Of a stretch of 64,000 bases of DNA, positions 1 to 64,000 are shown one piece after another. Origin of the DNA: Hydrurus foetidus. Taxonomy: Eukaryota. The stretch is from assembly GCA_900617105.1 (NCBI GenBank), contig UYFQ01000001.1, positions 62,001 through 126,000 on the forward strand, written 5' to 3'. The notes beneath the pieces were generated by a model. That model made no database searches and had not been told where the DNA came from. It saw only the letters and a list, made by a program, of their open reading frames with translations. Position 1 is the stretch's first letter. Each line of letters opens with the position of its first letter. Position numbers and translations under genes: made by a program.

Positions 1-912
1 ATGGCCGCCGCCGCGCGTCACCATTACCAGCCCGATGCCCGCGCCCGAGGCTTGGCGCTGGGGTTGACCGATGCTGTGGGCATCGTTTTCCCCATCACGC
101 CGGGGGACTTGGGTGATGTGCAGTTTTTAGAGGTAGCGAACGCAATGAGCGAGCGCTTCACGCAAGCTGGGCTGGATTTGCTCATCATCTCGGCCCCCGC
201 CAAAGACGAACTGGCCACCTATAAGCGTGCCATCACCGGGCGGCGTGTCGGTGCTTTCGTGGTGCCCCGCACCCGCGTACAAGACGACCGGCTGGCCTTG
301 CTGCAACAAAGCAACGTGCCCTTTGTGGCCTATGGTCGCAGCGCTGGCTGTACCGCACCCTATGCCTGGTTCGATTTTGACAACGTGGCCGGTGCCCGCA
401 TGGCGACAGAGCGCCTCGTGGGCTTGGGCCACCAGCGTGTGGGCTACCTGGGCGCTTCACCTGAATACAACTTTGCCGACCAGCGTTTTCAGGGCTTCAC
501 CATGGCCATGCAGGGCGCAGGCTTTCTCCCTGACGCCGATGCGGTACAGCGCACCGCCTTAGACAAGCGCTCAGGCTACGCCGCCATGCAACGCCTGCTG
601 GCCCTGCCCGAGCCCCCCACTGCCGTAGTGGTGGACAACCACCTCGCTGGCGTGGGTGCGGTTCACGCCGCGCTACAAGCCGGCTGCATGCTGGGGCAAG
701 ATTTATCACTGATCGTCTATGACGGCGTAGGCCCCGACTCGGTGATCCACAGTGCCATCACGTCGATTGAGCAGCCCACCCCCAGCTTGGTGGGCTTTGT
801 GCTGGCCGAATTGGTACTGGCCCGCCTGCGCGGCGAAGCGCCTGAGATGCTGCAACGCCTGCGCATGCCGGTGCTGCTGGTAGGCGACAGCGATGGGCCA
901 CCTCGGGGGTAA
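1..912 (+). CDS. LacI-family transcriptional regulator (5' truncated by window edge)
   Basis: Begins at the HTH-hinge (YQPDARARGL) followed by a periplasmic-binding-protein-like sensor domain (DFDNVAGARMATERLVGLGHQRVG, ITSIEQP). Confidence 0.85.
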   Translation: MAAAARHHYQPDARARGLALGLTDAVGIVFPITPGDLGDVQFLEVANAMSERFTQAGLDLLIISAPAKDELATYKRAITGRRVGAFVVPRTRVQDDRLALLQQSNVPFVAYGRSAGCTAPYAWFDFDNVAGARMATERLVGLGHQRVGYLGASPEYNFADQRFQGFTMAMQGAGFLPDADAVQRTALDKRSGYAAMQRLLALPEPPTAVVVDNHLAGVGAVHAALQAGCMLGQDLSLIVYDGVGPDSVIHSAITSIEQPTPSLVGFVLAELVLARLRGEAPEMLQRLRMPVLLVGDSDGPPRG

Positions 913-973
913 GGTGGCAGGGGGAAAGTATGATTTTGATAGCTGATGGCGCTTTACTATATTGCTCAAAGGG

Positions 974-2623
974 CTATTTTGATCCTGTAAGCCGCTTGTA
1001 CATCAGTTTGGCTGCCCCTTTGATTTCAGGTTCCAGCACCTCTAGCATCTCAGGTCGTTTTTCTAACGCTGCTTCATAAGCCAGCAGCAAAGGGCGAGCG
1101 TGCCGGGCGAGGCCTAGGTCTAGCAAGGTGTCACGCACGGTGATGGCGTGTTCGCCTTTTTGGAGGATGGGGGCCAGAAAGTTTTCAATGAACTCTTTAC
1201 TGGTCAAGGCTGTAGAGGTGTCTAGCTCTTTGATGAAGAGTTGACTCAATGTTTCACGCAGATCCGGCTTGCCTGCAACAGCGAAGGCATAGCGGGCTGA
1301 TGACAGCAGGCTGGCACTTTGAGGGTCTTGGATGCCTGTTTGTATCTCTTCCACGCTGAACATGGCCTCTAAAAATTGCGTTAAGCCGATGACGTTTTGC
1401 CGTATGCGGCGGCTGCCGCGCATTTGCAGCCACAGGCGGAAAAGTTGCTCTGTCATGCGGTACTGGGTACGGCCATGAGCCGCTGATTTTTCAACCAAGC
1501 CTTCTCGCTCCAGCGGGTCAAGTTGGGCGGATACCGTGCTGGTGGGCAGGCCGGCATGGGCGCTGATTTCTGCGGCGGTGATGCCAAACCGCAGCGCTGT
1601 ACCGTCACCGGGGCGGCACACAGCCAGGGCGTGCATCACCACTTGGGCTTGCTCGGCCAAGTCTTCAAAACGGGCTTTGTAGTAGGGCGTGGTGATGTCC
1701 ATCAGACGCTCAAAATCTTCGACAGCCCGGCTGTTGGGCCCAAGGCGCAGCAGCTCGAAGATCAGGCCCAATGCCCTGGGGTTTCCGCCCGTGAGTTCGT
1801 ACAGCGCCTCTACCCGGCTGGGTCGGTCTTGCAGGCGCTGTTTGACTTCGGGCACGCCTTGCGCGTCTGCCAGTTTGTTGAGGACGAGGTGAACTTCGGC
1901 CAGCCCCAGTTTGCCCAATCGCTTAGGGATGAAGAAATCGTAAAACGCCTTGTCGTAATCGGTAAAGGGTTCTGACAGCCGCACCGAGCCGCCGATGACG
2001 ACGGGTGAGGTGGTGGTTGAGAGCGCTTCGCGCAGTGCCCAGTAGGCCGGGGCGTGCGGGTCTTTGAGTTTGCGGCCTGATTTGTCGATGCGCTGAAACA
2101 CCATGTCCAGGTTGTCCACCAGCAGCACGGGGCGCAAGTTCAGGCTGGCACAGCTTCGTTGAAGGCGTTGCAGACCTGCATCTGACAAAGGATCGGTTTT
2201 GGCCGCAGATTTTTTAGCCTGTTCAATATCGGCCATCAGCGCGTCGGCTTGTGTGGCAAGACCGAGCTTGTCGAATTCGTCAACCAGTGCTTCGCAGGCG
2301 GCCCACCAAAAGTCAGCGAGGTTTTTGACTTGGTACAGCTCCTCTGGGAAGGAGAGGGCGATCAGGTGGTCGTGTAAATCGGCATCCCGGCGTATCGCTA
2401 CCGCTAGCCGCTTGAGCAGCGTGGTTTTGCCTGCACCGCGAATGCCCACCAGCAAGTGATGCTGTGCGCTGCCCTCTCTGGGTACGCTGGCCAATTCGTT
2501 GCGTAGAAAAGTGAATTCATCCTGCCGTGCAACGAACTGGCTGACCAGTGCATCGTCGGTCAGCCAGTCAGGGTTGTAATGGTTGGCCGAGGCTGTCGGG
2601 GTTGGGGTGTCGGTGTCATTCAC
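974..2623 (-). CDS. P-loop (AAA/STAND-like) ATPase with C-terminal winged-helix segment
   Basis: Walker A GIRGAGKT, Walker B LLVDNLD, GGNPR motif, HTH-like TAAEISAHAGLPTSTVSAQLDPLEREGLV; GTG start at 2623 overlaps the upstream stop (GTGA). Confidence 0.75.
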   Translation of the reverse strand: MNDTDTPTPTASANHYNPDWLTDDALVSQFVARQDEFTFLRNELASVPREGSAQHHLLVGIRGAGKTTLLKRLAVAIRRDADLHDHLIALSFPEELYQVKNLADFWWAACEALVDEFDKLGLATQADALMADIEQAKKSAAKTDPLSDAGLQRLQRSCASLNLRPVLLVDNLDMVFQRIDKSGRKLKDPHAPAYWALREALSTTTSPVVIGGSVRLSEPFTDYDKAFYDFFIPKRLGKLGLAEVHLVLNKLADAQGVPEVKQRLQDRPSRVEALYELTGGNPRALGLIFELLRLGPNSRAVEDFERLMDITTPYYKARFEDLAEQAQVVMHALAVCRPGDGTALRFGITAAEISAHAGLPTSTVSAQLDPLEREGLVEKSAAHGRTQYRMTEQLFRLWLQMRGSRRIRQNVIGLTQFLEAMFSVEEIQTGIQDPQSASLLSSARYAFAVAGKPDLRETLSQLFIKELDTSTALTSKEFIENFLAPILQKGEHAITVRDTLLDLGLARHARPLLLAYEAALEKRPEMLEVLEPEIKGAAKLMYKRLTGSK

Positions 2624-3849
2624 AGCGTATTCCTTCGCAGCCACCACAGGCGCAAGGGCTCCAGACGGAAGCGGTAGCGGCGATGGCCTGCACTGTCATC
2701 GGGCCACCAGTAGGCATCGCGCTGCAAGATGTCGCGCAGGTTGATGAAAATGCGTTTTGCCTCCTCTGTGCTGGCCTGGGGCAGGCGTTCTTGCAGCTTG
2801 TCGAACAGACTTTCGGCACGAGCGCCCTTGGTGTCGATGGCGGCGAGTTGCAGCAAAGCCAAGCAGTGGCCCGCATCGGCATTCGTCAGCTGGATGGTGA
2901 GGCGTTCTTCCCAGTAATGGAAATCGTTGTCGCCCCCTGGTTGCACCATTTTGTCGATGGCTTGTGCGATCAACGTGCCCGCCAAAGCGTCTGGTGCGTT
3001 GCTCAGTAAAACCCGCAAATGGTGAAAAGCGGCTTGCAGGTAATAAGGTTGAGGCCACAGCACCGCAGCGATGAGGTTTTGTGCATCGGCTGGGGTCAGC
3101 GCAATGTTGTACCTTTGGGCCAGCTTGGCTAGCATGGCCAGAGCGACAGGCTCTGAAAAGGCTTCCAATCCCTCGTGCTTCATGCTGTTGATGGTGTCGG
3201 CCATGCCGTGCTGCTGCACCAAGGTGTCCAGCCCCACCGAGCCCGACACCAGCCAACGCACGGTGTGCATTTCCGGCATGGCACGCACATCATTGCGAAA
3301 CCAGTTCATAAAGCGCCTCACCCGTTGCACGCCATTTTTGGGGTCAGTACGGATGATGTTGAACAACAAAATGGGCAGTTCGTCCACATAGATCAACCAG
3401 CGCTCATCGGCCTGCGAGAGCAGGCGCAGCAGATCACTGGCGACCGCAGTCCAATCTTCGCTTTCGCTGCCACCCAGTGCGATATCTGCACCTGTCCCCG
3501 CAAAGGACAGTTTGACGGATTTAATGCGCTTACCCACGGCTTCCCATGCATCGCCCCAAACCCCCTTGGCTTTGTCGCCCAGCGTGGCAAGCGTCGGCCG
3601 CAGGGCGGTATCGAGCTTGTCCAGAAAGCCCAGCTCGTCTTGGCACGATGCCACGTTAATTTCAACGGCACGCCAGCCTTGCGTGCGTACCAAAACCATG
3701 ACTGCGCGCGCTATCGACGTTTTACCGATGCGCCGTGGGCCCAGCAGCAATATATCGTGGTGGTTCAGGGCTTCGTGTAAACGGCGGGTGTCGGATTCCC
3801 TCCCATGAAAGTTGTCGCCTTCAACGGGCGTACCTGCGATGTTGTCCAT
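2620..3849 (-). CDS. P-loop ATPase (archaeal-ATPase/AAA-like)
   Basis: FHGRE N-terminal motif, Walker A GPRRIGKTS, Walker B IYVDE, VSGS sensor strand, PYYLQ motif. Confidence 0.8.
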   Translation of the reverse strand: MDNIAGTPVEGDNFHGRESDTRRLHEALNHHDILLLGPRRIGKTSIARAVMVLVRTQGWRAVEINVASCQDELGFLDKLDTALRPTLATLGDKAKGVWGDAWEAVGKRIKSVKLSFAGTGADIALGGSESEDWTAVASDLLRLLSQADERWLIYVDELPILLFNIIRTDPKNGVQRVRRFMNWFRNDVRAMPEMHTVRWLVSGSVGLDTLVQQHGMADTINSMKHEGLEAFSEPVALAMLAKLAQRYNIALTPADAQNLIAAVLWPQPYYLQAAFHHLRVLLSNAPDALAGTLIAQAIDKMVQPGGDNDFHYWEERLTIQLTNADAGHCLALLQLAAIDTKGARAESLFDKLQERLPQASTEEAKRIFINLRDILQRDAYWWPDDSAGHRRYRFRLEPLRLWWLRRNTL

Positions 3850-3865
3850 GAGGGTTCCTTCCGAT

Positions 3866-3922
3866 ATTCACTGTGAATTTATAGTGATATAAAATTATAG
3901 TACTTTAAATTCACTGTGAATT
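3866..3922. promoter_or_regulatory. Operator-like palindrome array upstream of the ATPase pair
   Basis: ATTCACTGTGAATT at 3866-3879 and 3909-3922, separated by two AT-rich TATAGT-containing boxes; 17 bp upstream of the ATG at 3849. Confidence 0.55.
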
Positions 3923-4017
3923 ATCTCTTGCCGCCAGCGACTTGCATGATGCCAGTCAGGTTGCTTGCGCCCGAACTGGACAGTTAGACCATACGGCTTG
4001 AAATAGGAGTCAATGCT

Positions 4018-4812
4018 CTAAAGCCGTCGATGCTCAAGCGCCGGGATGGACTGCCGAACCGCTTGCAAGCGCTCCGCGCTCATCTCCCCGATCACGATGC
4101 CTTCGCCTTTGGGCAAACTGGCCACAATCTCGCCCCAAGGATCAATCAGCATGCTGTGTCCAAACGTCTGACGTCCATTGCTGTGGGTTCCGCCTTGTGC
4201 GGCGGCCAGGACATAACATTGGTTCTCAATCGCTCGCGCGCGCAGCAAAATCTCCCAGTGGGCGCGGCCCGTTGTCTCGGTGAAAGCCGACGGCACCAGA
4301 ATCAGGTCAACCTCCGACATCGCACGGTACAACTCAGGAAACCGCAGGTCATAGCAGATGGACAGGCCAACGCGCCCAATATCTGTCTGAACACAAACCA
4401 CTTCTGACCCAGCCCGCATAGTTCGACTTTCATCGACATTGCGTTCGCCGTCTTGGTACTTGAATAAATGCATCTTGTCGTAGCGTGCATGCTGTGCACC
4501 CGTTGGGTCAAACAGCAAACAGGTGTTGGTGACATGGCTCGGTTCTGTCAGCCGCAAAGGCAACGAACCGGCAGCGATCCATACCTTGTGTTCGCGCGCC
4601 TTGGCGGCAAAAAAATCCTGCATCGGGCCGCTACCAGGTGCCTCGGCAATGGCGAATTTGTCGCGCTCTGACATCCCTACGAGACAGAAATATTCGGGCA
4701 ACGAGATCAACTTGGCTCCCGCCTCCGCCGCTTGGTCGATCAGCGTTCGTGCGATGCCCAGGTTTTCATCGAGTACAGGGCTCGACACCATTTGAATTGC
4801 AGCAACAAGCAT
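4018..4812 (-). CDS. Carbon-nitrogen hydrolase (Nit1/deaminated glutathione amidase-like)
   Basis: Catalytic triad motifs LPEYF, YDKMHLF, SICYDLRFPE; RARAIENQCYV. Confidence 0.9.
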   Translation of the reverse strand: MLVAAIQMVSSPVLDENLGIARTLIDQAAEAGAKLISLPEYFCLVGMSERDKFAIAEAPGSGPMQDFFAAKAREHKVWIAAGSLPLRLTEPSHVTNTCLLFDPTGAQHARYDKMHLFKYQDGERNVDESRTMRAGSEVVCVQTDIGRVGLSICYDLRFPELYRAMSEVDLILVPSAFTETTGRAHWEILLRARAIENQCYVLAAAQGGTHSNGRQTFGHSMLIDPWGEIVASLPKGEGIVIGEMSAERLQAVRQSIPALEHRRL

Positions 4813-4970
4813 GGTTTAACGTTCTGATGGAGGGTGCCATTGACGTTGCACGGCACCCCTCCCTGTTGTAGATTGACGAGCGTGTCAGCTTGTCTTGAGG
4901 CCGATAATCGGGTTTTCGCCATCTTCTGTAAATCAAAAACTTTTTTTCAGTCAATTGCCCAGTGTGTTTG

Positions 4971-5093
4971 ATGCTCTACAGTGGCTCCATGCAGCCGATC
5001 CAGCAGCACATTGCCGTTCTCTGTGTAATTGAACTGAGTGTTGGCCGTTCGATCTTCAAGCAAGATGTGACACTGCATGCCGAGTTTGGCGGC
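4971..5093 (-). pseudogene. Internal fragment of a D-cysteine desulfhydrase/ACC-deaminase family gene
   Basis: Hand translation gives [41 protein letters not shown], matching the AAKLG..C..LLE....NY..NGN.LL segment of DcyD-like proteins; no start or remainder of the gene. Confidence 0.7.
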
Positions 5094-5200
5094 GCAACCG
5101 GTGATTTTGAATCACCGCTCGGCAGACCTGCTCCCGACGTACCCGGCGCAGCGCTATGGGCTCTGCCGACGGTGCCTTTTCAAATTGGTGCGCGAGCCAG

Positions 5201-5968
5201 TCAACCCAGGGCGGACGCGTGTTGCGCACCCGCATGCAGATGGATCATCTGCTGCGGCGCGATCTGCGACCAGGCCTCGGCATCGTCGCCCAGGGGCTCG
5301 GAAGCCACTGCCCAGCCGCCGCGTTGTGGCTTGATGTACAACGTTGGTGGAGTGTCGTCGCTGGCCCAGCGAAACGCCCATACCTGCTCACCGTCAGCCA
5401 GGGCCGCCGCGAATCGCAACGGAAGGTCGATGCCCCTGGACTCCATTATTCTGACCGTCTCGTGCAGTACGGACATGGCAGCCTCGGGCACCGGCATGCC
5501 GCTTTGAATGCGCGAGACGATCAACAAGAACAACAGTTCAGAATCGGTGCCGCCAAACCGATGTTCGTACAGCGCATCCGGCAACAGGGTCTCCATGGTT
5601 CGGCGTACTTGCGAAAAACCCCCGATCTGGCCGTTGTGGATGAACATGTAGGGGCCGAACTGAAACGGGTGGCAGTTCTGTCGTGAAATGCCGCCACCTG
5701 TGGCGGCACGCACATGGGCAAAGAACAGGCGTGAGCGCACGTTGGCGCACAGAGCCAGTAGGTTCTGGTCCGACCAGGCTGGCATCACTTCGTGGTAAAC
5801 GCCGGGTGTTGCCCGTTCGCCATACCAACCGATTCCGAAGCCGTCGCCATTCGTTACGGTTTTGGCTTCGACCGCTTGTAAACTTTGGCGCACCAGAGAA
5901 TGCCTCGGCTTGCAGACGAGGTCCTCAAGAAGGATCGGCTCACCAAGATAGGCTAGGAATCTGCACAT
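5201..5968 (-). CDS. Class II glutamine amidotransferase (EgtC/YafJ/Dug3-like Ntn hydrolase)
   Basis: N-terminal MCRF nucleophile, NGDGFGIGWY, AHVRAAT, NCHPF, HNGQI, TDSE. Confidence 0.88.
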   Translation of the reverse strand: MCRFLAYLGEPILLEDLVCKPRHSLVRQSLQAVEAKTVTNGDGFGIGWYGERATPGVYHEVMPAWSDQNLLALCANVRSRLFFAHVRAATGGGISRQNCHPFQFGPYMFIHNGQIGGFSQVRRTMETLLPDALYEHRFGGTDSELLFLLIVSRIQSGMPVPEAAMSVLHETVRIMESRGIDLPLRFAAALADGEQVWAFRWASDDTPPTLYIKPQRGGWAVASEPLGDDAEAWSQIAPQQMIHLHAGAQHASALG

Positions 5969-6203
5969 CTGAACCGCCCTTTCGCTGAGTGTCGCGCAGC
6001 ACCGTCACCATGCCAGACACGTGCTGAGCATATCAAACGGGGCGGCCAAACCGGTTCGGCATGAACGGTGCCAATGCAAGAGTTGCCAGCTCGCCTGACC
6101 GATTAGATTTAAAGCCTGACTCAGTCGTCGTATCAGCTTCGTAGCAGCGACCAATCAATTGACTGGGAACCCATCTTTCTCCAGATAGAAAAGATATGAA
6201 AAA

Positions 6204-7982
6204 TCAATGGTTATCCCTCGGCACAGTGCTACCGCGCTTGCCCACCAAAAAGTCCAAGTCCACGCCTTCATCGGCTTGCAGCACATGGTCTATATACAGC
6301 TTCCAGTAGCCTGAGTTCATCGGTGGCGCAGGCTGCACCCACTTTGCCAAGCGCGCCGCCAACTCATCATCGCTGATGTGCAAATGCAGGCGGCGGCGGG
6401 GCACGTCCAGCTCGATCATGTCGCCGTTTTGCACCACGGCCAGCGGCCCACCGGCGGCGGCTTCGGGGGCGGTGTGCAGCACCACGGTGCCGTAGGCTGT
6501 GCCGCTCATGCGGGCATCGCTGATGCGCACCATGTCGGTGATGCCTTTGCGCAGCACTTTGGGTGGCAGCGGCATGTTGCCCACTTCGGCCATGCCGGGG
6601 TAGCCTTTTGGGCCGCAGTTTTTCAGCACCATGACGCAGGTTTCATCAATGTCCAGGTCTTCATCGTCAATGCGGGCATGGAAGTCTTCGATGTTCTCGA
6701 ATACCACGGCACGGCCGGTGTGAACCATCAACGCGGGGGTGGCGGCGCTGGGCTTGATGACGGCACCGCGTGGCGACAAGTTGCCGCGCAGCACCGCAAT
6801 ACCAGCTTTCTCTTTGAACGGTGCTTCAAATGTTTTGATGACACGGGGGTCGTAGTTCTGCGCGTTGGCAAAGTTTTGGGCCACGGTTTGACCGCTGGCG
6901 GTGACGATTTCGGTGTGCAGCAGGTGGGCGATTTCTTTCATCACCACGGGCAGGCCACCGGCATAGCAAAAATCTTCCATCAGGTGCTGGCCGCTGGGTT
7001 GCAGATTGACCAGACAAGGCAGCTCGCTGGCCAGGCGGTCAAAATCGTCGATGCTGAGCGGTACACCCAGGCGGCCAGCGATGGCGATCAAATGGATCAC
7101 GGCGTTGGTGGACCCCCCGATGGCGGCGAGCGTGCGGATGGCGTTTTCGAACGCTTCTCGCGTCAGAATTTTGGAGAGGATTTGGTCGCTGTGAACCATC
7201 TCCACAATGCGCCGCCCGGCACTGCGGGCCAGCACATTGCGGCGACCATCGACCGCCGGGTAGGCCGCGTTACCCGGCAGGCCCACGCCCAGCGCCTCGA
7301 CCATGCTGGCCATCGTGCTGGCGGTGCCCATCGTCATGCAGTGGCCGTGGCTGCGGTGCATGCAGCTTTCGGCTTCAAAGAAATCCGCCAACTTCAGCGT
7401 ACCCGCACGCACCTGCTCGCTCATGCTCCACACGCCGGTGCCGCTGCCCAGCTCTTGGCCGCGCCATTTGCCGTTCAGCATGGGGCCACCGCTCACGCCA
7501 ATGGTGGGTAAATCGACGCTGGCCGCACCCATCAGCAGCGAGGGTGTGGTTTTGTCGCAGCCCATCAGGAGCACAACGCCGTCGATCGGGTTGCCGCGAA
7601 TGGATTCTTCCACGTCCATGCTGGCCAGATTGCGGTACAGCATGGCAGTGGGGCGCAGCAGCGTCTCGCCCAGGCTCATCACCGGGAACTCCAGCGGGAA
7701 ACCGCCTGCTTCGTAAACGCCAATCTTCACTTGCTCGGCCAGCGTGCGGAAGTGGCTGTTGCAGGGGGTCAGTTCGCTGAAGGTGTTGCAGATGCCAATG
7801 ACGGGGCGACCATCGAACTGGTCATGCGGTACGCCCTTACCCTTGACCCAGCTGCGGTAGGCAAAACCATCGCGGTCTTGGCGGCCAAACCATTGCTGGC
7901 TGCGCAGTGTTTTGGGGTCTTTTTTCGGGGGGCTTTCAGCGTTGTTGGCAGCGTGATTGGCCGCGTTGTTGGTGTCGCTCAT
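6204..7982 (-). CDS. IlvD/Edd-family sugar-acid dehydratase (L-arabonate dehydratase-like)
   Basis: PCNSH, GCDKTTP, GHCMTMGTASTM, GGSTNA, SDARMSGT motifs. Confidence 0.9.
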   Translation of the reverse strand: MSDTNNAANHAANNAESPPKKDPKTLRSQQWFGRQDRDGFAYRSWVKGKGVPHDQFDGRPVIGICNTFSELTPCNSHFRTLAEQVKIGVYEAGGFPLEFPVMSLGETLLRPTAMLYRNLASMDVEESIRGNPIDGVVLLMGCDKTTPSLLMGAASVDLPTIGVSGGPMLNGKWRGQELGSGTGVWSMSEQVRAGTLKLADFFEAESCMHRSHGHCMTMGTASTMASMVEALGVGLPGNAAYPAVDGRRNVLARSAGRRIVEMVHSDQILSKILTREAFENAIRTLAAIGGSTNAVIHLIAIAGRLGVPLSIDDFDRLASELPCLVNLQPSGQHLMEDFCYAGGLPVVMKEIAHLLHTEIVTASGQTVAQNFANAQNYDPRVIKTFEAPFKEKAGIAVLRGNLSPRGAVIKPSAATPALMVHTGRAVVFENIEDFHARIDDEDLDIDETCVMVLKNCGPKGYPGMAEVGNMPLPPKVLRKGITDMVRISDARMSGTAYGTVVLHTAPEAAAGGPLAVVQNGDMIELDVPRRRLHLHISDDELAARLAKWVQPAPPMNSGYWKLYIDHVLQADEGVDLDFLVGKRGSTVPRDNH

Positions 7983-8012
7983 CAGGGTATCTCCTAGGAA
8001 TTTGAACGTATT

Positions 8013-8025
8013 ATGGTCATACCAT
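8013..8025. promoter_or_regulatory. FadR-type operator palindrome ATGGT-CAT-ACCAT
   Basis: Perfect inverted repeat fitting the TGGT-N3-ACCA FadR-subfamily consensus, in the 50-bp gap between the divergent dehydratase and FadR genes. Confidence 0.6.
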
Positions 8026-8032
8026 TGGTCGC

Positions 8033-8836
8033 ATGACCTCGGTACAAACCATAATCAAAAACATGCACGGCAACACGCTGGACATGCTGGGTTTTGCTGT
8101 CGTCTCTGGGCGCTATGCCCCAGGACAAGCGATACCGCCCGAGCCTTTGCTGGGTGAGGAATACGGTGTCAGCCGCACGGTGGTTCGCGAAGTCATCAAG
8201 TCGCTGGTGGCCAAGGGGTTGGTCAGCGCTGGCCCCAAGGTGGGCACCCGTGTGTTGGCCCGCGACCGCTGGAATTGGTTCGATGCCGACGTGATCGTCT
8301 GGCAATCCCGGGTGGGCCTCACGCCTGAGTTTTTGCGTGATTTGCAGGATTTGCGCCGCATCATCGAACCCGCTGCGGTGCGCTTGGCGGCGGAACGCGC
8401 CACTGCTGAAGACATCGCTGAGATTGAAGCTGCCTATGCCGGTATGACGGTGGCGGTTGAGCAGGGTGGGGATTACGTTACGCATGATTTGCGCTTCCAC
8501 CAGGGCTTGCTCAAAGCCTGCCATAACCTGATGCTCGCGCAAATGAGCAAAGCCCTGGGTGCTTTGCTGCGCACCAGTTTTGAGGTTTCCATCACCCGCA
8601 CTGACGGCCCCAAGCGCTCGTTACCGTTGCACCGTGCTGTGCTGGATGCGGTCATCGCGCATCAGCCTGACCGTGCCGAAAAAGCCATTTTGGTGCTGAT
8701 TGACGGTGCGCATGAAGACATCAGTGAGGTGCTGAAATCGCGCCGCAAGCTGCCCCAATTAGACCGCCCAGTGCGCTTGCTCAAGGCGTCGCGTACGGTG
8801 GCAAAAGCGGTCAAAGTGACGGCAGCTGCGCTCTGA
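8033..8836 (+). CDS. GntR/FadR-family transcriptional regulator
   Basis: wHTH EEYGVSRTVVREVIKSLVAKGLV plus FCD domain (DLRFH, HRAVLDAV). Confidence 0.9.
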   Translation: MTSVQTIIKNMHGNTLDMLGFAVVSGRYAPGQAIPPEPLLGEEYGVSRTVVREVIKSLVAKGLVSAGPKVGTRVLARDRWNWFDADVIVWQSRVGLTPEFLRDLQDLRRIIEPAAVRLAAERATAEDIAEIEAAYAGMTVAVEQGGDYVTHDLRFHQGLLKACHNLMLAQMSKALGALLRTSFEVSITRTDGPKRSLPLHRAVLDAVIAHQPDRAEKAILVLIDGAHEDISEVLKSRRKLPQLDRPVRLLKASRTVAKAVKVTAAAL

Positions 8837-8865
8837 TCATCCCTTCCCCATAACAGGAGACTCCT

Positions 8866-9447
8866 CTGAACAAGCTCATAGATTGGTTTTTCAAGCTGCT
8901 GGAGTTTCTGGTGGTGGTGTGCCTTGTGGCCATGGTCATCATGGTGTTTGGCAATGTGGTGCTGCGCTGGGTGTTCAACTCGGGCATCACCGTGTCGGAG
9001 GAAATGTCGCGCTACTGCTTCATCTGGTTGACCTACATCGGTGCCATGGTGGCGATGCGCGAAAACGGCCATTTAGGGGTGGACACCCTGGTGCGCAAAC
9101 TGCCCTTGGGTGGCAAAAAACTGTGCGTCTTCTTGAGCGAATGCCTGATGTTGTTTTGCAATGCACTGTTCTTCATCGGCACCTGGAAGATGCACGAATT
9201 GCAAGTCACCAACGTCTCGCCTGTGGTGGGGCTGTCGATGATTTGGATTTACGGCATGGGCTATATCGTGGGCGCGGTGATGGCCATCATCAACGTCCAC
9301 AAACTCTACCGCCTGCTGAGCGGCCAGATGCGCGAAGACGAGATGGTGATGGTGGTGGAGGCCGAGGGCTTGCAAGAGGCTGAAGAGGCGATCAAAAGTG
9401 CCCAAAAAACTGAACAACAACGTCAAGCCCAGGGAGCACACGCATGA
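8866..9447 (+). CDS. TRAP transporter small permease (DctQ)
   Basis: NVVLRWVFNSGITVSEEMSRY, HLGVD; the AGGAG SD is followed by an in-frame CTG at 8866 (ORF track starts at 8911). Confidence 0.85.
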   Translation: MNKLIDWFFKLLEFLVVVCLVAMVIMVFGNVVLRWVFNSGITVSEEMSRYCFIWLTYIGAMVAMRENGHLGVDTLVRKLPLGGKKLCVFLSECLMLFCNALFFIGTWKMHELQVTNVSPVVGLSMIWIYGMGYIVGAVMAIINVHKLYRLLSGQMREDEMVMVVEAEGLQEAEEAIKSAQKTEQQRQAQGAHA

Positions 9448-10742
9448 CCGTTCTCGTTTTCATCGGCAGCCTGCTGGCCGCTATGGCGCTGGGGATGCCG
9501 ATTGCCTATTCCCTGTTGGTCTGCGGTGTTTCGCTGATGGCCTTTCTCGCCAGCAACGGCGCACTGCCTGCGTTTGACAGCCAAATCATTGCTCAGCGCT
9601 TTGTTGATGGGGCGGACAACTTCCCGCTGCTGGCTGTGCCGTTTTTCTTACTGGCGGGTGAGTTCATGAACGCGGGGGGGCTCTCGCGCCGCATTGTCAA
9701 CATGGCGATGGCCTGGGTTGGGCACTTTCGGGGGGGCTTGGGTTATGTGGCGGTGATTGCCGCGATCATCATGGCGTCGCTTTCTGGCTCAGCGGTTGCG
9801 GACACGGCGGCCTTGGCTGCCCTGCTGTTGCCTATGATGAAGGCCGCTGGCTACAACATTCCGCGCTCAGCGGGCTTGATCGCGGCAGGCGGCATCATTG
9901 CGCCCGTGATTCCGCCTTCGATTGGGTTCATTATTTTTGGCGTGGCGGCGAATGTGTCGATCACCAAGTTGTTTCTGGCGGGCATTGTGCCGGGCTTGAT
10001 GATGGGCATCGCCATTGGCGCCACATGGTGGTGGGTGGCACGCAAAGAAAACGTGCCGCCTGCGCCCAAGTTAAGCATGGTCGAGCGCCTGCGCATCACC
10101 CGCAATGGCGCGTTGGCATTGGCTTTGCCGGTGGTCATCATCGGGGGCATGAAGATGGGTGTGTTCACCCCAACGGAAGCGGCGGTAGTGGCTGCGGTAT
10201 ACAGCTTTGCCGTGGGTATGTTCGTCTACCGTGAGCTGAAGTGGAAAACGCTGTATGCGTTGATTCTGGCGGCCGGTAAAACAACATCCGTCGTGATGTT
10301 CTTGGTGGCTGCAGCGATGGTCAGCGCGTGGCTGATTACCGTGGCGAACATTCCCACCGAGATCGCCAATTTGATGGAGCCGTTCATGCACAACAAGATA
10401 CTGTTGATGTTCATGATGATGGTGCTGATCGTCATCGTTGGCACGGCACTTGACTTTGCGCCCACCGTGCTGATTCTCACGCCGGTGCTGATGCCTGTGG
10501 TGATCAAAGCGGGTATCGACCCTGTGTACTTTGGTGTGCTGTTCATCATGAACAACGCCATCGGCCTCATCACCCCGCCCGTGGGCACGGTGCTGAACGT
10601 GGTGTGCGGCGTGGCCAAGATCAACATGGACGATTCGTTCAAGGGCGTGCTGCCGTTCTTATTCGCGGAGCTGGCGGTTCTGTTCTTGTTGGTGCTGTTC
10701 CCCGATTTGGTACTGGTGCCGCTGAAGTGGTGGATGAAGTAG
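9444..10742 (+). CDS. TRAP transporter large permease (DctM)
   Basis: FPLLAVPFF, SGSAVAD, IPPSI, TPTEA, TPPVG motifs; hydrophobic. Confidence 0.93.
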   Translation: MTVLVFIGSLLAAMALGMPIAYSLLVCGVSLMAFLASNGALPAFDSQIIAQRFVDGADNFPLLAVPFFLLAGEFMNAGGLSRRIVNMAMAWVGHFRGGLGYVAVIAAIIMASLSGSAVADTAALAALLLPMMKAAGYNIPRSAGLIAAGGIIAPVIPPSIGFIIFGVAANVSITKLFLAGIVPGLMMGIAIGATWWWVARKENVPPAPKLSMVERLRITRNGALALALPVVIIGGMKMGVFTPTEAAVVAAVYSFAVGMFVYRELKWKTLYALILAAGKTTSVVMFLVAAAMVSAWLITVANIPTEIANLMEPFMHNKILLMFMMMVLIVIVGTALDFAPTVLILTPVLMPVVIKAGIDPVYFGVLFIMNNAIGLITPPVGTVLNVVCGVAKINMDDSFKGVLPFLFAELAVLFLLVLFPDLVLVPLKWWMK

Positions 10743-10820
10743 CGAATGGCGCAGTAGAAGGCGCAGTTGGTGAAGTAGTGGATGACAAAGCTTGTTCTGT
10801 TCAATCAAAAGGAGACTCCT

Positions 10821-11837
10821 GTGTTCAAACGAAATACTCTTAAAACAATAGCTGCTTGTGCTCTGTTGGCGTGCGGTGTGGCAACGAATGCCTATGCGCA
10901 GTTCAGTGACCGCACGATTAAGTTCACCAACGGTGTGAACGAAGACCACCCGGTGGGTGCGGGCTACAAAAAAATGCAGGAAATCATCGCCGCAAAGACA
11001 GGTGGCAAGATGAAAATCGTCGCCTTCTGGGGCGGTGCCGCAGGCGGTGATTTGCAGGCCACCCAGGCGCTGCGGGCAGGTACGCAAGAGATGGTGTGTA
11101 CGTCTACCTCCCCTCTGGTGGGTATCGTGAAAGAGCTGGGTGCGTTCGATTTGCCCTTCTTGTTTGCGAATGAAAAAGAAGCTGACGCGGTGCTTGACGG
11201 CCCTGCCGGTGCTTACTTCAACAAGAAGCTGGAAGACGTAGGCCTGGTCAACTTGTCCTACTGGGAAAACGGTTTTCGCAACCTGACCAACAGCAAGCGC
11301 CCGGTCGCCAAAGCCGAGGATTTTGATGGTGTCAAAGTGCGTGTGATGCAAAACAACATCTTCCTGGACACCTTTAAAACCCTGGGCACCAACGCCGTGC
11401 CTATGGCCTTTGGTGAGGTGTTCACCGCACTGGAAACCAAAACCATCGACGGCCAAGAAAACCCGTTCGTGACGATCGAAACCTCCAAATTCAATGAGGT
11501 GCAAAAGTACCTCAGCGTCACCCGCCACGCCTACACGCCGTTCCTGATTTTGTACAGCAAAAAGCTGTGGGACCAGCTCAGTCCGCAAGAGCAATCCGTG
11601 CTGCGTGAAGCCGCGATGGAAGGCCAAAAAGTGCAACGCAGCACCATCCGTGCCCAAAGCGACAAAGCGCTGGCCAGCCTGAAAGCCAAAGGCATGGTTG
11701 TTAACGAAATCAGCCCTGCCGAGCAATTGCGCATGTTCGACAAGGTGAGGCCGGTGTACGACAAAAACATCCCGACCATTGGTGCCGATGCCGTGAATGT
11801 GGTGCTGGATGCGCTTAAAAAGGCCCGCGGAGGCTGA
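10821..11837 (+). CDS. TRAP transporter substrate-binding protein (DctP)
   Basis: Signal peptide, ENGFRN, KVRVM, DGQENP; GTG start after AGGAG. Confidence 0.92.
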   Translation: MFKRNTLKTIAACALLACGVATNAYAQFSDRTIKFTNGVNEDHPVGAGYKKMQEIIAAKTGGKMKIVAFWGGAAGGDLQATQALRAGTQEMVCTSTSPLVGIVKELGAFDLPFLFANEKEADAVLDGPAGAYFNKKLEDVGLVNLSYWENGFRNLTNSKRPVAKAEDFDGVKVRVMQNNIFLDTFKTLGTNAVPMAFGEVFTALETKTIDGQENPFVTIETSKFNEVQKYLSVTRHAYTPFLILYSKKLWDQLSPQEQSVLREAAMEGQKVQRSTIRAQSDKALASLKAKGMVVNEISPAEQLRMFDKVRPVYDKNIPTIGADAVNVVLDALKKARGG

Positions 11838-11840
11838 GCA

Positions 11841-13058
11841 ATGAAAATCACCCAGCTAGAAACCATCCGTCTGGGTGAGTTCCCCAACATCATTTGGGTT
11901 CGCCTGCACACCGACGAAGGGCTGGTCGGTCTGGGTGAAACCTTCATGGGCGCACAGGCTGTGGAGGCACATCTTCATGAATGGGCTGCGCCCAAGTTAT
12001 TGGGCAAAAACCCGCTGGCGATAGAAGCCCGGAACAAAGACCTGCTGGGCTATTTAGGCTGGCGCGGCTCCGGTGTCGAAACACGGGGTAATTCAGCGGT
12101 GGACATCGCCCTGTGGGACATCTTTGGCAAAGCCGCCAACATGCCTGTGCATACCGCACTGGGGGGAGCCAGCCGCGACAACATTCGCACCTACAACACC
12201 TGCGCGGGCTACCAGTACATACGCTCGAACACGAATCAAACCAGTGCTAACTGGGGAATTAATGGTGGCATTGGTGGACAAGGCCAAAGCAAAGGCCCTT
12301 ACGAAGACCTGCAAGGCTTCTTACACCATGCCGACGAACTGGCCGAATCGCTCTTGAGCGAGGGCACCACGGCCATGAAAATTTGGCCATTTGACCCGGC
12401 TGCCGAAGCCTCTGACGGCCAGTACATCAGCGCAGGTGATCTCGATATGGCCCTGGAGCCGTTTCGCAAAATCCGCCAAGCGGTGGGCGACAAGATGGAC
12501 ATCATGGTCGAGTTCCACAGCCTGTGGCGCTTGCCTATGGCGCAAAAGATTGCCCGTGCGCTCAAGGAATTCAACACCTTCTGGCACGAAGACGCGATCC
12601 GCATGGACAGCCTGGATTTGCTCAAGGCCTATGCCAAAGACTGCGATGCGCTCGTCTGTGCCAGCGAAACGCTGAGCTACAAATGGGGCTTCAAAGACTA
12701 CCTGCAAACAGGTGTAGCAGGCGTGGTGATGCTGGATTTAAGCTGGTGCGGTGGCCTGACCGAAGCTCGCAAAATCGCCGGCATGGCCGATGCTTGGCAG
12801 CTGCCTGTGGCCCCGCACGACTGCACTGGGCCGGTGGTGTGGGCCGCCTCGACACACCTTAGCCTGCATGCCCCCAACGCGTTGATCCAGGAATGTGTGC
12901 GGGCGTTTTACACCGGCTGGTACAAAGAGCTGGTGACGGAATTGCCACAGGTCAAGAGCGGCATGATTTCGGTCAATGACAAGCCAGGGCTGGGGTTGGA
13001 ACTGCTGCCAGATTTGCATTTCCGAGCGGATGCGGTTGTGCGGGTGTCCAAGGTTTGA
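11841..13058 (+). CDS. Mandelate racemase/muconate lactonizing (enolase superfamily) enzyme, probable acid-sugar dehydratase
   Basis: TDEGLVGLGE, SAVDIALWD, MKIWP, APHDC motifs. Confidence 0.88.
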   Translation: MKITQLETIRLGEFPNIIWVRLHTDEGLVGLGETFMGAQAVEAHLHEWAAPKLLGKNPLAIEARNKDLLGYLGWRGSGVETRGNSAVDIALWDIFGKAANMPVHTALGGASRDNIRTYNTCAGYQYIRSNTNQTSANWGINGGIGGQGQSKGPYEDLQGFLHHADELAESLLSEGTTAMKIWPFDPAAEASDGQYISAGDLDMALEPFRKIRQAVGDKMDIMVEFHSLWRLPMAQKIARALKEFNTFWHEDAIRMDSLDLLKAYAKDCDALVCASETLSYKWGFKDYLQTGVAGVVMLDLSWCGGLTEARKIAGMADAWQLPVAPHDCTGPVVWAASTHLSLHAPNALIQECVRAFYTGWYKELVTELPQVKSGMISVNDKPGLGLELLPDLHFRADAVVRVSKV

Positions 13059-13109
13059 GGGTACCGCTGACTGCAGAGGTAATTGCAAATTTGATGGTAG
13101 GGTAGCGTT

Positions 13110-13511
13110 ATGACTACATCCCTTTTTACCCCCACATTCACCCAAGTGACGCTTTTCACCGATACCGATGGCTGCGCTAAATTCCGCGAAACACCGTTGC
13201 CGCTGACCGAAGGCTCCCCTGCCGCACGGTTGTCGGCACTGTTTGCCTCTGGTGGGTTTCAACTGCGCCAAAGCCCGGTAGGTTTTCGCAGCCAGTTCCA
13301 CTGCACGGGGGACGCGCAGTGGCTTTTTGTACTGGAAGGACAGATGGAAATTGGCCTGCAAGATGGCAGTTCGCGTATTTTTTCAGCGGGGCAGCATTTT
13401 TATTCCAACGACACTTTGCCCGCAGGGGCGACGTTCGATGCGACTGTTCACGGCCATTGGAGCCGTCAGGTGGGGGATGTGCCGCTGGTGACGTTGTTTG
13501 TGCGAGGATGA
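13110..13511 (+). CDS. Cupin-like hypothetical protein
   Basis: FHCT..QWLFVLEGQMEIGLQDG...GHWS cupin-like metal motifs. Confidence 0.65.
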   Translation: MTTSLFTPTFTQVTLFTDTDGCAKFRETPLPLTEGSPAARLSALFASGGFQLRQSPVGFRSQFHCTGDAQWLFVLEGQMEIGLQDGSSRIFSAGQHFYSNDTLPAGATFDATVHGHWSRQVGDVPLVTLFVRG

Positions 13512-13560
13512 ACGAAGTGCTCAGGGTGCAAGCGCCTCTTGGCGCCTTGAGCGAGGTCTT

Positions 13561-14244
13561 TCAGTCGTCTTGCAACGCACCTGACAGTAGCACTTGCCGC
13601 CCTGGCTTGCCTGCCTGCACTTGGCGAATCAGCGCTTGTGCCACATCGCCTGCGGCCACAGCGCGGTAGTTCACCGGGATCAGTGGTTTGAACATCGCCA
13701 TGGCGGCCAAGCCCAGTTTCTCGCCGCGCCGTGCCGTTTGCCCGGTCGCCGTGCGCGCGCCTGCCAGCAAGGAAGGTCGGGCCAGCACCACGGTGGTGTA
13801 GCCCAACGCGCTGACGGCTTCTTCCATCTGGCCTTTGATGCGGTTGTAGAAAACCAGTGATAACCGGTTCGCACCCATCGCGCTGACGACTCCTAATTGT
13901 GTAGCGCCCAGCACTCGTCCAGCAAGCGCTACAGTCACTACAGCGTCTAAATCGACGGCGCGGAAAGCTGCTTGACTGCCTGCTTGTGCAATCGTGGTGC
14001 CCAACGCAATAAAGACCTCGTCTACCGGGGGCAGAGGAGGCCAATTTGAGGGGTCTGCAAAATCCACCGTGTGCGATGAAATTTTGCAGCCTTTGCGAGG
14101 GGATTTCAGCAGCTCAGGCGACAGAGGTCGTCGCCCGATGCAGTGAACAGCGCTGTAGCGCTTATCGGCCGAAAGTCTTGTTAGGATTTCCCGTCCCACG
14201 AGACCCGTAGCCCCCGCCACCAGAGCGGTTCGCGCCGCCACCAT
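13561..14244 (-). CDS. NAD(P)-binding Rossmann-fold protein (YraR/TIP30-like)
   Basis: [34 protein letters not shown]; likely ATG at 14244, overlapping the 3' end of rhlE. Confidence 0.8.
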
Positions 14245-16075
14245 TTCCACCACCGCCGCCGTAGCCTCCGCCATTGCCGCCTCCTGTGTTGCCATTACCG
14301 CCTCCGTTGCCGCCGCCATAGCCACGTCCGCCGCCGCCTGCACCACCGCCGCCGAAGCTGCGTGCGCCACGGTTGGCGTTGCGGCCACGTTCGGCCATGC
14401 TGTCTACGCTGGTGCGCAGTGGATCAGGAATGTGCTCGATGCCGCTGGGGGCTGGGCGTGGGTTGCTGTTACCGCCACCGTAGCCGCCTTGGCCTCCGCC
14501 ATTGCCGCCACCGTTACCGCGAGCACCGCCACCGTAGCCGCCATTACCACCGTAACCGCCGCCATTGCCTCCGCTGTTAAAGCCCGCTGGGCCACGGGGT
14601 TGGCTGGCGCGGGCAGGGCGATTACCGCCGCCGTTGCCTCCGCCATTACCGCCGCCGTTCCCACCATAGCCGCCAGCGTTGCCGCCTGTATGACCGCCGC
14701 CGTTGCCAGCACCTGCGCTGCGTCCGCCGCCGCCTTGAGGGCGACCACCGCGTCCACCGCCACCGCCATGACCTGCGTCACCGGTCGTGGCTTTCTTCTC
14801 GCGCACGCGCAGCAGCATTTCGCTGCGTGCTGCTTTGGCAGCTGCAGCCATCACATCGCGGCTGGGTGCTTTACCAGCACCGCCCCAAATGGTTTGACGG
14901 CCCATCGCGATGGGTTCGCCCTTTTCGCCTGGCTCAGGGCCGAAGCCTTCGACCATGACGACCTGGATTTCTTGCTTGGTGAAGCGCTCAATGTCTTGCA
15001 TGAAGCCTTCTTCGTCCATGCAAACCAAGCTCACAGCTTCGCCGCTGTTGCCAGCGCGGCCTGTGCGGCCAATGCGGTGAACGTAGTCTTCGCTGACGTT
15101 GGGGATTTCGTAGTTGACGACGTGCGGCAACTCATCAATGTCGATGCCGCGTGCTGCAATATCTGTAGCAACCAGTGCCCTGATTTCGCCGTTTTTGAAG
15201 CCTTGCAGTGCTTGAGTGCGGGCGCTCTGGCTCTTGTTGCCGTGCAGGGCCATCGCCTGGATACCGTTTTTGGTCAAGAACTCAGCCACGTTGTTGGCAC
15301 CGAATTTAGTGCGCGTGAACACCAGCACCTGGCTCCAGTTGTGTTCCTGGATGATGTGCGCCAGCAGGGCTTTCTTTTTAGAACGGCCCACAGGGTGAAT
15401 AGTTTGCGTGATGCGCTGCACCGTGGTGTTGCGTGGCGTGACCTGGATGCTCTGAGGGTTCTTGAGCAAGGTATCGGCCAAATCGCGAATTTCATCGCTG
15501 AAGGTGGCTGAGAACAGCAGGCTTTGTTTGTCTTTGGGCACCACGGCGAGGACTTTTTTCACGTCGTGGATGAAACCCATGTCCAACATGCGGTCAGCTT
15601 CGTCGAGCACCAAAATTTGTACTTGACCCAAATCCAGCATGCCTTGCTGTTGCAAATCGAGCAAACGGCCAGGGGTAGCGACCAAAATATCCACACCGCT
15701 GCGCAGCTTGCTGATTTGCGGGTTCATGCCGACACCGCCAAAAACCACGGTGGATTTGAGTTCCAGGTACTTGCCGTAGGTGCGTACCGATTCTTCGACC
15801 TGTGCGGCCAGTTCACGGGTGGGGGTCAGCACCAGGGCGCGGATGCCGATGCCACCAAATTTGTTTTTCACGCGCTCGCCCACAGCCAGCTTGTGCAGCA
15901 GGGGCAGGGTGAAAGCAGCCGTTTTGCCGGTGCCGGTTTGTGCGCCGCCCAACAGGTCATGGCCTGCGAGAACGGCGGGGATCGCCTGCGCCTGGATGGG
16001 CGTGGGGGTTTCGTAGCCATGCTCAAGCACAGCTTGCAAAATGGCAGGAGCCAGGTTCAATTCAGTAAAGTTCAT
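14162..16075 (-). CDS. rhlE: DEAD-box RNA helicase with long Gly/Asn/Arg-rich tail
   Basis: Q motif, [29 protein letters not shown]. Confidence 0.9.
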
Positions 16076-16383
16076 AAGTGTGCGCCCGTCCGGGGCGCTG
16101 GGAATCTGCCTGCTGCAATGTCATTGTGACGCTGCGCCAGTGAATGGCAGATAGGGTTCAGAGGTTGGATTTTGCTGAAGAAAACATGTAACAATTAGTC
16201 ACAGTATTAGCGGCAAAATCCCCAGCGTTAGTGCTGGTATTACAGGCAACTGGAGGCTGTAACAGTGTGTATTGTCGCATGACTGGTGGTCAAGCCCGAT
16301 AATCGGGGTTTGCCGCTGTCAATTCTTTCCTGGACAACCCTGGCAGCAGTTCAACCGTTTACCGTTACCACCTCAGACTCAAA

Positions 16384-18045
16384 ATGGCCCAATACGTATT
16401 TACCATGAACCGCGTCGGCAAGATCGTGCCGCCCAAGCGCCACATTCTTAAAGACATCTCTTTGAGTTTTTTCCCCGGTGCCAAAATTGGCGTGCTGGGC
16501 ACCAACGGCTCGGGCAAGTCCACCTTGCTCAAGATCATGGCCGGTTTGGACAAAGAAATTGAAGGCGAAGCCCAACCGATGGCGGGTCTCAACATTGGTT
16601 ATTTGCCCCAAGAGCCCAAGCTTGATCCCACCCAAACCGTGCGCGAAAGTGTGGAATCGGGCATGGGCCGTGTGTTTACCGCTAAAGCCCGTCTGGAAGA
16701 GGTTTACACCGCCTACGGCGAAGAAGACGCTGACTTTGATGCGCTGGCCACTGAGCAGGCTCAGTTGGAAGCCATCATCGCTACCGCAGGCACCGATTCT
16801 GAGCACCAGCTGGAAATCGCCGCCGACGCGCTGCGCTTGCCTCCGTGGGACGCTGTGATTGGCGTGCTCTCTGGCGGTGAAAAGCGCCGCGTTGCGCTTT
16901 GCACGTTGCTGCTTTCCAAGCCAGATATGCTGCTGCTTGATGAGCCCACCAACCACTTGGACGCTGAATCGGTGGATTGGCTGGAGCAGTTTTTGCTGCG
17001 TTATTCAGGCACCGTGGTGGCCATCACCCATGATCGTTACTTCCTCGACAACGCCGCAGAGTGGATTTTGGAGCTCGACCGAGGCGCTGGCATCCCTTAC
17101 AAGGGCAACTACAGCGACTGGTTGACGCAAAAGCAAGCCCGTTTGGAGCAAGAAAACAAGGGTGAAGAAGCCCGCGCCAAGGCCTTGAAAAAGGAATTGG
17201 AATGGTCACGCCAAAACCCTAAAGCCCGTCAAGCCAAGAGCAAGGCCCGTTTGGCCCGCTTTGAAGAGCTGTCGGATTTTGAATACCAAAAGCGCAACGA
17301 GACGAACGAAATCTTCATTCCCGTGGCCGAGCGCCTAGGTCATGAAGTGATTGAGTTCACCAATGTCACCAAATCCTTTGGCGATCGCGTGCTGATTGAC
17401 GACCTGAGCTTCAAGATTCCTGCTGGTGCCATTGTCGGCATCATTGGCCCCAACGGCGCGGGTAAATCCACGCTGTTCAAGATGATTGCAGGCCGGGAAA
17501 AGGCGGATTCTGGTGAAGTCAAAATCGGCTCCACCGTGAAGATGGCCTTCGTTGACCAGCATCGTGACGATTTGGCGAACGAAAAAACTGTGTGGGAAGA
17601 CGTATCCGGCGGGCTGGACATCCTGAACGTGGGCAAGTTCCAAATGGCCAGCCGTGCTTACTGTGGCCGCTTCAATTTCAACGGCGCAGACCAGCAAAAG
17701 CGTGTGGGCACCTTGTCCGGTGGTGAGCGCGGGCGCTTGCATTTGGCCAAGACCTTGATCGCAGGCGGCAACGTGCTGATGCTCGATGAGCCTTCCAACG
17801 ATCTGGATGTGGAAACCCTGCGGGCGTTGGAAGACGCTTTGCTGGAATTCGCTGGCACGCTGATGGTCATCAGCCATGACCGCTGGTTCCTTGACCGCAT
17901 TGCCACCCACATCTTGGCCTGCGAAGGCGACAGCCATTGGACGTTCTATGACGGCAACTACCAAGAGTACGAAGCCGACAAGAAGAAGCGTCTTGGCGAA
18001 GAGGGTGCTAAGCCTAAGCGGATGCGTTATAAAGCGTTGAAGTAA
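16384..18045 (+). CDS. ettA: Energy-dependent translational throttle protein (ABC-F)
   Basis: MAQYVFTMNRVGKIVPPKRHILKDISLSFFPGAKIG N-terminus, two ABC cassettes. Confidence 0.95.
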   Translation: MAQYVFTMNRVGKIVPPKRHILKDISLSFFPGAKIGVLGTNGSGKSTLLKIMAGLDKEIEGEAQPMAGLNIGYLPQEPKLDPTQTVRESVESGMGRVFTAKARLEEVYTAYGEEDADFDALATEQAQLEAIIATAGTDSEHQLEIAADALRLPPWDAVIGVLSGGEKRRVALCTLLLSKPDMLLLDEPTNHLDAESVDWLEQFLLRYSGTVVAITHDRYFLDNAAEWILELDRGAGIPYKGNYSDWLTQKQARLEQENKGEEARAKALKKELEWSRQNPKARQAKSKARLARFEELSDFEYQKRNETNEIFIPVAERLGHEVIEFTNVTKSFGDRVLIDDLSFKIPAGAIVGIIGPNGAGKSTLFKMIAGREKADSGEVKIGSTVKMAFVDQHRDDLANEKTVWEDVSGGLDILNVGKFQMASRAYCGRFNFNGADQQKRVGTLSGGERGRLHLAKTLIAGGNVLMLDEPSNDLDVETLRALEDALLEFAGTLMVISHDRWFLDRIATHILACEGDSHWTFYDGNYQEYEADKKKRLGEEGAKPKRMRYKALK

Positions 18046-18157
18046 AGTATTTGAAATAATCCGTTACATAAAACGCTGAAATCAAGCGTTGAAGCCAGAC
18101 TTTGCATATCGAGGGGGCGCCCGTGGGGGTGAGTAATTCAAAATAACGAGATTTTCC

Positions 18158-20782
18158 ATGTCGTCCGATCTATTTCGCCACAGTAGCGCAGCTTCTGTGG
18201 CTTCTAGTGCCAAACCTGTATTGCGCCCTGCGGCGCAACCGGCCCCTGCGCAAACGGCTATTTTTCAGCTGTGTTTGCGGCAGGCGTCGGAGAATGGTCG
18301 GGCGTTGATGGATAGCCTGTTGTCTGATGCCGTTGCCTTGGCTCGTGTGCAGGCTGCTGAACCTGCTGCGTTTGCCCCAGTCGGACGCCACGTTGACGCA
18401 ACGGCTTTGGCCCAGGCGGTCACGTTGTTGACACAGCATGCTGCCGCGCTGTGTTTGCATTTTCCTGAAGCACTGCGTCGCGCTTTTGCGCAGACGACTG
18501 ACGAAGTGCCTGCGAAAGACCCGGTGCGCGGCCCTTGGCGCGCCGATCAGTTGGAACTGATGGATGATGAGCAAGTGCGTACACAAATTGCAATTGCACA
18601 TTTGCAGCAAAACGCGCTGCTAGCGACGGATGCCATCCTGACCGAATTGAATGCGTTGATAAGCACGGTTCAAGGCTTTGCTCAGGTCTACAGCGAGCTG
18701 AATCCCCTGCGTCCTGCCAGTTATGCGAATGCCCTGCAAGCGGTTTTCAAGCAATCAGGGGTGACGCAAGTGGTGCAGTTGACATGGCTGCAACTCATCA
18801 CGCCCAGTTTGGGCCGGGCGTTGAGTGAGACTTACACACAAGCCCTCCAATTGATGAAATCTGCGAATACTCAGCCTGCAGCTTACGGGGTGGTGCCCAG
18901 TACCGATATGTCCGTGGTGTCAACTCAGGATGTCGGCCACTACGCTCAACACACCGGATCACCCAATGTCGATGAAACACGCCAGACTGTGCGGCGGTTT
19001 CGTCAAATTTTGGCTGGTAATCCATCTGGCCGCTCAGTAGATTACCGTGTGCAAGATGGGGTTGGGCGTGGTTTCGGTGCTACCGGTATGCGGGCCTCTG
19101 ATAAAGATGACCCCAGTTTTGACCACACCCTGCCTGCTGCGTTGGAAGCGTTGGAAGACATGCAGCAGGTTGAAAAGGCGATGGTGCGCTTGGCGCAGCG
19201 AAAACAACCTGTGCGCCGTGTCCGTGCATCTGCGCACGGTAGCCCGGTTGATCGGCTGTCCAATGAGCGCGTAACCGACGGGCCTGCCCCGCTGGGGGCG
19301 ACTCAGCTTGCGGGCATGGGTAAAACCGAGGTCTATAAAGGCCTGCGCCAGCAAGCAACAGGCGTTGGCCAAGTGCTGGGGCTGGAGGTTGTGGCGTTGA
19401 TGGTGGAAAACGTGGCCAGCGATGCCCGTCTGCTGCCCCCGGTGCAAGCCGTGATTCGCGCTTTGGAGCAACCTTTGCTGCGGCTGGCGATGGTGGATTC
19501 GCGGTTTTTCACCAACAAACAACATCCTGCTCGCCAGCTCTTAGAAGCCATCGTTGCGCACAATGCCCGCTTTGACACCGTGGACAGCACAGCCTTTGCG
19601 CTGTTCATTCAACCCTTGCGGCAGGTGGTGGACGAATTACAGCATGTGCCCATTGATGGCGCAGAGCCTTTCAGCTTGTGCTTGGCCACATTGACCCAAA
19701 TTTGGGAAGAGCAACTCGCACAAGAGCGCGCACGCCAAGAGCAAACCATCAACACCTTGCGCCGTGCCGATCAGCGCAACCAACTGGCCTTGCATGTCGC
19801 TCACGACATACGTGAGCGCATGGATGCGCAGGGCTTATCTGCGGCCATCTTGGCGTTTGCGACCGGCCCTTGGGCGCAGGTGATCGCACACGCCAGACTC
19901 GCAGCCTTACCAGATGGTGCCCGCGACAGCATCAGCGCCGCCTTGAGCCGGGTGGACACCCACCACGCCGTTGGGGTATCTGCTGCGCCTGCAGCTTTGT
20001 TCGGTCATAAACCGGTTGAGACCACCTGGCTGCAAGACCCTGAAACGGCACTGCTGGATGATTTGTTTTGGAGCGTTCACCCTGAGCTGGCCAAAAATGA
20101 CCCCAATCGTTTGGTTAAATTGATTCCCGGCATGTTGGGCCGCTTGCGTACCGGGCTCAAGACCATTGAATACCCGCAAATTGCGACCAATGGTTTTTTT
20201 GATGTGCTGATGGTGTTGCACCAAAAAGCCTTGTTAGCGAAGACCTTGGTGACGGTGACACCACCGCCGCCACCCGACGATTTACTGGATTCTGTGGCCC
20301 CAACCCTTGAGCAAGCGCTGTGGTTGGCCCCCAGTGAAGCGCAAGCCAGTGGTTTCATGCTGGGCGACTTTGACTTGCCGGCCTTTGCCCCTGCATCCAG
20401 TCTGTCGTTTGTGCGATCGACCGCTGTGGCGACTTCGGGCCATGCACCCTTGGATGTACGCAGTCTCCCGGACACCGCCAACGCGGATGCGATTCCGACG
20501 GGTTCCTGGGTTGAAATGCTGCACGACGGTCGTCCGATGAGTGCCCAATTGGTGTGGATCAGCGCTGAACGTACGATGTACATGTTCACCACGCCCACCG
20601 GGCGCAACCAGACGTTGACACGCAGCTCACTGGACAAATTGATTAACCAAGGCGATGTCAAAATCATTCAGCCTCGTGAAGGCTTGGATGATATTTTTGA
20701 GCTGGCCCTGGATGCTGCTGAACAAAATGCCCTGCGTGAAACGCTGGCTGACACTGGTTTTGAAATCACCCGTACCAGTTGA
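18158..20782 (+). CDS. DUF1631-like large helical protein
   Basis: 874 aa; NPLRP, FFTNKQHPARQLL, W..VIA and C-terminal GSWVEM...AQLVW.S...YMF pattern. Confidence 0.65.
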   Translation: MSSDLFRHSSAASVASSAKPVLRPAAQPAPAQTAIFQLCLRQASENGRALMDSLLSDAVALARVQAAEPAAFAPVGRHVDATALAQAVTLLTQHAAALCLHFPEALRRAFAQTTDEVPAKDPVRGPWRADQLELMDDEQVRTQIAIAHLQQNALLATDAILTELNALISTVQGFAQVYSELNPLRPASYANALQAVFKQSGVTQVVQLTWLQLITPSLGRALSETYTQALQLMKSANTQPAAYGVVPSTDMSVVSTQDVGHYAQHTGSPNVDETRQTVRRFRQILAGNPSGRSVDYRVQDGVGRGFGATGMRASDKDDPSFDHTLPAALEALEDMQQVEKAMVRLAQRKQPVRRVRASAHGSPVDRLSNERVTDGPAPLGATQLAGMGKTEVYKGLRQQATGVGQVLGLEVVALMVENVASDARLLPPVQAVIRALEQPLLRLAMVDSRFFTNKQHPARQLLEAIVAHNARFDTVDSTAFALFIQPLRQVVDELQHVPIDGAEPFSLCLATLTQIWEEQLAQERARQEQTINTLRRADQRNQLALHVAHDIRERMDAQGLSAAILAFATGPWAQVIAHARLAALPDGARDSISAALSRVDTHHAVGVSAAPAALFGHKPVETTWLQDPETALLDDLFWSVHPELAKNDPNRLVKLIPGMLGRLRTGLKTIEYPQIATNGFFDVLMVLHQKALLAKTLVTVTPPPPPDDLLDSVAPTLEQALWLAPSEAQASGFMLGDFDLPAFAPASSLSFVRSTAVATSGHAPLDVRSLPDTANADAIPTGSWVEMLHDGRPMSAQLVWISAERTMYMFTTPTGRNQTLTRSSLDKLINQGDVKIIQPREGLDDIFELALDAAEQNALRETLADTGFEITRTS

Positions 20783-20839
20783 GACGCTGCTGTTTGAGCG
20801 TTTTCTCAAAATCTCCGTTGTGTTCTTTCCGGCATTTCC

Positions 20840-21583
20840 GTGATAACTGACCCGTATTTTTACGCCGTAGCTGTCCCTGCCGTGTTGTTGCTGGGGATCA
20901 GTAAAAGCGGCTTTGGTGCTGGTTTTGGGTCGTTGGCTGTGCCCATGATGGCCCTGGCCATTACGGTGCCTCAGGCTGCTGCGATTTTGATGCCGGTGTT
21001 GTTGGTGATGGACCTGCTCGGTTTGGCGGCCTTTCGCAAAAATTACGACAAAGCGTTGCTCAAGTTTTTAATTCCGTTTGGCTTACTGGGCACCTGCATC
21101 GGGGCTTTGCTCTTCAAGGTGCTGGACGCCCAATTGGTGGCGGGTATGGTGGGGGTGGTCACGCTGCTGTTTTTGGCGCAGCGCCTGCTGTTTCCTCCCA
21201 AGGCCGACAGTGCGCCGCCACCCCGTTGGCTGGGTGCTTTGCTGACGATCACTTCTGGCTTTACCAGCTTCATTGCCCATGCAGGTGGCCCTCCCATCAA
21301 CGCGTATGTGATTCCACTGCGCTTGTCTCCCATCACGTTCACGGCGACGATGGCGGTTTTCTTTTTCTTCGTCAATCTGTCGAAATGGGTGCCCTATGCG
21401 CTGCTGGGTCTGCTCGATTGGCGCAACTTTGCCACCTCGTTGGTGCTGCTGCCTTTGGCTCCTGTGGGGGTATGGATTGGCATACGCATCGCCAAACGCA
21501 TCAACCCCGTGCTGTTTTACCGCACGGTTTACACCGGTATGTTTCTGACCGGCTGCAAGCTGGTGTGGGATGCATTGCGGTAG
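20840..21583 (+). CDS. Sulfite exporter TauE/SafE family membrane protein
   Basis: GISKSGFGAG, SFIAHAGGPP repeated halves; hydrophobic. Confidence 0.85.
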   Translation: MITDPYFYAVAVPAVLLLGISKSGFGAGFGSLAVPMMALAITVPQAAAILMPVLLVMDLLGLAAFRKNYDKALLKFLIPFGLLGTCIGALLFKVLDAQLVAGMVGVVTLLFLAQRLLFPPKADSAPPPRWLGALLTITSGFTSFIAHAGGPPINAYVIPLRLSPITFTATMAVFFFFVNLSKWVPYALLGLLDWRNFATSLVLLPLAPVGVWIGIRIAKRINPVLFYRTVYTGMFLTGCKLVWDALR

Positions 21584-21604
21584 ATGGTTTCGTTGAACAG
21601 CACC

Positions 21605-22774
21605 TTAGCGCTGTGCTGCTTTGCTTTTTGGGCGCAGACCCGGTGACACATTCAACGTGATGATTTTCCCTTTGCGCAGCAGCTCAAACGGGGCTGCGGT
21701 GCCTGGTTTGAGGGCAGCCACGTTGGACAGCAGCTCAGACACATTGCGCACTTTGTGTGCAGCCACAGCCGTGATCACATCCCCTGGCTGGATGCCCGCT
21801 TGTGCCGCTGGGCCGTTTTGCAGTACGCCAGTGATGATGACCCCTTCAAAAGGAGCGCCGTTTTCACTGCCTTGGGGGGGCTTGACGCCGAAAGTTTCGG
21901 CCAACTCGGGGGACAGGTCTTGCGGCTCCACGCCAATCCAGCCGCGTGTGACTTGGCCATCTTTCACAATGCTTTCCATCACTTGTTTGGCGGTGGACAC
22001 GGGTATCGCAAAACCAATGCCCATGCTGCCGCCTGAACGCGAATAAATGGCGGTGTTGATGCCCAGCAGGTTGCCGTTCACGTCCACCAGCGCACCACCT
22101 GAATTGCCAGGGTTGATGGCCGCATCGGTCTGGATGAAGTTCTCAAACGTGTTGATGCCCAGGTGGTTGCGACCCAGTGCGCTCACGATGCCGCTGGTGA
22201 CGGTCTGGCCTACGCCAAAGGGGTTGCCAATGGCCAGCACCTGATCGCCCACTTGCAGCGCGTCAGAGCTGCCCAGTACGATGGTCGGCAGTTTGTCGAG
22301 TGCGATTTTCAGCACGGCCAGATCGCTGTCGGGATCAGTGCCAATCACTTTGGCCTTAGCGCGGCGGCTGTCGTTCAGCACCACTTCGATTTCATCCGCA
22401 CCTTCCACCACATGGTTGTTGGTGAGGATGTAGCCGTCAGCGCTGACGATCACCCCGCTGCCCAAGCCGCCTTGCGATTCTTGGCCCTGTTCGCCAAAGA
22501 AGAATTTAAACCAGGGGTCGTTGGCATGCGGGTTGCGCGCAGCGGTTTTGCTGGTATTGATGCTGACTACAGTGGGGGATGCTTTTCGAGCTGCACCGCT
22601 TAAACTACCAGCGTGAGATGCTATGGATGTTGTAGCGGGTGCTTCGATGGTCGCGACCAATCCCGTCAGCGAGGGGCGACGGTTTAGCCACTCGGGTTTG
22701 AGTGTGGCGGTGACGAAGTACGCAGCGACCAGAACGGTCACAGTTTGAGAGAAAAGCTGCCAGAGGCGTTGCAT
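21605..22774 (-). CDS. HtrA/DegQ-family serine protease with one PDZ domain
   Basis: TNNHV, DLAVL, GNSGGAL catalytic triad; start set at MQRLW. Confidence 0.92.
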   Translation of the reverse strand: MQRLWQLFSQTVTVLVAAYFVTATLKPEWLNRRPSLTGLVATIEAPATTSIASHAGSLSGAARKASPTVVSINTSKTAARNPHANDPWFKFFFGEQGQESQGGLGSGVIVSADGYILTNNHVVEGADEIEVVLNDSRRAKAKVIGTDPDSDLAVLKIALDKLPTIVLGSSDALQVGDQVLAIGNPFGVGQTVTSGIVSALGRNHLGINTFENFIQTDAAINPGNSGGALVDVNGNLLGINTAIYSRSGGSMGIGFAIPVSTAKQVMESIVKDGQVTRGWIGVEPQDLSPELAETFGVKPPQGSENGAPFEGVIITGVLQNGPAAQAGIQPGDVITAVAAHKVRNVSELLSNVAALKPGTAAPFELLRKGKIITLNVSPGLRPKSKAAQR

Positions 22775-22852
22775 GGTGAGGCTGTATGGGGTTGGTGTGA
22801 AGGGTGTAACGCCTAAATTGTAGGCGGCTGTCGGTCGGGCTATGCTGTGCCC

Positions 22853-23266
22853 ATGTCCCAACGCCCGACTTCTCACCGCATCATCTACATGGAGCCCGCT
22901 GCGCCGCTCAAGCCGCTAGAAGGGCAGCCGTGCAATGGCTGTGGTGTGTGCTGCCTGACTGAGCCTTGTCCCTTGGGTGTATTGCTGACCGGACGGCGTA
23001 CTGGGGCGTGTGATGCGTTGCGCTGGGATGCTGAGGCCGGGCTTTACCGTTGCGGTGCTTTGAGCGAGCCACTAGCGGTGCTTACCTCACGCTTGCCAGC
23101 GGTGTTGCGGGGGGTCTCCCCGCTGTTGGCGCGTGGGTTGCCGCGTTTGGCCCGGCGCTGGATTTCGGCGGGCAGTGGTTGTGATTGCAGTCTGGAGGCC
23201 GCACATGAGGGGCTCGAAGGGCTGGTCAATGAGCCAACAAAAGGGCCGACTACACTGCCTCCATGA
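22853..23266 (+). CDS. Small Cys-rich (Fe-S/Zn cluster-like) protein
   Basis: CNGCGVCC...C...C...C...GCDC. Confidence 0.65.
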   Translation: MSQRPTSHRIIYMEPAAPLKPLEGQPCNGCGVCCLTEPCPLGVLLTGRRTGACDALRWDAEAGLYRCGALSEPLAVLTSRLPAVLRGVSPLLARGLPRLARRWISAGSGCDCSLEAAHEGLEGLVNEPTKGPTTLPP

Positions 23267-24024
23267 TGATTTCACAACACGCCCTGTTAGCCTTTTTTGA
23301 CACCCTGTTGCAGCCTGAGCGCTTCAAAGACTACGGGCCGAACGGCTTGCAGGTGGAAGGTAAGAGCGAAATCCGCCATATCGTTTCTGGTGTTACCGCC
23401 AGTCTTGCTTTGATTGACGCGGCCATTGCCGTGAAGGCGGATGCTGTTTTTGTTCACCATGGCCTGTTTTGGCGCGGCCAAGAGGGTCGTGTGACGGGCT
23501 GGATGCGCCAACGGCTCAAAGCCTTGCTGACCCATGACATAGCCCTGTTTGCCTACCACTTGCCGCTGGACGCGCATCCCACGTTGGGTAACAACGCCCA
23601 GCTCGCGCAACATCTCGGCTGGCAGGTTTTGGAGGGGTCAGCAGGGCACTTTGGCGAGAACGGTTTGGGGTGTTTGGCTGATGTGGCTTTTGCCGATGCC
23701 AAAACCCTTGCAGTGCATGTTGAAAACAAACTGAATCGCCCTGTGGTGCTTGTCTCTGGTGCGCAGCAAGCTATTAAAAAGATAGCATGGTGTACCGGTG
23801 GTGCGCAGGGCTATTTTGAAGCCGCCATCGCCGCCGGGGCGGATGCGTTCATCACTGGTGAGATTTCAGAGCCCCAAGCCCATTACGCCCGTGAGCTGGG
23901 CGTGGCCTACATCGCCTGCGGCCACCATGCCAGCGAACGCTATGGCGCACCGGCGGTGGCCGCCCATGCGGCTGCGCAGTTCGGCTTAACGCACACCTTT
24001 ATCGACATTGACAACCCCGCCTGA
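23263..24024 (+). CDS. Nif3-like dinuclear metal centre protein (YbgI-like)
   Basis: DYGPNGLQVEG, VHHG, YHLPLDAH, GHHASE. Confidence 0.92.
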   Translation: MMISQHALLAFFDTLLQPERFKDYGPNGLQVEGKSEIRHIVSGVTASLALIDAAIAVKADAVFVHHGLFWRGQEGRVTGWMRQRLKALLTHDIALFAYHLPLDAHPTLGNNAQLAQHLGWQVLEGSAGHFGENGLGCLADVAFADAKTLAVHVENKLNRPVVLVSGAQQAIKKIAWCTGGAQGYFEAAIAAGADAFITGEISEPQAHYARELGVAYIACGHHASERYGAPAVAAHAAAQFGLTHTFIDIDNPA

Positions 24025-24028
24025 AGCC

Positions 24029-25087
24029 ATGACTGTTACCACCCTCACGCGACCCATCGCCATCACGCTGGGAGATCCGGCTGGGATCGGCCCCGAAATC
24101 ATCGCCAAAGTCTTTCGCGATGCGCCTGAGCTGCTGCAAGGTTGCTTTGTGGCGGGTGATGTGGCCACTTTGCGCCGTGCGGCACAGCTCATCAGCCGTG
24201 AGGGGCAAGTTCCTCTGTCCGTGGCGCAGATTGATACGCCTCAGGCTACTTTCAGTGTGCCGCCACAGTGCATTCCTGTGCTGCAAATTTCAGAGCAGCA
24301 TATGCTGATCCCCTTTGCTCTAGTGAGTGGAATCGCCGGGAAGATGGCCGGGGATGCGGTGCTGTGGGCGGCGCGTGCGGCATTGGCCGGTGATGTGTCC
24401 GCCATCGTGACGGCGCCTCTGCACAAAGAGGCGCTGGCTGCTGCGGGGTTACCGTATTCCCAATACCCTGGGCACACCGAAATACTGCAAGCCGAGGCCG
24501 CTGCATTTTTGGGGCTGCCGGTGCGGGATGTACCGGTGCGGATGATGCTGGCTAACGAGGAGTTACGCACGGTGCTGGTCAGCATCCACATGTCATTACG
24601 GGATGCCATTGAAGCCGTGACGTTCGATCGTGTCTTGCAAACTTTGCGCATCACGGATGTAGCCTTGCGTGCCAGCTTAGGCCGTGCGCCGCGCATTGCC
24701 GTTGCAGGGCTGAACCCTCATGCCGGTGAAGGCGGGCTGTTTGGGCATGAGGAGCAAACCATCATTCAACCTGCGATTGCCGCTGCGCGCTCAGAAGGAT
24801 TGGAGGTGCATGGCCCGTTTGCGCCAGACACGGTGTTCATGCGGGCCAGGGCAAAGTCCGGTCAACCTGGGGAGTTTGATGTGGTGGTGGCGATGTACCA
24901 CGATCAGGGCTTGATCCCCGTCAAGTACCTGGGGGTGGAGCAGGGCGTGAATGTGACGCTTGGCCTGCCCCTGGTGCGAACCAGCCCTGACCATGGCACT
25001 GCGTTTGATATCGCAGGCGCGGGCAGGGCTGACGCGTCGAGTTTGCTGGCTGCGGTGCGTATGGCACGCCAGCTTCAAAAGGCGTGA
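24029..25087 (+). CDS. pdxA: 4-hydroxythreonine-4-phosphate dehydrogenase
   Basis: GDPAGIGPE, GHTE, NPHAGE, MYHDQG, RTSPDHGTA. Confidence 0.92.
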   Translation: MTVTTLTRPIAITLGDPAGIGPEIIAKVFRDAPELLQGCFVAGDVATLRRAAQLISREGQVPLSVAQIDTPQATFSVPPQCIPVLQISEQHMLIPFALVSGIAGKMAGDAVLWAARAALAGDVSAIVTAPLHKEALAAAGLPYSQYPGHTEILQAEAAAFLGLPVRDVPVRMMLANEELRTVLVSIHMSLRDAIEAVTFDRVLQTLRITDVALRASLGRAPRIAVAGLNPHAGEGGLFGHEEQTIIQPAIAAARSEGLEVHGPFAPDTVFMRARAKSGQPGEFDVVVAMYHDQGLIPVKYLGVEQGVNVTLGLPLVRTSPDHGTAFDIAGAGRADASSLLAAVRMARQLQKA

Positions 25088-25091
25088 AAGT

Positions 25092-25520
25092 TTATTTCTT
25101 CAGGCTGTCGCGGATTTGACGCAGCAGCATGATGTCTTCAGGGGTAGCAGGTGCTTCAACCGGTGTCGTTGGTGCTTCTTTTTTCAGTCGGTTCATTTGC
25201 TTAATCATCATGAAAATGATGAATGCCAAAATCGCAAAGTTCACGGCCACGGTGATAAAGCTGCCATAAGCGAACACGGGAACGCCTGCTTTCTTCAAGC
25301 CGTCCAGTGTCATGGCGGTGCCGGCGGGGGCAGAACCTAAGGCAATGAACAGGTTAGAGAAGTCCAGTTTGCCAAACACTGCACCCACTATGGGCATGAT
25401 GAGGTCGCCTACGATGGAGTCCACAATCTTGCCAAAAGCGCCGCCGATGATGACGCCGACCGCCAAGTCCATCACATTGCCTTTGATTGCAAACTCTTTA
25501 AATTCTGACATCATGCTCAT
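25092..25520 (-). CDS. mscL: Large-conductance mechanosensitive channel
   Basis: [21 protein letters not shown]...LLRQIRD. Confidence 0.96.
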
Positions 25521-25712
25521 AAATCGTTCCTAGGTGGTATGTTAGGAGTGCGTTTATAACCGACGCGATAGGTTGCTTGTGCTGTGTTTGCCCTGTATAG
25601 AAGTCTTTAAGACACAATTTGTCACATTTTTTGCTATGAATTTTAATGATGGTCGCTCAGCTACAATCCTCAGTTAACCCCCATATAACAGTGAAGTTCA
25701 TCGAGGAATGCC

Positions 25713-26327
25713 ATGAGTGACACCCTTGTCGACACCAGCGAGATCGACGCCAGCAAAAGAACGTGGCTGATAGCCTCAGGATGCGCAGGCGCAGTAGGCG
25801 GTGCAGCCGTCGCCGTTCCCTTCGTTAGTTCCTTTCAACCCTCTGAGAGGGCCAAAGCGGCCGGCGCAGCAGTTGAGGTGGATATTTCTGCCCTCAAGCC
25901 CGGCGAAAAAATGACGGTGGAGTGGCGCGGTAAGCCAGTCTGGATCATTAAGCGCACGCCTGAGCAATTGGCTGTGCTGCCTAAGAATGACGGTTTATTG
26001 GCCGATCCTAAATCTGAGCGCAAACCCGGTGAATTAACACCCGACTATGCTCGAAACGAAGGGCGTTCCATCAAGCCCGAAATTTTCGTGGCTGTGGGTA
26101 TTTGCTCTCACCTAGGATGTTCTCCGTCGGATAAGTTCCAGATGGGCGCACAACCGTCGTTACCTGACGATTGGAATGGCGGCTTCTTATGCCCTTGTCA
26201 TGGTTCCACCTTTGACATGGCTGGCCGTGTGTACAAAAACAAACCTGCACCCGATAACCTTGAGGTGCCCCCTCACATGTTCTTAACCGATGCGCGCTTG
26301 CTCATTGGTGAAGACAAGAAGGCATAA
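25713..26327 (+). CDS. petA: Cytochrome bc1 Rieske Fe-S subunit
   Basis: CSHLGC and CPCHGS Rieske motifs; Tat-like leader. Confidence 0.96.
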   Translation: MSDTLVDTSEIDASKRTWLIASGCAGAVGGAAVAVPFVSSFQPSERAKAAGAAVEVDISALKPGEKMTVEWRGKPVWIIKRTPEQLAVLPKNDGLLADPKSERKPGELTPDYARNEGRSIKPEIFVAVGICSHLGCSPSDKFQMGAQPSLPDDWNGGFLCPCHGSTFDMAGRVYKNKPAPDNLEVPPHMFLTDARLLIGEDKKA

Positions 26328-26344
26328 CAAGGAAGCATACGATC

Positions 26345-27757
26345 ATGGCTGCTCAATTCAATGAAATTTCTCCCAATGCCTCAGCAGGCGCAAAGCTGCT
26401 GAACTGGGTTGATAACCGCTTTCCCGCTTCAAAACTCTACAAGGAGCATTTGAGCGAGTACTACGCACCTAAGAATTTCAATTTTTGGTACATGTTTGGT
26501 TCATTGGCACTGTTGGTGCTGGTGATTCAAATCGTGACCGGTATTTTCTTGGTCATGCACTACAAGCCTGATGCGGCCTTAGCTTTCGCCTCGGTCGAAT
26601 ACATCATGCGCGATGTGCCTTGGGGCTGGCTGATTCGCTACATGCACTCAACAGGTGCCTCAGCGTTTTTTGTGGTCGTTTACTTGCACATGTTTCGTGG
26701 TTTGCTCTATGGCAGCTACCGCAAGCCGCGTGAGTTGGTTTGGATTTTTGGTTGTGCCATTTTCTTGTGTCTGATGGCAGAAGCCTTTATGGGCTACCTG
26801 CTTCCTTGGGGTCAAATGTCCTACTGGGGCGCTCAGGTGATCGTGAACTTGTTCGCTGCAATTCCGTTTGTGGGCCCTGATTTGGCCTTGTTGATTCGCG
26901 GCGACTACGTGGTCGGTGATGCAACTTTGAACCGTTTCTTCAGCTTCCATGTGATTGCCGTCCCTTTGGTGCTACTAGGTCTGGTTGCTGCACACATCAT
27001 TGCTCTGCACGAAGTGGGTTCTAACAACCCTGATGGTGTGGAAATCAAAGGCCCTAAAGCCCCGCGTGATGCGCAAGGTCATCCCCTTGACGGTATTCCA
27101 TTCCATCCGTATTACACCGTTCACGACATTTTTGCGGTCAGCATGTTCTTGATGGTGTTCACTTCCATCATTTTCTTTGCGCCTGAATTGGGGGGGTACT
27201 TCTTGGAGTACAACAACTTCATTCCTGCTGACTCATTGAAGACACCTGCTCACATTGCACCTGTCTGGTACTTCACGCCGTTCTATTCGATGTTGCGCGC
27301 TATTACCGGTGAAATGATGTACGCCTTGATCGCTTGCGTGGTGTTAGGTGCTGGCTTTGGCATCTTCAAAGCCAAGTTACCCAGTATTTTCAAACCCGTG
27401 ATCGCCGTGGTAGCCGTGGGTGTGATCGCTATGATGCTGAGCATTGACGCGAAATTTTGGGGTGTCGTCGTGATGGGTGGCGCTGTGATTATTTTGTTCT
27501 TCTTGCCTTGGTTGGATTACAGCCCCGTCAAGTCGATCCGCTACCGTCCTGATTGGCACAAGTATTTGTATGGCATTTTCGTCATTAATTTTGTGGTGTT
27601 GGCCTACTTGGGCGTACAGCCACCTTCCGCTTTGGGCGAGCGTGTTTCCCAAGTCGGCACCTTGTTCTACTTCGGTTTCTTCTTATTGATGCCTGTGTGG
27701 AGCCGCATCGGTGAGCCGAAGCCTGTGCCTGACCGTATCGTCTTCGTGGCGCATTGA
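26345..27757 (+). CDS. petB: Cytochrome b
   Basis: RYMHSTGAS, PWGQMSYWG, PVWYF. Confidence 0.96.
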   Translation: MAAQFNEISPNASAGAKLLNWVDNRFPASKLYKEHLSEYYAPKNFNFWYMFGSLALLVLVIQIVTGIFLVMHYKPDAALAFASVEYIMRDVPWGWLIRYMHSTGASAFFVVVYLHMFRGLLYGSYRKPRELVWIFGCAIFLCLMAEAFMGYLLPWGQMSYWGAQVIVNLFAAIPFVGPDLALLIRGDYVVGDATLNRFFSFHVIAVPLVLLGLVAAHIIALHEVGSNNPDGVEIKGPKAPRDAQGHPLDGIPFHPYYTVHDIFAVSMFLMVFTSIIFFAPELGGYFLEYNNFIPADSLKTPAHIAPVWYFTPFYSMLRAITGEMMYALIACVVLGAGFGIFKAKLPSIFKPVIAVVAVGVIAMMLSIDAKFWGVVVMGGAVIILFFLPWLDYSPVKSIRYRPDWHKYLYGIFVINFVVLAYLGVQPPSALGERVSQVGTLFYFGFFLLMPVWSRIGEPKPVPDRIVFVAH

Positions 27758-27773
27758 GCGAAGGATCATCACC

Positions 27774-28541
27774 ATGAAAAAATTTATTCTCGGATTAGTG
27801 GTTGCATCGGGTTTGGCATTCGGTGCTTTGGGTAACGCCTCTGCCAACAGCGAGGGCATTGTGTGGGACAAAGCGCCTAATAAGACCAATGACCTCGGTG
27901 CCTTGCAAAATGGTGCTAAGTTGTTTGTTAACTACTGCTTGAACTGTCATTCTGCGGCTTACATGCGTTACAACCGCTTGAGAGACATCGGTTTGACTGA
28001 AGTACAGATCAAAGAAAACCTGCTGTTCGCCACTGATAAAGTGGGTGAAACCATGAAGGCTGCCATTGATCCCAAGCAGGCGAAAGACTGGTTTGGTGCA
28101 AATCCTCCCGATCTGACTGTGATTGCTCGCTCACGCGCAGGCCACGGCGGCACCGGTGCAGACTATCTCTACACCTATTTGCGCACCTACTACCGCGATG
28201 AGACCAAAGCCACCGGTTGGAATAACTTGGCGTTCCCCAGCGTAGCTATGCCGCATGTGCTGTGGGAATTGCAAGGCGAGCGTCGTCCGGTGTTTGAGGA
28301 GGCGATGGAGCATGGTCACGAAGTGAAAAACTTCAAAGGCTGGGAGCAAGTGACCCCTGGTTTGATGACCCCTTTGCAGTATGAGCAAAGCATGGGTGAC
28401 TTAGTGAGCTACTTGCAGTGGATGGGCGAGCCTGCACAAAACACCCGCGTTCGTGTGGGTGTGTGGGTGCTGCTGTTCCTATGTATGTTCACATTGATTG
28501 CATGGCGCTTGAATGCCACGTATTGGAAAGACGTTAAGTAA
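27774..28541 (+). CDS. petC: Cytochrome c1
   Basis: CLNCH heme motif, PPDL, C-terminal TM anchor. Confidence 0.95.
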   Translation: MKKFILGLVVASGLAFGALGNASANSEGIVWDKAPNKTNDLGALQNGAKLFVNYCLNCHSAAYMRYNRLRDIGLTEVQIKENLLFATDKVGETMKAAIDPKQAKDWFGANPPDLTVIARSRAGHGGTGADYLYTYLRTYYRDETKATGWNNLAFPSVAMPHVLWELQGERRPVFEEAMEHGHEVKNFKGWEQVTPGLMTPLQYEQSMGDLVSYLQWMGEPAQNTRVRVGVWVLLFLCMFTLIAWRLNATYWKDVK

Positions 28542-28651
28542 TTTACCTCCCACTTGGGACATCTGTCCCGGTGGTTTCAGAGTGGGAATGTCATCGCGGC
28601 TCAACCGCGGAAATGACTTCCCGCTCTTTTTGATTTTTAGGAGCTTCTGCC

Positions 28652-29263
28652 ATGATGGTGTTGTATTCAGGAACCACTTGCCCGTTTTCCCACCGCTGCC
28701 GCTTTGTGCTGTTTGAAAAAGGCATGGACTTTGAAATTCGTGATGTTGACCTGTACAACAAGCCCGAAGACATCAATGTCATGAACCCTTATGGGCAAGT
28801 GCCTATCCTCGTTGAACGTGATTTGATTTTGTATGAGTCCAACATCATCAATGAGTACATTGACGAGCGCTTTCCACACCCTCAATTGATGCCTGGCGAC
28901 CCCGTTGACCGTGCTCGCGTGCGTTTGTTTTTGCTGAACTTTGAGAAAGAACTCTTTGTTCATGTGACAACGCTGGAAACCCGTGGTGTCAAGAACAACG
29001 AAAAGGCTTTGGAAAAAGCCCGTGCCCACATTCGTGACCGCTTGACCCAGTTGGCCCCCGTATTTTTGAAAAACAAATACATGCTGGGTGACAGCTTCTC
29101 CATGCTGGACGTGGCGATCGCGCCGTTGCTGTGGCGTTTGGATTACTACGGTATCGAGCTAAGTAAAAATGCTGCGCCTTTGTTAAAATACGCCGAACGC
29201 ATTTTCTCGCGTCCGGCCTACATTGAAGCGTTGACACCTTCCGAAAAAGTGATGCGCAAGTAA
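28652..29263 (+). CDS. sspA: Stringent starvation protein A (GST fold)
   Basis: NPYGQVP, LYESNII, ERFPHPQLMP; synteny petABC-sspAB. Confidence 0.93.
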   Translation: MMVLYSGTTCPFSHRCRFVLFEKGMDFEIRDVDLYNKPEDINVMNPYGQVPILVERDLILYESNIINEYIDERFPHPQLMPGDPVDRARVRLFLLNFEKELFVHVTTLETRGVKNNEKALEKARAHIRDRLTQLAPVFLKNKYMLGDSFSMLDVAIAPLLWRLDYYGIELSKNAAPLLKYAERIFSRPAYIEALTPSEKVMRK

Positions 29264-29295
29264 CTGTAAAACTGTAAAGGCTGGCTAGACTTGTG

Positions 29296-29838
29296 ATGAT
29301 TAATGCGTTGGAATCCTCTTCAACCCGCCCTTATTTGATTCGGGCTTTGTACGAGTGGTGTACCGATAACGGCTTCACGCCGTATGTTGCCGTGTCGGTT
29401 GACGAAACTGTGGTGGTGCCACGCGAGTTCGTTAAGAACGGTGAAATCGTCCTGAACATCAGTTTCGATGCCACCAGTGCTTTGCATTTAGGCAATGAGG
29501 CTATTGAGTTCAAAGCCCGGTTTTCTGGAACCGCTCGCGAGATCATGGTGCCCATTGACCGCGTGATGGCCGTGTATGCCCGTGAAAACGGACAAGGCAT
29601 GGCGTTCCCAATGGCTGGACCTGGTGCCAAAGCGGTTGGCACAGGTAAAGACGGGCCCAAAGAGGTGGGGAAATCTTCAAACTTAGCCAGCGTGCCGGTG
29701 TCCGTGCGGAGTGCTGAATCTGGTGGCAATATCGTGCCTTTGATTCAACCACATGCAAGCCATGAAGATGACAACGGTGACGATGTGCCGCCGCGTCCAT
29801 CAGGCGGCAGTCGCCCCGCGTTGACACGAATCAAATAA
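29296..29838 (+). CDS. sspB: ClpXP specificity-enhancing factor
   Basis: RPYLIRALYEWCTDNGFTPY, YARENGQGM, C-terminal RPALTRIK. Confidence 0.95.
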   Translation: MINALESSSTRPYLIRALYEWCTDNGFTPYVAVSVDETVVVPREFVKNGEIVLNISFDATSALHLGNEAIEFKARFSGTAREIMVPIDRVMAVYARENGQGMAFPMAGPGAKAVGTGKDGPKEVGKSSNLASVPVSVRSAESGGNIVPLIQPHASHEDDNGDDVPPRPSGGSRPALTRIK

Positions 29839-29915
29839 TCATATGGATTGTATTTTTGGCGATGTGGTTGGGTCTTGCTCAGAAAAGACTGTAAAACACG
29901 CTAAAATACAGGCTC

Positions 29916-29991
29916 GCCGATTTAGCTCAGTTGGTAGAGCACCCGCCTTGTAAGCGGAAGGTCGTCAGTTCGATTCCGACAATCGGCACCA
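29916..29991 (+). tRNA. tRNA-Thr (anticodon UGU)
   Basis: GCCGATT/AATCGGC acceptor stem, TAGCTCAGTTGGTAGAGC D arm, CTTGTAA anticodon loop, GTTCGATT T loop, CCA end. Confidence 0.95.
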
Positions 29992-30006
29992 TTTATGGTG
30001 AATTTA

Positions 30007-30041
30007 AAACCCGCAAAACTTATCAGTTCTGCGGGTTTTTT
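30007..30041 (+). terminator. Rho-independent terminator, possibly bidirectional
   Basis: AAACCCGCA...TGCGGGTTTTTTT hairpin plus T run between the tRNA and the convergent helicase gene. Confidence 0.75.
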
Positions 30042-30056
30042 CATGGGTGCTTCATT

Positions 30057-32048
30057 TCATGCGATCTTTGCCAGCAGGCTGCTAGGGTGGTCTTGATCGG
30101 CAAACACGGTTAAAAATCGCCGTGCGCGTGTCATCGCCACGTAAAGCAGGTTTTGCTCTTCTCCAGGCTCTGCATGGGCGGCGGGGAATTCGCCTTGGTT
30201 GAGGTACGGCAGCACCACATGGTCAAATTCCAGTCCTTTGACATCGGCGACATGGGCGATCAGCAGGTTGGCGGATTTTTTCTCTTTGGCTTGCTGCATT
30301 TCAATGTCGTTGAGGTGCTGAAAGTACGCGCCTGCGGTCTCAAATTTTTGAGCTGCCTGCGCCAAGCCTTTGAGGTTGCCTAAAGCGTCGGTGCGGCGTT
30401 GACGCGACACAAAAACCGCATTTACCATGCTGGGGATGCGCAGCGCTTCTAGCAGGCGTGCAAGCAAGTCTGTGCTGGGCGCACCTTGGGCAATGCGGAT
30501 GGCGGCTTCCAGGTTGTGTTTCATCCGGGGATCGACGTTTTTCAGCACTTGGTTTTCAAAAAAGTGGTGCAAAAACTCTGGGTTTGCGGTCACGCTGCGG
30601 ATGGCATCGTCCAGCAGGTCTTGTTGGCTTTCGTGCTCGCGGCCTGCCACTTTGATTTCAGATTGGCAAAAGAAAACCAGCGCTTGCATCACCTTGGCAC
30701 GTGTCAGGTCACTGGCCACGCTGCCCAGCTTGTCGGTCGCGACAGCGAGCAGTCCGCGTACCAGGAGCACTTCCGGGCGCATCAAATAACTGTCAAAACC
30801 TTGGGTGGTGTACGCGATGCCCGCGTCCAGCAAGCCGTTTTCAATGGCGACGGACTGGTACGGGTGGCGCAGCAGCACGGCCAACTCCGCTGTCTTGGGC
30901 TTGGCCAGTTTGTGCCACTGCTGCGCACAGCCCACCACCAGCGTGGCGCAGCTGTCTTCTGTGCCTTGAGGCTGTGCCTGACTGTAGCGCTGCACGACGA
31001 CTTTCGTCTCATGCGGACTTTTGGAACTGTAGGGTTTTGCGGCCAAGCGGCCCACTTTGCTGGCCAGCGCCTTGCTGAACCGAAAGCTGTCGGTCAACTG
31101 AAAGCGGGTGATTTGCCGCCGTGTTTGGCGCTCGATCTCATCCGCCATGAATTTCGCCTCAGCACCGTCAGCGTCGTAAATCACCTGATCAGGGTCGCCC
31201 ACACTGCAAAAGAAACAGGGTGTGGTGGTCAGCAGCGCTTGCAGCACCCGGAACATGGCGTGGTTAAGGTCGTGCATCTCATCGACCACCAGCACGCGGA
31301 TCTCCCACGGCCAGGAGGTCAAGCCTTGCAGCGGCTCGCCATCGTGTAACTTGCAGGCCAGATCGTAGGTGGCGTCTTGGTCGGCGCGGAACAAGGGTTT
31401 TTCAGCGTGAGCGTGCCGCCGCAGCCGCTCATACGCCAAAAAGAGTTTGAGCTGGGTGTAATCTACACCGAGGCTGGCTGCGTAATCGGGCGTGACGGGG
31501 CGTTCGCGCTCGGCCTCGTCTTTCATCGTGCCTTTGAGGCGTCGCCCCACGCGCAAGAATTCTTCCAGGCTACCGTGGTCGCCCAAACTGGGCATCAGCA
31601 AGTCGTCGCGGTAACGCTCACGGGTGTCGTTTTCAAGCTGTTCGATGGCTTCCCAGAAGGTGGGCTTCAGGGCTTCTGCTGTCGCCATCAGTGGGACGGA
31701 ACCCCCCACAAGTTCGTCCAACACGGTAATGCAAAACGACTCGAAGGTGGCAATCTTAAAGCGCTTGACCACCGGGCTGGGCACGCCTATTTTTTGCAGC
31801 GCGGCCTTCAGCGCCACACAGGCGGTGGGTGTGAAGGTCAGCGCCAGCATTTTCTCGGGCGCGCAGCCTTTGGCCCAAGACTCGGCCATGCGCAAGGCGA
31901 GGGTGGTGGTTTTGGCGGCTCCCGCGTTGGCTGTGACGATGATGGTGCGTGCCGTGGCGGTTTGAATCAAGCGTTGTTCGAACGTGGGTTCAATGCCCTT
32001 GGGCGTGAAGGACGCCGTCGCCAAGGGGTGGGGTGCCGCGTCACTCAT
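30057..32048 (-). CDS. UvrD/Rep-like SF1 helicase with variant motifs
   Basis: ANAGAAKTT, LTFT, VDEMHD, VGDPDQVIY, SFRF, KGLEFDHV, LYVAMTRAR. Confidence 0.85.
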   Translation of the reverse strand: MSDAAPHPLATASFTPKGIEPTFEQRLIQTATARTIIVTANAGAAKTTTLALRMAESWAKGCAPEKMLALTFTPTACVALKAALQKIGVPSPVVKRFKIATFESFCITVLDELVGGSVPLMATAEALKPTFWEAIEQLENDTRERYRDDLLMPSLGDHGSLEEFLRVGRRLKGTMKDEAERERPVTPDYAASLGVDYTQLKLFLAYERLRRHAHAEKPLFRADQDATYDLACKLHDGEPLQGLTSWPWEIRVLVVDEMHDLNHAMFRVLQALLTTTPCFFCSVGDPDQVIYDADGAEAKFMADEIERQTRRQITRFQLTDSFRFSKALASKVGRLAAKPYSSKSPHETKVVVQRYSQAQPQGTEDSCATLVVGCAQQWHKLAKPKTAELAVLLRHPYQSVAIENGLLDAGIAYTTQGFDSYLMRPEVLLVRGLLAVATDKLGSVASDLTRAKVMQALVFFCQSEIKVAGREHESQQDLLDDAIRSVTANPEFLHHFFENQVLKNVDPRMKHNLEAAIRIAQGAPSTDLLARLLEALRIPSMVNAVFVSRQRRTDALGNLKGLAQAAQKFETAGAYFQHLNDIEMQQAKEKKSANLLIAHVADVKGLEFDHVVLPYLNQGEFPAAHAEPGEEQNLLYVAMTRARRFLTVFADQDHPSSLLAKIA

Positions 32049-32350
32049 CGCGCAGAGGTTTGGATTTTCAACCGGATTGAGGTAATCTCGCACCCTTTTG
32101 AGCGCAGATGCGCCTCCAATGCGGGCAGCAATTGCCTGAGTTTGGCGGCTACCGCGTTGCCTCTGACCAGCAGGCACCAGACGGGGCCGTCGATGGGGCC
32201 AGCGGCAACGCTGGCCCGCAGTGGCCCTGGCAGCAGGCCTTCTATGGTTTTTAGCCGCTGTGAAGATTCCCGGCTCATGTCCACCAAGCGCGCCAATGTG
32301 GGTGCGCCCATGGCGGCTTGCTGTAAAGAAACGGGTTGGTGACGGCGCAT
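32045..32350 (-). CDS. DciA/DUF721-like protein
   Basis: WCLLVRGNAVAAKLRQLLP motif; divergent from M23-secA, as usual in Betaproteobacteria. Confidence 0.7.
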   Translation of the reverse strand: MRRHQPVSLQQAAMGAPTLARLVDMSRESSQRLKTIEGLLPGPLRASVAAGPIDGPVWCLLVRGNAVAAKLRQLLPALEAHLRSKGCEITSIRLKIQTSAR

Positions 32351-32395
32351 CGTGCAGTGAACCCGGTTTCCCCGGTACAACGAAAGAGTTAAAGA

Positions 32396-33340
32396 ATGCA
32401 ACTGATTATCACGGACGCCCACTTTGCCCGCAGCAAGGCGATTCACCTGAGCGGCATCCGGTTGCTGCTGTCGGCGCTGCTGGCCGCGCTCATTCTCATG
32501 CTGCTGTCGGCGGGCCTATACCACTGGGTGTTCTTGAAGGGCGCACGCGAAGGTTGGCCGGTGGTGGGAAGTTTGGTGCGGCTGGTCGTCAAGGACGAGT
32601 CTGAGCAGCGCGAGCGTTACTTGCGTGAAAACATCGACGCCATGGCCCGCAAACTCGGTGAAATGCAGGCCAAAGTGCTGCAACTGGAAACCCTGGGCGA
32701 GCGGGTTTCGGGTTTGGCCGGGCTGAACCCAAAAGATATCAAAGGCCCACCAGGGCGCGGCGGGGCGCTGATGGCCAGCCATGCGTTGAGCATGGAAGAG
32801 TTGCAGCATGCGCTGGACGACATTGAGCAGCAGACCGGCCAACGCGCTGAAGTAATGACGCTGATCGAATCACGCTTGTTTGCCCAAAAGCTGAAAAAAA
32901 TGATGGTGCCCACCCAGCACCCGGTGGCCAGCGGTAATTTGGGTTCGGCCTTTGGCTGGCGCATTGACCCGATCACCGGCGGGTCTGCGCTGCACACGGG
33001 TTTGGATTTTCAGGCGGATACCGGCACCACGATCTCAGCTGCTGCAGCGGGCGTAGTGGTCACGCAGGAATTCCACACCGCCTACGGTAATATGGTCGAA
33101 ATTGACCACGGCAATGATCTGATTTCGCGCTACGCCCACGCCTCCAAAGTGCTGGTCAAAAAAGGCGACATGATCCGGCGCGGTCAAAAAATTGCGGAAG
33201 TAGGCACCACCGGGCGCTCTACTGGGGCACATTTGCACTTTGAAGTGCTGGTGCAAGGTGTACCGCAAGACCCGCAAAAATTCCTCAATGCGGGTCTGAA
33301 TCCGGGCGCTGCCACCACGCTGGCACAGAGCCGCCGTTAG
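32396..33340 (+). CDS. M23-family metallopeptidase
   Basis: HTGLD, YGN, YAH, STGAHLHFEV; N-terminal TM plus coiled coil. Confidence 0.92.
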   Translation: MQLIITDAHFARSKAIHLSGIRLLLSALLAALILMLLSAGLYHWVFLKGAREGWPVVGSLVRLVVKDESEQRERYLRENIDAMARKLGEMQAKVLQLETLGERVSGLAGLNPKDIKGPPGRGGALMASHALSMEELQHALDDIEQQTGQRAEVMTLIESRLFAQKLKKMMVPTQHPVASGNLGSAFGWRIDPITGGSALHTGLDFQADTGTTISAAAAGVVVTQEFHTAYGNMVEIDHGNDLISRYAHASKVLVKKGDMIRRGQKIAEVGTTGRSTGAHLHFEVLVQGVPQDPQKFLNAGLNPGAATTLAQSRR

Positions 33341-33545
33341 TGGGGACGCAGCTTTCAGACGCCCAAGTCAACAAAGGTAAAATAGAAGGCTTTGCTTCAT
33401 GGGTGTGGCAGCGGCGTTGTTTTACAGCGCTTGCAATGCCCTGGGGCTGCCCCCAAGTCTTTCCTCACGTACTTTTTTAGGATTTGGGTCACTCAGTTCG
33501 GTCGCAGTGGTGAATTTTCTGCGCGGGTTGCGTGGCCTTGCATTC

Positions 33546-36317
33546 ATGGCCAACAATTTCCTCACCAAAATCTTCGGCAGTCGCAATGACCGCCTGCTCA
33601 AGCAATTTCGCCGCACCGTCGATCAAATCAACGCTGCTGAAACCAGCCTTGAATCGCTGACCGACGACGATTTGCGTGCCAAAACGCAGAGTTTCAAAGA
33701 CCGCGTGGCCGCAGGCGAGACGCTGGATGCGCTTCTGCCCGAGGCCTTCGCTGTCGTGCGCGAAGGCTCCAAGCGCGTCATGAAAATGCGCCACTTTGAT
33801 GTGCAGATGCTGGGTGGCATGGCGCTGCACAACGGCAAAATTTGCGAAATGCGTACCGGTGAAGGCAAAACCTTGACCGCCACGCTGCCGGTCTACCTGA
33901 ATGCACTGACCGGCAAAGGCGTTCACGTCGTCACCGTGAACGATTACCTAGCGAACCGCGACGCGCAGTGGATGGGCCAGTTGTACAACTTCCTGGGCCT
34001 CACGGTGGGCATCAACCTGCCCAACATGCCCCGCGAGCAAAAGCAAGCCGCCTACCGTGCCGACATCACCTACGGCACCAACAACGAATACGGCTTTGAC
34101 TACCTGCGCGACAACATGGTCTACGAGGTGGCTGATCGTGTGCAGCGCGGTCTGAACTTCGCCATCGTGGACGAGGTGGATTCGATTTTGATTGACGAGG
34201 CCCGCACCCCGCTCATCATCAGCGGCCAAGCCGAAGACCACACCGCCATGTACGTGGCGATGAACACCATCGTGCCCTCGCTGACCCGCCAAGAGGGTGA
34301 GGCTGACCCGCACACCGGCGAAGGCATCACCAAGCCCGGTGACTTCACCGTGGACGAAAAAACCCATCAGGTCTTTTTGACCGAATTGGGCCATGAACAC
34401 GCTGAGCAAATCTTGGTTGACCGGGGCTTAATCCCCGAAGGTGCAACGCTGTACGACCCGGCCAACATCAGCCTGATGCACCACCTGTACGCCGCGCTGC
34501 GCGCGACCAACCTGTACCACCGTGACCAGCATTACGTGGTGCAGCCCGGTGACAATGGTCTGGAAATCGTCATCGTGGACGAGTTCACGGGCCGCTTGAT
34601 GGCAGGTCGCCGCTGGAGCGAAGGCTTGCACCAAGCCGTGGAAGCCAAAGAAGGCGTGCAGATTCAGGCCGAAAACCAGACGCTGGCCTCCATCACCTTC
34701 CAAAACTACTTCCGCCTGTACAACCGCCTCTCTGGCATGACGGGAACGGCTGACACCGAGGCTTACGAATTCCAAGAAATTTACGGCTTAGAGACCGTGG
34801 TGATCCCCCCCAATCGCCCCAGCCGCCGTGATGACAAGCTGGATTTGGTCTACAAAACCACGCGCGAAAAATACGAAGCCGCCATTGCCGATATTCGTGA
34901 ATGCCACGAGCGCGGTCAGCCCGTATTGGTGGGCACCACGTCCATCGAAAACTCCGAAATCATCGCCAACCTGCTGGAAAAAGAAAAGCTGCCCCATCAG
35001 GTGCTGAACGCCAAGCAGCACGCCCGCGAGGCTGACATCGTGGCCCAGGCCGGTCGCCCCAACATGATTACCATTGCCACCAACATGGCGGGCCGAGGCA
35101 CCGACATTGTGCTGGGCGGCAACCTTGAGAAGCTCTTGGAGCCCGTTCATGCTGACGCGGCACTGGACGATGCGGGCAAAGCACAAAAAATCGAGCAAGT
35201 GCGTGCGGAGTGGAAACAACTGCACGAGCAAGTCACCGCCTTGGGTGGCCTGCGCATTATCGCCACCGAGCGCCATGAATCTCGCCGTATCGACAACCAG
35301 CTGCGTGGCCGCTCAGGCCGCCAGGGCGACCCCGGCTCATCGCGCTTCTATTTGAGTTTGGACGACACCCTGATGCGCATCTTCGCGGGCGACCGCGTGA
35401 AAGCCATCATGGACCGCCTGAAAATGCCCGATGGCGAAGCGATTGAGGCGGGCATTGTGTCGCGCAGCATCGAATCCGCCCAGCGCAAGGTGGAGGCCCG
35501 CAACTTCGATATCCGCAAGCAACTGCTGGAATACGACGATGTGTCCAACGACCAGCGCAAGGTGATTTACCAGCAGCGCAACGACATTCTTGACGCTCAA
35601 ACTCTGGCCGCCCAGATTGAATCCTTGCGCGAAGGCTGCATGACCGACTTGGTGCGCCAGTACGTGCCTGCCGAATCCGTCGAAGAACAATGGGATTTGC
35701 CCGGTTTGGAAAAAATCTTGCAAGACGAATGGCAAATCGCTATCGACTTGCAAGCCCAAGTCAAAGAAGCGTCCGCGATCACCGACGACGACATTCTGGA
35801 AAAAGTCTTGCACGCGGCCAATGCGTCGTTCAACACCAAAGTCGAGCACATCGGCGCCGACAACTTCACCTCGTTCGAGCGAGTGGTGCTGCTGCAAAGC
35901 ATAGACACCCATTGGCGCGAGCACCTGAGCGCACTGGATTACCTGCGCCAGGGCATCCACCTGCGCGGCTACGCCCAAAAGCAGCCCAAGCAAGAGTACA
36001 AGCGCGAAGCTTTCGAACTGTTTGGCCAGTTGCTGGATTCGGTGAAAAACGAAGTTACCAAAGTACTGATGACCGTCAATGTGAACTCTGGTGAACAGCT
36101 GGAGCAAGCCGCTGAAGAGATCGAGCACCGTGCTGAGCACATCCAGAATGTGACCTACACCGCACCGACCGAAACCGGTGAAGTGCAAACCACGGTGGAC
36201 GAATCCACACTGTCAGCGAGTTCCAATAATTTTGCCGGGCAGCGCATTGGCCGCAATGACCCTTGCCCTTGCGGCAGCGGTAAGAAGTTCAAGCTGTGCC
36301 ACGGTAAGTTGGCTTAA
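33546..36317 (+). CDS. secA: Preprotein translocase subunit SecA
   Basis: [24 protein letters not shown]-terminal [13 protein letters not shown]. Confidence 0.98.
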
Positions 36318-36344
36318 ATTGGTCTTAAGTTTTAAGGAGTCGCC

Positions 36345-37586
36345 ATGCCCGTTAATTTGACAGCCCCCCAAGCGGCTGATTTGTTCGCTGTCCCTGGTGT
36401 TCGCATTGGCGTGACTGAAGCGGGCATCCGCAAAGCCCACCGCAAAGACTTGACGCTGGTGTTGATTGACGAGGGATCGTCCGTCTCAGGCGTGTTCACC
36501 CAGAACCGCTTTTGCGCCGCACCAGTGCAGGTGTGCCGTGAGCATTTGGCACTGAATACGGACATCCGTGCCATGCTGATCAACACGGGCAATGCGAATG
36601 CGGGCACTGGCGAAGATGGTTTGGCGCGGGCGCGGGCGACTTGCACGGCTTTGGCCGCACAGTTGTCGTTGTCACCGGCGCAAATTTTGCCGTTCTCTAC
36701 CGGCGTCATCATGGAAACCCTGCCGGTTGACCGCATCACCGCCGGTCTGCCCAGAGTGATTGCTTCGGCGCAGGCGGCTACCGGTGGCGAGCAGTGGCTG
36801 CAAGCGGCCCACGGCATCATGACCACGGATACCGTGGCCAAAGCGTTCAGCAAGCAGATCACGCTGGACGGCCAAACCATCAGCATCACCGGCATCAGCA
36901 AGGGCGCTGGCATGATCCGCCCCAACATGGCAACCATGCTGGGCTTTATCGCGACCGACGCGAACGTGGCGCAAGCGCTGATGCCTGCGCTGTCCCGTGC
37001 CTTGGCCGAGGCTTCGTTCAACCGCGTGACGGTGGACGGCGACACTTCCACCAACGATTCGCTGGTGGTCATTGCGACGAACAAAGCTGCCCACGCGCCC
37101 ATCACTTCGCTGGACAGTGCGGCGGGTGTGGTGCTGTTCGCTGCGATGCGTGACATCGCGCAAAAACTGGCGCAAGCGATCGTCCGTGATGGTGAGGGAG
37201 CTACAAAATTCATAGCAATCAAGGTTGAAGGCGGCAAGACGGGTGAAGAATGCCGTAAAGTCGCCTACGCCATCGCCCATTCGCCTTTGGTGAAAACCGC
37301 CTTCTTCGCCAGCGACCCCAATTTAGGCCGCATCTTGGCCGCTGTAGGCTATGCAGGCATTGACGATTTAGACCAAACCGGTATCGACCTCTACCTGGAT
37401 GACGTGCATGTGGCCGTGAAAGGCGGGCGCAATCCTGATTACCGCGAAGAGCAAGGCCAACGCGTGATGAAGCAAAGTGAAATCACCGTGCGTGTGCTGT
37501 TGGGCCGAGGCGATGCCAGCGACACCGTTTGGACGTGCGACTTCAGCCACGAGTACGTCACCATCAACGCCGATTACCGCTCTTGA
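36345..37586 (+). CDS. argJ: Bifunctional ornithine acetyltransferase/N-acetylglutamate synthase
   Basis: [37 protein letters not shown]. Confidence 0.96.
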
Positions 37587-37608
37587 TGCAGACCTTAAGA
37601 GCCGTCCT

Positions 37609-38505
37609 ATGAACGAAAATTTTGAACACCTGCTGCAAGGCTTAGAGCGCTTCACGGCCCGCGCTGAAGCTTTGATGCAGCGCGTCGAATCTGTCCTGCC
37701 TCAAGCGCTGACGGCCCCTGACTGGAGTGCTGCCATCGCTTACCGCTACCGCAAACGCAGCAGCGGCCACGGAAGTCTGGAACCGGTGCGCCATGTGGGG
37801 GCCATGGCCCTGGCGGACTTGAAAGAAATCGACGTTCAAAAAGACAAGATTCAGCGTAACACCCTGCAATTCGTTGAAGGTCGCCCGGCCAACAACGTGC
37901 TGCTGACCGGCGCACGCGGCACAGGCAAGTCCTCGTTGATTCGTGCCTGCCTGAACACCTATGCCGCCCAGGGGTTGCGTTTGATTGAGGTGGACAAGGC
38001 TGATTTGGTCGATTTGCCCGACATCATGGACGTGGTGACGGAGCGGCCTGAAAAATTCATCGTTTTCTGTGACGACCTGAGTTTTGACGATGGTGAACCT
38101 GGCTACAAGGCGCTGAAATCGGTGTTGGACGGCTCCGTGGCTGCAGCGTCGCCGAACGTGCTGATCTACGCCACCAGCAACCGCCGCCATTTGCTGCCAG
38201 AGTACATGAAGGAAAACCTCAGCTACACCCATACCGATGATGGCGAAGTGCATCCCGGTGAGGGTGTGGAAGAGAAAATTTCCCTCTCAGAGCGCTTCGG
38301 CCTGTGGGTCAGCTTTTACCCCTTCACCCAGGGCGAGTACCTGACCATTGTTGCCCAGTGGCTGGCCTCGTTTGGCGTGCCTGACGCTGTATGGGAAGCA
38401 GCTCGCCCGCAAGCCTTGGTGTGGGCTTTGGAGCGTGGCTCGCGCAATGGCCGCGTGGCCTACCAGTTCGCCCGTGATTATGCTGGGCGGCTTCAACAGG
38501 CATGA
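37609..38505 (+). CDS. AAA+ ATPase (DUF815-like)
   Basis: GARGTGKSS, FCDDLSF, YATSNRRHL, SLSERFG. Confidence 0.88.
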   Translation: MNENFEHLLQGLERFTARAEALMQRVESVLPQALTAPDWSAAIAYRYRKRSSGHGSLEPVRHVGAMALADLKEIDVQKDKIQRNTLQFVEGRPANNVLLTGARGTGKSSLIRACLNTYAAQGLRLIEVDKADLVDLPDIMDVVTERPEKFIVFCDDLSFDDGEPGYKALKSVLDGSVAAASPNVLIYATSNRRHLLPEYMKENLSYTHTDDGEVHPGEGVEEKISLSERFGLWVSFYPFTQGEYLTIVAQWLASFGVPDAVWEAARPQALVWALERGSRNGRVAYQFARDYAGRLQQA

Positions 38506-38975
38506 GCACCACACCCCTGGTGGCCGATGCGTCAGCGCCACGCAGCCTTGACCGCAAAGTCGTTGAAGTCGCCGTCGGCGTACTGATCGCGGCAGACGGC
38601 CAGTTTTTGATGACCTCACGCCCGCCGGGCAAAGTCTACGCCGGTTACTGGGAATTCCCAGGCGGCAAGCTGGAGACTGGCGAAACGGTGGCCCAAGCGC
38701 TGCGGCGTGAGCTGTTTGAGGAGCTGGGCATCACCATCGCTGAGCCAGAGCCTTGGAAAATCGAACTGGTGGACTACCCCCACGCGCTGGTGCGCCTGCA
38801 TTTTTGCAAAGTGTTCCACTGGGAAGGCGCTTTGCAAATGCGTGAAGGTCAGCAGTTTGCGTGGCAGCAATTGCCTGTGAGCGTGACACCGGTGCTGGCG
38901 GGAACCTTGCCCGTGCTGGACTGGTTTGCCCAAGCGCAAGGTTTTGTAGGCGCTACAGTTTCAGTAGCTGCATAA
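38502..38975 (+). CDS. mutT: NUDIX hydrolase (MutT-like)
   Basis: WEFPGGKLETGETVAQALRRELFEELG Nudix box. Confidence 0.85.
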   Translation: MSTTPLVADASAPRSLDRKVVEVAVGVLIAADGQFLMTSRPPGKVYAGYWEFPGGKLETGETVAQALRRELFEELGITIAEPEPWKIELVDYPHALVRLHFCKVFHWEGALQMREGQQFAWQQLPVSVTPVLAGTLPVLDWFAQAQGFVGATVSVAA

Positions 38976-39010
38976 GCATGTCTTAACTACTGTAACCTGT
39001 ATTTTGATGC

Positions 39011-39235
39011 TTATTGCAGGCGCTGTGGCGCTTGCAGTACCTCATCCGCATCATCATTTTCACGCGCTGTGGTGGGCAGGCGGAAATCTTCGTTCGCCCA
39101 AGCGCCCAGGTCGTGGTTTTTGCAGCGTTCGCCACAAAACGGGCGGTACGCATTGGCTGGGCTGTACAAGCTGGGGCCATTGCATGCGGGGCAGGTGACG
39201 GTGCGGGCAGCAAAGGTGGCGGTGTTCTCAGGCAT
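39011..39235 (-). CDS. yacG: DNA gyrase inhibitor
   Basis: CPAC...RPFCGERCKNHDLGAWANE; synteny with zapD-coaE. Confidence 0.9.
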   Translation of the reverse strand: MPENTATFAARTVTCPACNGPSLYSPANAYRPFCGERCKNHDLGAWANEDFRLPTTARENDDADEVLQAPQRLQ

Positions 39236-39285
39236 GGAGAAATCTCAAAGCAAGTGTTTCAAAGCAAGGCAGGGCACGACAGCCA

Positions 39286-40041
39286 TCAGCAGCACAGCGC
39301 CAAATCAAACGTCACATCATCGTTGCAGGTGTGAAGTCTGTCATCGGTGCCACCGCGCATCATGCGGACCGACACCATCAGCCGGTTGCCGCTGATTTCG
39401 GGGATCAACCCCCATGCGGGGTCTATGCGCAAGCGCAGCAACTGGAAAGTCTTGCCCTGGGGTAAGTTTTGCTGGAACTGCCCGCCAATAGCGATTACTT
39501 TTTGCGGAGAACCGGCATCGCGCAGCAGCTTGAGCAGCAATTGCAGCGACTGCGCGAGCGGTTTCAGCGTGGCTGACCAGCGTTCCAAATCCACCCGGCG
39601 GTTGTTGGCATCGCCCTGCTGCCAGGCGTAGTAGGCCGGCAGATCGAATTCGCAGGTGCCGCCGGGGATGCTGGCGCGGCTGCGAATGTTCATCAACCAG
39701 TCGTTTTCGGTCAAGGCTTGACCGGCTTTACCCGCTTGGGCATTCAGTTCGCTGAAACACTGGTCAAGCTGGGCAATGATCTGGTTTAAAGCGTGTTCTG
39801 AGATGGCAGGGTTGCCCCGGTAGCCGTTCAGGATCTGCTTTTGCTTTTCCAGGTCACGCAGGATGTCGGATTTCAAATCAGCACGCGCCGCAACCTCGAT
39901 CACTTCAAAAATGGTGGTCAGGGCAAAGTGGTGGTCGGTGGCGTGGTCGCGCGACACCAACAGCGTCAGGCGACGGAAAAGATGTTCCAGCCTGAGGTAG
40001 GTACGGATACGTTCGTTAAAGGGATATTCGTAAAGAATCAC
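39286..40041 (-). CDS. zapD: Cell division protein ZapD
   Basis: YEYPFNERIRTYLRLE, PGGTCEFDLP. Confidence 0.95.
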   Translation of the reverse strand: MILYEYPFNERIRTYLRLEHLFRRLTLLVSRDHATDHHFALTTIFEVIEVAARADLKSDILRDLEKQKQILNGYRGNPAISEHALNQIIAQLDQCFSELNAQAGKAGQALTENDWLMNIRSRASIPGGTCEFDLPAYYAWQQGDANNRRVDLERWSATLKPLAQSLQLLLKLLRDAGSPQKVIAIGGQFQQNLPQGKTFQLLRLRIDPAWGLIPEISGNRLMVSVRMMRGGTDDRLHTCNDDVTFDLALCC

Positions 40042-40068
40042 GCAGGGGTTCCTAAGCAGCGGCCCGAA

Positions 40069-40692
40069 TCATAGCCCGAAGCTTTTTGTTACTGCATCCA
40101 CTCGGTAGTGCAGGGTGTCAATAGAAATGCCATCGTTAAATATCACGGCATCTGCAGCGGCCCAACGCAGTTGGCGCGGGGCTTGGGCGGCGATGATAGC
40201 CAAAACTGTTTCTCGGGATAAGGCACTGCGGGCCATGACTCGCTGAATTTGCGTCTCGGTGGTGCAGTCAATCACCAACACGCGGTCAAGCTGAGGCCGC
40301 CAATGGGCAGATTCAACCAAGAGGGGAATGTCAAACACCAAACACCGGGGTGAGCGTGTCAGCGCCTCTTGGGCCAATCGCTCTGTTTCCCTGCCCACCA
40401 GAGGGTGGATGATGTGTTCTAGACGGCGTTTGGCTTGGGGGTCAGTGAACACCAACTGACGGATGACATCACGGTTCATCGCGCCATCCGAAGTGACGGC
40501 ATTCTCACCAAATTCACTTTGAATGGCCGGGATGGCGATCCCCCCTGCTGCGGTGACGCTGCGTGAAATGGCATCGGCATCCATCACTGCGGCACCCAGC
40601 TGGGCCAAAAAGGCCGCTACGGTGGATTTGCCACTGCCGATACCGCCCGTAAGGCCGATGCGCTGGCAGGTGCGTCCGTTTGTGTGGATCAC
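40069..40692 (-). CDS. coaE: Dephospho-CoA kinase
   Basis: IGLTGGIGSGKST, HPLV, DIPLLVE. Confidence 0.95.
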   Translation of the reverse strand: MIHTNGRTCQRIGLTGGIGSGKSTVAAFLAQLGAAVMDADAISRSVTAAGGIAIPAIQSEFGENAVTSDGAMNRDVIRQLVFTDPQAKRRLEHIIHPLVGRETERLAQEALTRSPRCLVFDIPLLVESAHWRPQLDRVLVIDCTTETQIQRVMARSALSRETVLAIIAAQAPRQLRWAAADAVIFNDGISIDTLHYRVDAVTKSFGL

Positions 40693-41565
40693 CTAAAGTC
40701 CCACCGCGTTCAACATCGCTTGTGGGCCAAACACCATAGCGGTGAAGCCTGCACCCGCTAAAAAGGGGCCGAAAGGGATGTAGCCGCCTTCGCGTAAGTT
40801 GCTGTTCAATTTCATCGCGATGCCAGCGACAGCACCGATGACCGAGGCCATCAAAATCACCGGCACCAAGGCTTGCCAACCAAACCATGCGCCCAAGGCT
40901 GCAAACAATTTGAAATCACCAAAGCCCATGCCTTCTTTGCCTGTAGCGAGCTTGAAAGCCCAGTACACCAGCCACAGCGACATATAGCCCCCTATCGCAC
41001 CCCAAAGGCTGTCGGATGGGCTGACGCTGATCCATTGCAGGTTGCTGGCGATCAAGCCTGCCCACAGCAGCGGCAGTGTCAGGTTGTCAGGCAGCAGCGT
41101 GGTGTCCCAGTCGATCAGCGCCATGGCGAGCAAGGCTGCGCCAAAGCCAAACCACACCACGGCGCTGGCACCCTGACCCCAACGTACGGCGCAGTAGGCG
41201 GCGATGACCCCGGTGGTCAACTCCACCAGCGGGTAACGCACACCAATCGGGTTGCTGCAAGCGGTGCATTTGCCGCGCAAAAAAGCGTAGCTGATCAGGG
41301 GGATGTTTTCATACCAGCGGATGGCGTGCCCGCAATGGCTGCAACGCGAGCGTGGCACCATCAGGTTGAAGGTCTCGGGGGGGGCTGTTTCAGGGAGTTT
41401 GCCCGTGCTGGCATTGACCATCTCAGCGCATTCTTGTGCCCATTGCTGCTCCATGATTTTGGGCAATCGGTAAATCACCACATTCAAAAAGCTGCCCACC
41501 AGCAGGCCAAACACCGTGGCGAGCACCACAAACCCAATATCTATATCCACCAAACCCATCATCAA
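40693..41565 (-). CDS. pilD: Prepilin peptidase/N-methyltransferase
   Basis: GSFLNVVIYRLP, two CxxC, GMGFGDFK, IPFGPFL. Confidence 0.95.
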   Translation of the reverse strand: MMMGLVDIDIGFVVLATVFGLLVGSFLNVVIYRLPKIMEQQWAQECAEMVNASTGKLPETAPPETFNLMVPRSRCSHCGHAIRWYENIPLISYAFLRGKCTACSNPIGVRYPLVELTTGVIAAYCAVRWGQGASAVVWFGFGAALLAMALIDWDTTLLPDNLTLPLLWAGLIASNLQWISVSPSDSLWGAIGGYMSLWLVYWAFKLATGKEGMGFGDFKLFAALGAWFGWQALVPVILMASVIGAVAGIAMKLNSNLREGGYIPFGPFLAGAGFTAMVFGPQAMLNAVGL

Positions 41566-42818
41566 ACCACCTGACCCAATTTAAAGATGGGCAGGTACAT
41601 TGACACCACAATGCCACCGATGAGGGTGCCCAAAAACACGATGATAATGGGCTCCATCAGGCTGGACAGACCCGCTACCATGTCGTCAACCTCGGCTTCG
41701 TAAAAATCAGCCGCTTTGCCCAGCATGTGATCAATTGAGCCGGACTCTTCGCCAATCGAACACATTTGCAGCACCATAGACGGGAAAATGTTGGCGTTGC
41801 CCATGGCTGTGGTCAAGCTGGTGCCGGTCGACACTTCTTGCTGGATTTTCCGGGTGGCCGATTCGTACACCGAGTTTCCGGATGCCCCACCCACGGAATC
41901 CAGCGCTTCCACCAAGGGCACACCCGCTGCGAACATGGTGGACAGGGTGCGCGTCCAGCGTGCGATGCATGATTTTTCAATCAGCACACCAAACACAGGC
42001 ATCTTGAGCAACAGCCTGTCCATCACCGCTTGCATTTTTTCATTGCGTTGCCAGGCTTGCATGAAGAAGTAAATCCCACCGCCAATGCCACCAAAAATCA
42101 GCCACCAGTAGGCGACAAACACCTCAGAAATCGCTATCACAAACAGTGTGGGTGCGGGTAAATCTGCGCCAAACGATGAAAACACCTGTTTGAACGCCGG
42201 AATTACAAAAATCATGATGACGGCCACCACCACAAATGCCACCACCACCACCGAGATGGGGTACATCAGCGCGGATTTGATTTTGGATTTGATGGCCTCG
42301 GTCTTCTCCATGTAGATGGCCAGACGGTCGAGTAACGCCTCCAAAATACCCGCAGCTTCACCAGCTTCCACCAGATTGCAGTACAGGTTGTCAAACTGAA
42401 TGGGGTGTTTACGAAACGCCGTGCTGAGCGAGGTACCTGTTTCCACATCGTTGCGTATGTCGTTCAGCAGCCGGGTTACGCTGGGGTTGGTGTTGCCGCG
42501 CCCCACAATGTCAAAGGCTTGCAACAGCGGTACACCGGCCTTCATCATGGTGGCCAGCTGACGGGTAAAGATGGCGATGTCTTTGGGCTTGATGCGCTTG
42601 CCTCCACTCATCCGGCGCTTTTTGATCTTGGTGGACAAGACACCCTGGCGGCGTAGAGACGCTTGCACCTGGTTTTCGCCTGCAGCACGCACTTCACCAC
42701 GCACCTGTTTTCCGTTGCGGTCTTTGCCTTCCCACTCAAAAACAAATTCTTTGATGTCGCGGGATACCGCTGATTGGGTGGGGGTTGCGCTTTTGCTTTT
42801 AGCAGGTTGGGTAGCCAT
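41562..42818 (-). CDS. pilC: Type IV pilus inner-membrane platform protein
   Basis: FTRQLATMMKAGVPL, GEAAG, YLPIFKLG. Confidence 0.95.
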   Translation of the reverse strand: MATQPAKSKSATPTQSAVSRDIKEFVFEWEGKDRNGKQVRGEVRAAGENQVQASLRRQGVLSTKIKKRRMSGGKRIKPKDIAIFTRQLATMMKAGVPLLQAFDIVGRGNTNPSVTRLLNDIRNDVETGTSLSTAFRKHPIQFDNLYCNLVEAGEAAGILEALLDRLAIYMEKTEAIKSKIKSALMYPISVVVVAFVVVAVIMIFVIPAFKQVFSSFGADLPAPTLFVIAISEVFVAYWWLIFGGIGGGIYFFMQAWQRNEKMQAVMDRLLLKMPVFGVLIEKSCIARWTRTLSTMFAAGVPLVEALDSVGGASGNSVYESATRKIQQEVSTGTSLTTAMGNANIFPSMVLQMCSIGEESGSIDHMLGKAADFYEAEVDDMVAGLSSLMEPIIIVFLGTLIGGIVVSMYLPIFKLGQVV

Positions 42819-42833
42819 GGTGTTCAGCAATCC

Positions 42834-44568
42834 TTATTCATTGGTACAGCCCAGCACTTCTTCCAGCGAGGTGACACCTAGCTTGACTTTGTGCAGGCCC
42901 GACTCGCGCAGACTGCGCACGCCCTCCGCGCGTGCTTGTGTCGCAATTTCCAAAGAGCTGCCATCGCGCAAAATGATGCGCTGGATCTCTTCGGTGATGG
43001 GCATCACTTGGTAAATACCCACACGGCCTTTGTAGCCGTTATTGCACGCACTGCAACCCACAGGCCGGTAAGGCACCCAAGAGCCGTCGATAGCTGCTTC
43101 GGTGTACCCGGCTTCACGCAACGCAGATGGTGGGATATCGGCGGGCATTTTGCAGGTGGGGCACAGGCGGCGTGCTAAGCGCTGAGCGGTGATCAAAATC
43201 ACGCTGGACGCGATGTTGAACGGTGCAATGCCCATGTTGCGCATCCGCGTCAGCGTGGTGGGGGCATCGTTGGTGTGCAGCGTGGACAGCACCAAGTGGC
43301 CGGTTTGTGCCGCCTTGATGGAGATGTCCGCCGTTTCCATGTCGCGGATTTCACCCACCATGATGATGTCGGGGTCTTGGCGCAAGAACGATTTGAGCGC
43401 AGCTGCAAAAGTCAGTCCCGCTTTTTCGTTCACATTGACCTGATTCACGCCAGGTAGGTTGATTTCTGACGGGTCTTCGGCGGTCGATATATTGACACCG
43501 GGCACGTTCAGCATATTCAAGCAGGTGTACAGCGACACAGTTTTGCCAGAACCCGTGGGCCCTGTCACCAGTACCATACCGTAAGGGCGCTTCACGGCGG
43601 CCAGAAGACGCGCTTTTTCTTCAGGTTCGTAACCCAGCGCCTCGATACCCAGCTTGGCCGTGCTCGGATCCAAAATACGGATCACGATTTTTTCGCCAAA
43701 CAGCGTGGGCAGGGTGCTGACCCGAAAGTCGATGACCCGATCCGGGCCAATTTTGAGCTTCATCCTGCCATCTTGCGGCACCCGCTTTTCAGAGATGTCC
43801 ATGCGCGAGATGACCTTGATGCGCGAGGCCAGTTTGTCTTTGATCGACACCGGCGGCGATGCGATTTCGCGCAGCTCGCCGTCAATGCGAAAGCGCACCC
43901 GGTAGGTGTGCTCATACGGTTCAAAGTGCAAATCGGAGGCCCGCATGCTGAAGGCATCCATCAGCATTTTGTGCAAAAACGACGACAGGCGCGTCTTCCA
44001 CTTCTGGCGTTGCTGGTGTCTTTGATCTCCAGAGTGGCGTTGACGATTCTTCATCAAACTCAAAATCGTCGCCAACAATGCCCTCCAACGCTTGGGTGCT
44101 GGAGGTAGCGCTGATGCCCAGCATCGCCGACAGTTTGTCGTGCTCCACGATGACCCAATCCACGCCCAAGCGGGTAGCAAATTTAATTTTTTCAGCGGCT
44201 TCTGGGTCTGATGGATCTGATGTTGCCACGATCAAGCGGCCCGTGCGGCGGCTCAGTACAACCAGCTTGTAGTCTTGGCAAATTTTGGCATCCACCACGT
44301 CTCTGGGTAGGCGGTGGGGGTTGACTGCATCCAAGTCCAACAGCGGGACTGAGAACGCTTTTGAGAGTGTCAGGGCCAAATCGTAGGCTGATACAACACC
44401 CGCATTGGTCAGCTCTTGCATGAAGCTGGAGCGGTTAACTTTTGATTTGTGGTAGATGTCCTCAGCGGCTGTTTGCGACAATTTGCCCGCGGAAATCAAT
44501 GCCCGAGCCATGCCGGGCAGGGCTGGGCTTGATGTTTCGTTTGTTACAAGGGGTTCTGTCGTTGCCAT
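42834..44568 (-). pseudogene. pilB: Type IV-A pilus assembly ATPase, split by a frameshift near 43980 (real or sequencing error)
   Basis: N-terminal half (44568 to ~43980) ends EDAPVV; the rest (FLHKML...GPTGSGKT...RQDPD) continues in another frame. Confidence 0.85.
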
Positions 44569-44582
44569 AGGCTTTGAATGTA

Positions 44583-45833
44583 CTACGGCTTGAATGGTCT
44601 GACAGGTGCATCAACATGCTGGCGCCAGTGTTTCCAGCGCCATAAATGCCAGACCCAAGCTCCTTGTATGCTCAGGCAGCCCCAAGGTGTGCGCCATGTC
44701 GCGATGGCTCGCTGGTAGCCGCAGAGCAACAGCGTTAAACCCTGGCTGGTCTTCAGCCAGGGCTTGAACGGTGTACCGTCCAGCGCTGCACGCAGGTTGA
44801 ACGCCAGCAGGGGCGATAAGAGCGGGCCTGACCTGACGTAGGCGTTGCCAGCGGACGCTGTGCGCAGGTCATCATTTTCTGAGGGTACGGCAAAAACACC
44901 TGCTTGCTGGGTGCTTTGAAAATTAAAATTGATAGCGGGGTAGCCATATTTATCAAGCGGTAAGCCGCTTTTTTCCCAAAACAAGGGAGGCGCGGCGTCC
45001 AGCGCCAACACCGGCGCATCACAGACCAAACGCGCCCCGCTGGCCAGCGTCAATTCAGTGGCGCTGATGCCGATGCAGCGTTCGCGCAGCACGGTGATAT
45101 GGGATCGTTTTAACGCTGCCATCAAATGCCCTTGAATTGCTGGTGGACACAGCGCCGCAGGCTCACCACCCCCCGTGACCAAGGTCACGCGGCTGGGTTG
45201 GTTGGCCGGGTCGTTGGCCAAGCTGTACGCCAAGGCCAATGCCAAGGCCACCGCTGGCAAGGTGTGGGTTGCGTCTTCTTCGGCATCGGTGACATCGGTG
45301 ACATCGGTGACATTGTTCACACCCTCGCCGGTACTTTGGTGCAGGTGTCCCGCCACCACGGCCACATTCAACGCCTTGGTTTTGGCCAAAGCGGACAACT
45401 GAGGCCACAGCTTGCAAAACATCTCTAGCGGATACAGGCTCAAGGCGTGCTGTGTGGCACCGGGCCATTGGGTATCCAGCAGCGTGCGTGGGGTGCTGGG
45501 GGCTGTGTCTACGCTGAGCACGCCATAGCTTAAGGTTTCACCGTTTGAGAGCGTCAGTGTTTGGGTGCTGGCTTCTAAGGTCTCAACGGTAGCTTCAATG
45601 AACATCGCACCGCAATTTTGTAGCAGGCGCTCCAGTGGCACCGTGCAGGCCTCTGCGGTACACGCCCCGGTCACAAAATCGGGCACTCGGTCAAAGTACA
45701 TCGGGCGGATTGTGCTGCCAATCACCGTGATTTTGAGGCCCGCAGAGCGTCGCTCGGCAAAGCTTTTCAGCACTTGCAGGTGGGCCAACCCCGTGCCCAC
45801 CAAAACCAAATGCTGTAAGCCTTGTGCTGCCAT
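44583..45833 (-). CDS. FAD-dependent pyridine nucleotide-disulfide oxidoreductase-like protein (similar to the SelD N-terminal domain), degenerate motifs
   Basis: LVLVGTGLAHLQVL, LSYGVLSVDT, FQST...VFA; second Rossmann GxG motif is not intact. Confidence 0.65.
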   Translation of the reverse strand: MAAQGLQHLVLVGTGLAHLQVLKSFAERRSAGLKITVIGSTIRPMYFDRVPDFVTGACTAEACTVPLERLLQNCGAMFIEATVETLEASTQTLTLSNGETLSYGVLSVDTAPSTPRTLLDTQWPGATQHALSLYPLEMFCKLWPQLSALAKTKALNVAVVAGHLHQSTGEGVNNVTDVTDVTDAEEDATHTLPAVALALALAYSLANDPANQPSRVTLVTGGGEPAALCPPAIQGHLMAALKRSHITVLRERCIGISATELTLASGARLVCDAPVLALDAAPPLFWEKSGLPLDKYGYPAINFNFQSTQQAGVFAVPSENDDLRTASAGNAYVRSGPLLSPLLAFNLRAALDGTPFKPWLKTSQGLTLLLCGYQRAIATWRTPWGCLSIQGAWVWHLWRWKHWRQHVDAPVRPFKP

Positions 45834-45864
45834 TGACCAGAGATTGACGAGGGGCTAATGCTGG

Positions 45865-46980
45865 CTAAGACAGCAAAGCATGGGCGAATTCACGGGCTTT
45901 GAAGGTTTCCAAATCCTCCAGCTTTTCACCCACGCCGATAAAGTAGACCGGCACGCCCGCACGCGGCGGCACGGTTTGTGCTCTGTCGCGTGACCACAGC
46001 GCAATTGCCGCCAGCACGCCACCCTTGGCTGTGCCATCGAGCTTGGTGACGATCAAGCCCGTAAGGCCGATTGCTTCATCAAAGGTTTTGACTTGCGCCA
46101 AGGCGTTTTGCCCCGTGTTGCCGTCAATCACCAGCAAAATTTCGTGCGGTGCTGTTGTCTCGGCCTTGCTGACCACGCGCTTGATCTTTTTCAGCTCTTC
46201 CATCAAATGGAGTTGCGTGGGCAGGCGGCCTGCGGTGTCCACCAGCACCACGTCTTTGCCCCGTGCTTTGCCCGCGCTCACCGCGTCAAAGCCCACCGCT
46301 GCCGGGTCGCCGCCTTCTTGGCTGATGATGTCCACGGTGTTACGGTCAGCCCAAACCAGCAGTTGCTCTTTGGCCGCAGCCCGGAAGGTGTCGGCAGCCG
46401 CTAGCAAAACCGTAGCCCCCGACGCTGACAGGTGGCGCGTTAGCTTGCCGATGGATGTGGTTTTACCCGCCCCGTTCACGCCTGCCACCATGATGACGGT
46501 GGGTTTGTGCTGACCGATGCTCAGAGGCAGCTCCAACGGCAGCAGCAGCTGGGTAATGGACTCCACCAGCAGCGCCTTCACCGCAGCGGGCGCGGTGGTT
46601 TTGGTCTCTTTCACGCGCCGTTTCAGGTCTTGCAGCAAGTAGGCGGTGGCCTGTACGCCGGTATCGGCCATCAGCAGGGCAGATTCCAAGTCTTCGTACA
46701 GGTCGTCGTCGATTTGGGTACCGGTGAAGACCGTGGCGATGCTGTGGCCCGTCTTGCGCAAGCCCAGTTTGAGCTTGTCCAGCCAGCCTTTGCGTTCTTC
46801 GACCACCGTGGGTGGTGGCGCGGGTACAGGCGCAGACACGATGGCGGTGGACAAGGGAGGTGCATGTGCCTCGGTGGCAGGCAGCAGGGCAGAGGGCGCA
46901 GACAGATCAAGCGCAGCGTCTGGTGCAAGATCAGGCGCGGTAGGGGGTGTTGGGGGTTTCTTTTTGAAAAAGCTGAACAT
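45865..46980 (-). CDS. ftsY: SRP receptor
   Basis: GVNGAGKTT, DTFRAAA, DTAGRL, TKLDGTAKGG. Confidence 0.96.
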   Translation of the reverse strand: MFSFFKKKPPTPPTAPDLAPDAALDLSAPSALLPATEAHAPPLSTAIVSAPVPAPPPTVVEERKGWLDKLKLGLRKTGHSIATVFTGTQIDDDLYEDLESALLMADTGVQATAYLLQDLKRRVKETKTTAPAAVKALLVESITQLLLPLELPLSIGQHKPTVIMVAGVNGAGKTTSIGKLTRHLSASGATVLLAAADTFRAAAKEQLLVWADRNTVDIISQEGGDPAAVGFDAVSAGKARGKDVVLVDTAGRLPTQLHLMEELKKIKRVVSKAETTAPHEILLVIDGNTGQNALAQVKTFDEAIGLTGLIVTKLDGTAKGGVLAAIALWSRDRAQTVPPRAGVPVYFIGVGEKLEDLETFKAREFAHALLS

Positions 46981-47008
46981 GGTGACGTTCTTAGAATCAC
47001 AGCATTCT

Positions 47009-48496
47009 ATGAAACACACCACATCACTGCGCTGGCCGATGGCCCCCTTCCTTTCCTTTTCACTTTCACTGGGGTTGGTGGGCATGGCTTTCGCCCAGGT
47101 TGCCCCCCCCAACACAGGCATCGCACCACCCCGCCATTTGCAAATGCAGCCAGCCGATCCGGCACCTCAAGTCGAGCAGTTCACGCTGACCAATGGCCTG
47201 ACCGTCATCGTCAAACCCGACCGCCGCGCCCCGACAGCCATCAACATGCTGTGGGTGCGCGTGGGTGCGATGGACGAGGTGGACGGCACCACCGGCGTGG
47301 CCCACGTGCTCGAACACATGATGTTCAAGGGCACGGCCACCCTCAAACCCGGTGAGTTCTCTCGCCGTGTCGCTGCTCTGGGTGGCCGTGAAAACGCCTT
47401 CACCAACCGCGACTACACCGGCTACTACCAGCAAATCCCGTCGAACAAGTTGGAAGACGTGATGAAGTTGGAAGCTGACCGCTTCGCCAACAACCAATGG
47501 GCGGACGATGAATTCAAAAAAGAAATTGAAGTCGTCAAAGAAGAGCGCCGTATGCGCACCGAAGATTCACCCCGGTCGCTGCTGTACGAGGCGCTGTACG
47601 CCAATGCCTTCATGGCCTCGCCTTACCGCCGCCCCGTGGTGGGCTGGATGAGCGATCTGGACGCCATGACCCCGCAAGATGCCCGTGAGTTCTTCCAGCG
47701 CTGGTACACCCCCGGCAACGCCGCCGTGGTGGTGGCGGGTGACGTGGACGTGGCACAGGTCAAGCAGTGGGCTGAAAAATACTACGGCGCTATTCCCCCC
47801 CGTGCCTTGCCCCAGCGCAAGCCCCAGGTTGAGCCCGTGCAGGTGGGCCTGCGCCGCATGGCGTTCAAAGCCCCGGCTGAGCAAGCCTATGTGGCGCTGG
47901 CCTTCAAGGTGCCCGGTCTCACCCGCTTAGGCACTTCAAGTGCTTCTGCGAACGCGCCTGATGCGTCTGACGATGCCCTGGCCCTCACCGTGCTGGCTGC
48001 TGTGCTGGACGGTTACGCCGGTGCCCGCCTAGAGCGCACCCTGACCCAAGGCTCCAACCGGGTGGCTGACAGCGCCGGTGCCCGCAACGGCTTGCTGGGC
48101 CGTGGCCCGCAGGTGTTCATGCTCGATGGCATTCCAGCCATTGGCAAAACCGCGCAAGACGTGGAAGTTGCCTTGCGCGCCCAAATCACCCGCGTGGCGA
48201 ATGAGGGGGTCAGCGAGGCTGAGTTGCAACGGGTCAAAACCCAATGGGTGGCCAGCGAGGTCTACAAACTCGATGCGGTAATGGGGCAAGCCCAAGAGCT
48301 GGGCAGCTACTGGATTCAAGGTTTGCCCGTGGACACCGGCTCGCGCCTCATCCAGCGCCTGCGAGGCATCACCGCCGCCCAAGTGCAAGCCGTGGCCGCC
48401 AAGTACTTTGGCGATGACCAACTGACCGTCGCCGTGCTGTTGCCGCAGCCGCTGACCAAGAAACTCGCCAGCCCCAGCCCTGCGCTGCGCCATTGA
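47009..48496 (+). CDS. M16 (pitrilysin) zinc peptidase, active subunit
   Basis: HVLEH (HxxEH), ENAFT, EERRMR. Confidence 0.92.
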   Translation: MKHTTSLRWPMAPFLSFSLSLGLVGMAFAQVAPPNTGIAPPRHLQMQPADPAPQVEQFTLTNGLTVIVKPDRRAPTAINMLWVRVGAMDEVDGTTGVAHVLEHMMFKGTATLKPGEFSRRVAALGGRENAFTNRDYTGYYQQIPSNKLEDVMKLEADRFANNQWADDEFKKEIEVVKEERRMRTEDSPRSLLYEALYANAFMASPYRRPVVGWMSDLDAMTPQDAREFFQRWYTPGNAAVVVAGDVDVAQVKQWAEKYYGAIPPRALPQRKPQVEPVQVGLRRMAFKAPAEQAYVALAFKVPGLTRLGTSSASANAPDASDDALALTVLAAVLDGYAGARLERTLTQGSNRVADSAGARNGLLGRGPQVFMLDGIPAIGKTAQDVEVALRAQITRVANEGVSEAELQRVKTQWVASEVYKLDAVMGQAQELGSYWIQGLPVDTGSRLIQRLRGITAAQVQAVAAKYFGDDQLTVAVLLPQPLTKKLASPSPALRH

Positions 48497-48519
48497 TTGC
48501 CACAGGACTGTTTAACACC

Positions 48520-49932
48520 ATGATGACTGTAAAAAATACTTCCAAAGCTATAAAAACTATAGCTGCTTACGCTCGTATTTATGGCGTAAAAGGTCTTTTG
48601 GTCTTGGTTTTTCCGCTCCATGCACTCGCCGCCATCCCCGTCCAGCAATGGACACTGCCCAACGGCGCACAGGTCTTCCTCGTGCAAAGCGATGGCATCC
48701 CAATGGTGGACGTGCAAATCGACTTTGATGCCGGCAGTCGGCGCGACCCCGCTGCCAAAGCTGGTCTCGCCAGCGTCACCGCCGGCATGACGAGCAAAGG
48801 CGTGCTGGCCCAGCATGGCGATGCGGCCAAGGGCGAAAAGCCTGCCTCCGCGCTGGACGAAAATGCGCTGAGCGAAGCTTGGGCTGACCTCGGTGCGTCG
48901 TTCACCGCCAACGCGGGCACAGACCGCATGAGCTTCAGCCTGCGAACGCTGACCTACCCCGATTTGCTGCCCCGAGCTACCGAACTGGCCGCTCGTCAAC
49001 TGGGCTCGCCCGCTTTCCCTGATGTGGAGTGGACGCGCGAACGCCAGCGCATGAGCGCAGCCTTGCAAGAGGCCAACCGCCGCCCCGCCACGGTAGCCAA
49101 CCGTGCGTTTGCCAAGGCGGTCTACGGCACCCATCCTTACGGCCAGGAGATGACCGAAGCCACGTTGAACAAGATCACCGTGGCCGACATGCAGGCGCTG
49201 TACCGCCAAGCCATCGCACCTTGCCGAGCCACCCTCAGCATGGTGGGGGCGGTGAACCGCGAGCAAGCGCAAACGCTGGCCATGGGCTTGCTGGCCCACT
49301 TGCCCGCCACGGCGAACTGCGCCGCGCTGCCGCCAATGCCAGCGGTGCCTGAAGTACAAGCCTTGTCCGCTGCAAGCGAATCCCGCATCCCGTTCGAGTC
49401 CGCTCAAGCCCATGTGTTCATCGGCCAACCCGGCTACAAGCGCGATGACCCGGATTTCTTTGCCCTTACGCTGGGCAACTACATCCTGGGCGGTGGGGGA
49501 TTTGTCTCTCGCTTGACCGGCGAAGTACGTGAAAAGCGCGGCCTAAGTTACAGCGTTTACAGCTACTTTGCACCCGGCCTGCACGCTGGTGCCTTTACCA
49601 TCGGCCTGCAAACCCGGCCTGACCAAGCAGTGCTTGCCGTGCAGGTATCGCGCGAGGTGCTGGCCCGCTTTGTGGCCGATGGCCCTACAGAACAAGAAAT
49701 CCGGGCTGCCAAAGACAACCTGATTGGCGGTTTCGCCTTGCGCATCGACAGCAACCGAAAATTGCTCGATAACGTCGCCAACATCGCCTGGAACCACCTC
49801 CCGTTGACCTACCTGGACACCTGGACGCAAGCCGTTGAAAAACTGACTGCCGCTGACGTGAAAGCAGCGTTCACTCGCAAGCTTCAGCCCGAAAAAATGG
49901 CCACCGTGATCGTCGGCGGCGCACTCAAATAA
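48520..49932 (+). CDS. M16 peptidase partner subunit (no HxxEH)
   Basis: DAGSRRDP, HPYG, VREKRGLSYSV. Confidence 0.88.
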   Translation: MMTVKNTSKAIKTIAAYARIYGVKGLLVLVFPLHALAAIPVQQWTLPNGAQVFLVQSDGIPMVDVQIDFDAGSRRDPAAKAGLASVTAGMTSKGVLAQHGDAAKGEKPASALDENALSEAWADLGASFTANAGTDRMSFSLRTLTYPDLLPRATELAARQLGSPAFPDVEWTRERQRMSAALQEANRRPATVANRAFAKAVYGTHPYGQEMTEATLNKITVADMQALYRQAIAPCRATLSMVGAVNREQAQTLAMGLLAHLPATANCAALPPMPAVPEVQALSAASESRIPFESAQAHVFIGQPGYKRDDPDFFALTLGNYILGGGGFVSRLTGEVREKRGLSYSVYSYFAPGLHAGAFTIGLQTRPDQAVLAVQVSREVLARFVADGPTEQEIRAAKDNLIGGFALRIDSNRKLLDNVANIAWNHLPLTYLDTWTQAVEKLTAADVKAAFTRKLQPEKMATVIVGGALK

Positions 49933-49953
49933 CACGAGAACACTGAAAACACC

Positions 49954-50637
49954 ATGCCTAGAACATCCTCCAAAGCCGCCCCTAAAGCGCCGCCGCCCCG
50001 CAAGCCCGCTAAACCAGCGAAATCCAAGTCTGCTAAATCGTCCGAGTTGACTGCCCCCTTCGCCCGCACCCCGCATTCCGGTGGCAAAGGCGAAATCCGC
50101 ATCATTGGCGGCCAGTGGAAGCGCAGCCTGTTGCCCGTCGCCGATGTGCCCGGCTTGCGCCCCACGCCTGACCGCGTGCGTGAAACCCTGTTCAACTGGC
50201 TGGGCCAAGATTTAACCGGTTGGCGTTGCGCGGACGTGTTCGGTGGCTGCGGCGCACTGGGCTTTGAAGCCGCTTCACGCGGAGCTGCCAGCGTGTTGAT
50301 CGTGGAAAACAACCCCGCGCTGTTGCGCCCCCTGCAAACCACCAAAGAGCGGCTGGACGCCACCGCAGTCAGCATCGAGCGGGGCGACGGCGTGGCCGCG
50401 CTGCGCCGCTGTGCGCCTGCCAGCTTGGATTTGGTGCTGCTAGACCCCCCCTTTGATTCCTCGCTGTACGAGGCCGCCTTGCAAGCCGCTGCCAGCGCCA
50501 CCCAGGCCGCAGGCCACGTTTACCTGGAAGCCCCCATCGCCTGGACGGACGAGCAACTCGCCCCCTTGGGTTTCAAGCTTCACCGCTACCTGAAGGCTGG
50601 TGTCGTGCATTCGCATTTGCTTCATCGCGTGTCTTGA
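49954..50637 (+). CDS. rsmD: 16S rRNA m2G966 methyltransferase
   Basis: LRPTPDRVRETLFNWL, LDPPF. Confidence 0.94.
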   Translation: MPRTSSKAAPKAPPPRKPAKPAKSKSAKSSELTAPFARTPHSGGKGEIRIIGGQWKRSLLPVADVPGLRPTPDRVRETLFNWLGQDLTGWRCADVFGGCGALGFEAASRGAASVLIVENNPALLRPLQTTKERLDATAVSIERGDGVAALRRCAPASLDLVLLDPPFDSSLYEAALQAAASATQAAGHVYLEAPIAWTDEQLAPLGFKLHRYLKAGVVHSHLLHRVS

Positions 50638-50735
50638 GCGCACTGCACGCAAGGTAGGCACGGCATAATCCCGGCCAAATGGCAACCCCGCCACTTACCA
50701 GCCATTCATTCAGCAGGCCCACCAGGAGCATCCCC

Positions 50736-51233
50736 ATGACCACCGACATCATTGCGGTTTACCCCGGCACCTTCGACCCGATGACGTTGGGCCATGAGGA
50801 CGTGGTGCGCCGCGCCGCGCAGTTGTTCAGCAAAGTCATCGTGGCCGTGGCGGCGGGCCACCATAAAAAAGCGCTGTTCTCGTTGGAAGACCGCTTGGAC
50901 ATGGCCCGCGAGTCGGTGAAGCGTTTCCCTAACGTCGAAGTCGAGACTTTTTCCGGCCTGATGCGCGATTTCATGCTTGCCCGCAACGGCAAAGCGATGG
51001 TGCGCGGCCTGCGTGCGGTGACTGATTTTGACTACGAATTCCAGCTCGCAGGCATGAACCGCACGCTGATGCCGGATGTGGAAACCGTATTTTTGACCCC
51101 CAGCGACAAGTACCAGTTCGTCTCCAGCACCTTTGTGCGTGAGATCGCTCAACTTGGGGGTGAAGTGGGCAAGTTTGTGTCACCGTATGTGCTGACGTGC
51201 TTGACGGCGAAGGTGCAAAGCCAGCCAAGCTGA
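50736..51233 (+). CDS. coaD: Phosphopantetheine adenylyltransferase
   Basis: YPGTFDPMTLGH, RGLRAVTDFDYE. Confidence 0.96.
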   Translation: MTTDIIAVYPGTFDPMTLGHEDVVRRAAQLFSKVIVAVAAGHHKKALFSLEDRLDMARESVKRFPNVEVETFSGLMRDFMLARNGKAMVRGLRAVTDFDYEFQLAGMNRTLMPDVETVFLTPSDKYQFVSSTFVREIAQLGGEVGKFVSPYVLTCLTAKVQSQPS

Positions 51234-51252
51234 TGTCTCCGAAGCTGCGGTG

Positions 51253-52470
51253 TCAACGGGCGCGTGCTAGCGCATCCCTGTGAATCTGTTCAAATAAATC
51301 GCGCTGCGCATGGCTGCCACCAATCGCCATCAAACGGGGCAGGGCTTGACCCAAACCCGCCGCCGCCAGCGACCAATCTCCCCGCGCGTGGGCCAGTAGA
51401 CCAAGGCTCGCAGGCAAGGCAACACCTTGCCACACCTCACGCGCCCATCCTGGTGCGGCCTGCTGTGCGAACACGGTGATCTGCGCCATCAAAGTGTCCG
51501 CCTGTGGCAAACCCGCCCGCGCCAGGCCGTACAGGTACTGCATGTCCAAAAATGGCAGCACTTGGTCGTGGGTGCGGGGTGCGAGGTAGCTGCCCAGCTC
51601 TTGCCAGCGCTGGCCCACATCCACACCCACCAACTCCAGCCGCGCCAGCAATGAAATGGCGTTGATCTGGTCTTGTGAATAGCGCTTTTCCACGCCCCAA
51701 ACCCGCTCGTCGTACAGGCGCAGCGCGGTGGCGGTGTCGCCCAGCGCCAACGCAAACAGCGCGGTGTGCCACCAGTTGTGCGTCACCATGAAGGAGTTGA
51801 GGCCCGTCCAGGTGCCGCTGTGGGCGTGCATGAAGTCCAGCCCTTCGGTCAAGCGACCTTGCGTCAGCATCACATGCGCCAAGGCATGGTGCGCCCAGGG
51901 TTCTTTGCGGCACAGGGTGATGGCATGGCGGGCTGCCTGCTCCGCGTCGTCCAGGCGATGGCACTGTTCGTAACCAAAAGCCACCATGCCGTGCAGGTAG
52001 GGCACGTCACCCGCTGCGGGCAAAGCGGCCAGTGCCAGCCGCAGCATGGTGGGGGCATCGCCCCGGTTGAAGGCGTGGTACTGGCCTAATTTGAGCGAAA
52101 CCAAGTCACGCGGATGTTCGCGCACCTGCTCTTCGTGCAGGCGAATCGCTTGTGGAATGTCGCCATCAATCCAGGCGGCGACGGCTTTTACAAACCGCCC
52201 TTCGTGGGCTGTGGACGCTGATGATGCGTTTTGTGGGCTGTTCAGTGCGCGGCTGATGAAGGGGCGGGCGTTGGTCACGGCATCGGCTGACTCGGCAAAC
52301 ATGTGCAGCGCCGCGCAGTACGCTTGAACCAAGGGTGATGCGTCCGCCTGCGCTTGCAAGATGTTGACGGCCCGCGCCTCACAGGCGATGAAGCCGTCTA
52401 CAAAGTCGTTCAGCGGGGCCAGCGAGGCCGCATCAGCCAGCGTGACTGTGTTGCCTAGAACATCCAGCAT
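51253..52470 (-). CDS. TPR protein (TTC38-like)
   Basis: WAHHALAHV, HNWWHTAL, GGSHAQRDLF motifs. Confidence 0.8.
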   Translation of the reverse strand: MLDVLGNTVTLADAASLAPLNDFVDGFIACEARAVNILQAQADASPLVQAYCAALHMFAESADAVTNARPFISRALNSPQNASSASTAHEGRFVKAVAAWIDGDIPQAIRLHEEQVREHPRDLVSLKLGQYHAFNRGDAPTMLRLALAALPAAGDVPYLHGMVAFGYEQCHRLDDAEQAARHAITLCRKEPWAHHALAHVMLTQGRLTEGLDFMHAHSGTWTGLNSFMVTHNWWHTALFALALGDTATALRLYDERVWGVEKRYSQDQINAISLLARLELVGVDVGQRWQELGSYLAPRTHDQVLPFLDMQYLYGLARAGLPQADTLMAQITVFAQQAAPGWAREVWQGVALPASLGLLAHARGDWSLAAAGLGQALPRLMAIGGSHAQRDLFEQIHRDALARAR

Positions 52471-52489
52471 GATGGTGATGGGTCAGCCG

Positions 52490-53989
52490 TCAAGACCAGG
52501 ACATGGCCCCGATGTCGTTCACAAACACCGGCCAATCTTTCCACAGACCCTTCACGCCTTTGTTGGCCACCGTCACCCATTGGGGCTGGTACAAAAAGCC
52601 ATGTACCGCGTCTTCGGCCAGCAGGCGCTGTGCATCGCCCAGCAGCTTGGCACGGTCAGCGGGGCGCAGCGCATTTTTCGACTTGGTGTACAGCTCGTTG
52701 AACTTGGCAGACTGGTAGCCCCAGTAGTAATCGGGCTTGGCAAAGTTACCCAGATCGAAGGCCTCAACGTGCGAGATGATGGTCATGTCGTAGTTTTTGG
52801 TGCCATACACACCCGACAACCACTGTGCCCATTCCACGTTTTGCAGCTTGGCGACGATACCCACCTTGGCCAGTTGCGCCGCGATGATCTCGCCACCTTG
52901 GCGTGCGTAAGGGGGAGGTGGCAGCACGATGCTGATCTCCAGCGGTGTCGTGACTCCTGCTTCTTTCAGCAAGGCTTTGGCTTTTTCGGGGTTGTAAGGG
53001 TTCACGCCGGTGGTGTCCACGTAGCCAAAGGCACCGGGTACGTAGTGGCTGCCAATCGGTGAGCCCAAGCCTTCAACGGAGCCGTCAATGATGGCTTTGC
53101 GGTCAATCGCTGCCGCAATGGCGCGGCGCACGCGCACGTCATCAAACGGTTTCTTTTTGTTGTTGATCGCCAAAATTGTCTTGGCACGCGAGCCGTTGAC
53201 TTGTGCCTGGAATTTGGCATTGGCTTTGAACTGTTCCAAAGCTTTGGGGTTCACGCGGGGGAACACATCCACATCCCCGGCCAGCAAGGATGCAATTTGG
53301 GCGGCAGGGTCACTGATGAAGCGGATGCTGGCCTTGCGGATTTTGATGTTGGCCGCAGCACGAAACCCGTCCCACTTGATCAGCACGAGGGACGCGCCTT
53401 TGCTCCAGTTCTCCAGCTTGTACGGGCCGGTGCCCACAGGCTTGGTGGCGTTGGTGTCCACGCTTTTAGGCTCGACGATGATGGCGGTGGCTTGCCCCAT
53501 CAGGAACAAAAAGTCAGGGTCAATCTCGTTGTTGATGACGACGACGGTGTGCTCGTCTGACACGACGGTGGCCATGTTGGCAAAGGTGCGTTTGTCTTTG
53601 TTGGTGCTCTTTTCGCCGCCTGCACGGTCAAACGAATACTTCACCGCTGCTGCATTGAACGGTTCGCCATTCTGGAATTTCACGCCTTTGCGCAACTTGA
53701 AGGTGTAGGTGCGCAAGTCAGGCGACACCTCCCAGCTTTCAGCCAGCAGCGGGCCGACACTGCCATCGGCGTTGATTTTGGTCAGCGTCTCAAACACGTT
53801 GTACAAGACGACTTCGGCAATGGCGGATGCCGCGCCACCCGTTGGGTCAAGCCCCGTCGGCTCCAGCGTCATGCCCAGTGTGAGCGTGTCTTTTTTGCTC
53901 TGCGCCAGGGCGTGCAGGGGCAGGCTGGCGAGGGAGGCGGCTGCAACAGACGCGAGGGTGATACTTTGCGTAAAGGAACGGCGTTTCAT
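52490..53989 (-). CDS. ABC transporter substrate-binding protein, family 5 (peptide/nickel)
   Basis: Tat-like leader, PLLAESWEVS, YTFKLRKGVKF, PVGTGPY, VRRAIAAAIDR. Confidence 0.92.
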   Translation of the reverse strand: MKRRSFTQSITLASVAAASLASLPLHALAQSKKDTLTLGMTLEPTGLDPTGGAASAIAEVVLYNVFETLTKINADGSVGPLLAESWEVSPDLRTYTFKLRKGVKFQNGEPFNAAAVKYSFDRAGGEKSTNKDKRTFANMATVVSDEHTVVVINNEIDPDFLFLMGQATAIIVEPKSVDTNATKPVGTGPYKLENWSKGASLVLIKWDGFRAAANIKIRKASIRFISDPAAQIASLLAGDVDVFPRVNPKALEQFKANAKFQAQVNGSRAKTILAINNKKKPFDDVRVRRAIAAAIDRKAIIDGSVEGLGSPIGSHYVPGAFGYVDTTGVNPYNPEKAKALLKEAGVTTPLEISIVLPPPPYARQGGEIIAAQLAKVGIVAKLQNVEWAQWLSGVYGTKNYDMTIISHVEAFDLGNFAKPDYYWGYQSAKFNELYTKSKNALRPADRAKLLGDAQRLLAEDAVHGFLYQPQWVTVANKGVKGLWKDWPVFVNDIGAMSWS

Positions 53990-54055
53990 GGGGCAAGTTC
54001 TCCAAAGGGTGGAGCCCAGATAGTAGCCTTGAAAAGCGGGGGTGTGCCGCCGTCT

Positions 54056-55411
54056 CTACCCTGGCCGCCCTTTGGTAATCCATTCCTCGGTTTTGCGGAT
54101 ACCGAGTCGGTAGCGGGCGCAGTTGAATGGCTCCAGGCCTTGTAGCTCTTTGCGTAGCAGTGCCAAAAACTCACCCTGGTCGTCTGGTGGCAATGCCAAA
54201 GCGATGCAGGCTTGGTCGGCTCGTGTGTTTTCTTGCACCACTTGCCGCACAGCTTCTCCCAAACTCTCGCGGTAGCGGGCCCGAAAGGGGTCGGGCAAGC
54301 CCATAGATTCGAGGATCACTTTGTACTTGTCGATGGAGCGGCGGTACGTCCACGCAAAAAGCTCAACCGCCATGCGCACATCCAACCGCTCGTAAATGCC
54401 CATGACGGCCAGGGCGTAATCGGTAGATTCCACATCCAAGAAGGACAGCGGTGCGCAGTTGGACAGCATCAGAGGCAGGTTGGCACACAGTCGACTGGTG
54501 CGTTTGTTACCGTCCTCAAACGGTTGCAAGTAGGCGATGTTGACCCATAAGAAAAAGGCCGCCTCCACCGGGTTTTTGATGTGCTGTGATTTTGCGACGA
54601 CGATGTCCAGCATTTCCTCCAGCAGCGTCGGCACTTGTGTGGGCACATACACCGAGTTGGTGATGTTGACCACGGTGGTGCGGATGGCCCCCATCGAGTC
54701 TGCGTTCTCCAGCAGCCCTTGCATCAGCAAACTCTGGATATTGCGCACCACGGCCATGCCAATGCCGTATTCTGGAACGGCATCCACCATGAATTCAATG
54801 GCTTCTTTGTGGTTCAAGAGCATGGTCGCATCCAAGTCATCGCCCGCAGTGCGGCCTTGGGCAAAAAGCGCTTGGGTGTCCAGCAAACTCTTCAGGTTGC
54901 CCTCTAAGCGCGATGAGTGCCACGACAAATCAATCAACAGTTGTTCCAGCACCTTGCGGGCATAGGTGCTGGCAGGCTGTTGCCCTTGGCTGCGACCCAG
55001 TGCAAAAAGCGATTCCGCCACATCCAGCGGAAGCAGCGAAGATTGATTTGGCACGTAGCCGTCCACAAAGTGCCGTTGGTACGTGACGGGTTGGCGTGTG
55101 CCTATAGGCGCTTCAAGCTCCGCACGAAGTCGCGCAGCGGGTGCGCTCCACAGGGGCGCCAGCGCTGCTGCTGCATACTGTGGCGGTGTTGTGCTCTGCG
55201 CAGGTGTGCTGGCCCTGTACCGGGTAGCTGGCCCAGTGCCCCATCTTTCTATCTGACCGCTGCGCACCAATGCAGCCAGGTAGCGGTTGACGGTAGGGCG
55301 CTTTTGGGCGAGTTGCGTGGTGATGTCTTCGGCGCTGGCAGACGCTAAACCCTGTTGAGCGCGGCTGTCCAAATAACGCTGAATGTCGACTGCGATGTGG
55401 ATTTTTGCCAT
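54056..55411 (-). CDS. Fic-domain protein with N-terminal HTH
   Basis: SSRLEGN inhibitory-helix-like motif, Fic loop variant YLQPFEDGNKRTSR, N-terminal wHTH (RPTVNRYLAALVRSGQI). Confidence 0.88.
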   Translation of the reverse strand: MAKIHIAVDIQRYLDSRAQQGLASASAEDITTQLAQKRPTVNRYLAALVRSGQIERWGTGPATRYRASTPAQSTTPPQYAAAALAPLWSAPAARLRAELEAPIGTRQPVTYQRHFVDGYVPNQSSLLPLDVAESLFALGRSQGQQPASTYARKVLEQLLIDLSWHSSRLEGNLKSLLDTQALFAQGRTAGDDLDATMLLNHKEAIEFMVDAVPEYGIGMAVVRNIQSLLMQGLLENADSMGAIRTTVVNITNSVYVPTQVPTLLEEMLDIVVAKSQHIKNPVEAAFFLWVNIAYLQPFEDGNKRTSRLCANLPLMLSNCAPLSFLDVESTDYALAVMGIYERLDVRMAVELFAWTYRRSIDKYKVILESMGLPDPFRARYRESLGEAVRQVVQENTRADQACIALALPPDDQGEFLALLRKELQGLEPFNCARYRLGIRKTEEWITKGRPG

Positions 55412-55498
55412 CGTTAACTTCTCATTTTTGATTTGATTTTGATCTGATAAGTATTATCAAATCATTTTCTTATCAATTCAACGGTGACTCCCAAGAGA

Positions 55499-55770
55499 TC
55501 ATCGCGCTTGCATGGAATCCTCAGCCGTTGCTTCGTCAGCTCTTCGCAGCAATTCCTGCCGCACTGATGCCGCCACAAAATAACCATATACAGCCCACGC
55601 GGCCAAGGCTTGGCTGACCGTGGGCAAGTGGCCCGCACGTTTGAGCGCCAGCAAAACAGCCCCACTGCCCAGCACGGGCACCGCAAGCCGCATTGCCGTA
55701 GCGCGGGCTTTGCGTTCGTCCACCAGCGCAGTCAGCTTGAAATCCGGAATCAGGTCTTGTAGTACATCAA
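55499..55770 (-). pseudogene. DUF3368/PIN-like toxin gene remnant
   Basis: LVDERKARATAMRLAVPVLGSGAVLLALKRAGHL is typical of DUF3368 C-termini; N-terminal PIN part and GE.EA motif are missing. Confidence 0.6.
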
Positions 55771-56039
55771 TTGCTCAGCATTCTTACATCAAAATTAATA
55801 GCTGGCTACGCAATATATTCAAGGTATACAGACTCATTTGATGCATATTCAAAGCCCTAAAACATCTTCTGAATGCCCTTGAAAGTGGCTCATAGCCCAT
55901 GGTGGAAGGTTTGGTAGCCCAAAAACCGCTAAGACATTGATTTTTAACCATTAAAGAAGCTTTTTTAGCTTATCAATACTGCGTATTAAGCTATCAAATT
56001 TGATACTGAAATCAAAGATGTATGTTGCATTGCAAGACC

Positions 56040-56086
56040 CGACCCCAGTGCCTTCGCGACCCCAGTGCCTTCGACCCCAGTGCCTT
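56040..56086 (+). repeat. Three tandem copies of 15-bp CGACCCCAGTGCCTT
   Basis: Copies at 56040-56054, 56057-56071 and 56072-56086. Confidence 0.9.
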
Positions 56087-56088
56087 GG

Positions 56089-56265
56089 TCAAAAATGCCT
56101 GACAAGCGCGATACCCGACGAAAAAGTGTGCTTCAACGGCACACTGCACTTGACTTGAATGCCTGAAACATAGACCGCGTGTGCGTCGATACGCGGCGCA
56201 GATAAAGACATCCAGGAGATATTTGCAGGGGCAGCCCGTGTCGCCTCAAACCGGGCTCGTCCAAC
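56089..56265 (+). mobile_element. Remnant 3' end of a YR+Y2 element (element C)
   Basis: GATATTTGCAG.GG...GTCGCC shared with the region downstream of the element B transposase (63972-64000); ends in CGGGCTCGTCCAAC like the other element termini. Confidence 0.55.
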
Positions 56266-56312
56266 AAACGGTTCAGATCGCGGCAAGCGCGATCTAACCT
56301 TACTCGTTAGGC
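56259..56312 (+). other. attC site (54 bp), top strand apparently +
   Basis: GTCCAAC-AAACG-GTTCAGAT-CGCG..CGCG-ATCTAAC-CTTACTC-GTTAGGC: R'', L'' with extra C, L', R'. Confidence 0.7.
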
Positions 56313-56572
56313 CTCATCGAGCTTGGCTAGTTCGGCGCGGATTTCTTCAAGTTTGGCCTGTTTATTCTCAACAGATTCTGGGCCAGTGACCGAACTTAAA
56401 CCAAGCAGCAGGTAGTAGACGCACCCGATGTAACCGACCAGACCAAGAAGGCTGTTGACCGACCCGAAGATCAGACCAGTTGTTAGCCAGATCAGAGCTT
56501 TGAACAGAGAGCGACTTGCGCGATACAACAACAATGAGACGAACGCGCCTCTCTCCGGGATACCCTTTGCCG

Positions 56573-57981
56573 CATCTCGTTATACACAAATCCCCTGAGC
56601 CAGAAGCTCCCGTGAGAACCTGATCCCAGCAGCGAAGTCAATGATGCGCTGCATACCCAGCCAGATGGTTTTGACACCCGGCTCCCCATCCCCTTTGCGT
56701 GCCAAGAAACCACCCAGACGAGCGACCAGTCGAACCACTTCATTCAGGGTGGGCGGCTTGTCCGGTATCTTTTCTTTGTTCAGGATGTAGGCGGCCTTCC
56801 ATTCATCCGCCTCAAACATGAGTGCCGCATCCATTTCCGGGCAACTGCGCCCCAGTCGCATCAGCCGCGCAATACGCCACGCGACGATCATGTACATCAC
56901 CACCGCACGCTCGATCCTGTCAATGTCGCCCAGCTGCAATGCCTCCACGTGGCAACCGTTCTTGAGGACATGGAAGAACATCTCTATCTCCCAGCGGGCG
57001 CGGTACCAGTCGATCATCTCGGTGGCCTGTGCCAGTGTGGCCACGTCCCGGTTGGTCAGCAGTCGCCATTCGATGGCCGTCTGTCCCGCTGGTGGTGTCA
57101 TCTCGCGTGCCACGATGCAGCTGGCTGTGACAAAGCCGCCTTTGCCGTCGCGCAGTTGCACGGTTTTAGCCCACACCTGTTGCTCTACCTCGCGGGTGGC
57201 TTTGCCCTGTCGCGCAGGCATGGTGAAACGGATCGTGCCCAGGGCTTGGGTGGCCGTTACTTGGGGCCACAGTTTGGCTCCCGCCCCCAGTGCGCGGTTG
57301 TGTTTGGAGCGCACCAGCCAGTCCACCGGGGTTTGGAGTTCGCGGGCACGCACCATTAACTCCATGATGTCGGCCTCGCGGTCTGCCAAGTACACCAGTC
57401 GGGTAAGGGGCAGCAGCGGGGCTATCTCGGCCAGGCGTTCGTAGCCTTCTGTCCAGCGCAAACTCTCGCTGACTCCGGGGCGTGTGCCGTCAGCATTTTT
57501 TGCCTTGCGTGCCCACATCCATGCGTCCAGCACGCCCAGCGGTTCGCGGGTGGTAGAAATGGCGTAGGTGGGGTGCAGGTACATGCCGCGCTGTGGGGCG
57601 TAGCTCAGGGGTCCCAGTCCCGCAGCTTGTTGGCCGTTGAAGTCGAGTTCGGTGGTGTCTTGGATGCACAGCACGACGGGGTGCGCCGCCATACGGGTCA
57701 TGCTGCTTTGGACGTGGGGCTCCAAGATGTCAGTCCATTCGAAGGCATCGTTGTCGAAGAAGCGGTACGCCCCCAAGGTGTCGGCCCAGTCCCCGCAGGC
57801 TTGGGGATGCTACCGGTGGGCATCGCGCTGAAGCCTTCCATCATCTTGATTGCACGTTTGTTGCGCCTCTTGTCGCCCAAATCCATCGTCTCAAACTCCC
57901 TTTTTGCCCAGTTCACTTGTGTTTCATGCTATTAAATTCGCAGCATACCTTAGGCTCGGGAGAGTTGTGTATAACGAGATG
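56573..57981 (-). mobile_element. IS4-family, IS50/Tn5-like insertion sequence (1409 bp)
   Basis: 19-bp IRs CATCTCGTTATACACAAAT / CATCTCGTTATACACAACT; 9-bp TSD CCTTTGCCG at 56564-56572 and 57982-57990. Confidence 0.92.
56580..57916 (-). pseudogene. IS4-family DDE transposase with a frameshift near 57803
   Basis: WAKREF..DLGDKRR N-terminus in one frame; YRFF, QDTTE, DREAD, YRARWEIEMFF..LK and LGGFL..K.DGEPG in another. Confidence 0.85.
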
Positions 57982-58206
57982 CCTTTGCCGCTAGGACGTT
58001 GTATTTGATTTGCTGCTCAAGCAAGTAGTGGCGCCTTCGTTCTTTCGAGATGGCAGAGACTCTTCGCTGTGCGGCAGAGAAGACTCGTTGCCCGAAATAG
58101 ACAGTTGTGGCGAAGAGAGCAGATCCCAGCGCGCCTTGAATGATGACGGGTAGGTCGGTAATCGCGGAGTAGAGCTTGTCGAGCATGTGCGGAGTGTGAC
58201 TATGAG

Positions 58207-58269
58207 GCCTAACGTCTGAGTTCAGAGGCGCGCCGATGTTGGCGTGTCCGTTGAAACGAAAAGTTATAC
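58207..58269 (-). other. attC site (63 bp)
   Basis: Minus strand GTATAAC-TTTTC-GTTTCAAC...TCTGAAC-TCAGAC-GTTAGGC with 5/6-nt spacers, directly after the HNH stop; + strand folds with G-T pairs. Confidence 0.85.
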
Positions 58270-58270
58270 A

Positions 58271-58939
58271 TCATTTGCTAGCGCCTTTGCCGCGATTGCA
58301 ATCAAAACAAAGGGTTTGCAAATTTTCTTCAATAGTCTCACCACCGTTTGACCATGGCGTAATATGATCGATCTCCAGCGTTAATCCCGGTACGTGGTTC
58401 TGTGTTCGCCCACACACAACACAACGGAAGTTGTCTCTTTTCATTACCAAAAATCTCAGACTTAAAGAAGGGTCACGTTGTGTTCTTTTAGAACTTCCCT
58501 TGAGCTTAAGTTCTGCCTCGTAGCTAATGACTTCATCTTGTTCTTTATTGACATATGCCACGAATTCCTCAAGTGCTTTATTCCAACTTCCGAAACGAAT
58601 TTGGTAGGTTTGCCCTGTGTATCGAGATGGCTCAATCGCGAGATCTCGATAGACTGGTTGTTTTCCTTTTGAAATCCAAACGTTTTTTAAATTGTCAAAT
58701 AAATCTACCAATGAAATATTTTTTTCTTCAATAACGTCAATGCCCGCTCTTTGCAAACCACTATTCCAGGTGCCGAATCTAATTTGAATCGTTCCGGAGG
58801 AATATTTACCTAACTCCCCATAAGCACGATTGGTAAGGCGTTTCCCTTGTACTTTGAGTCTCGTATCGACTGTCCTCAAGTCCTGCAGGAGCTCGTCATC
58901 CGTAACATTGCGATTGAAAGTGTCGAGTTCAAATTTCAC
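58271..58939 (-). CDS. HNH endonuclease with two N-terminal homing-endonuclease-associated repeats (gene cassette)
   Basis: Repeats RFGTWNSGL / RFGSWNKAL; RDNFRCVVCG...EIDHITPWSNGGETIEENLQTLCFDCNRGK; AT-rich. Confidence 0.88.
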   Translation of the reverse strand: MKFELDTFNRNVTDDELLQDLRTVDTRLKVQGKRLTNRAYGELGKYSSGTIQIRFGTWNSGLQRAGIDVIEEKNISLVDLFDNLKNVWISKGKQPVYRDLAIEPSRYTGQTYQIRFGSWNKALEEFVAYVNKEQDEVISYEAELKLKGSSKRTQRDPSLSLRFLVMKRDNFRCVVCGRTQNHVPGLTLEIDHITPWSNGGETIEENLQTLCFDCNRGKGASK

Positions 58940-58956
58940 TGGGCATTCCTAATGAT

Positions 58957-59041
58957 GTATAACAATCAGCGTTTATCCGCCGCGCCACAAAGGCCAGCCA
59001 AGAGCGAGAACATTGAACGCGGGGGATAAACCATGTTGGAC
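58957..59041 (-). other. attI-like or atypical att site (85 bp)
   Basis: Minus strand GTCCAAC-ATG-GTTTATCC...GGATAAAC-GCTGATT-GTTATAC; inverted GTTTATCC/GGATAAAC, spacers 3 and 7 nt, unpaired centre. Confidence 0.5.
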
Positions 59042-59333
59042 TGAACCGCCCGTGATGCGGTCAATTGAGGGTTGTTTGAACCATAGGGGATTTCAATTTC
59101 TGCACCCCCTGTGGTAAGTATTGTGACCCCAGTGACAGTGCATTTTGAACGTGAATATTACCTAAATCACCCTCATTGCGGCGACAGTTGACACCCTACA
59201 AAGCGAGTTGCACCGCAGGCCAATGCTGCGTTGATCTTGCCCCCTTCGTTGGCACACGTCTACCCGCACCAAGGCCCAAGCCCTGATGAAGCCACGCCCA
59301 CTTGGGCAGCGCCCGTCAACCCGGTTCCCACGC

Positions 59334-60533
59334 TCATGGCGGCCCCCTGGGTTGCGCCACGCCTTCATGCCCATCGCCGGGCAACGGTAAATGCCGCATG
59401 CCTCCCAACGTGGCCACCACGCGCAATCTCCCGTCCGTGCAACACGGGCAGTGCAACACCTGCACCTTCGCCACCCGCGCCATGAAGGCCGTGGCAGACT
59501 CCAGGGCATGCGCGTTGGGTTGTGGCATGTGCAAAGCCAGCCGAGCCTGGGCCAGGCTGTCGCCCTTGCACGCACTGGCCAACACCCCATAGTGGCGAAT
59601 GCGCTTGATGCCCGTGGGCAAGATGTGCAGCATGAAGCGCCGGATGAACTCCGCGCCTTCGAGCCTGGTGGTGCGCTTGCCACCCTGCGCATCGGCCCGG
59701 ACCATGAACACCACCTCATCCGGGGTGACGGCCTTGATGCGCTCGTTGCCAATCGCCGTGCGGTGCGTATAGCGGCTCAAATAGTCCAGCACCTGGGCGG
59801 GGCCTCCCAGCGGGGTCTTGGCATACACCACCCAGTCGTGCTTGTAGAGCCGGCGTTGGCGTTGCGCCCAGGCTTGCGGCTGGCCTTGTGGGTCATGCTC
59901 CAGCTTGTCTGAGCGGTGCGCCTGAGCCAGCGCCGACAAGCATTTGCCCCGGAATACTTTGGAGAGCGCATGCACGGGGAACAAGAAGTCGGGCTTTCGC
60001 GCAGGCGCATGCCACTGCCCGTTTTGCGCCAGCACCCCGCAGGCCATCACCGCATGCACGTGGATGTGCTGGCGCAAGTCCTGCGTCCAAGTGTGCAGCG
60101 CCAAGCTGAACGCGGGTTTACCATCCGCCACGCCCATCCACCTCGGGTTAACGGCGAATTCGCTCAAGGTCTGGGCTGTGCAGCTAAACAGGGTGTCAAT
60201 CACCCAGCGCGGGTGTGCCCCGTAAAGCCCGTTCAGGCTGTGCGGCAAGGTGAACACCAGGTGGGCATACGGCACGGGCAACACCTCGGCCAGTCTGCCT
60301 TGCAGCCACGCATCCTTGGAGCGGCTGCCGCACTGTGGGCAGTGCCGGTTGCGACACGAGTGGTATTGCCAGTGGCTGTGACCACAGGCGTCGCAGGCCA
60401 ACCTCTCGCCGCCCAGGGCGGCTGTGCGGCACGCCGCAATGCCCCGCCACGCCTTGGCTTGCGGCGTGTTCAGGCTGTGCTCGCGCAAATACGCTGCGCC
60501 ATGCCGGCGCAGCACATCGGCCAATGTGGCCAC
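59334..60533 (-). CDS. IS91-family (Y2 HUH) transposase
   Basis: Zn-binding CRT...CDAC...SCRNRHCPQC, HUH motif HIHVH, YLSRY. Confidence 0.93.
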   Translation of the reverse strand: MATLADVLRRHGAAYLREHSLNTPQAKAWRGIAACRTAALGGERLACDACGHSHWQYHSCRNRHCPQCGSRSKDAWLQGRLAEVLPVPYAHLVFTLPHSLNGLYGAHPRWVIDTLFSCTAQTLSEFAVNPRWMGVADGKPAFSLALHTWTQDLRQHIHVHAVMACGVLAQNGQWHAPARKPDFLFPVHALSKVFRGKCLSALAQAHRSDKLEHDPQGQPQAWAQRQRRLYKHDWVVYAKTPLGGPAQVLDYLSRYTHRTAIGNERIKAVTPDEVVFMVRADAQGGKRTTRLEGAEFIRRFMLHILPTGIKRIRHYGVLASACKGDSLAQARLALHMPQPNAHALESATAFMARVAKVQVLHCPCCTDGRLRVVATLGGMRHLPLPGDGHEGVAQPRGPP

Positions 60534-60565
60534 GATGCGGGTCTATACGTTGGTTTGGAGTTTGC

Positions 60566-61450
60566 CTACAGCTTGGGCAGGCCAGCCAGCAGGTCCAGTG
60601 GATTCACATCCTTGGGTGGGCAAAACTGCGGACTGATGAGGTGCAAGTAGCGGCTGGTGGTGCTGATGTGGCCGTGTCCGAGCAAGCGGCTGATGGTGTA
60701 CAGGTCCACGCCGCCTTCGAGCAAGTGGGTGGCAAAGCAGTGGCGCAAGGTGTGGGTGCTGCCGTGCTTGTTGATGCCTGCGCCGCGGCGGGCCTTATGG
60801 TAGGCACGCTGGATGTTGTCAACGTAGACCGGAGCATCGAAGCGGGTGTTGGGGAACAGCCAGCGTTCGGGGTTGCGGGTACGTCGGTGCACGGCATGAA
60901 CGGTGCAATAGGTACGCAGTTGGTCAAGCAGGCTCAGACCCAGAACCGTGTAGCGGTCACCACCGCCTTTGCCTGCGCAGACACGTACGCACATGCGGTC
61001 GGTGGCACTGTCGATGTCGTGCAGGCGTAGGCTGCAGGCCTCGGTCACGCGCAGGCCGGTGGCATAGATGGTCATCAGCACCATGCGGTAGATGGGCTGG
61101 ATGCAGTTGGCAAACAGGCACGCAATCTCCTGGCGCGATAACAGCTCGGGCTGCTTCTGGGGCACTGGGCCGATGGGTGGGCGCAGGTGTCCTTCGGTCT
61201 TGCGACCCAGAATTGTCTCCAACAGGAAGCGGCTGGCGCTTGCGGCCTGATTGACGCTGCTGTAAGAGAGCTGACCATCCTTTATCAGGTGAAGAAAGTA
61301 GGCTTCGATCTCGGCACTGGAAAGCAGCTCGGGGCTGCGGCTGTAGTAGCGTGCCATTCGGGCGATGGCCTCAACGTAGCACTCCTGCGTGCGCTCTGAA
61401 AAACCACGGACAATCATGGCGTCGAGCATGCGTTGGCGTAAGGGGGTCAT
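60566..61450 (-). CDS. Tyrosine recombinase (XerD-like with SAM-like N domain; not IntI)
   Basis: YATGLR, GKGG.DR, HTLRH, LGH, TSRY; lacks the IntI-specific insertion before LFP. Confidence 0.92.
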   Translation of the reverse strand: MTPLRQRMLDAMIVRGFSERTQECYVEAIARMARYYSRSPELLSSAEIEAYFLHLIKDGQLSYSSVNQAASASRFLLETILGRKTEGHLRPPIGPVPQKQPELLSRQEIACLFANCIQPIYRMVLMTIYATGLRVTEACSLRLHDIDSATDRMCVRVCAGKGGGDRYTVLGLSLLDQLRTYCTVHAVHRRTRNPERWLFPNTRFDAPVYVDNIQRAYHKARRGAGINKHGSTHTLRHCFATHLLEGGVDLYTISRLLGHGHISTTSRYLHLISPQFCPPKDVNPLDLLAGLPKL

Positions 61451-61579
61451 GAGAACTCTCCTGTGAACCGGGGAACATTCCCCAGGCTGAAGGGTTCTCC
61501 TCAATGCCTGACTGCGCAAGCGCGGTACACAAAGCATAACGCGGTGGCGGCCTTCGCAGGCCACCGCGTCAGCGGTTTA

Positions 61580-61646
61580 GTTCAACGCCAAAGTTAACGG
61601 GCGGCAATGCGAAGCATTGACGTCCCTGTTGAACGACCGGTTGGAC
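61580..61646 (-). other. attC site (67 bp) between the two divergent elements
   Basis: Minus strand GTCCAAC-CGGTC-GTTCAAC...CAATGC TTC GCATTG...GTTAAC-TTTGGC-GTTGAAC; 5/6-nt spacers, extra C in L''. Confidence 0.85.
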
Positions 61647-61759
61647 GAAGCCGCTACGCGGAGCGGGAGCGGCGCGAGGGCCATCGGTGAATTCGTAAGC
61701 TGTAGGCGCATGCCGCAATTGTGAGGCATGTTGACCTTCAACTTCACTGGAGTTTGCCC

Positions 61760-62691
61760 ATGTCCACCCATCCCGGCGGCTTTGACCCCGTTGCCTTTCC
61801 TGAACCCTTTTCCAGCGCGTACCGCACCCACTTGCAGCACCTCAAGCTCAAAGGCCTGCAACCCAAAACCATTGACGCCTATGCCCGTGCCATCCGGCGC
61901 ATGGGCGACTACTTTGATTTCCGGCTTGATGTGTTGACCCCCGCACAACTCACCGATTACTTCAGCGACCTGATCGCCTCCCACTCGTGGAGCGCCGTCA
62001 AGCTTGACCTCTATGGCTTCAAGTTCTACACCCTGCACGTGCTGGGCAAACCCTGGGCCATGCCCAACTTCATCAAACCGCCCAAGGTGCAGCGCCTGCC
62101 CGACATCGTCACCGTCGAAGAAGCGCAAACCCTGTTCATGGCCACGCGGGTCTTGAGCTACCGGGTGTTCTACTTCACCGTTTACAGCATGGGCCTGCGC
62201 CTGAGCGAAGGCCTGGCCTTGAAGGTCAGTGACATTGATGCGGTACGCCAGCGCGTGCACATACGCGACTCCAAAGGCAACCGCGACCGCTTCGTGCCAC
62301 TGCCCGTCATGACCCTGGATGTGCTGCGTCGCTTTTGGCAAACCCACCGCAACCCTGAGTTGCTGTTCCCCAACCGCTTGGGCGGCCTGGCGGGGGCGCA
62401 TGCGGCACGCACGCCCCTAGACCGAGGCGGCGTGCAAAAGACGCTGCATCAAGTCACGCTGGATTGCGGCCTAAAAAAAAGATCACTCCGCACAGCCTGC
62501 GCCACAGCTATGCCACGCACCTGATCGAAGCCGGGGTAGATCTGCTGGAAGTGCAGAAGATTCTGGGCCACCACAGCATCCTCACCACCACCCGTTACAC
62601 CCACCTGACGCACGGCACCCACACGCAAGCCAGCACGAAGATCGAAACCCTGATGGGCCGCTTCCATCTCGATTGGGCGGGTGTCAAATGA
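61760..62691 (+). CDS. Tyrosine recombinase needing a -1 shift at A8 (62473-62480)
   Basis: YSMGLR and SKGNRDR in frame 0; [17 protein letters not shown] and TTRY in the -1 frame. Confidence 0.8.
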
Positions 62692-63797
62692 TCCCGCTTG
62701 TCCATCTCATCGAGCGCTTTGGCGCGGACTACCTCAGCCAATACCCCCGGTGCGCCGCTCACCCACAACGCCAAGCGCTCAACGCCATGCGGCGCTGCCG
62801 CACCGCCTTGGCCCCGTGCATGCTGGCCCAGTGTGGTGACTGTGGCGAACAACGTGTCGTGCCGCATTCTTGCGGTCACCGCAATTGTCCGCACTGCCAG
62901 CACCATGAGAGCCAAGCTTGGACAGAGCGACAAACTAAAGCGCTGGTGCCGGGCAACTACTTTCTGATCACGTTCACTTTGCCCGCAGAACTGAGAGCGC
63001 TGGCGTGGCAGCACCAACGTGTCGTCTACACCGCCTTGATGGATTGCGCCTGGCAGACGCTACGCACGTTCAGCCAGAACCACCGACAGTTGCAAGGCAC
63101 GCCTGGTGCCGTGGCCGTGCTGCACACGCATTCGCGGCAATTGGAATTCCATCCCCATGTGCACATGGTCATGCCAGGGGCAGCGCTGGATGCCGACAAG
63201 GGTCTGTGGCGCAGCTTGCGCCGCAGTAGCAAAGGCAAGGGCTATTTGTTTAATCACGAGGCCTTGGCCAAAGTGTTTCGCGGCAAGTTCTTGTCGGCTT
63301 TGCGCGATCAAGGTTTGAGTATTCCAAACAACTTGCCCAAAGACTGGGTGGTCGATTGCAAGGGGGTGGGCGATGGCAAGAAGGCCTTGGTCTATCTGGG
63401 GCGCTACTTGTACCGAGGGGTGATTCAGGAGAAAGACATCCTGCGTTGCGACGAAAAAACCGTGACGTACCGCTGGCGGGACAGCAAGACCCAGAAGATG
63501 GCCACACGCACCGTCAGCGGCGCAGAGTTTTTGCGGCTGGTGTTACAGCACGTCTTGCCCAAAGGCTTCAGGCGAGCGCGTAACTTTGGCTTCCTGCACC
63601 CCAACAGCAAGCGGCTGATTGCACTGCTGAAGTTGCTGGTGTTCAAGCGGGCAAACGCAGCGCCAGCAAACGCAACACCTCGAGCACAATGGACATGCGC
63701 CTGTTGTGGCGGCGCGATGACGGTCATTCGGCGGCGCATCACGACACCCCCAAAAGCGCCGCCAAGCGCACCAAGTGAGGCCTGCACGAGCCAGTAA
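62688..63797 (+). CDS. IS91-family (Y2 HUH) transposase
   Basis: CRT...CGDC...[21 protein letters not shown]-terminal CACCG. Confidence 0.93.
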
Positions 63798-64000
63798 TTC
63801 TCAAAGCATCATCGGCCCCGGCAGTGCCCAGTTGGTGCTGTGTCAGCGCTCGGCCAAAAACAGCAACAGCACCTTGCTTTGCTTGATCTCAGGTGCCGCA
63901 ACGCCACCCTCTACGTAGTCGCCATCACGCAGGCGCTACGCAAACACACATTCCACCGGGGACTTCAAAAAGATATTTGCAGTGGGCGAGAAGCGTCGCC

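Follow-up and report, generated by a model that had tools for sequence, protein, structure and literature searches.

The window analysed here, a 64,000-nucleotide stretch, carries two related elements, A and B, each composed of a tyrosine recombinase gene and a rolling-circle transposase gene, which flank opposite ends of a single host attC (61580–61646, minus strand; 67 nt with the canonical 5/8/7/6 spacing) that takes its R′ box from A and its R″ box from B. Both gene pairs show the same domain order, Phage_int_SAM_4 and Phage_integrase followed by Zn_Tnp_IS91 and Y2_Tnp. Element A extends on the minus strand from 61586 to about 58961, starting with a 5′ end that combines an R′-type core with a short terIS-like palindrome (61564–61586). 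It continues through an IntI-like recombinase of 294 aa that lacks the IntI-specific insertion (60566–61450), an IS91-family HUH Y2 transposase of 399 aa with intact HUH and YxxRY motifs (59334–60533), and a conserved internal lineage-A motif that may function like oriIS (59083–59097), to an attC-like hairpin of its own (58961–59041; R″ at 59035–59041, an unbulged L stem, and R′ GTT at 58961–58963). Element B, on the plus strand, opens with an R-type core and a short terIS-like palindrome (61640–61661), followed by a recombinase gene in two frames (61760–62691) with a run of eight adenines (A8, 62473–62480) that is a likely site of programmed frameshifting or transcriptional slippage. The start of its IS91-family HUH Y2 transposase (62688–63797, 369 aa) overlaps the recombinase stop, and its 3′ subterminal region with the lineage-B motif (63971–64000) leads to an end just beyond the window. 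No intI is found within the 64-kb window, and Rfam gives no match between 54000 and 64000.

The neighbouring sequence holds a third, partial element, C (56088–56308, plus strand), which matches the B-type 3′ end of homologs. It includes the conserved internal lineage-B motif (56217–56227), which lies in an oriIS-like position (the ISCR1 end serving as comparison) and may function like oriIS, and an attC-like hairpin (56259–56308) that is conserved and covaries across lineage B, with R″ at 56259–56265, an L″ with an extra base, L′, and R′ GTT at 56306–56308. C is the remnant of a lineage-B element that inserted backwards at the R″ box (56306–56312) of a host cassette, X (56306–58212, minus strand), and lost its 5′ part by deletion. 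The gene of cassette X is split by an unrelated passenger, an IS4-family (Tn5-type DDE) element on the minus strand (56573–57981) with 17-bp inverted ends and a 9-bp target site duplication (56564–56572 and 57982–57990); at least one likely indel error in the window sequence lies at 57802. Also on the minus strand are the 63-nt host attC of an HNH cassette (58207–58269), called direct by its score, and the cassette gene itself (58271–58939), an HNH endonuclease with HNH_repeat by domain match. Contigs of runs X1 and X2 connect 63994 to 56240 and leave a loose end at 56087. B shows 4–5 times the contig depth of A in these runs, which hints at extra copies but gives no copy number.

The ends of the elements were defined from 151 homologous loci. 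The original prediction had taken four similar strings, each finishing in a heptamer, as the ends of the elements; all four lie at the positions and on the strands given, and each heptamer serves as an R box in an att-like hairpin. The element ends, however, are marked by the 5′ pair of heptamers alone. The 3′ GTCCAAC of A (59035–59041) and of C (56259–56265) is instead the R″ box of the element's hairpin. The element, which starts with GTT, runs on for about 50–80 bases past this box to the GTT of its own hairpin, and the 3′ end is a whole private attC-like hairpin rather than an R box alone: conservation stops at the R′ GTT in 41 of 43 distinct A ends and 49 of 51 distinct B ends. The hairpin at 56259–56308 belongs to C on the plus strand and is not a host attC, leaving 61580–61646 as the sole host attC among the heptamer hairpins. 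At the 5′ junction, search patterns that did not require GTT recover it in 50/53 distinct A and 68/71 distinct B sequences, exceeding chance. The far end lies 90–120 nt from the oriIS-like motif, at the R′ box of the hairpin; ends at the motif itself, which would have contradicted the original prediction, are not seen among homologs.

As in integron cassettes, the 3′ hairpin of each lineage contains R and L boxes, with exchange at GTT. The B hairpin has 5/8/7/7 spacing with the extra base, 7-nt spacers and a conserved sequence, and the A hairpin has no L-stem bulge, asymmetric spacers and invariant box sequences; compensatory changes affect 6 of the 12 pairs in B and 3 of the 17 in A. Tandem junctions found in nature (L013, L072, L081 and L120) fold into one long hairpin. 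There, the two differences between the ends of A are accommodated as G-T pairs, but solely on the bottom strand, with a folding advantage for that strand of only 0.5–2.7 kcal/mol. Right-end variants (L044, L124 and L128) favour a G|TT cut, and left-end variants (L030 and L031) point the opposite way.

The element recombinases are not IntI proteins, judging from their sequences: they score 171 (A) and 73 bits against TIGR02249 (cut-off 265), lack the IntI-specific insertion, and fall in clades separate from IntI, although a small tree gives no supported placement as its sister. The best match of the A recombinase is PDB 2A3V, with a gap of about 35 residues; a single-sequence fold of this protein reaches a pLDDT of 41, too low for use. 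Catalytic motifs are present in 40 of 46 single-ORF A recombinases and in all 44 B recombinases.

In B, however, these residues are separated from the rest of the protein by a conserved frame break absent from the original prediction. Frame 0 stops at 62524, giving 254 aa without the H-x-x-R or Y, and the catalytic end lies in the −1 frame. The break falls at the A8 run directly before these residues; one base is missing in 45 of 48 distinct sequences, and the run is exactly A8 in 42 of 46. Both parts, each in its own frame, are under purifying selection, as indicated by nonsynonymous/synonymous ratios of 0.23 and 0.18. The catalytic end is absent from all 120 of the nearest proteins in the database, relatives that remain in frame have no A run, and the X1/X2 contig spanning A8 has no gap. 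Because a break conserved at a slippery run is combined with purifying selection on both sides, the B recombinase is likely made by programmed recoding at A8. No stimulatory stem-loop was found 3′ of the run (median z −0.65). The passages of PMC3711429 drawn on here list A_AAA_AAA and A runs longer than 7 as recoding signals in IS genes. B shares an A-run signal with the recoded transposase genes of the IS1, IS3 and IS630 families but differs in that its break lies in a tyrosine recombinase, just ahead of the catalytic residues; neither "integrase" nor "recombinase" occurs in the main texts of PMC3711429 and PMC4066793, and two supplement files of the former gave no match. Given this conserved recoding site, many database entries annotated as truncated XerD-like proteins probably represent pieces of functional genes.

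The two lineages use different targets, A inserting forwards at attI or R′ and B backwards at R″, and the single rule that had been proposed for both does not hold. The broader proposal, of cassette-like elements that exchange within the GTT core and are enriched at att sites, is supported, but no evidence was found for its further suggestion that the elements build cassette arrays. Lineage A sites are most often attI or attI-like and in forward orientation, with seven loci 134–158 nt from a divergent intI; among further flanks, 9 of 34 are attI-like for A and 0 of 42 for B. Many A flanks were first read as RIT-like and were reassigned to attI or attI-like on re-examination that included the neighbouring intI. 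For lineage B, including C, a strict detector places an inverted attC at the flank, corresponding to the R″ of a host attC, in 17 of 41 cases against a background of 84 in 2000. A converging stop codon is found at 19 of 28 B flanks (background 441 of 3000), and 17 of 23 B sites without a hairpin call have an L″-like A at −8 (background 20.6%). A relaxed detector applied to 68 flanks returned 29 inverted, 23 none, 5 direct, 5 own and 6 short, but has no null set, and the strict counts are preferred. By the detectors used, 21 of 41 B flanks and over half of A flanks fall outside every att class. Array orientation is kept by A and reversed in B. When flanks were joined as an empty-site test, an open frame crossed the junction in 5 of 54, a result without diagnostic value.

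Of two public E. coli plasmids, one has a lineage-A element and the other a lineage-B element, in both cases within a class 1 resistance integron. An empty E. coli allele, of the kind the original prediction had called for, reveals an exact insertion into the aadA1 attC; TTGTT stands at both junctions in this single case, and there is no classical target site duplication. The earlier reading that no duplication is visible is correct in the classical sense, but the GTT core is present at both junctions. In the A-type E. coli case, the left junction alone was compared with another array. Both E. coli elements were sought in the complete E. coli genome set and neither was found. Multi-copy spread is seen in genome G001, where five copies more than 99.6% identical occupy five sites.

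The gene pair itself is already catalogued, as ISAzo26 (Aromatoleum), ISShvi3 and ISWz1. A and B have the defining arrangement of the ISAzo26-type subgroup, with the recombinase gene immediately preceding the Y2 gene and common ends; the ISAzo26 record shares the 5′ end, the 3′ GTCCAAC and the terminal hairpin, and has a recombinase that clusters with those of lineage A. The literature passages found on these three describe neither ends nor a private hairpin and say nothing of a target rule, a role for the recombinase or a frameshift, and a wider search, with most subscription papers and ISfinder/TnPedia outside its scope, returned no description of the ends, targets or frameshift. With integron cassettes, A and B share the GTT start, a 3′ hairpin of R″, L″, L′ and R′, R-box pairing on joining, exchange at GTT and insertion at attI or attC. 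They differ from cassettes in having their own recombinase, which is not an IntI, and transposase, in a sequence-conserved hairpin with an extended R stem and 7-nt (B) or asymmetric (A) spacers, and in the backward orientation of B. IS1111-attC elements use an IS110-type transposase and class C-attC group II introns move by retrohoming, both unlike the chemistry of A and B, and neither is known to have a private attC-like end. Both groups are attC parasites, the introns inserting in the opposite orientation (PMC9229058, in the passages cited here).

We favour, with moderate confidence, a reading in which A, B and C are copies from two lineages of IS91-related elements built as integron cassettes (GTT start, recombinase, HUH transposase and own attC-like hairpin). 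Such elements would use the tyrosine recombinase that they encode to integrate at the GTT core of integron sites. The HUH enzyme would nick GTTC or GTCC beside the 5′ palindrome and release or amplify a bottom-strand circle, the form described as the active IS91 intermediate in the parts of PMC13181058 consulted. Pairing of the two ends within this circle would produce a complete hairpin whose R stem is long, after which the recombinase would swap one strand with the target in an IntI-like manner. B likely reads the R″-spacer-L″ half of a host attC as its target, in which case insertion would rebuild the attC and B would be carried within the cassette. It is also likely that slippage at A8 keeps the amount of active B recombinase low and provides a shorter, non-catalytic form.

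From the sequence evidence, the integrating enzyme is somewhat more probably the element's own recombinase than anything else, with host IntI as the main rival. The IntI-specific insertion acts on folded attC; use of a recombinase without it on such a substrate weakens the own-recombinase reading, as does the fact that the targets are IntI's own sites, forward insertion of A at attI being IntI's standard reaction. Host IntI might instead integrate selfish cassettes whose circles are amplified by the HUH enzyme, with the element recombinase serving only in excision, dimer resolution or regulation. This is most plausible for lineage A, which also occurs in tandem arrays beside intI (L187) and, in a class 1 integron, with ordinary cassettes on either side. 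The right flank fits GTTRRRY at 16 of 43 ends for A and 25 of 50 for B, the B hairpin keeps the canonical extra base, and about half of host genomes carry IntI (above cut-off in 23 of 50 genomes with A and 4 of 5 with B). Overall, we nevertheless consider it unlikely: backward insertion of B at R″ is what IntI strand selectivity avoids (PMC5027507, in the part cited), the A hairpin has no L-stem bulge and invariant boxes, G002, a complete genome, contains a full copy of A but lacks IntI, subject to possible loss of intI, and the recombinase is under purifying selection with a conserved recoding site.

A second alternative, which we regard as quite improbable, is that the HUH transposase inserts the circle itself by strand transfer at a re-evolved GTT att target, with the recombinase as an accessory like Orf121 of IS91. 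With canonical IS91, IS801, IS1294 and ISCR, A and B share the Y2 HUH domain (NF033538, 397 and 375 bits; cut-off 125), the oriIS-like internal motif and the lack of a classical duplication. In addition, the 5′ ends of both lineages carry a putative terIS, a palindrome beside GTTC or GTCC on the bottom strand resembling that in the portion of PMC13181058 used here. Among elements that have both ends, 36 of 43 in lineage A and 32 of 38 in lineage B retain an intact Y2, and two left-end variants lose GTT and keep GAAC. However, the right end of A and B is an attC-like hairpin and not oriIS (compared with the ISCR1 end by eye), well beyond the oriIS-like motif, and, unlike the canonical family, they also carry a tyrosine recombinase, whose intact catalytic residues an accessory role leaves unexplained. 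The IS91 rule given in the same portion of PMC13181058, by which the oriIS end comes to lie beside CTTG, GTTC or GTCC, fails in 90 of 91 right ends (0 of 42 for A and 1 of 49 for B conform), and exchange is at an IntI-type core. That the att links are incidental and the B recombinase is a pseudogene or homopolymer assembly error is very improbable and largely refuted by the frame-break counts, the conservation of both frames and the missing catalytic ends described above, even though A runs are error-prone and the window has the likely error at 57802.

For the own-recombinase reading, the fullest form would be a widespread class of self-propelled cassettes in which the HUH enzyme makes the single strand, an insertion-less IntI-like recombinase integrates it, the lineages divide the integron between them, and one throttles its recombinase by slippage; we put this at slightly below even. 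If correct, it would connect integron recombination with the transposition of IS91, suggest how attC and IntI could have arisen, and concern a class already present in clinical class 1 integrons. The literature searched holds no explanation for the role of the recombinase in ISAzo26-type elements, and if this enzyme does act on a folded single strand without the IntI insertion, single-strand site-specific recombination would not be unique to integrons. These proposals are directly testable, since the ends and targets are defined and an exact empty allele is available. The occurrence of both lineages inside class 1 integrons on the two E. coli plasmids indicates that the elements can enter clinical arrays.

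The window carries two pairs of recombinase and IS91-type transposase genes, pair A on the minus and pair B on the plus strand. Alongside them lie an HNH cassette, another cassette interrupted by an IS4-family element, and a B-like remnant of a 3′ end (C, 56088-56308, plus strand). The feature is real and coherent: the window displays both lineages on one attC, with their target rules side by side, as well as a conserved site of likely recoding. This canonical host attC (61580-61646, minus strand) is occupied twice, by A at R′ and by B at R″, and C sits backwards at the R″ of host cassette X (56306-58212, minus strand). Contigs of two sequencing runs that contain the stretch, X1 and X2, connect position 63994 with 56240, so B, which shares its 3′ sequence with C, ends just beyond the window. 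No intI was found in the window. The arrangement recurs in another genome (L018), where B and A 5′ ends occupy R″ and R′, respectively, of one attC, and loose ends of X1 and X2 at window 61586-61634 represent further A-type and B-type 5′ junctions with different flanks.

To define the element ends, we compared 71 loci related to the A transposase from GTDB genomes and the best 80 of 344 loci related to the B transposase from metagenomes. The four terminal strings quoted in the original prediction lie at their reported positions; its reading of all four heptamers as element ends holds for the 5′ pair but not for the 3′ GTCCAAC, which in both lineages is followed by a conserved hairpin. As the flank alignment proposed there revealed, the 5′ end is sharp, with a variable flank up to GTT and conservation from there; with search patterns that left these letters free, GTT starts 50 of 53 distinct junctions for A and 68 of 71 for B. 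The 3′ end is set at the distal GTT of the hairpin, where conservation halts (41/43 distinct A ends, 49/51 B ends). Stem covariation was seen at 6 of 12 pairs in the B hairpin (25 sequences) and 3 of 17 in the A hairpin (26 sequences), counts that related sequences may inflate, and the canonical extra base in L″ is present in the B hairpin and absent from that of A. Every element is thus shaped like a cassette, opening with G then TT and closing with an attC-like site of its own. Where copies naturally stand head to tail (L013, L072, L081, and L120), the junctions are predicted to fold into a single long hairpin with an extended R stem, the bottom strand slightly better than the top. A 0.63-kb sequence at an attI beside an intact intI (L186, G005:C9:51551-52115) has both A-type ends and its own hairpin and neither gene, and is likely a non-autonomous derivative.

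The ISAzo26 record has the ends of A, and its recombinase and Y2 gene pair was already catalogued. An element on a Myroides plasmid shares this layout; on this plasmid (NZ_CP013691, L222), several recombinase-plus-Y2 elements alternate with catB, aadS, and long hairpins, extending the same end layout to Bacteroidota. PMC9229058 remarks on ISShvi3 next to an attC as a new cassette structure. The part of the literature searched contained no account of the element ends, their targets, or the frameshift.

The proposed association with att sites is borne out by lineage B. A strict attC detector identified a backwards-read attC, with the element at R″, in 17 of 41 distinct B left flanks, compared with 84 of 2000 GTT sites in flanks (P about 1e-12); the other B flanks gave no call (21), a direct call (2), or a tandem call (1). 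On the B right flank, a converging stop codon lies within 40 nt in 19/28 cases, versus a background of 441/3000. At B sites without a hairpin call, an L″-like A at −8 is kept in 17 of 23 (background 20.6%), a hint that B may read an R″-L″ half site, although these could be degenerate attC sites. An empty-site allele was also found for this lineage. In plasmid NZ_LT985243, a B-lineage element lies between aadA1 and qacEdelta1 in backwards orientation, and comparison with NC_004998 shows the insertion to be exact (300/300 bases match on the left, 398/400 on the right), with TTGTT at both junctions. The cut lies within GTT; variants split on the exact base, three favoring G|TT and two not.

Lineage A differs in its flanks, with an attC called in only 2 of 39. 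In NZ_AP018145, an A-lineage element lies forwards at the R′ of the aac(6′)-IIa attC, ahead of aadA4. Seven A loci have a divergent intI 134-158 nt away (one above the NCBIfam cut-off, the others partial, split, or tblastn-matched). A matrix built from flanks of this kind recognizes 9 of 34 additional A flanks and none of 42 B flanks. Downstream of A, a forward ORF is present in 23/35 cases (background 1106/3000). More than half of A flanks belong to neither the attC nor the attI-like class. At L049, near 4927, an A-type 5′ end falls within the start of an intI gene, and the contig stops ahead of the 3′ end. ISAzo26 (L220, 1430-1455) and a copy in genome G002 (L183, near 2984) are inserted at a palindromic site distinct from both attI and attC. 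The right core in L220 is ATT, and the element is followed there by a further tyrosine recombinase gene.

The recombinase best matches the profile TIGR02249 (171 bits; cut-off 265) and the structure of VchIntIA (PDB: 2A3V), with about 35 residues absent at the IntI insertion. A tree of 37 rows, drawn from the A lineage (8 of 46 rows), the B lineage (10 of 43 rows), the window, and references, recovers A, B, IntI, and Xer as one group each, with weak deep forks. Of 51 A genes examined, 46 are single ORFs, and 40 of these have the catalytic motifs, as do all 44 B genes whose first part is open.

Beyond the directly observed shape, ends, targets, precision, spread, and frame break, we somewhat favor integration at GTT by the element's own recombinase. 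As for IS91, for which PMC13181058 describes a bottom-strand circle, the HUH enzyme would act at a terIS-like 5′ end and an oriIS-like internal motif to yield such a circle; its joined ends would then fold, and the recombinase would swap one strand at GTT. Integration by host IntI, which could move A, is less likely. Because it prefers to recombine bottom strands, IntI avoids inverted insertion (PMC5027507), and the backwards insertion of B thus argues for a private enzyme. IntI scores above the cut-off in 23 of the 50 genomes with A, most of them incomplete, and in 4 of the 5 with B; G002, a complete genome, contains a full copy of A and lacks IntI. This distribution is compatible both with dependence on IntI and with independence from it. 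Insertion by the HUH enzyme alone appears less probable still; the IS91 target tetranucleotide (CTTG, GTTC, or GTCC; PMC13181058) is present at 0/42 A and 1/49 B right ends. An artefact is very improbable.

Several genomes hold multiple copies: five of A with >99.6% identity at five sites (G001), tandem copies at attI (G003), and five B 5′ ends (G291). G002 also contains numerous isolated A-type 3′ ends that carry hairpins, and a 5′ end inside a transposase gene that we take, by eye, to be IS66-like.

The recombinase gene of B has a frame break at a run of eight A (A8, 62473-62480). Among 48 distinct sequences of the B lineage, 45 have a spacing between the catalytic R and H-x-x-R that falls one base under the in-frame value; the break coincides with the A run, which is A8 in 42 of 46. 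In a set selected for A8, the run is preceded by CTA, ATA, or TTA, although A is the last base of just 57 of 1501 Leu/Ile codons elsewhere. Nonsynonymous/synonymous counts are 0.23 and 0.18 for the two parts in their own frames and 5.5-14 in other frames; by this measure both parts are conserved, and the gene is not simply broken. None of the 120 database proteins nearest to the short form, used as query, has the catalytic end, and 112 carry an identical 14-residue tail. More distant in-frame relatives (L116, L131, L132, L136, L150, and L221) have no such A run. Given the conserved break, the conservation of both frames, and the recoding signals already known (A_AAA_AAA and A runs >7; PMC3711429), programmed recoding is likely.

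Elsewhere in the region, the IS4-family element (56573-57981) has a 9-bp TSD; its frameshift at 57802 does not appear in the contigs of three runs and probably reflects an assembly error. Three short direct repeats lie at 56036-56090, where C breaks off, and a Fic-domain gene (54056-55411), with a DUF3368 fragment upstream, lies just beyond the array.
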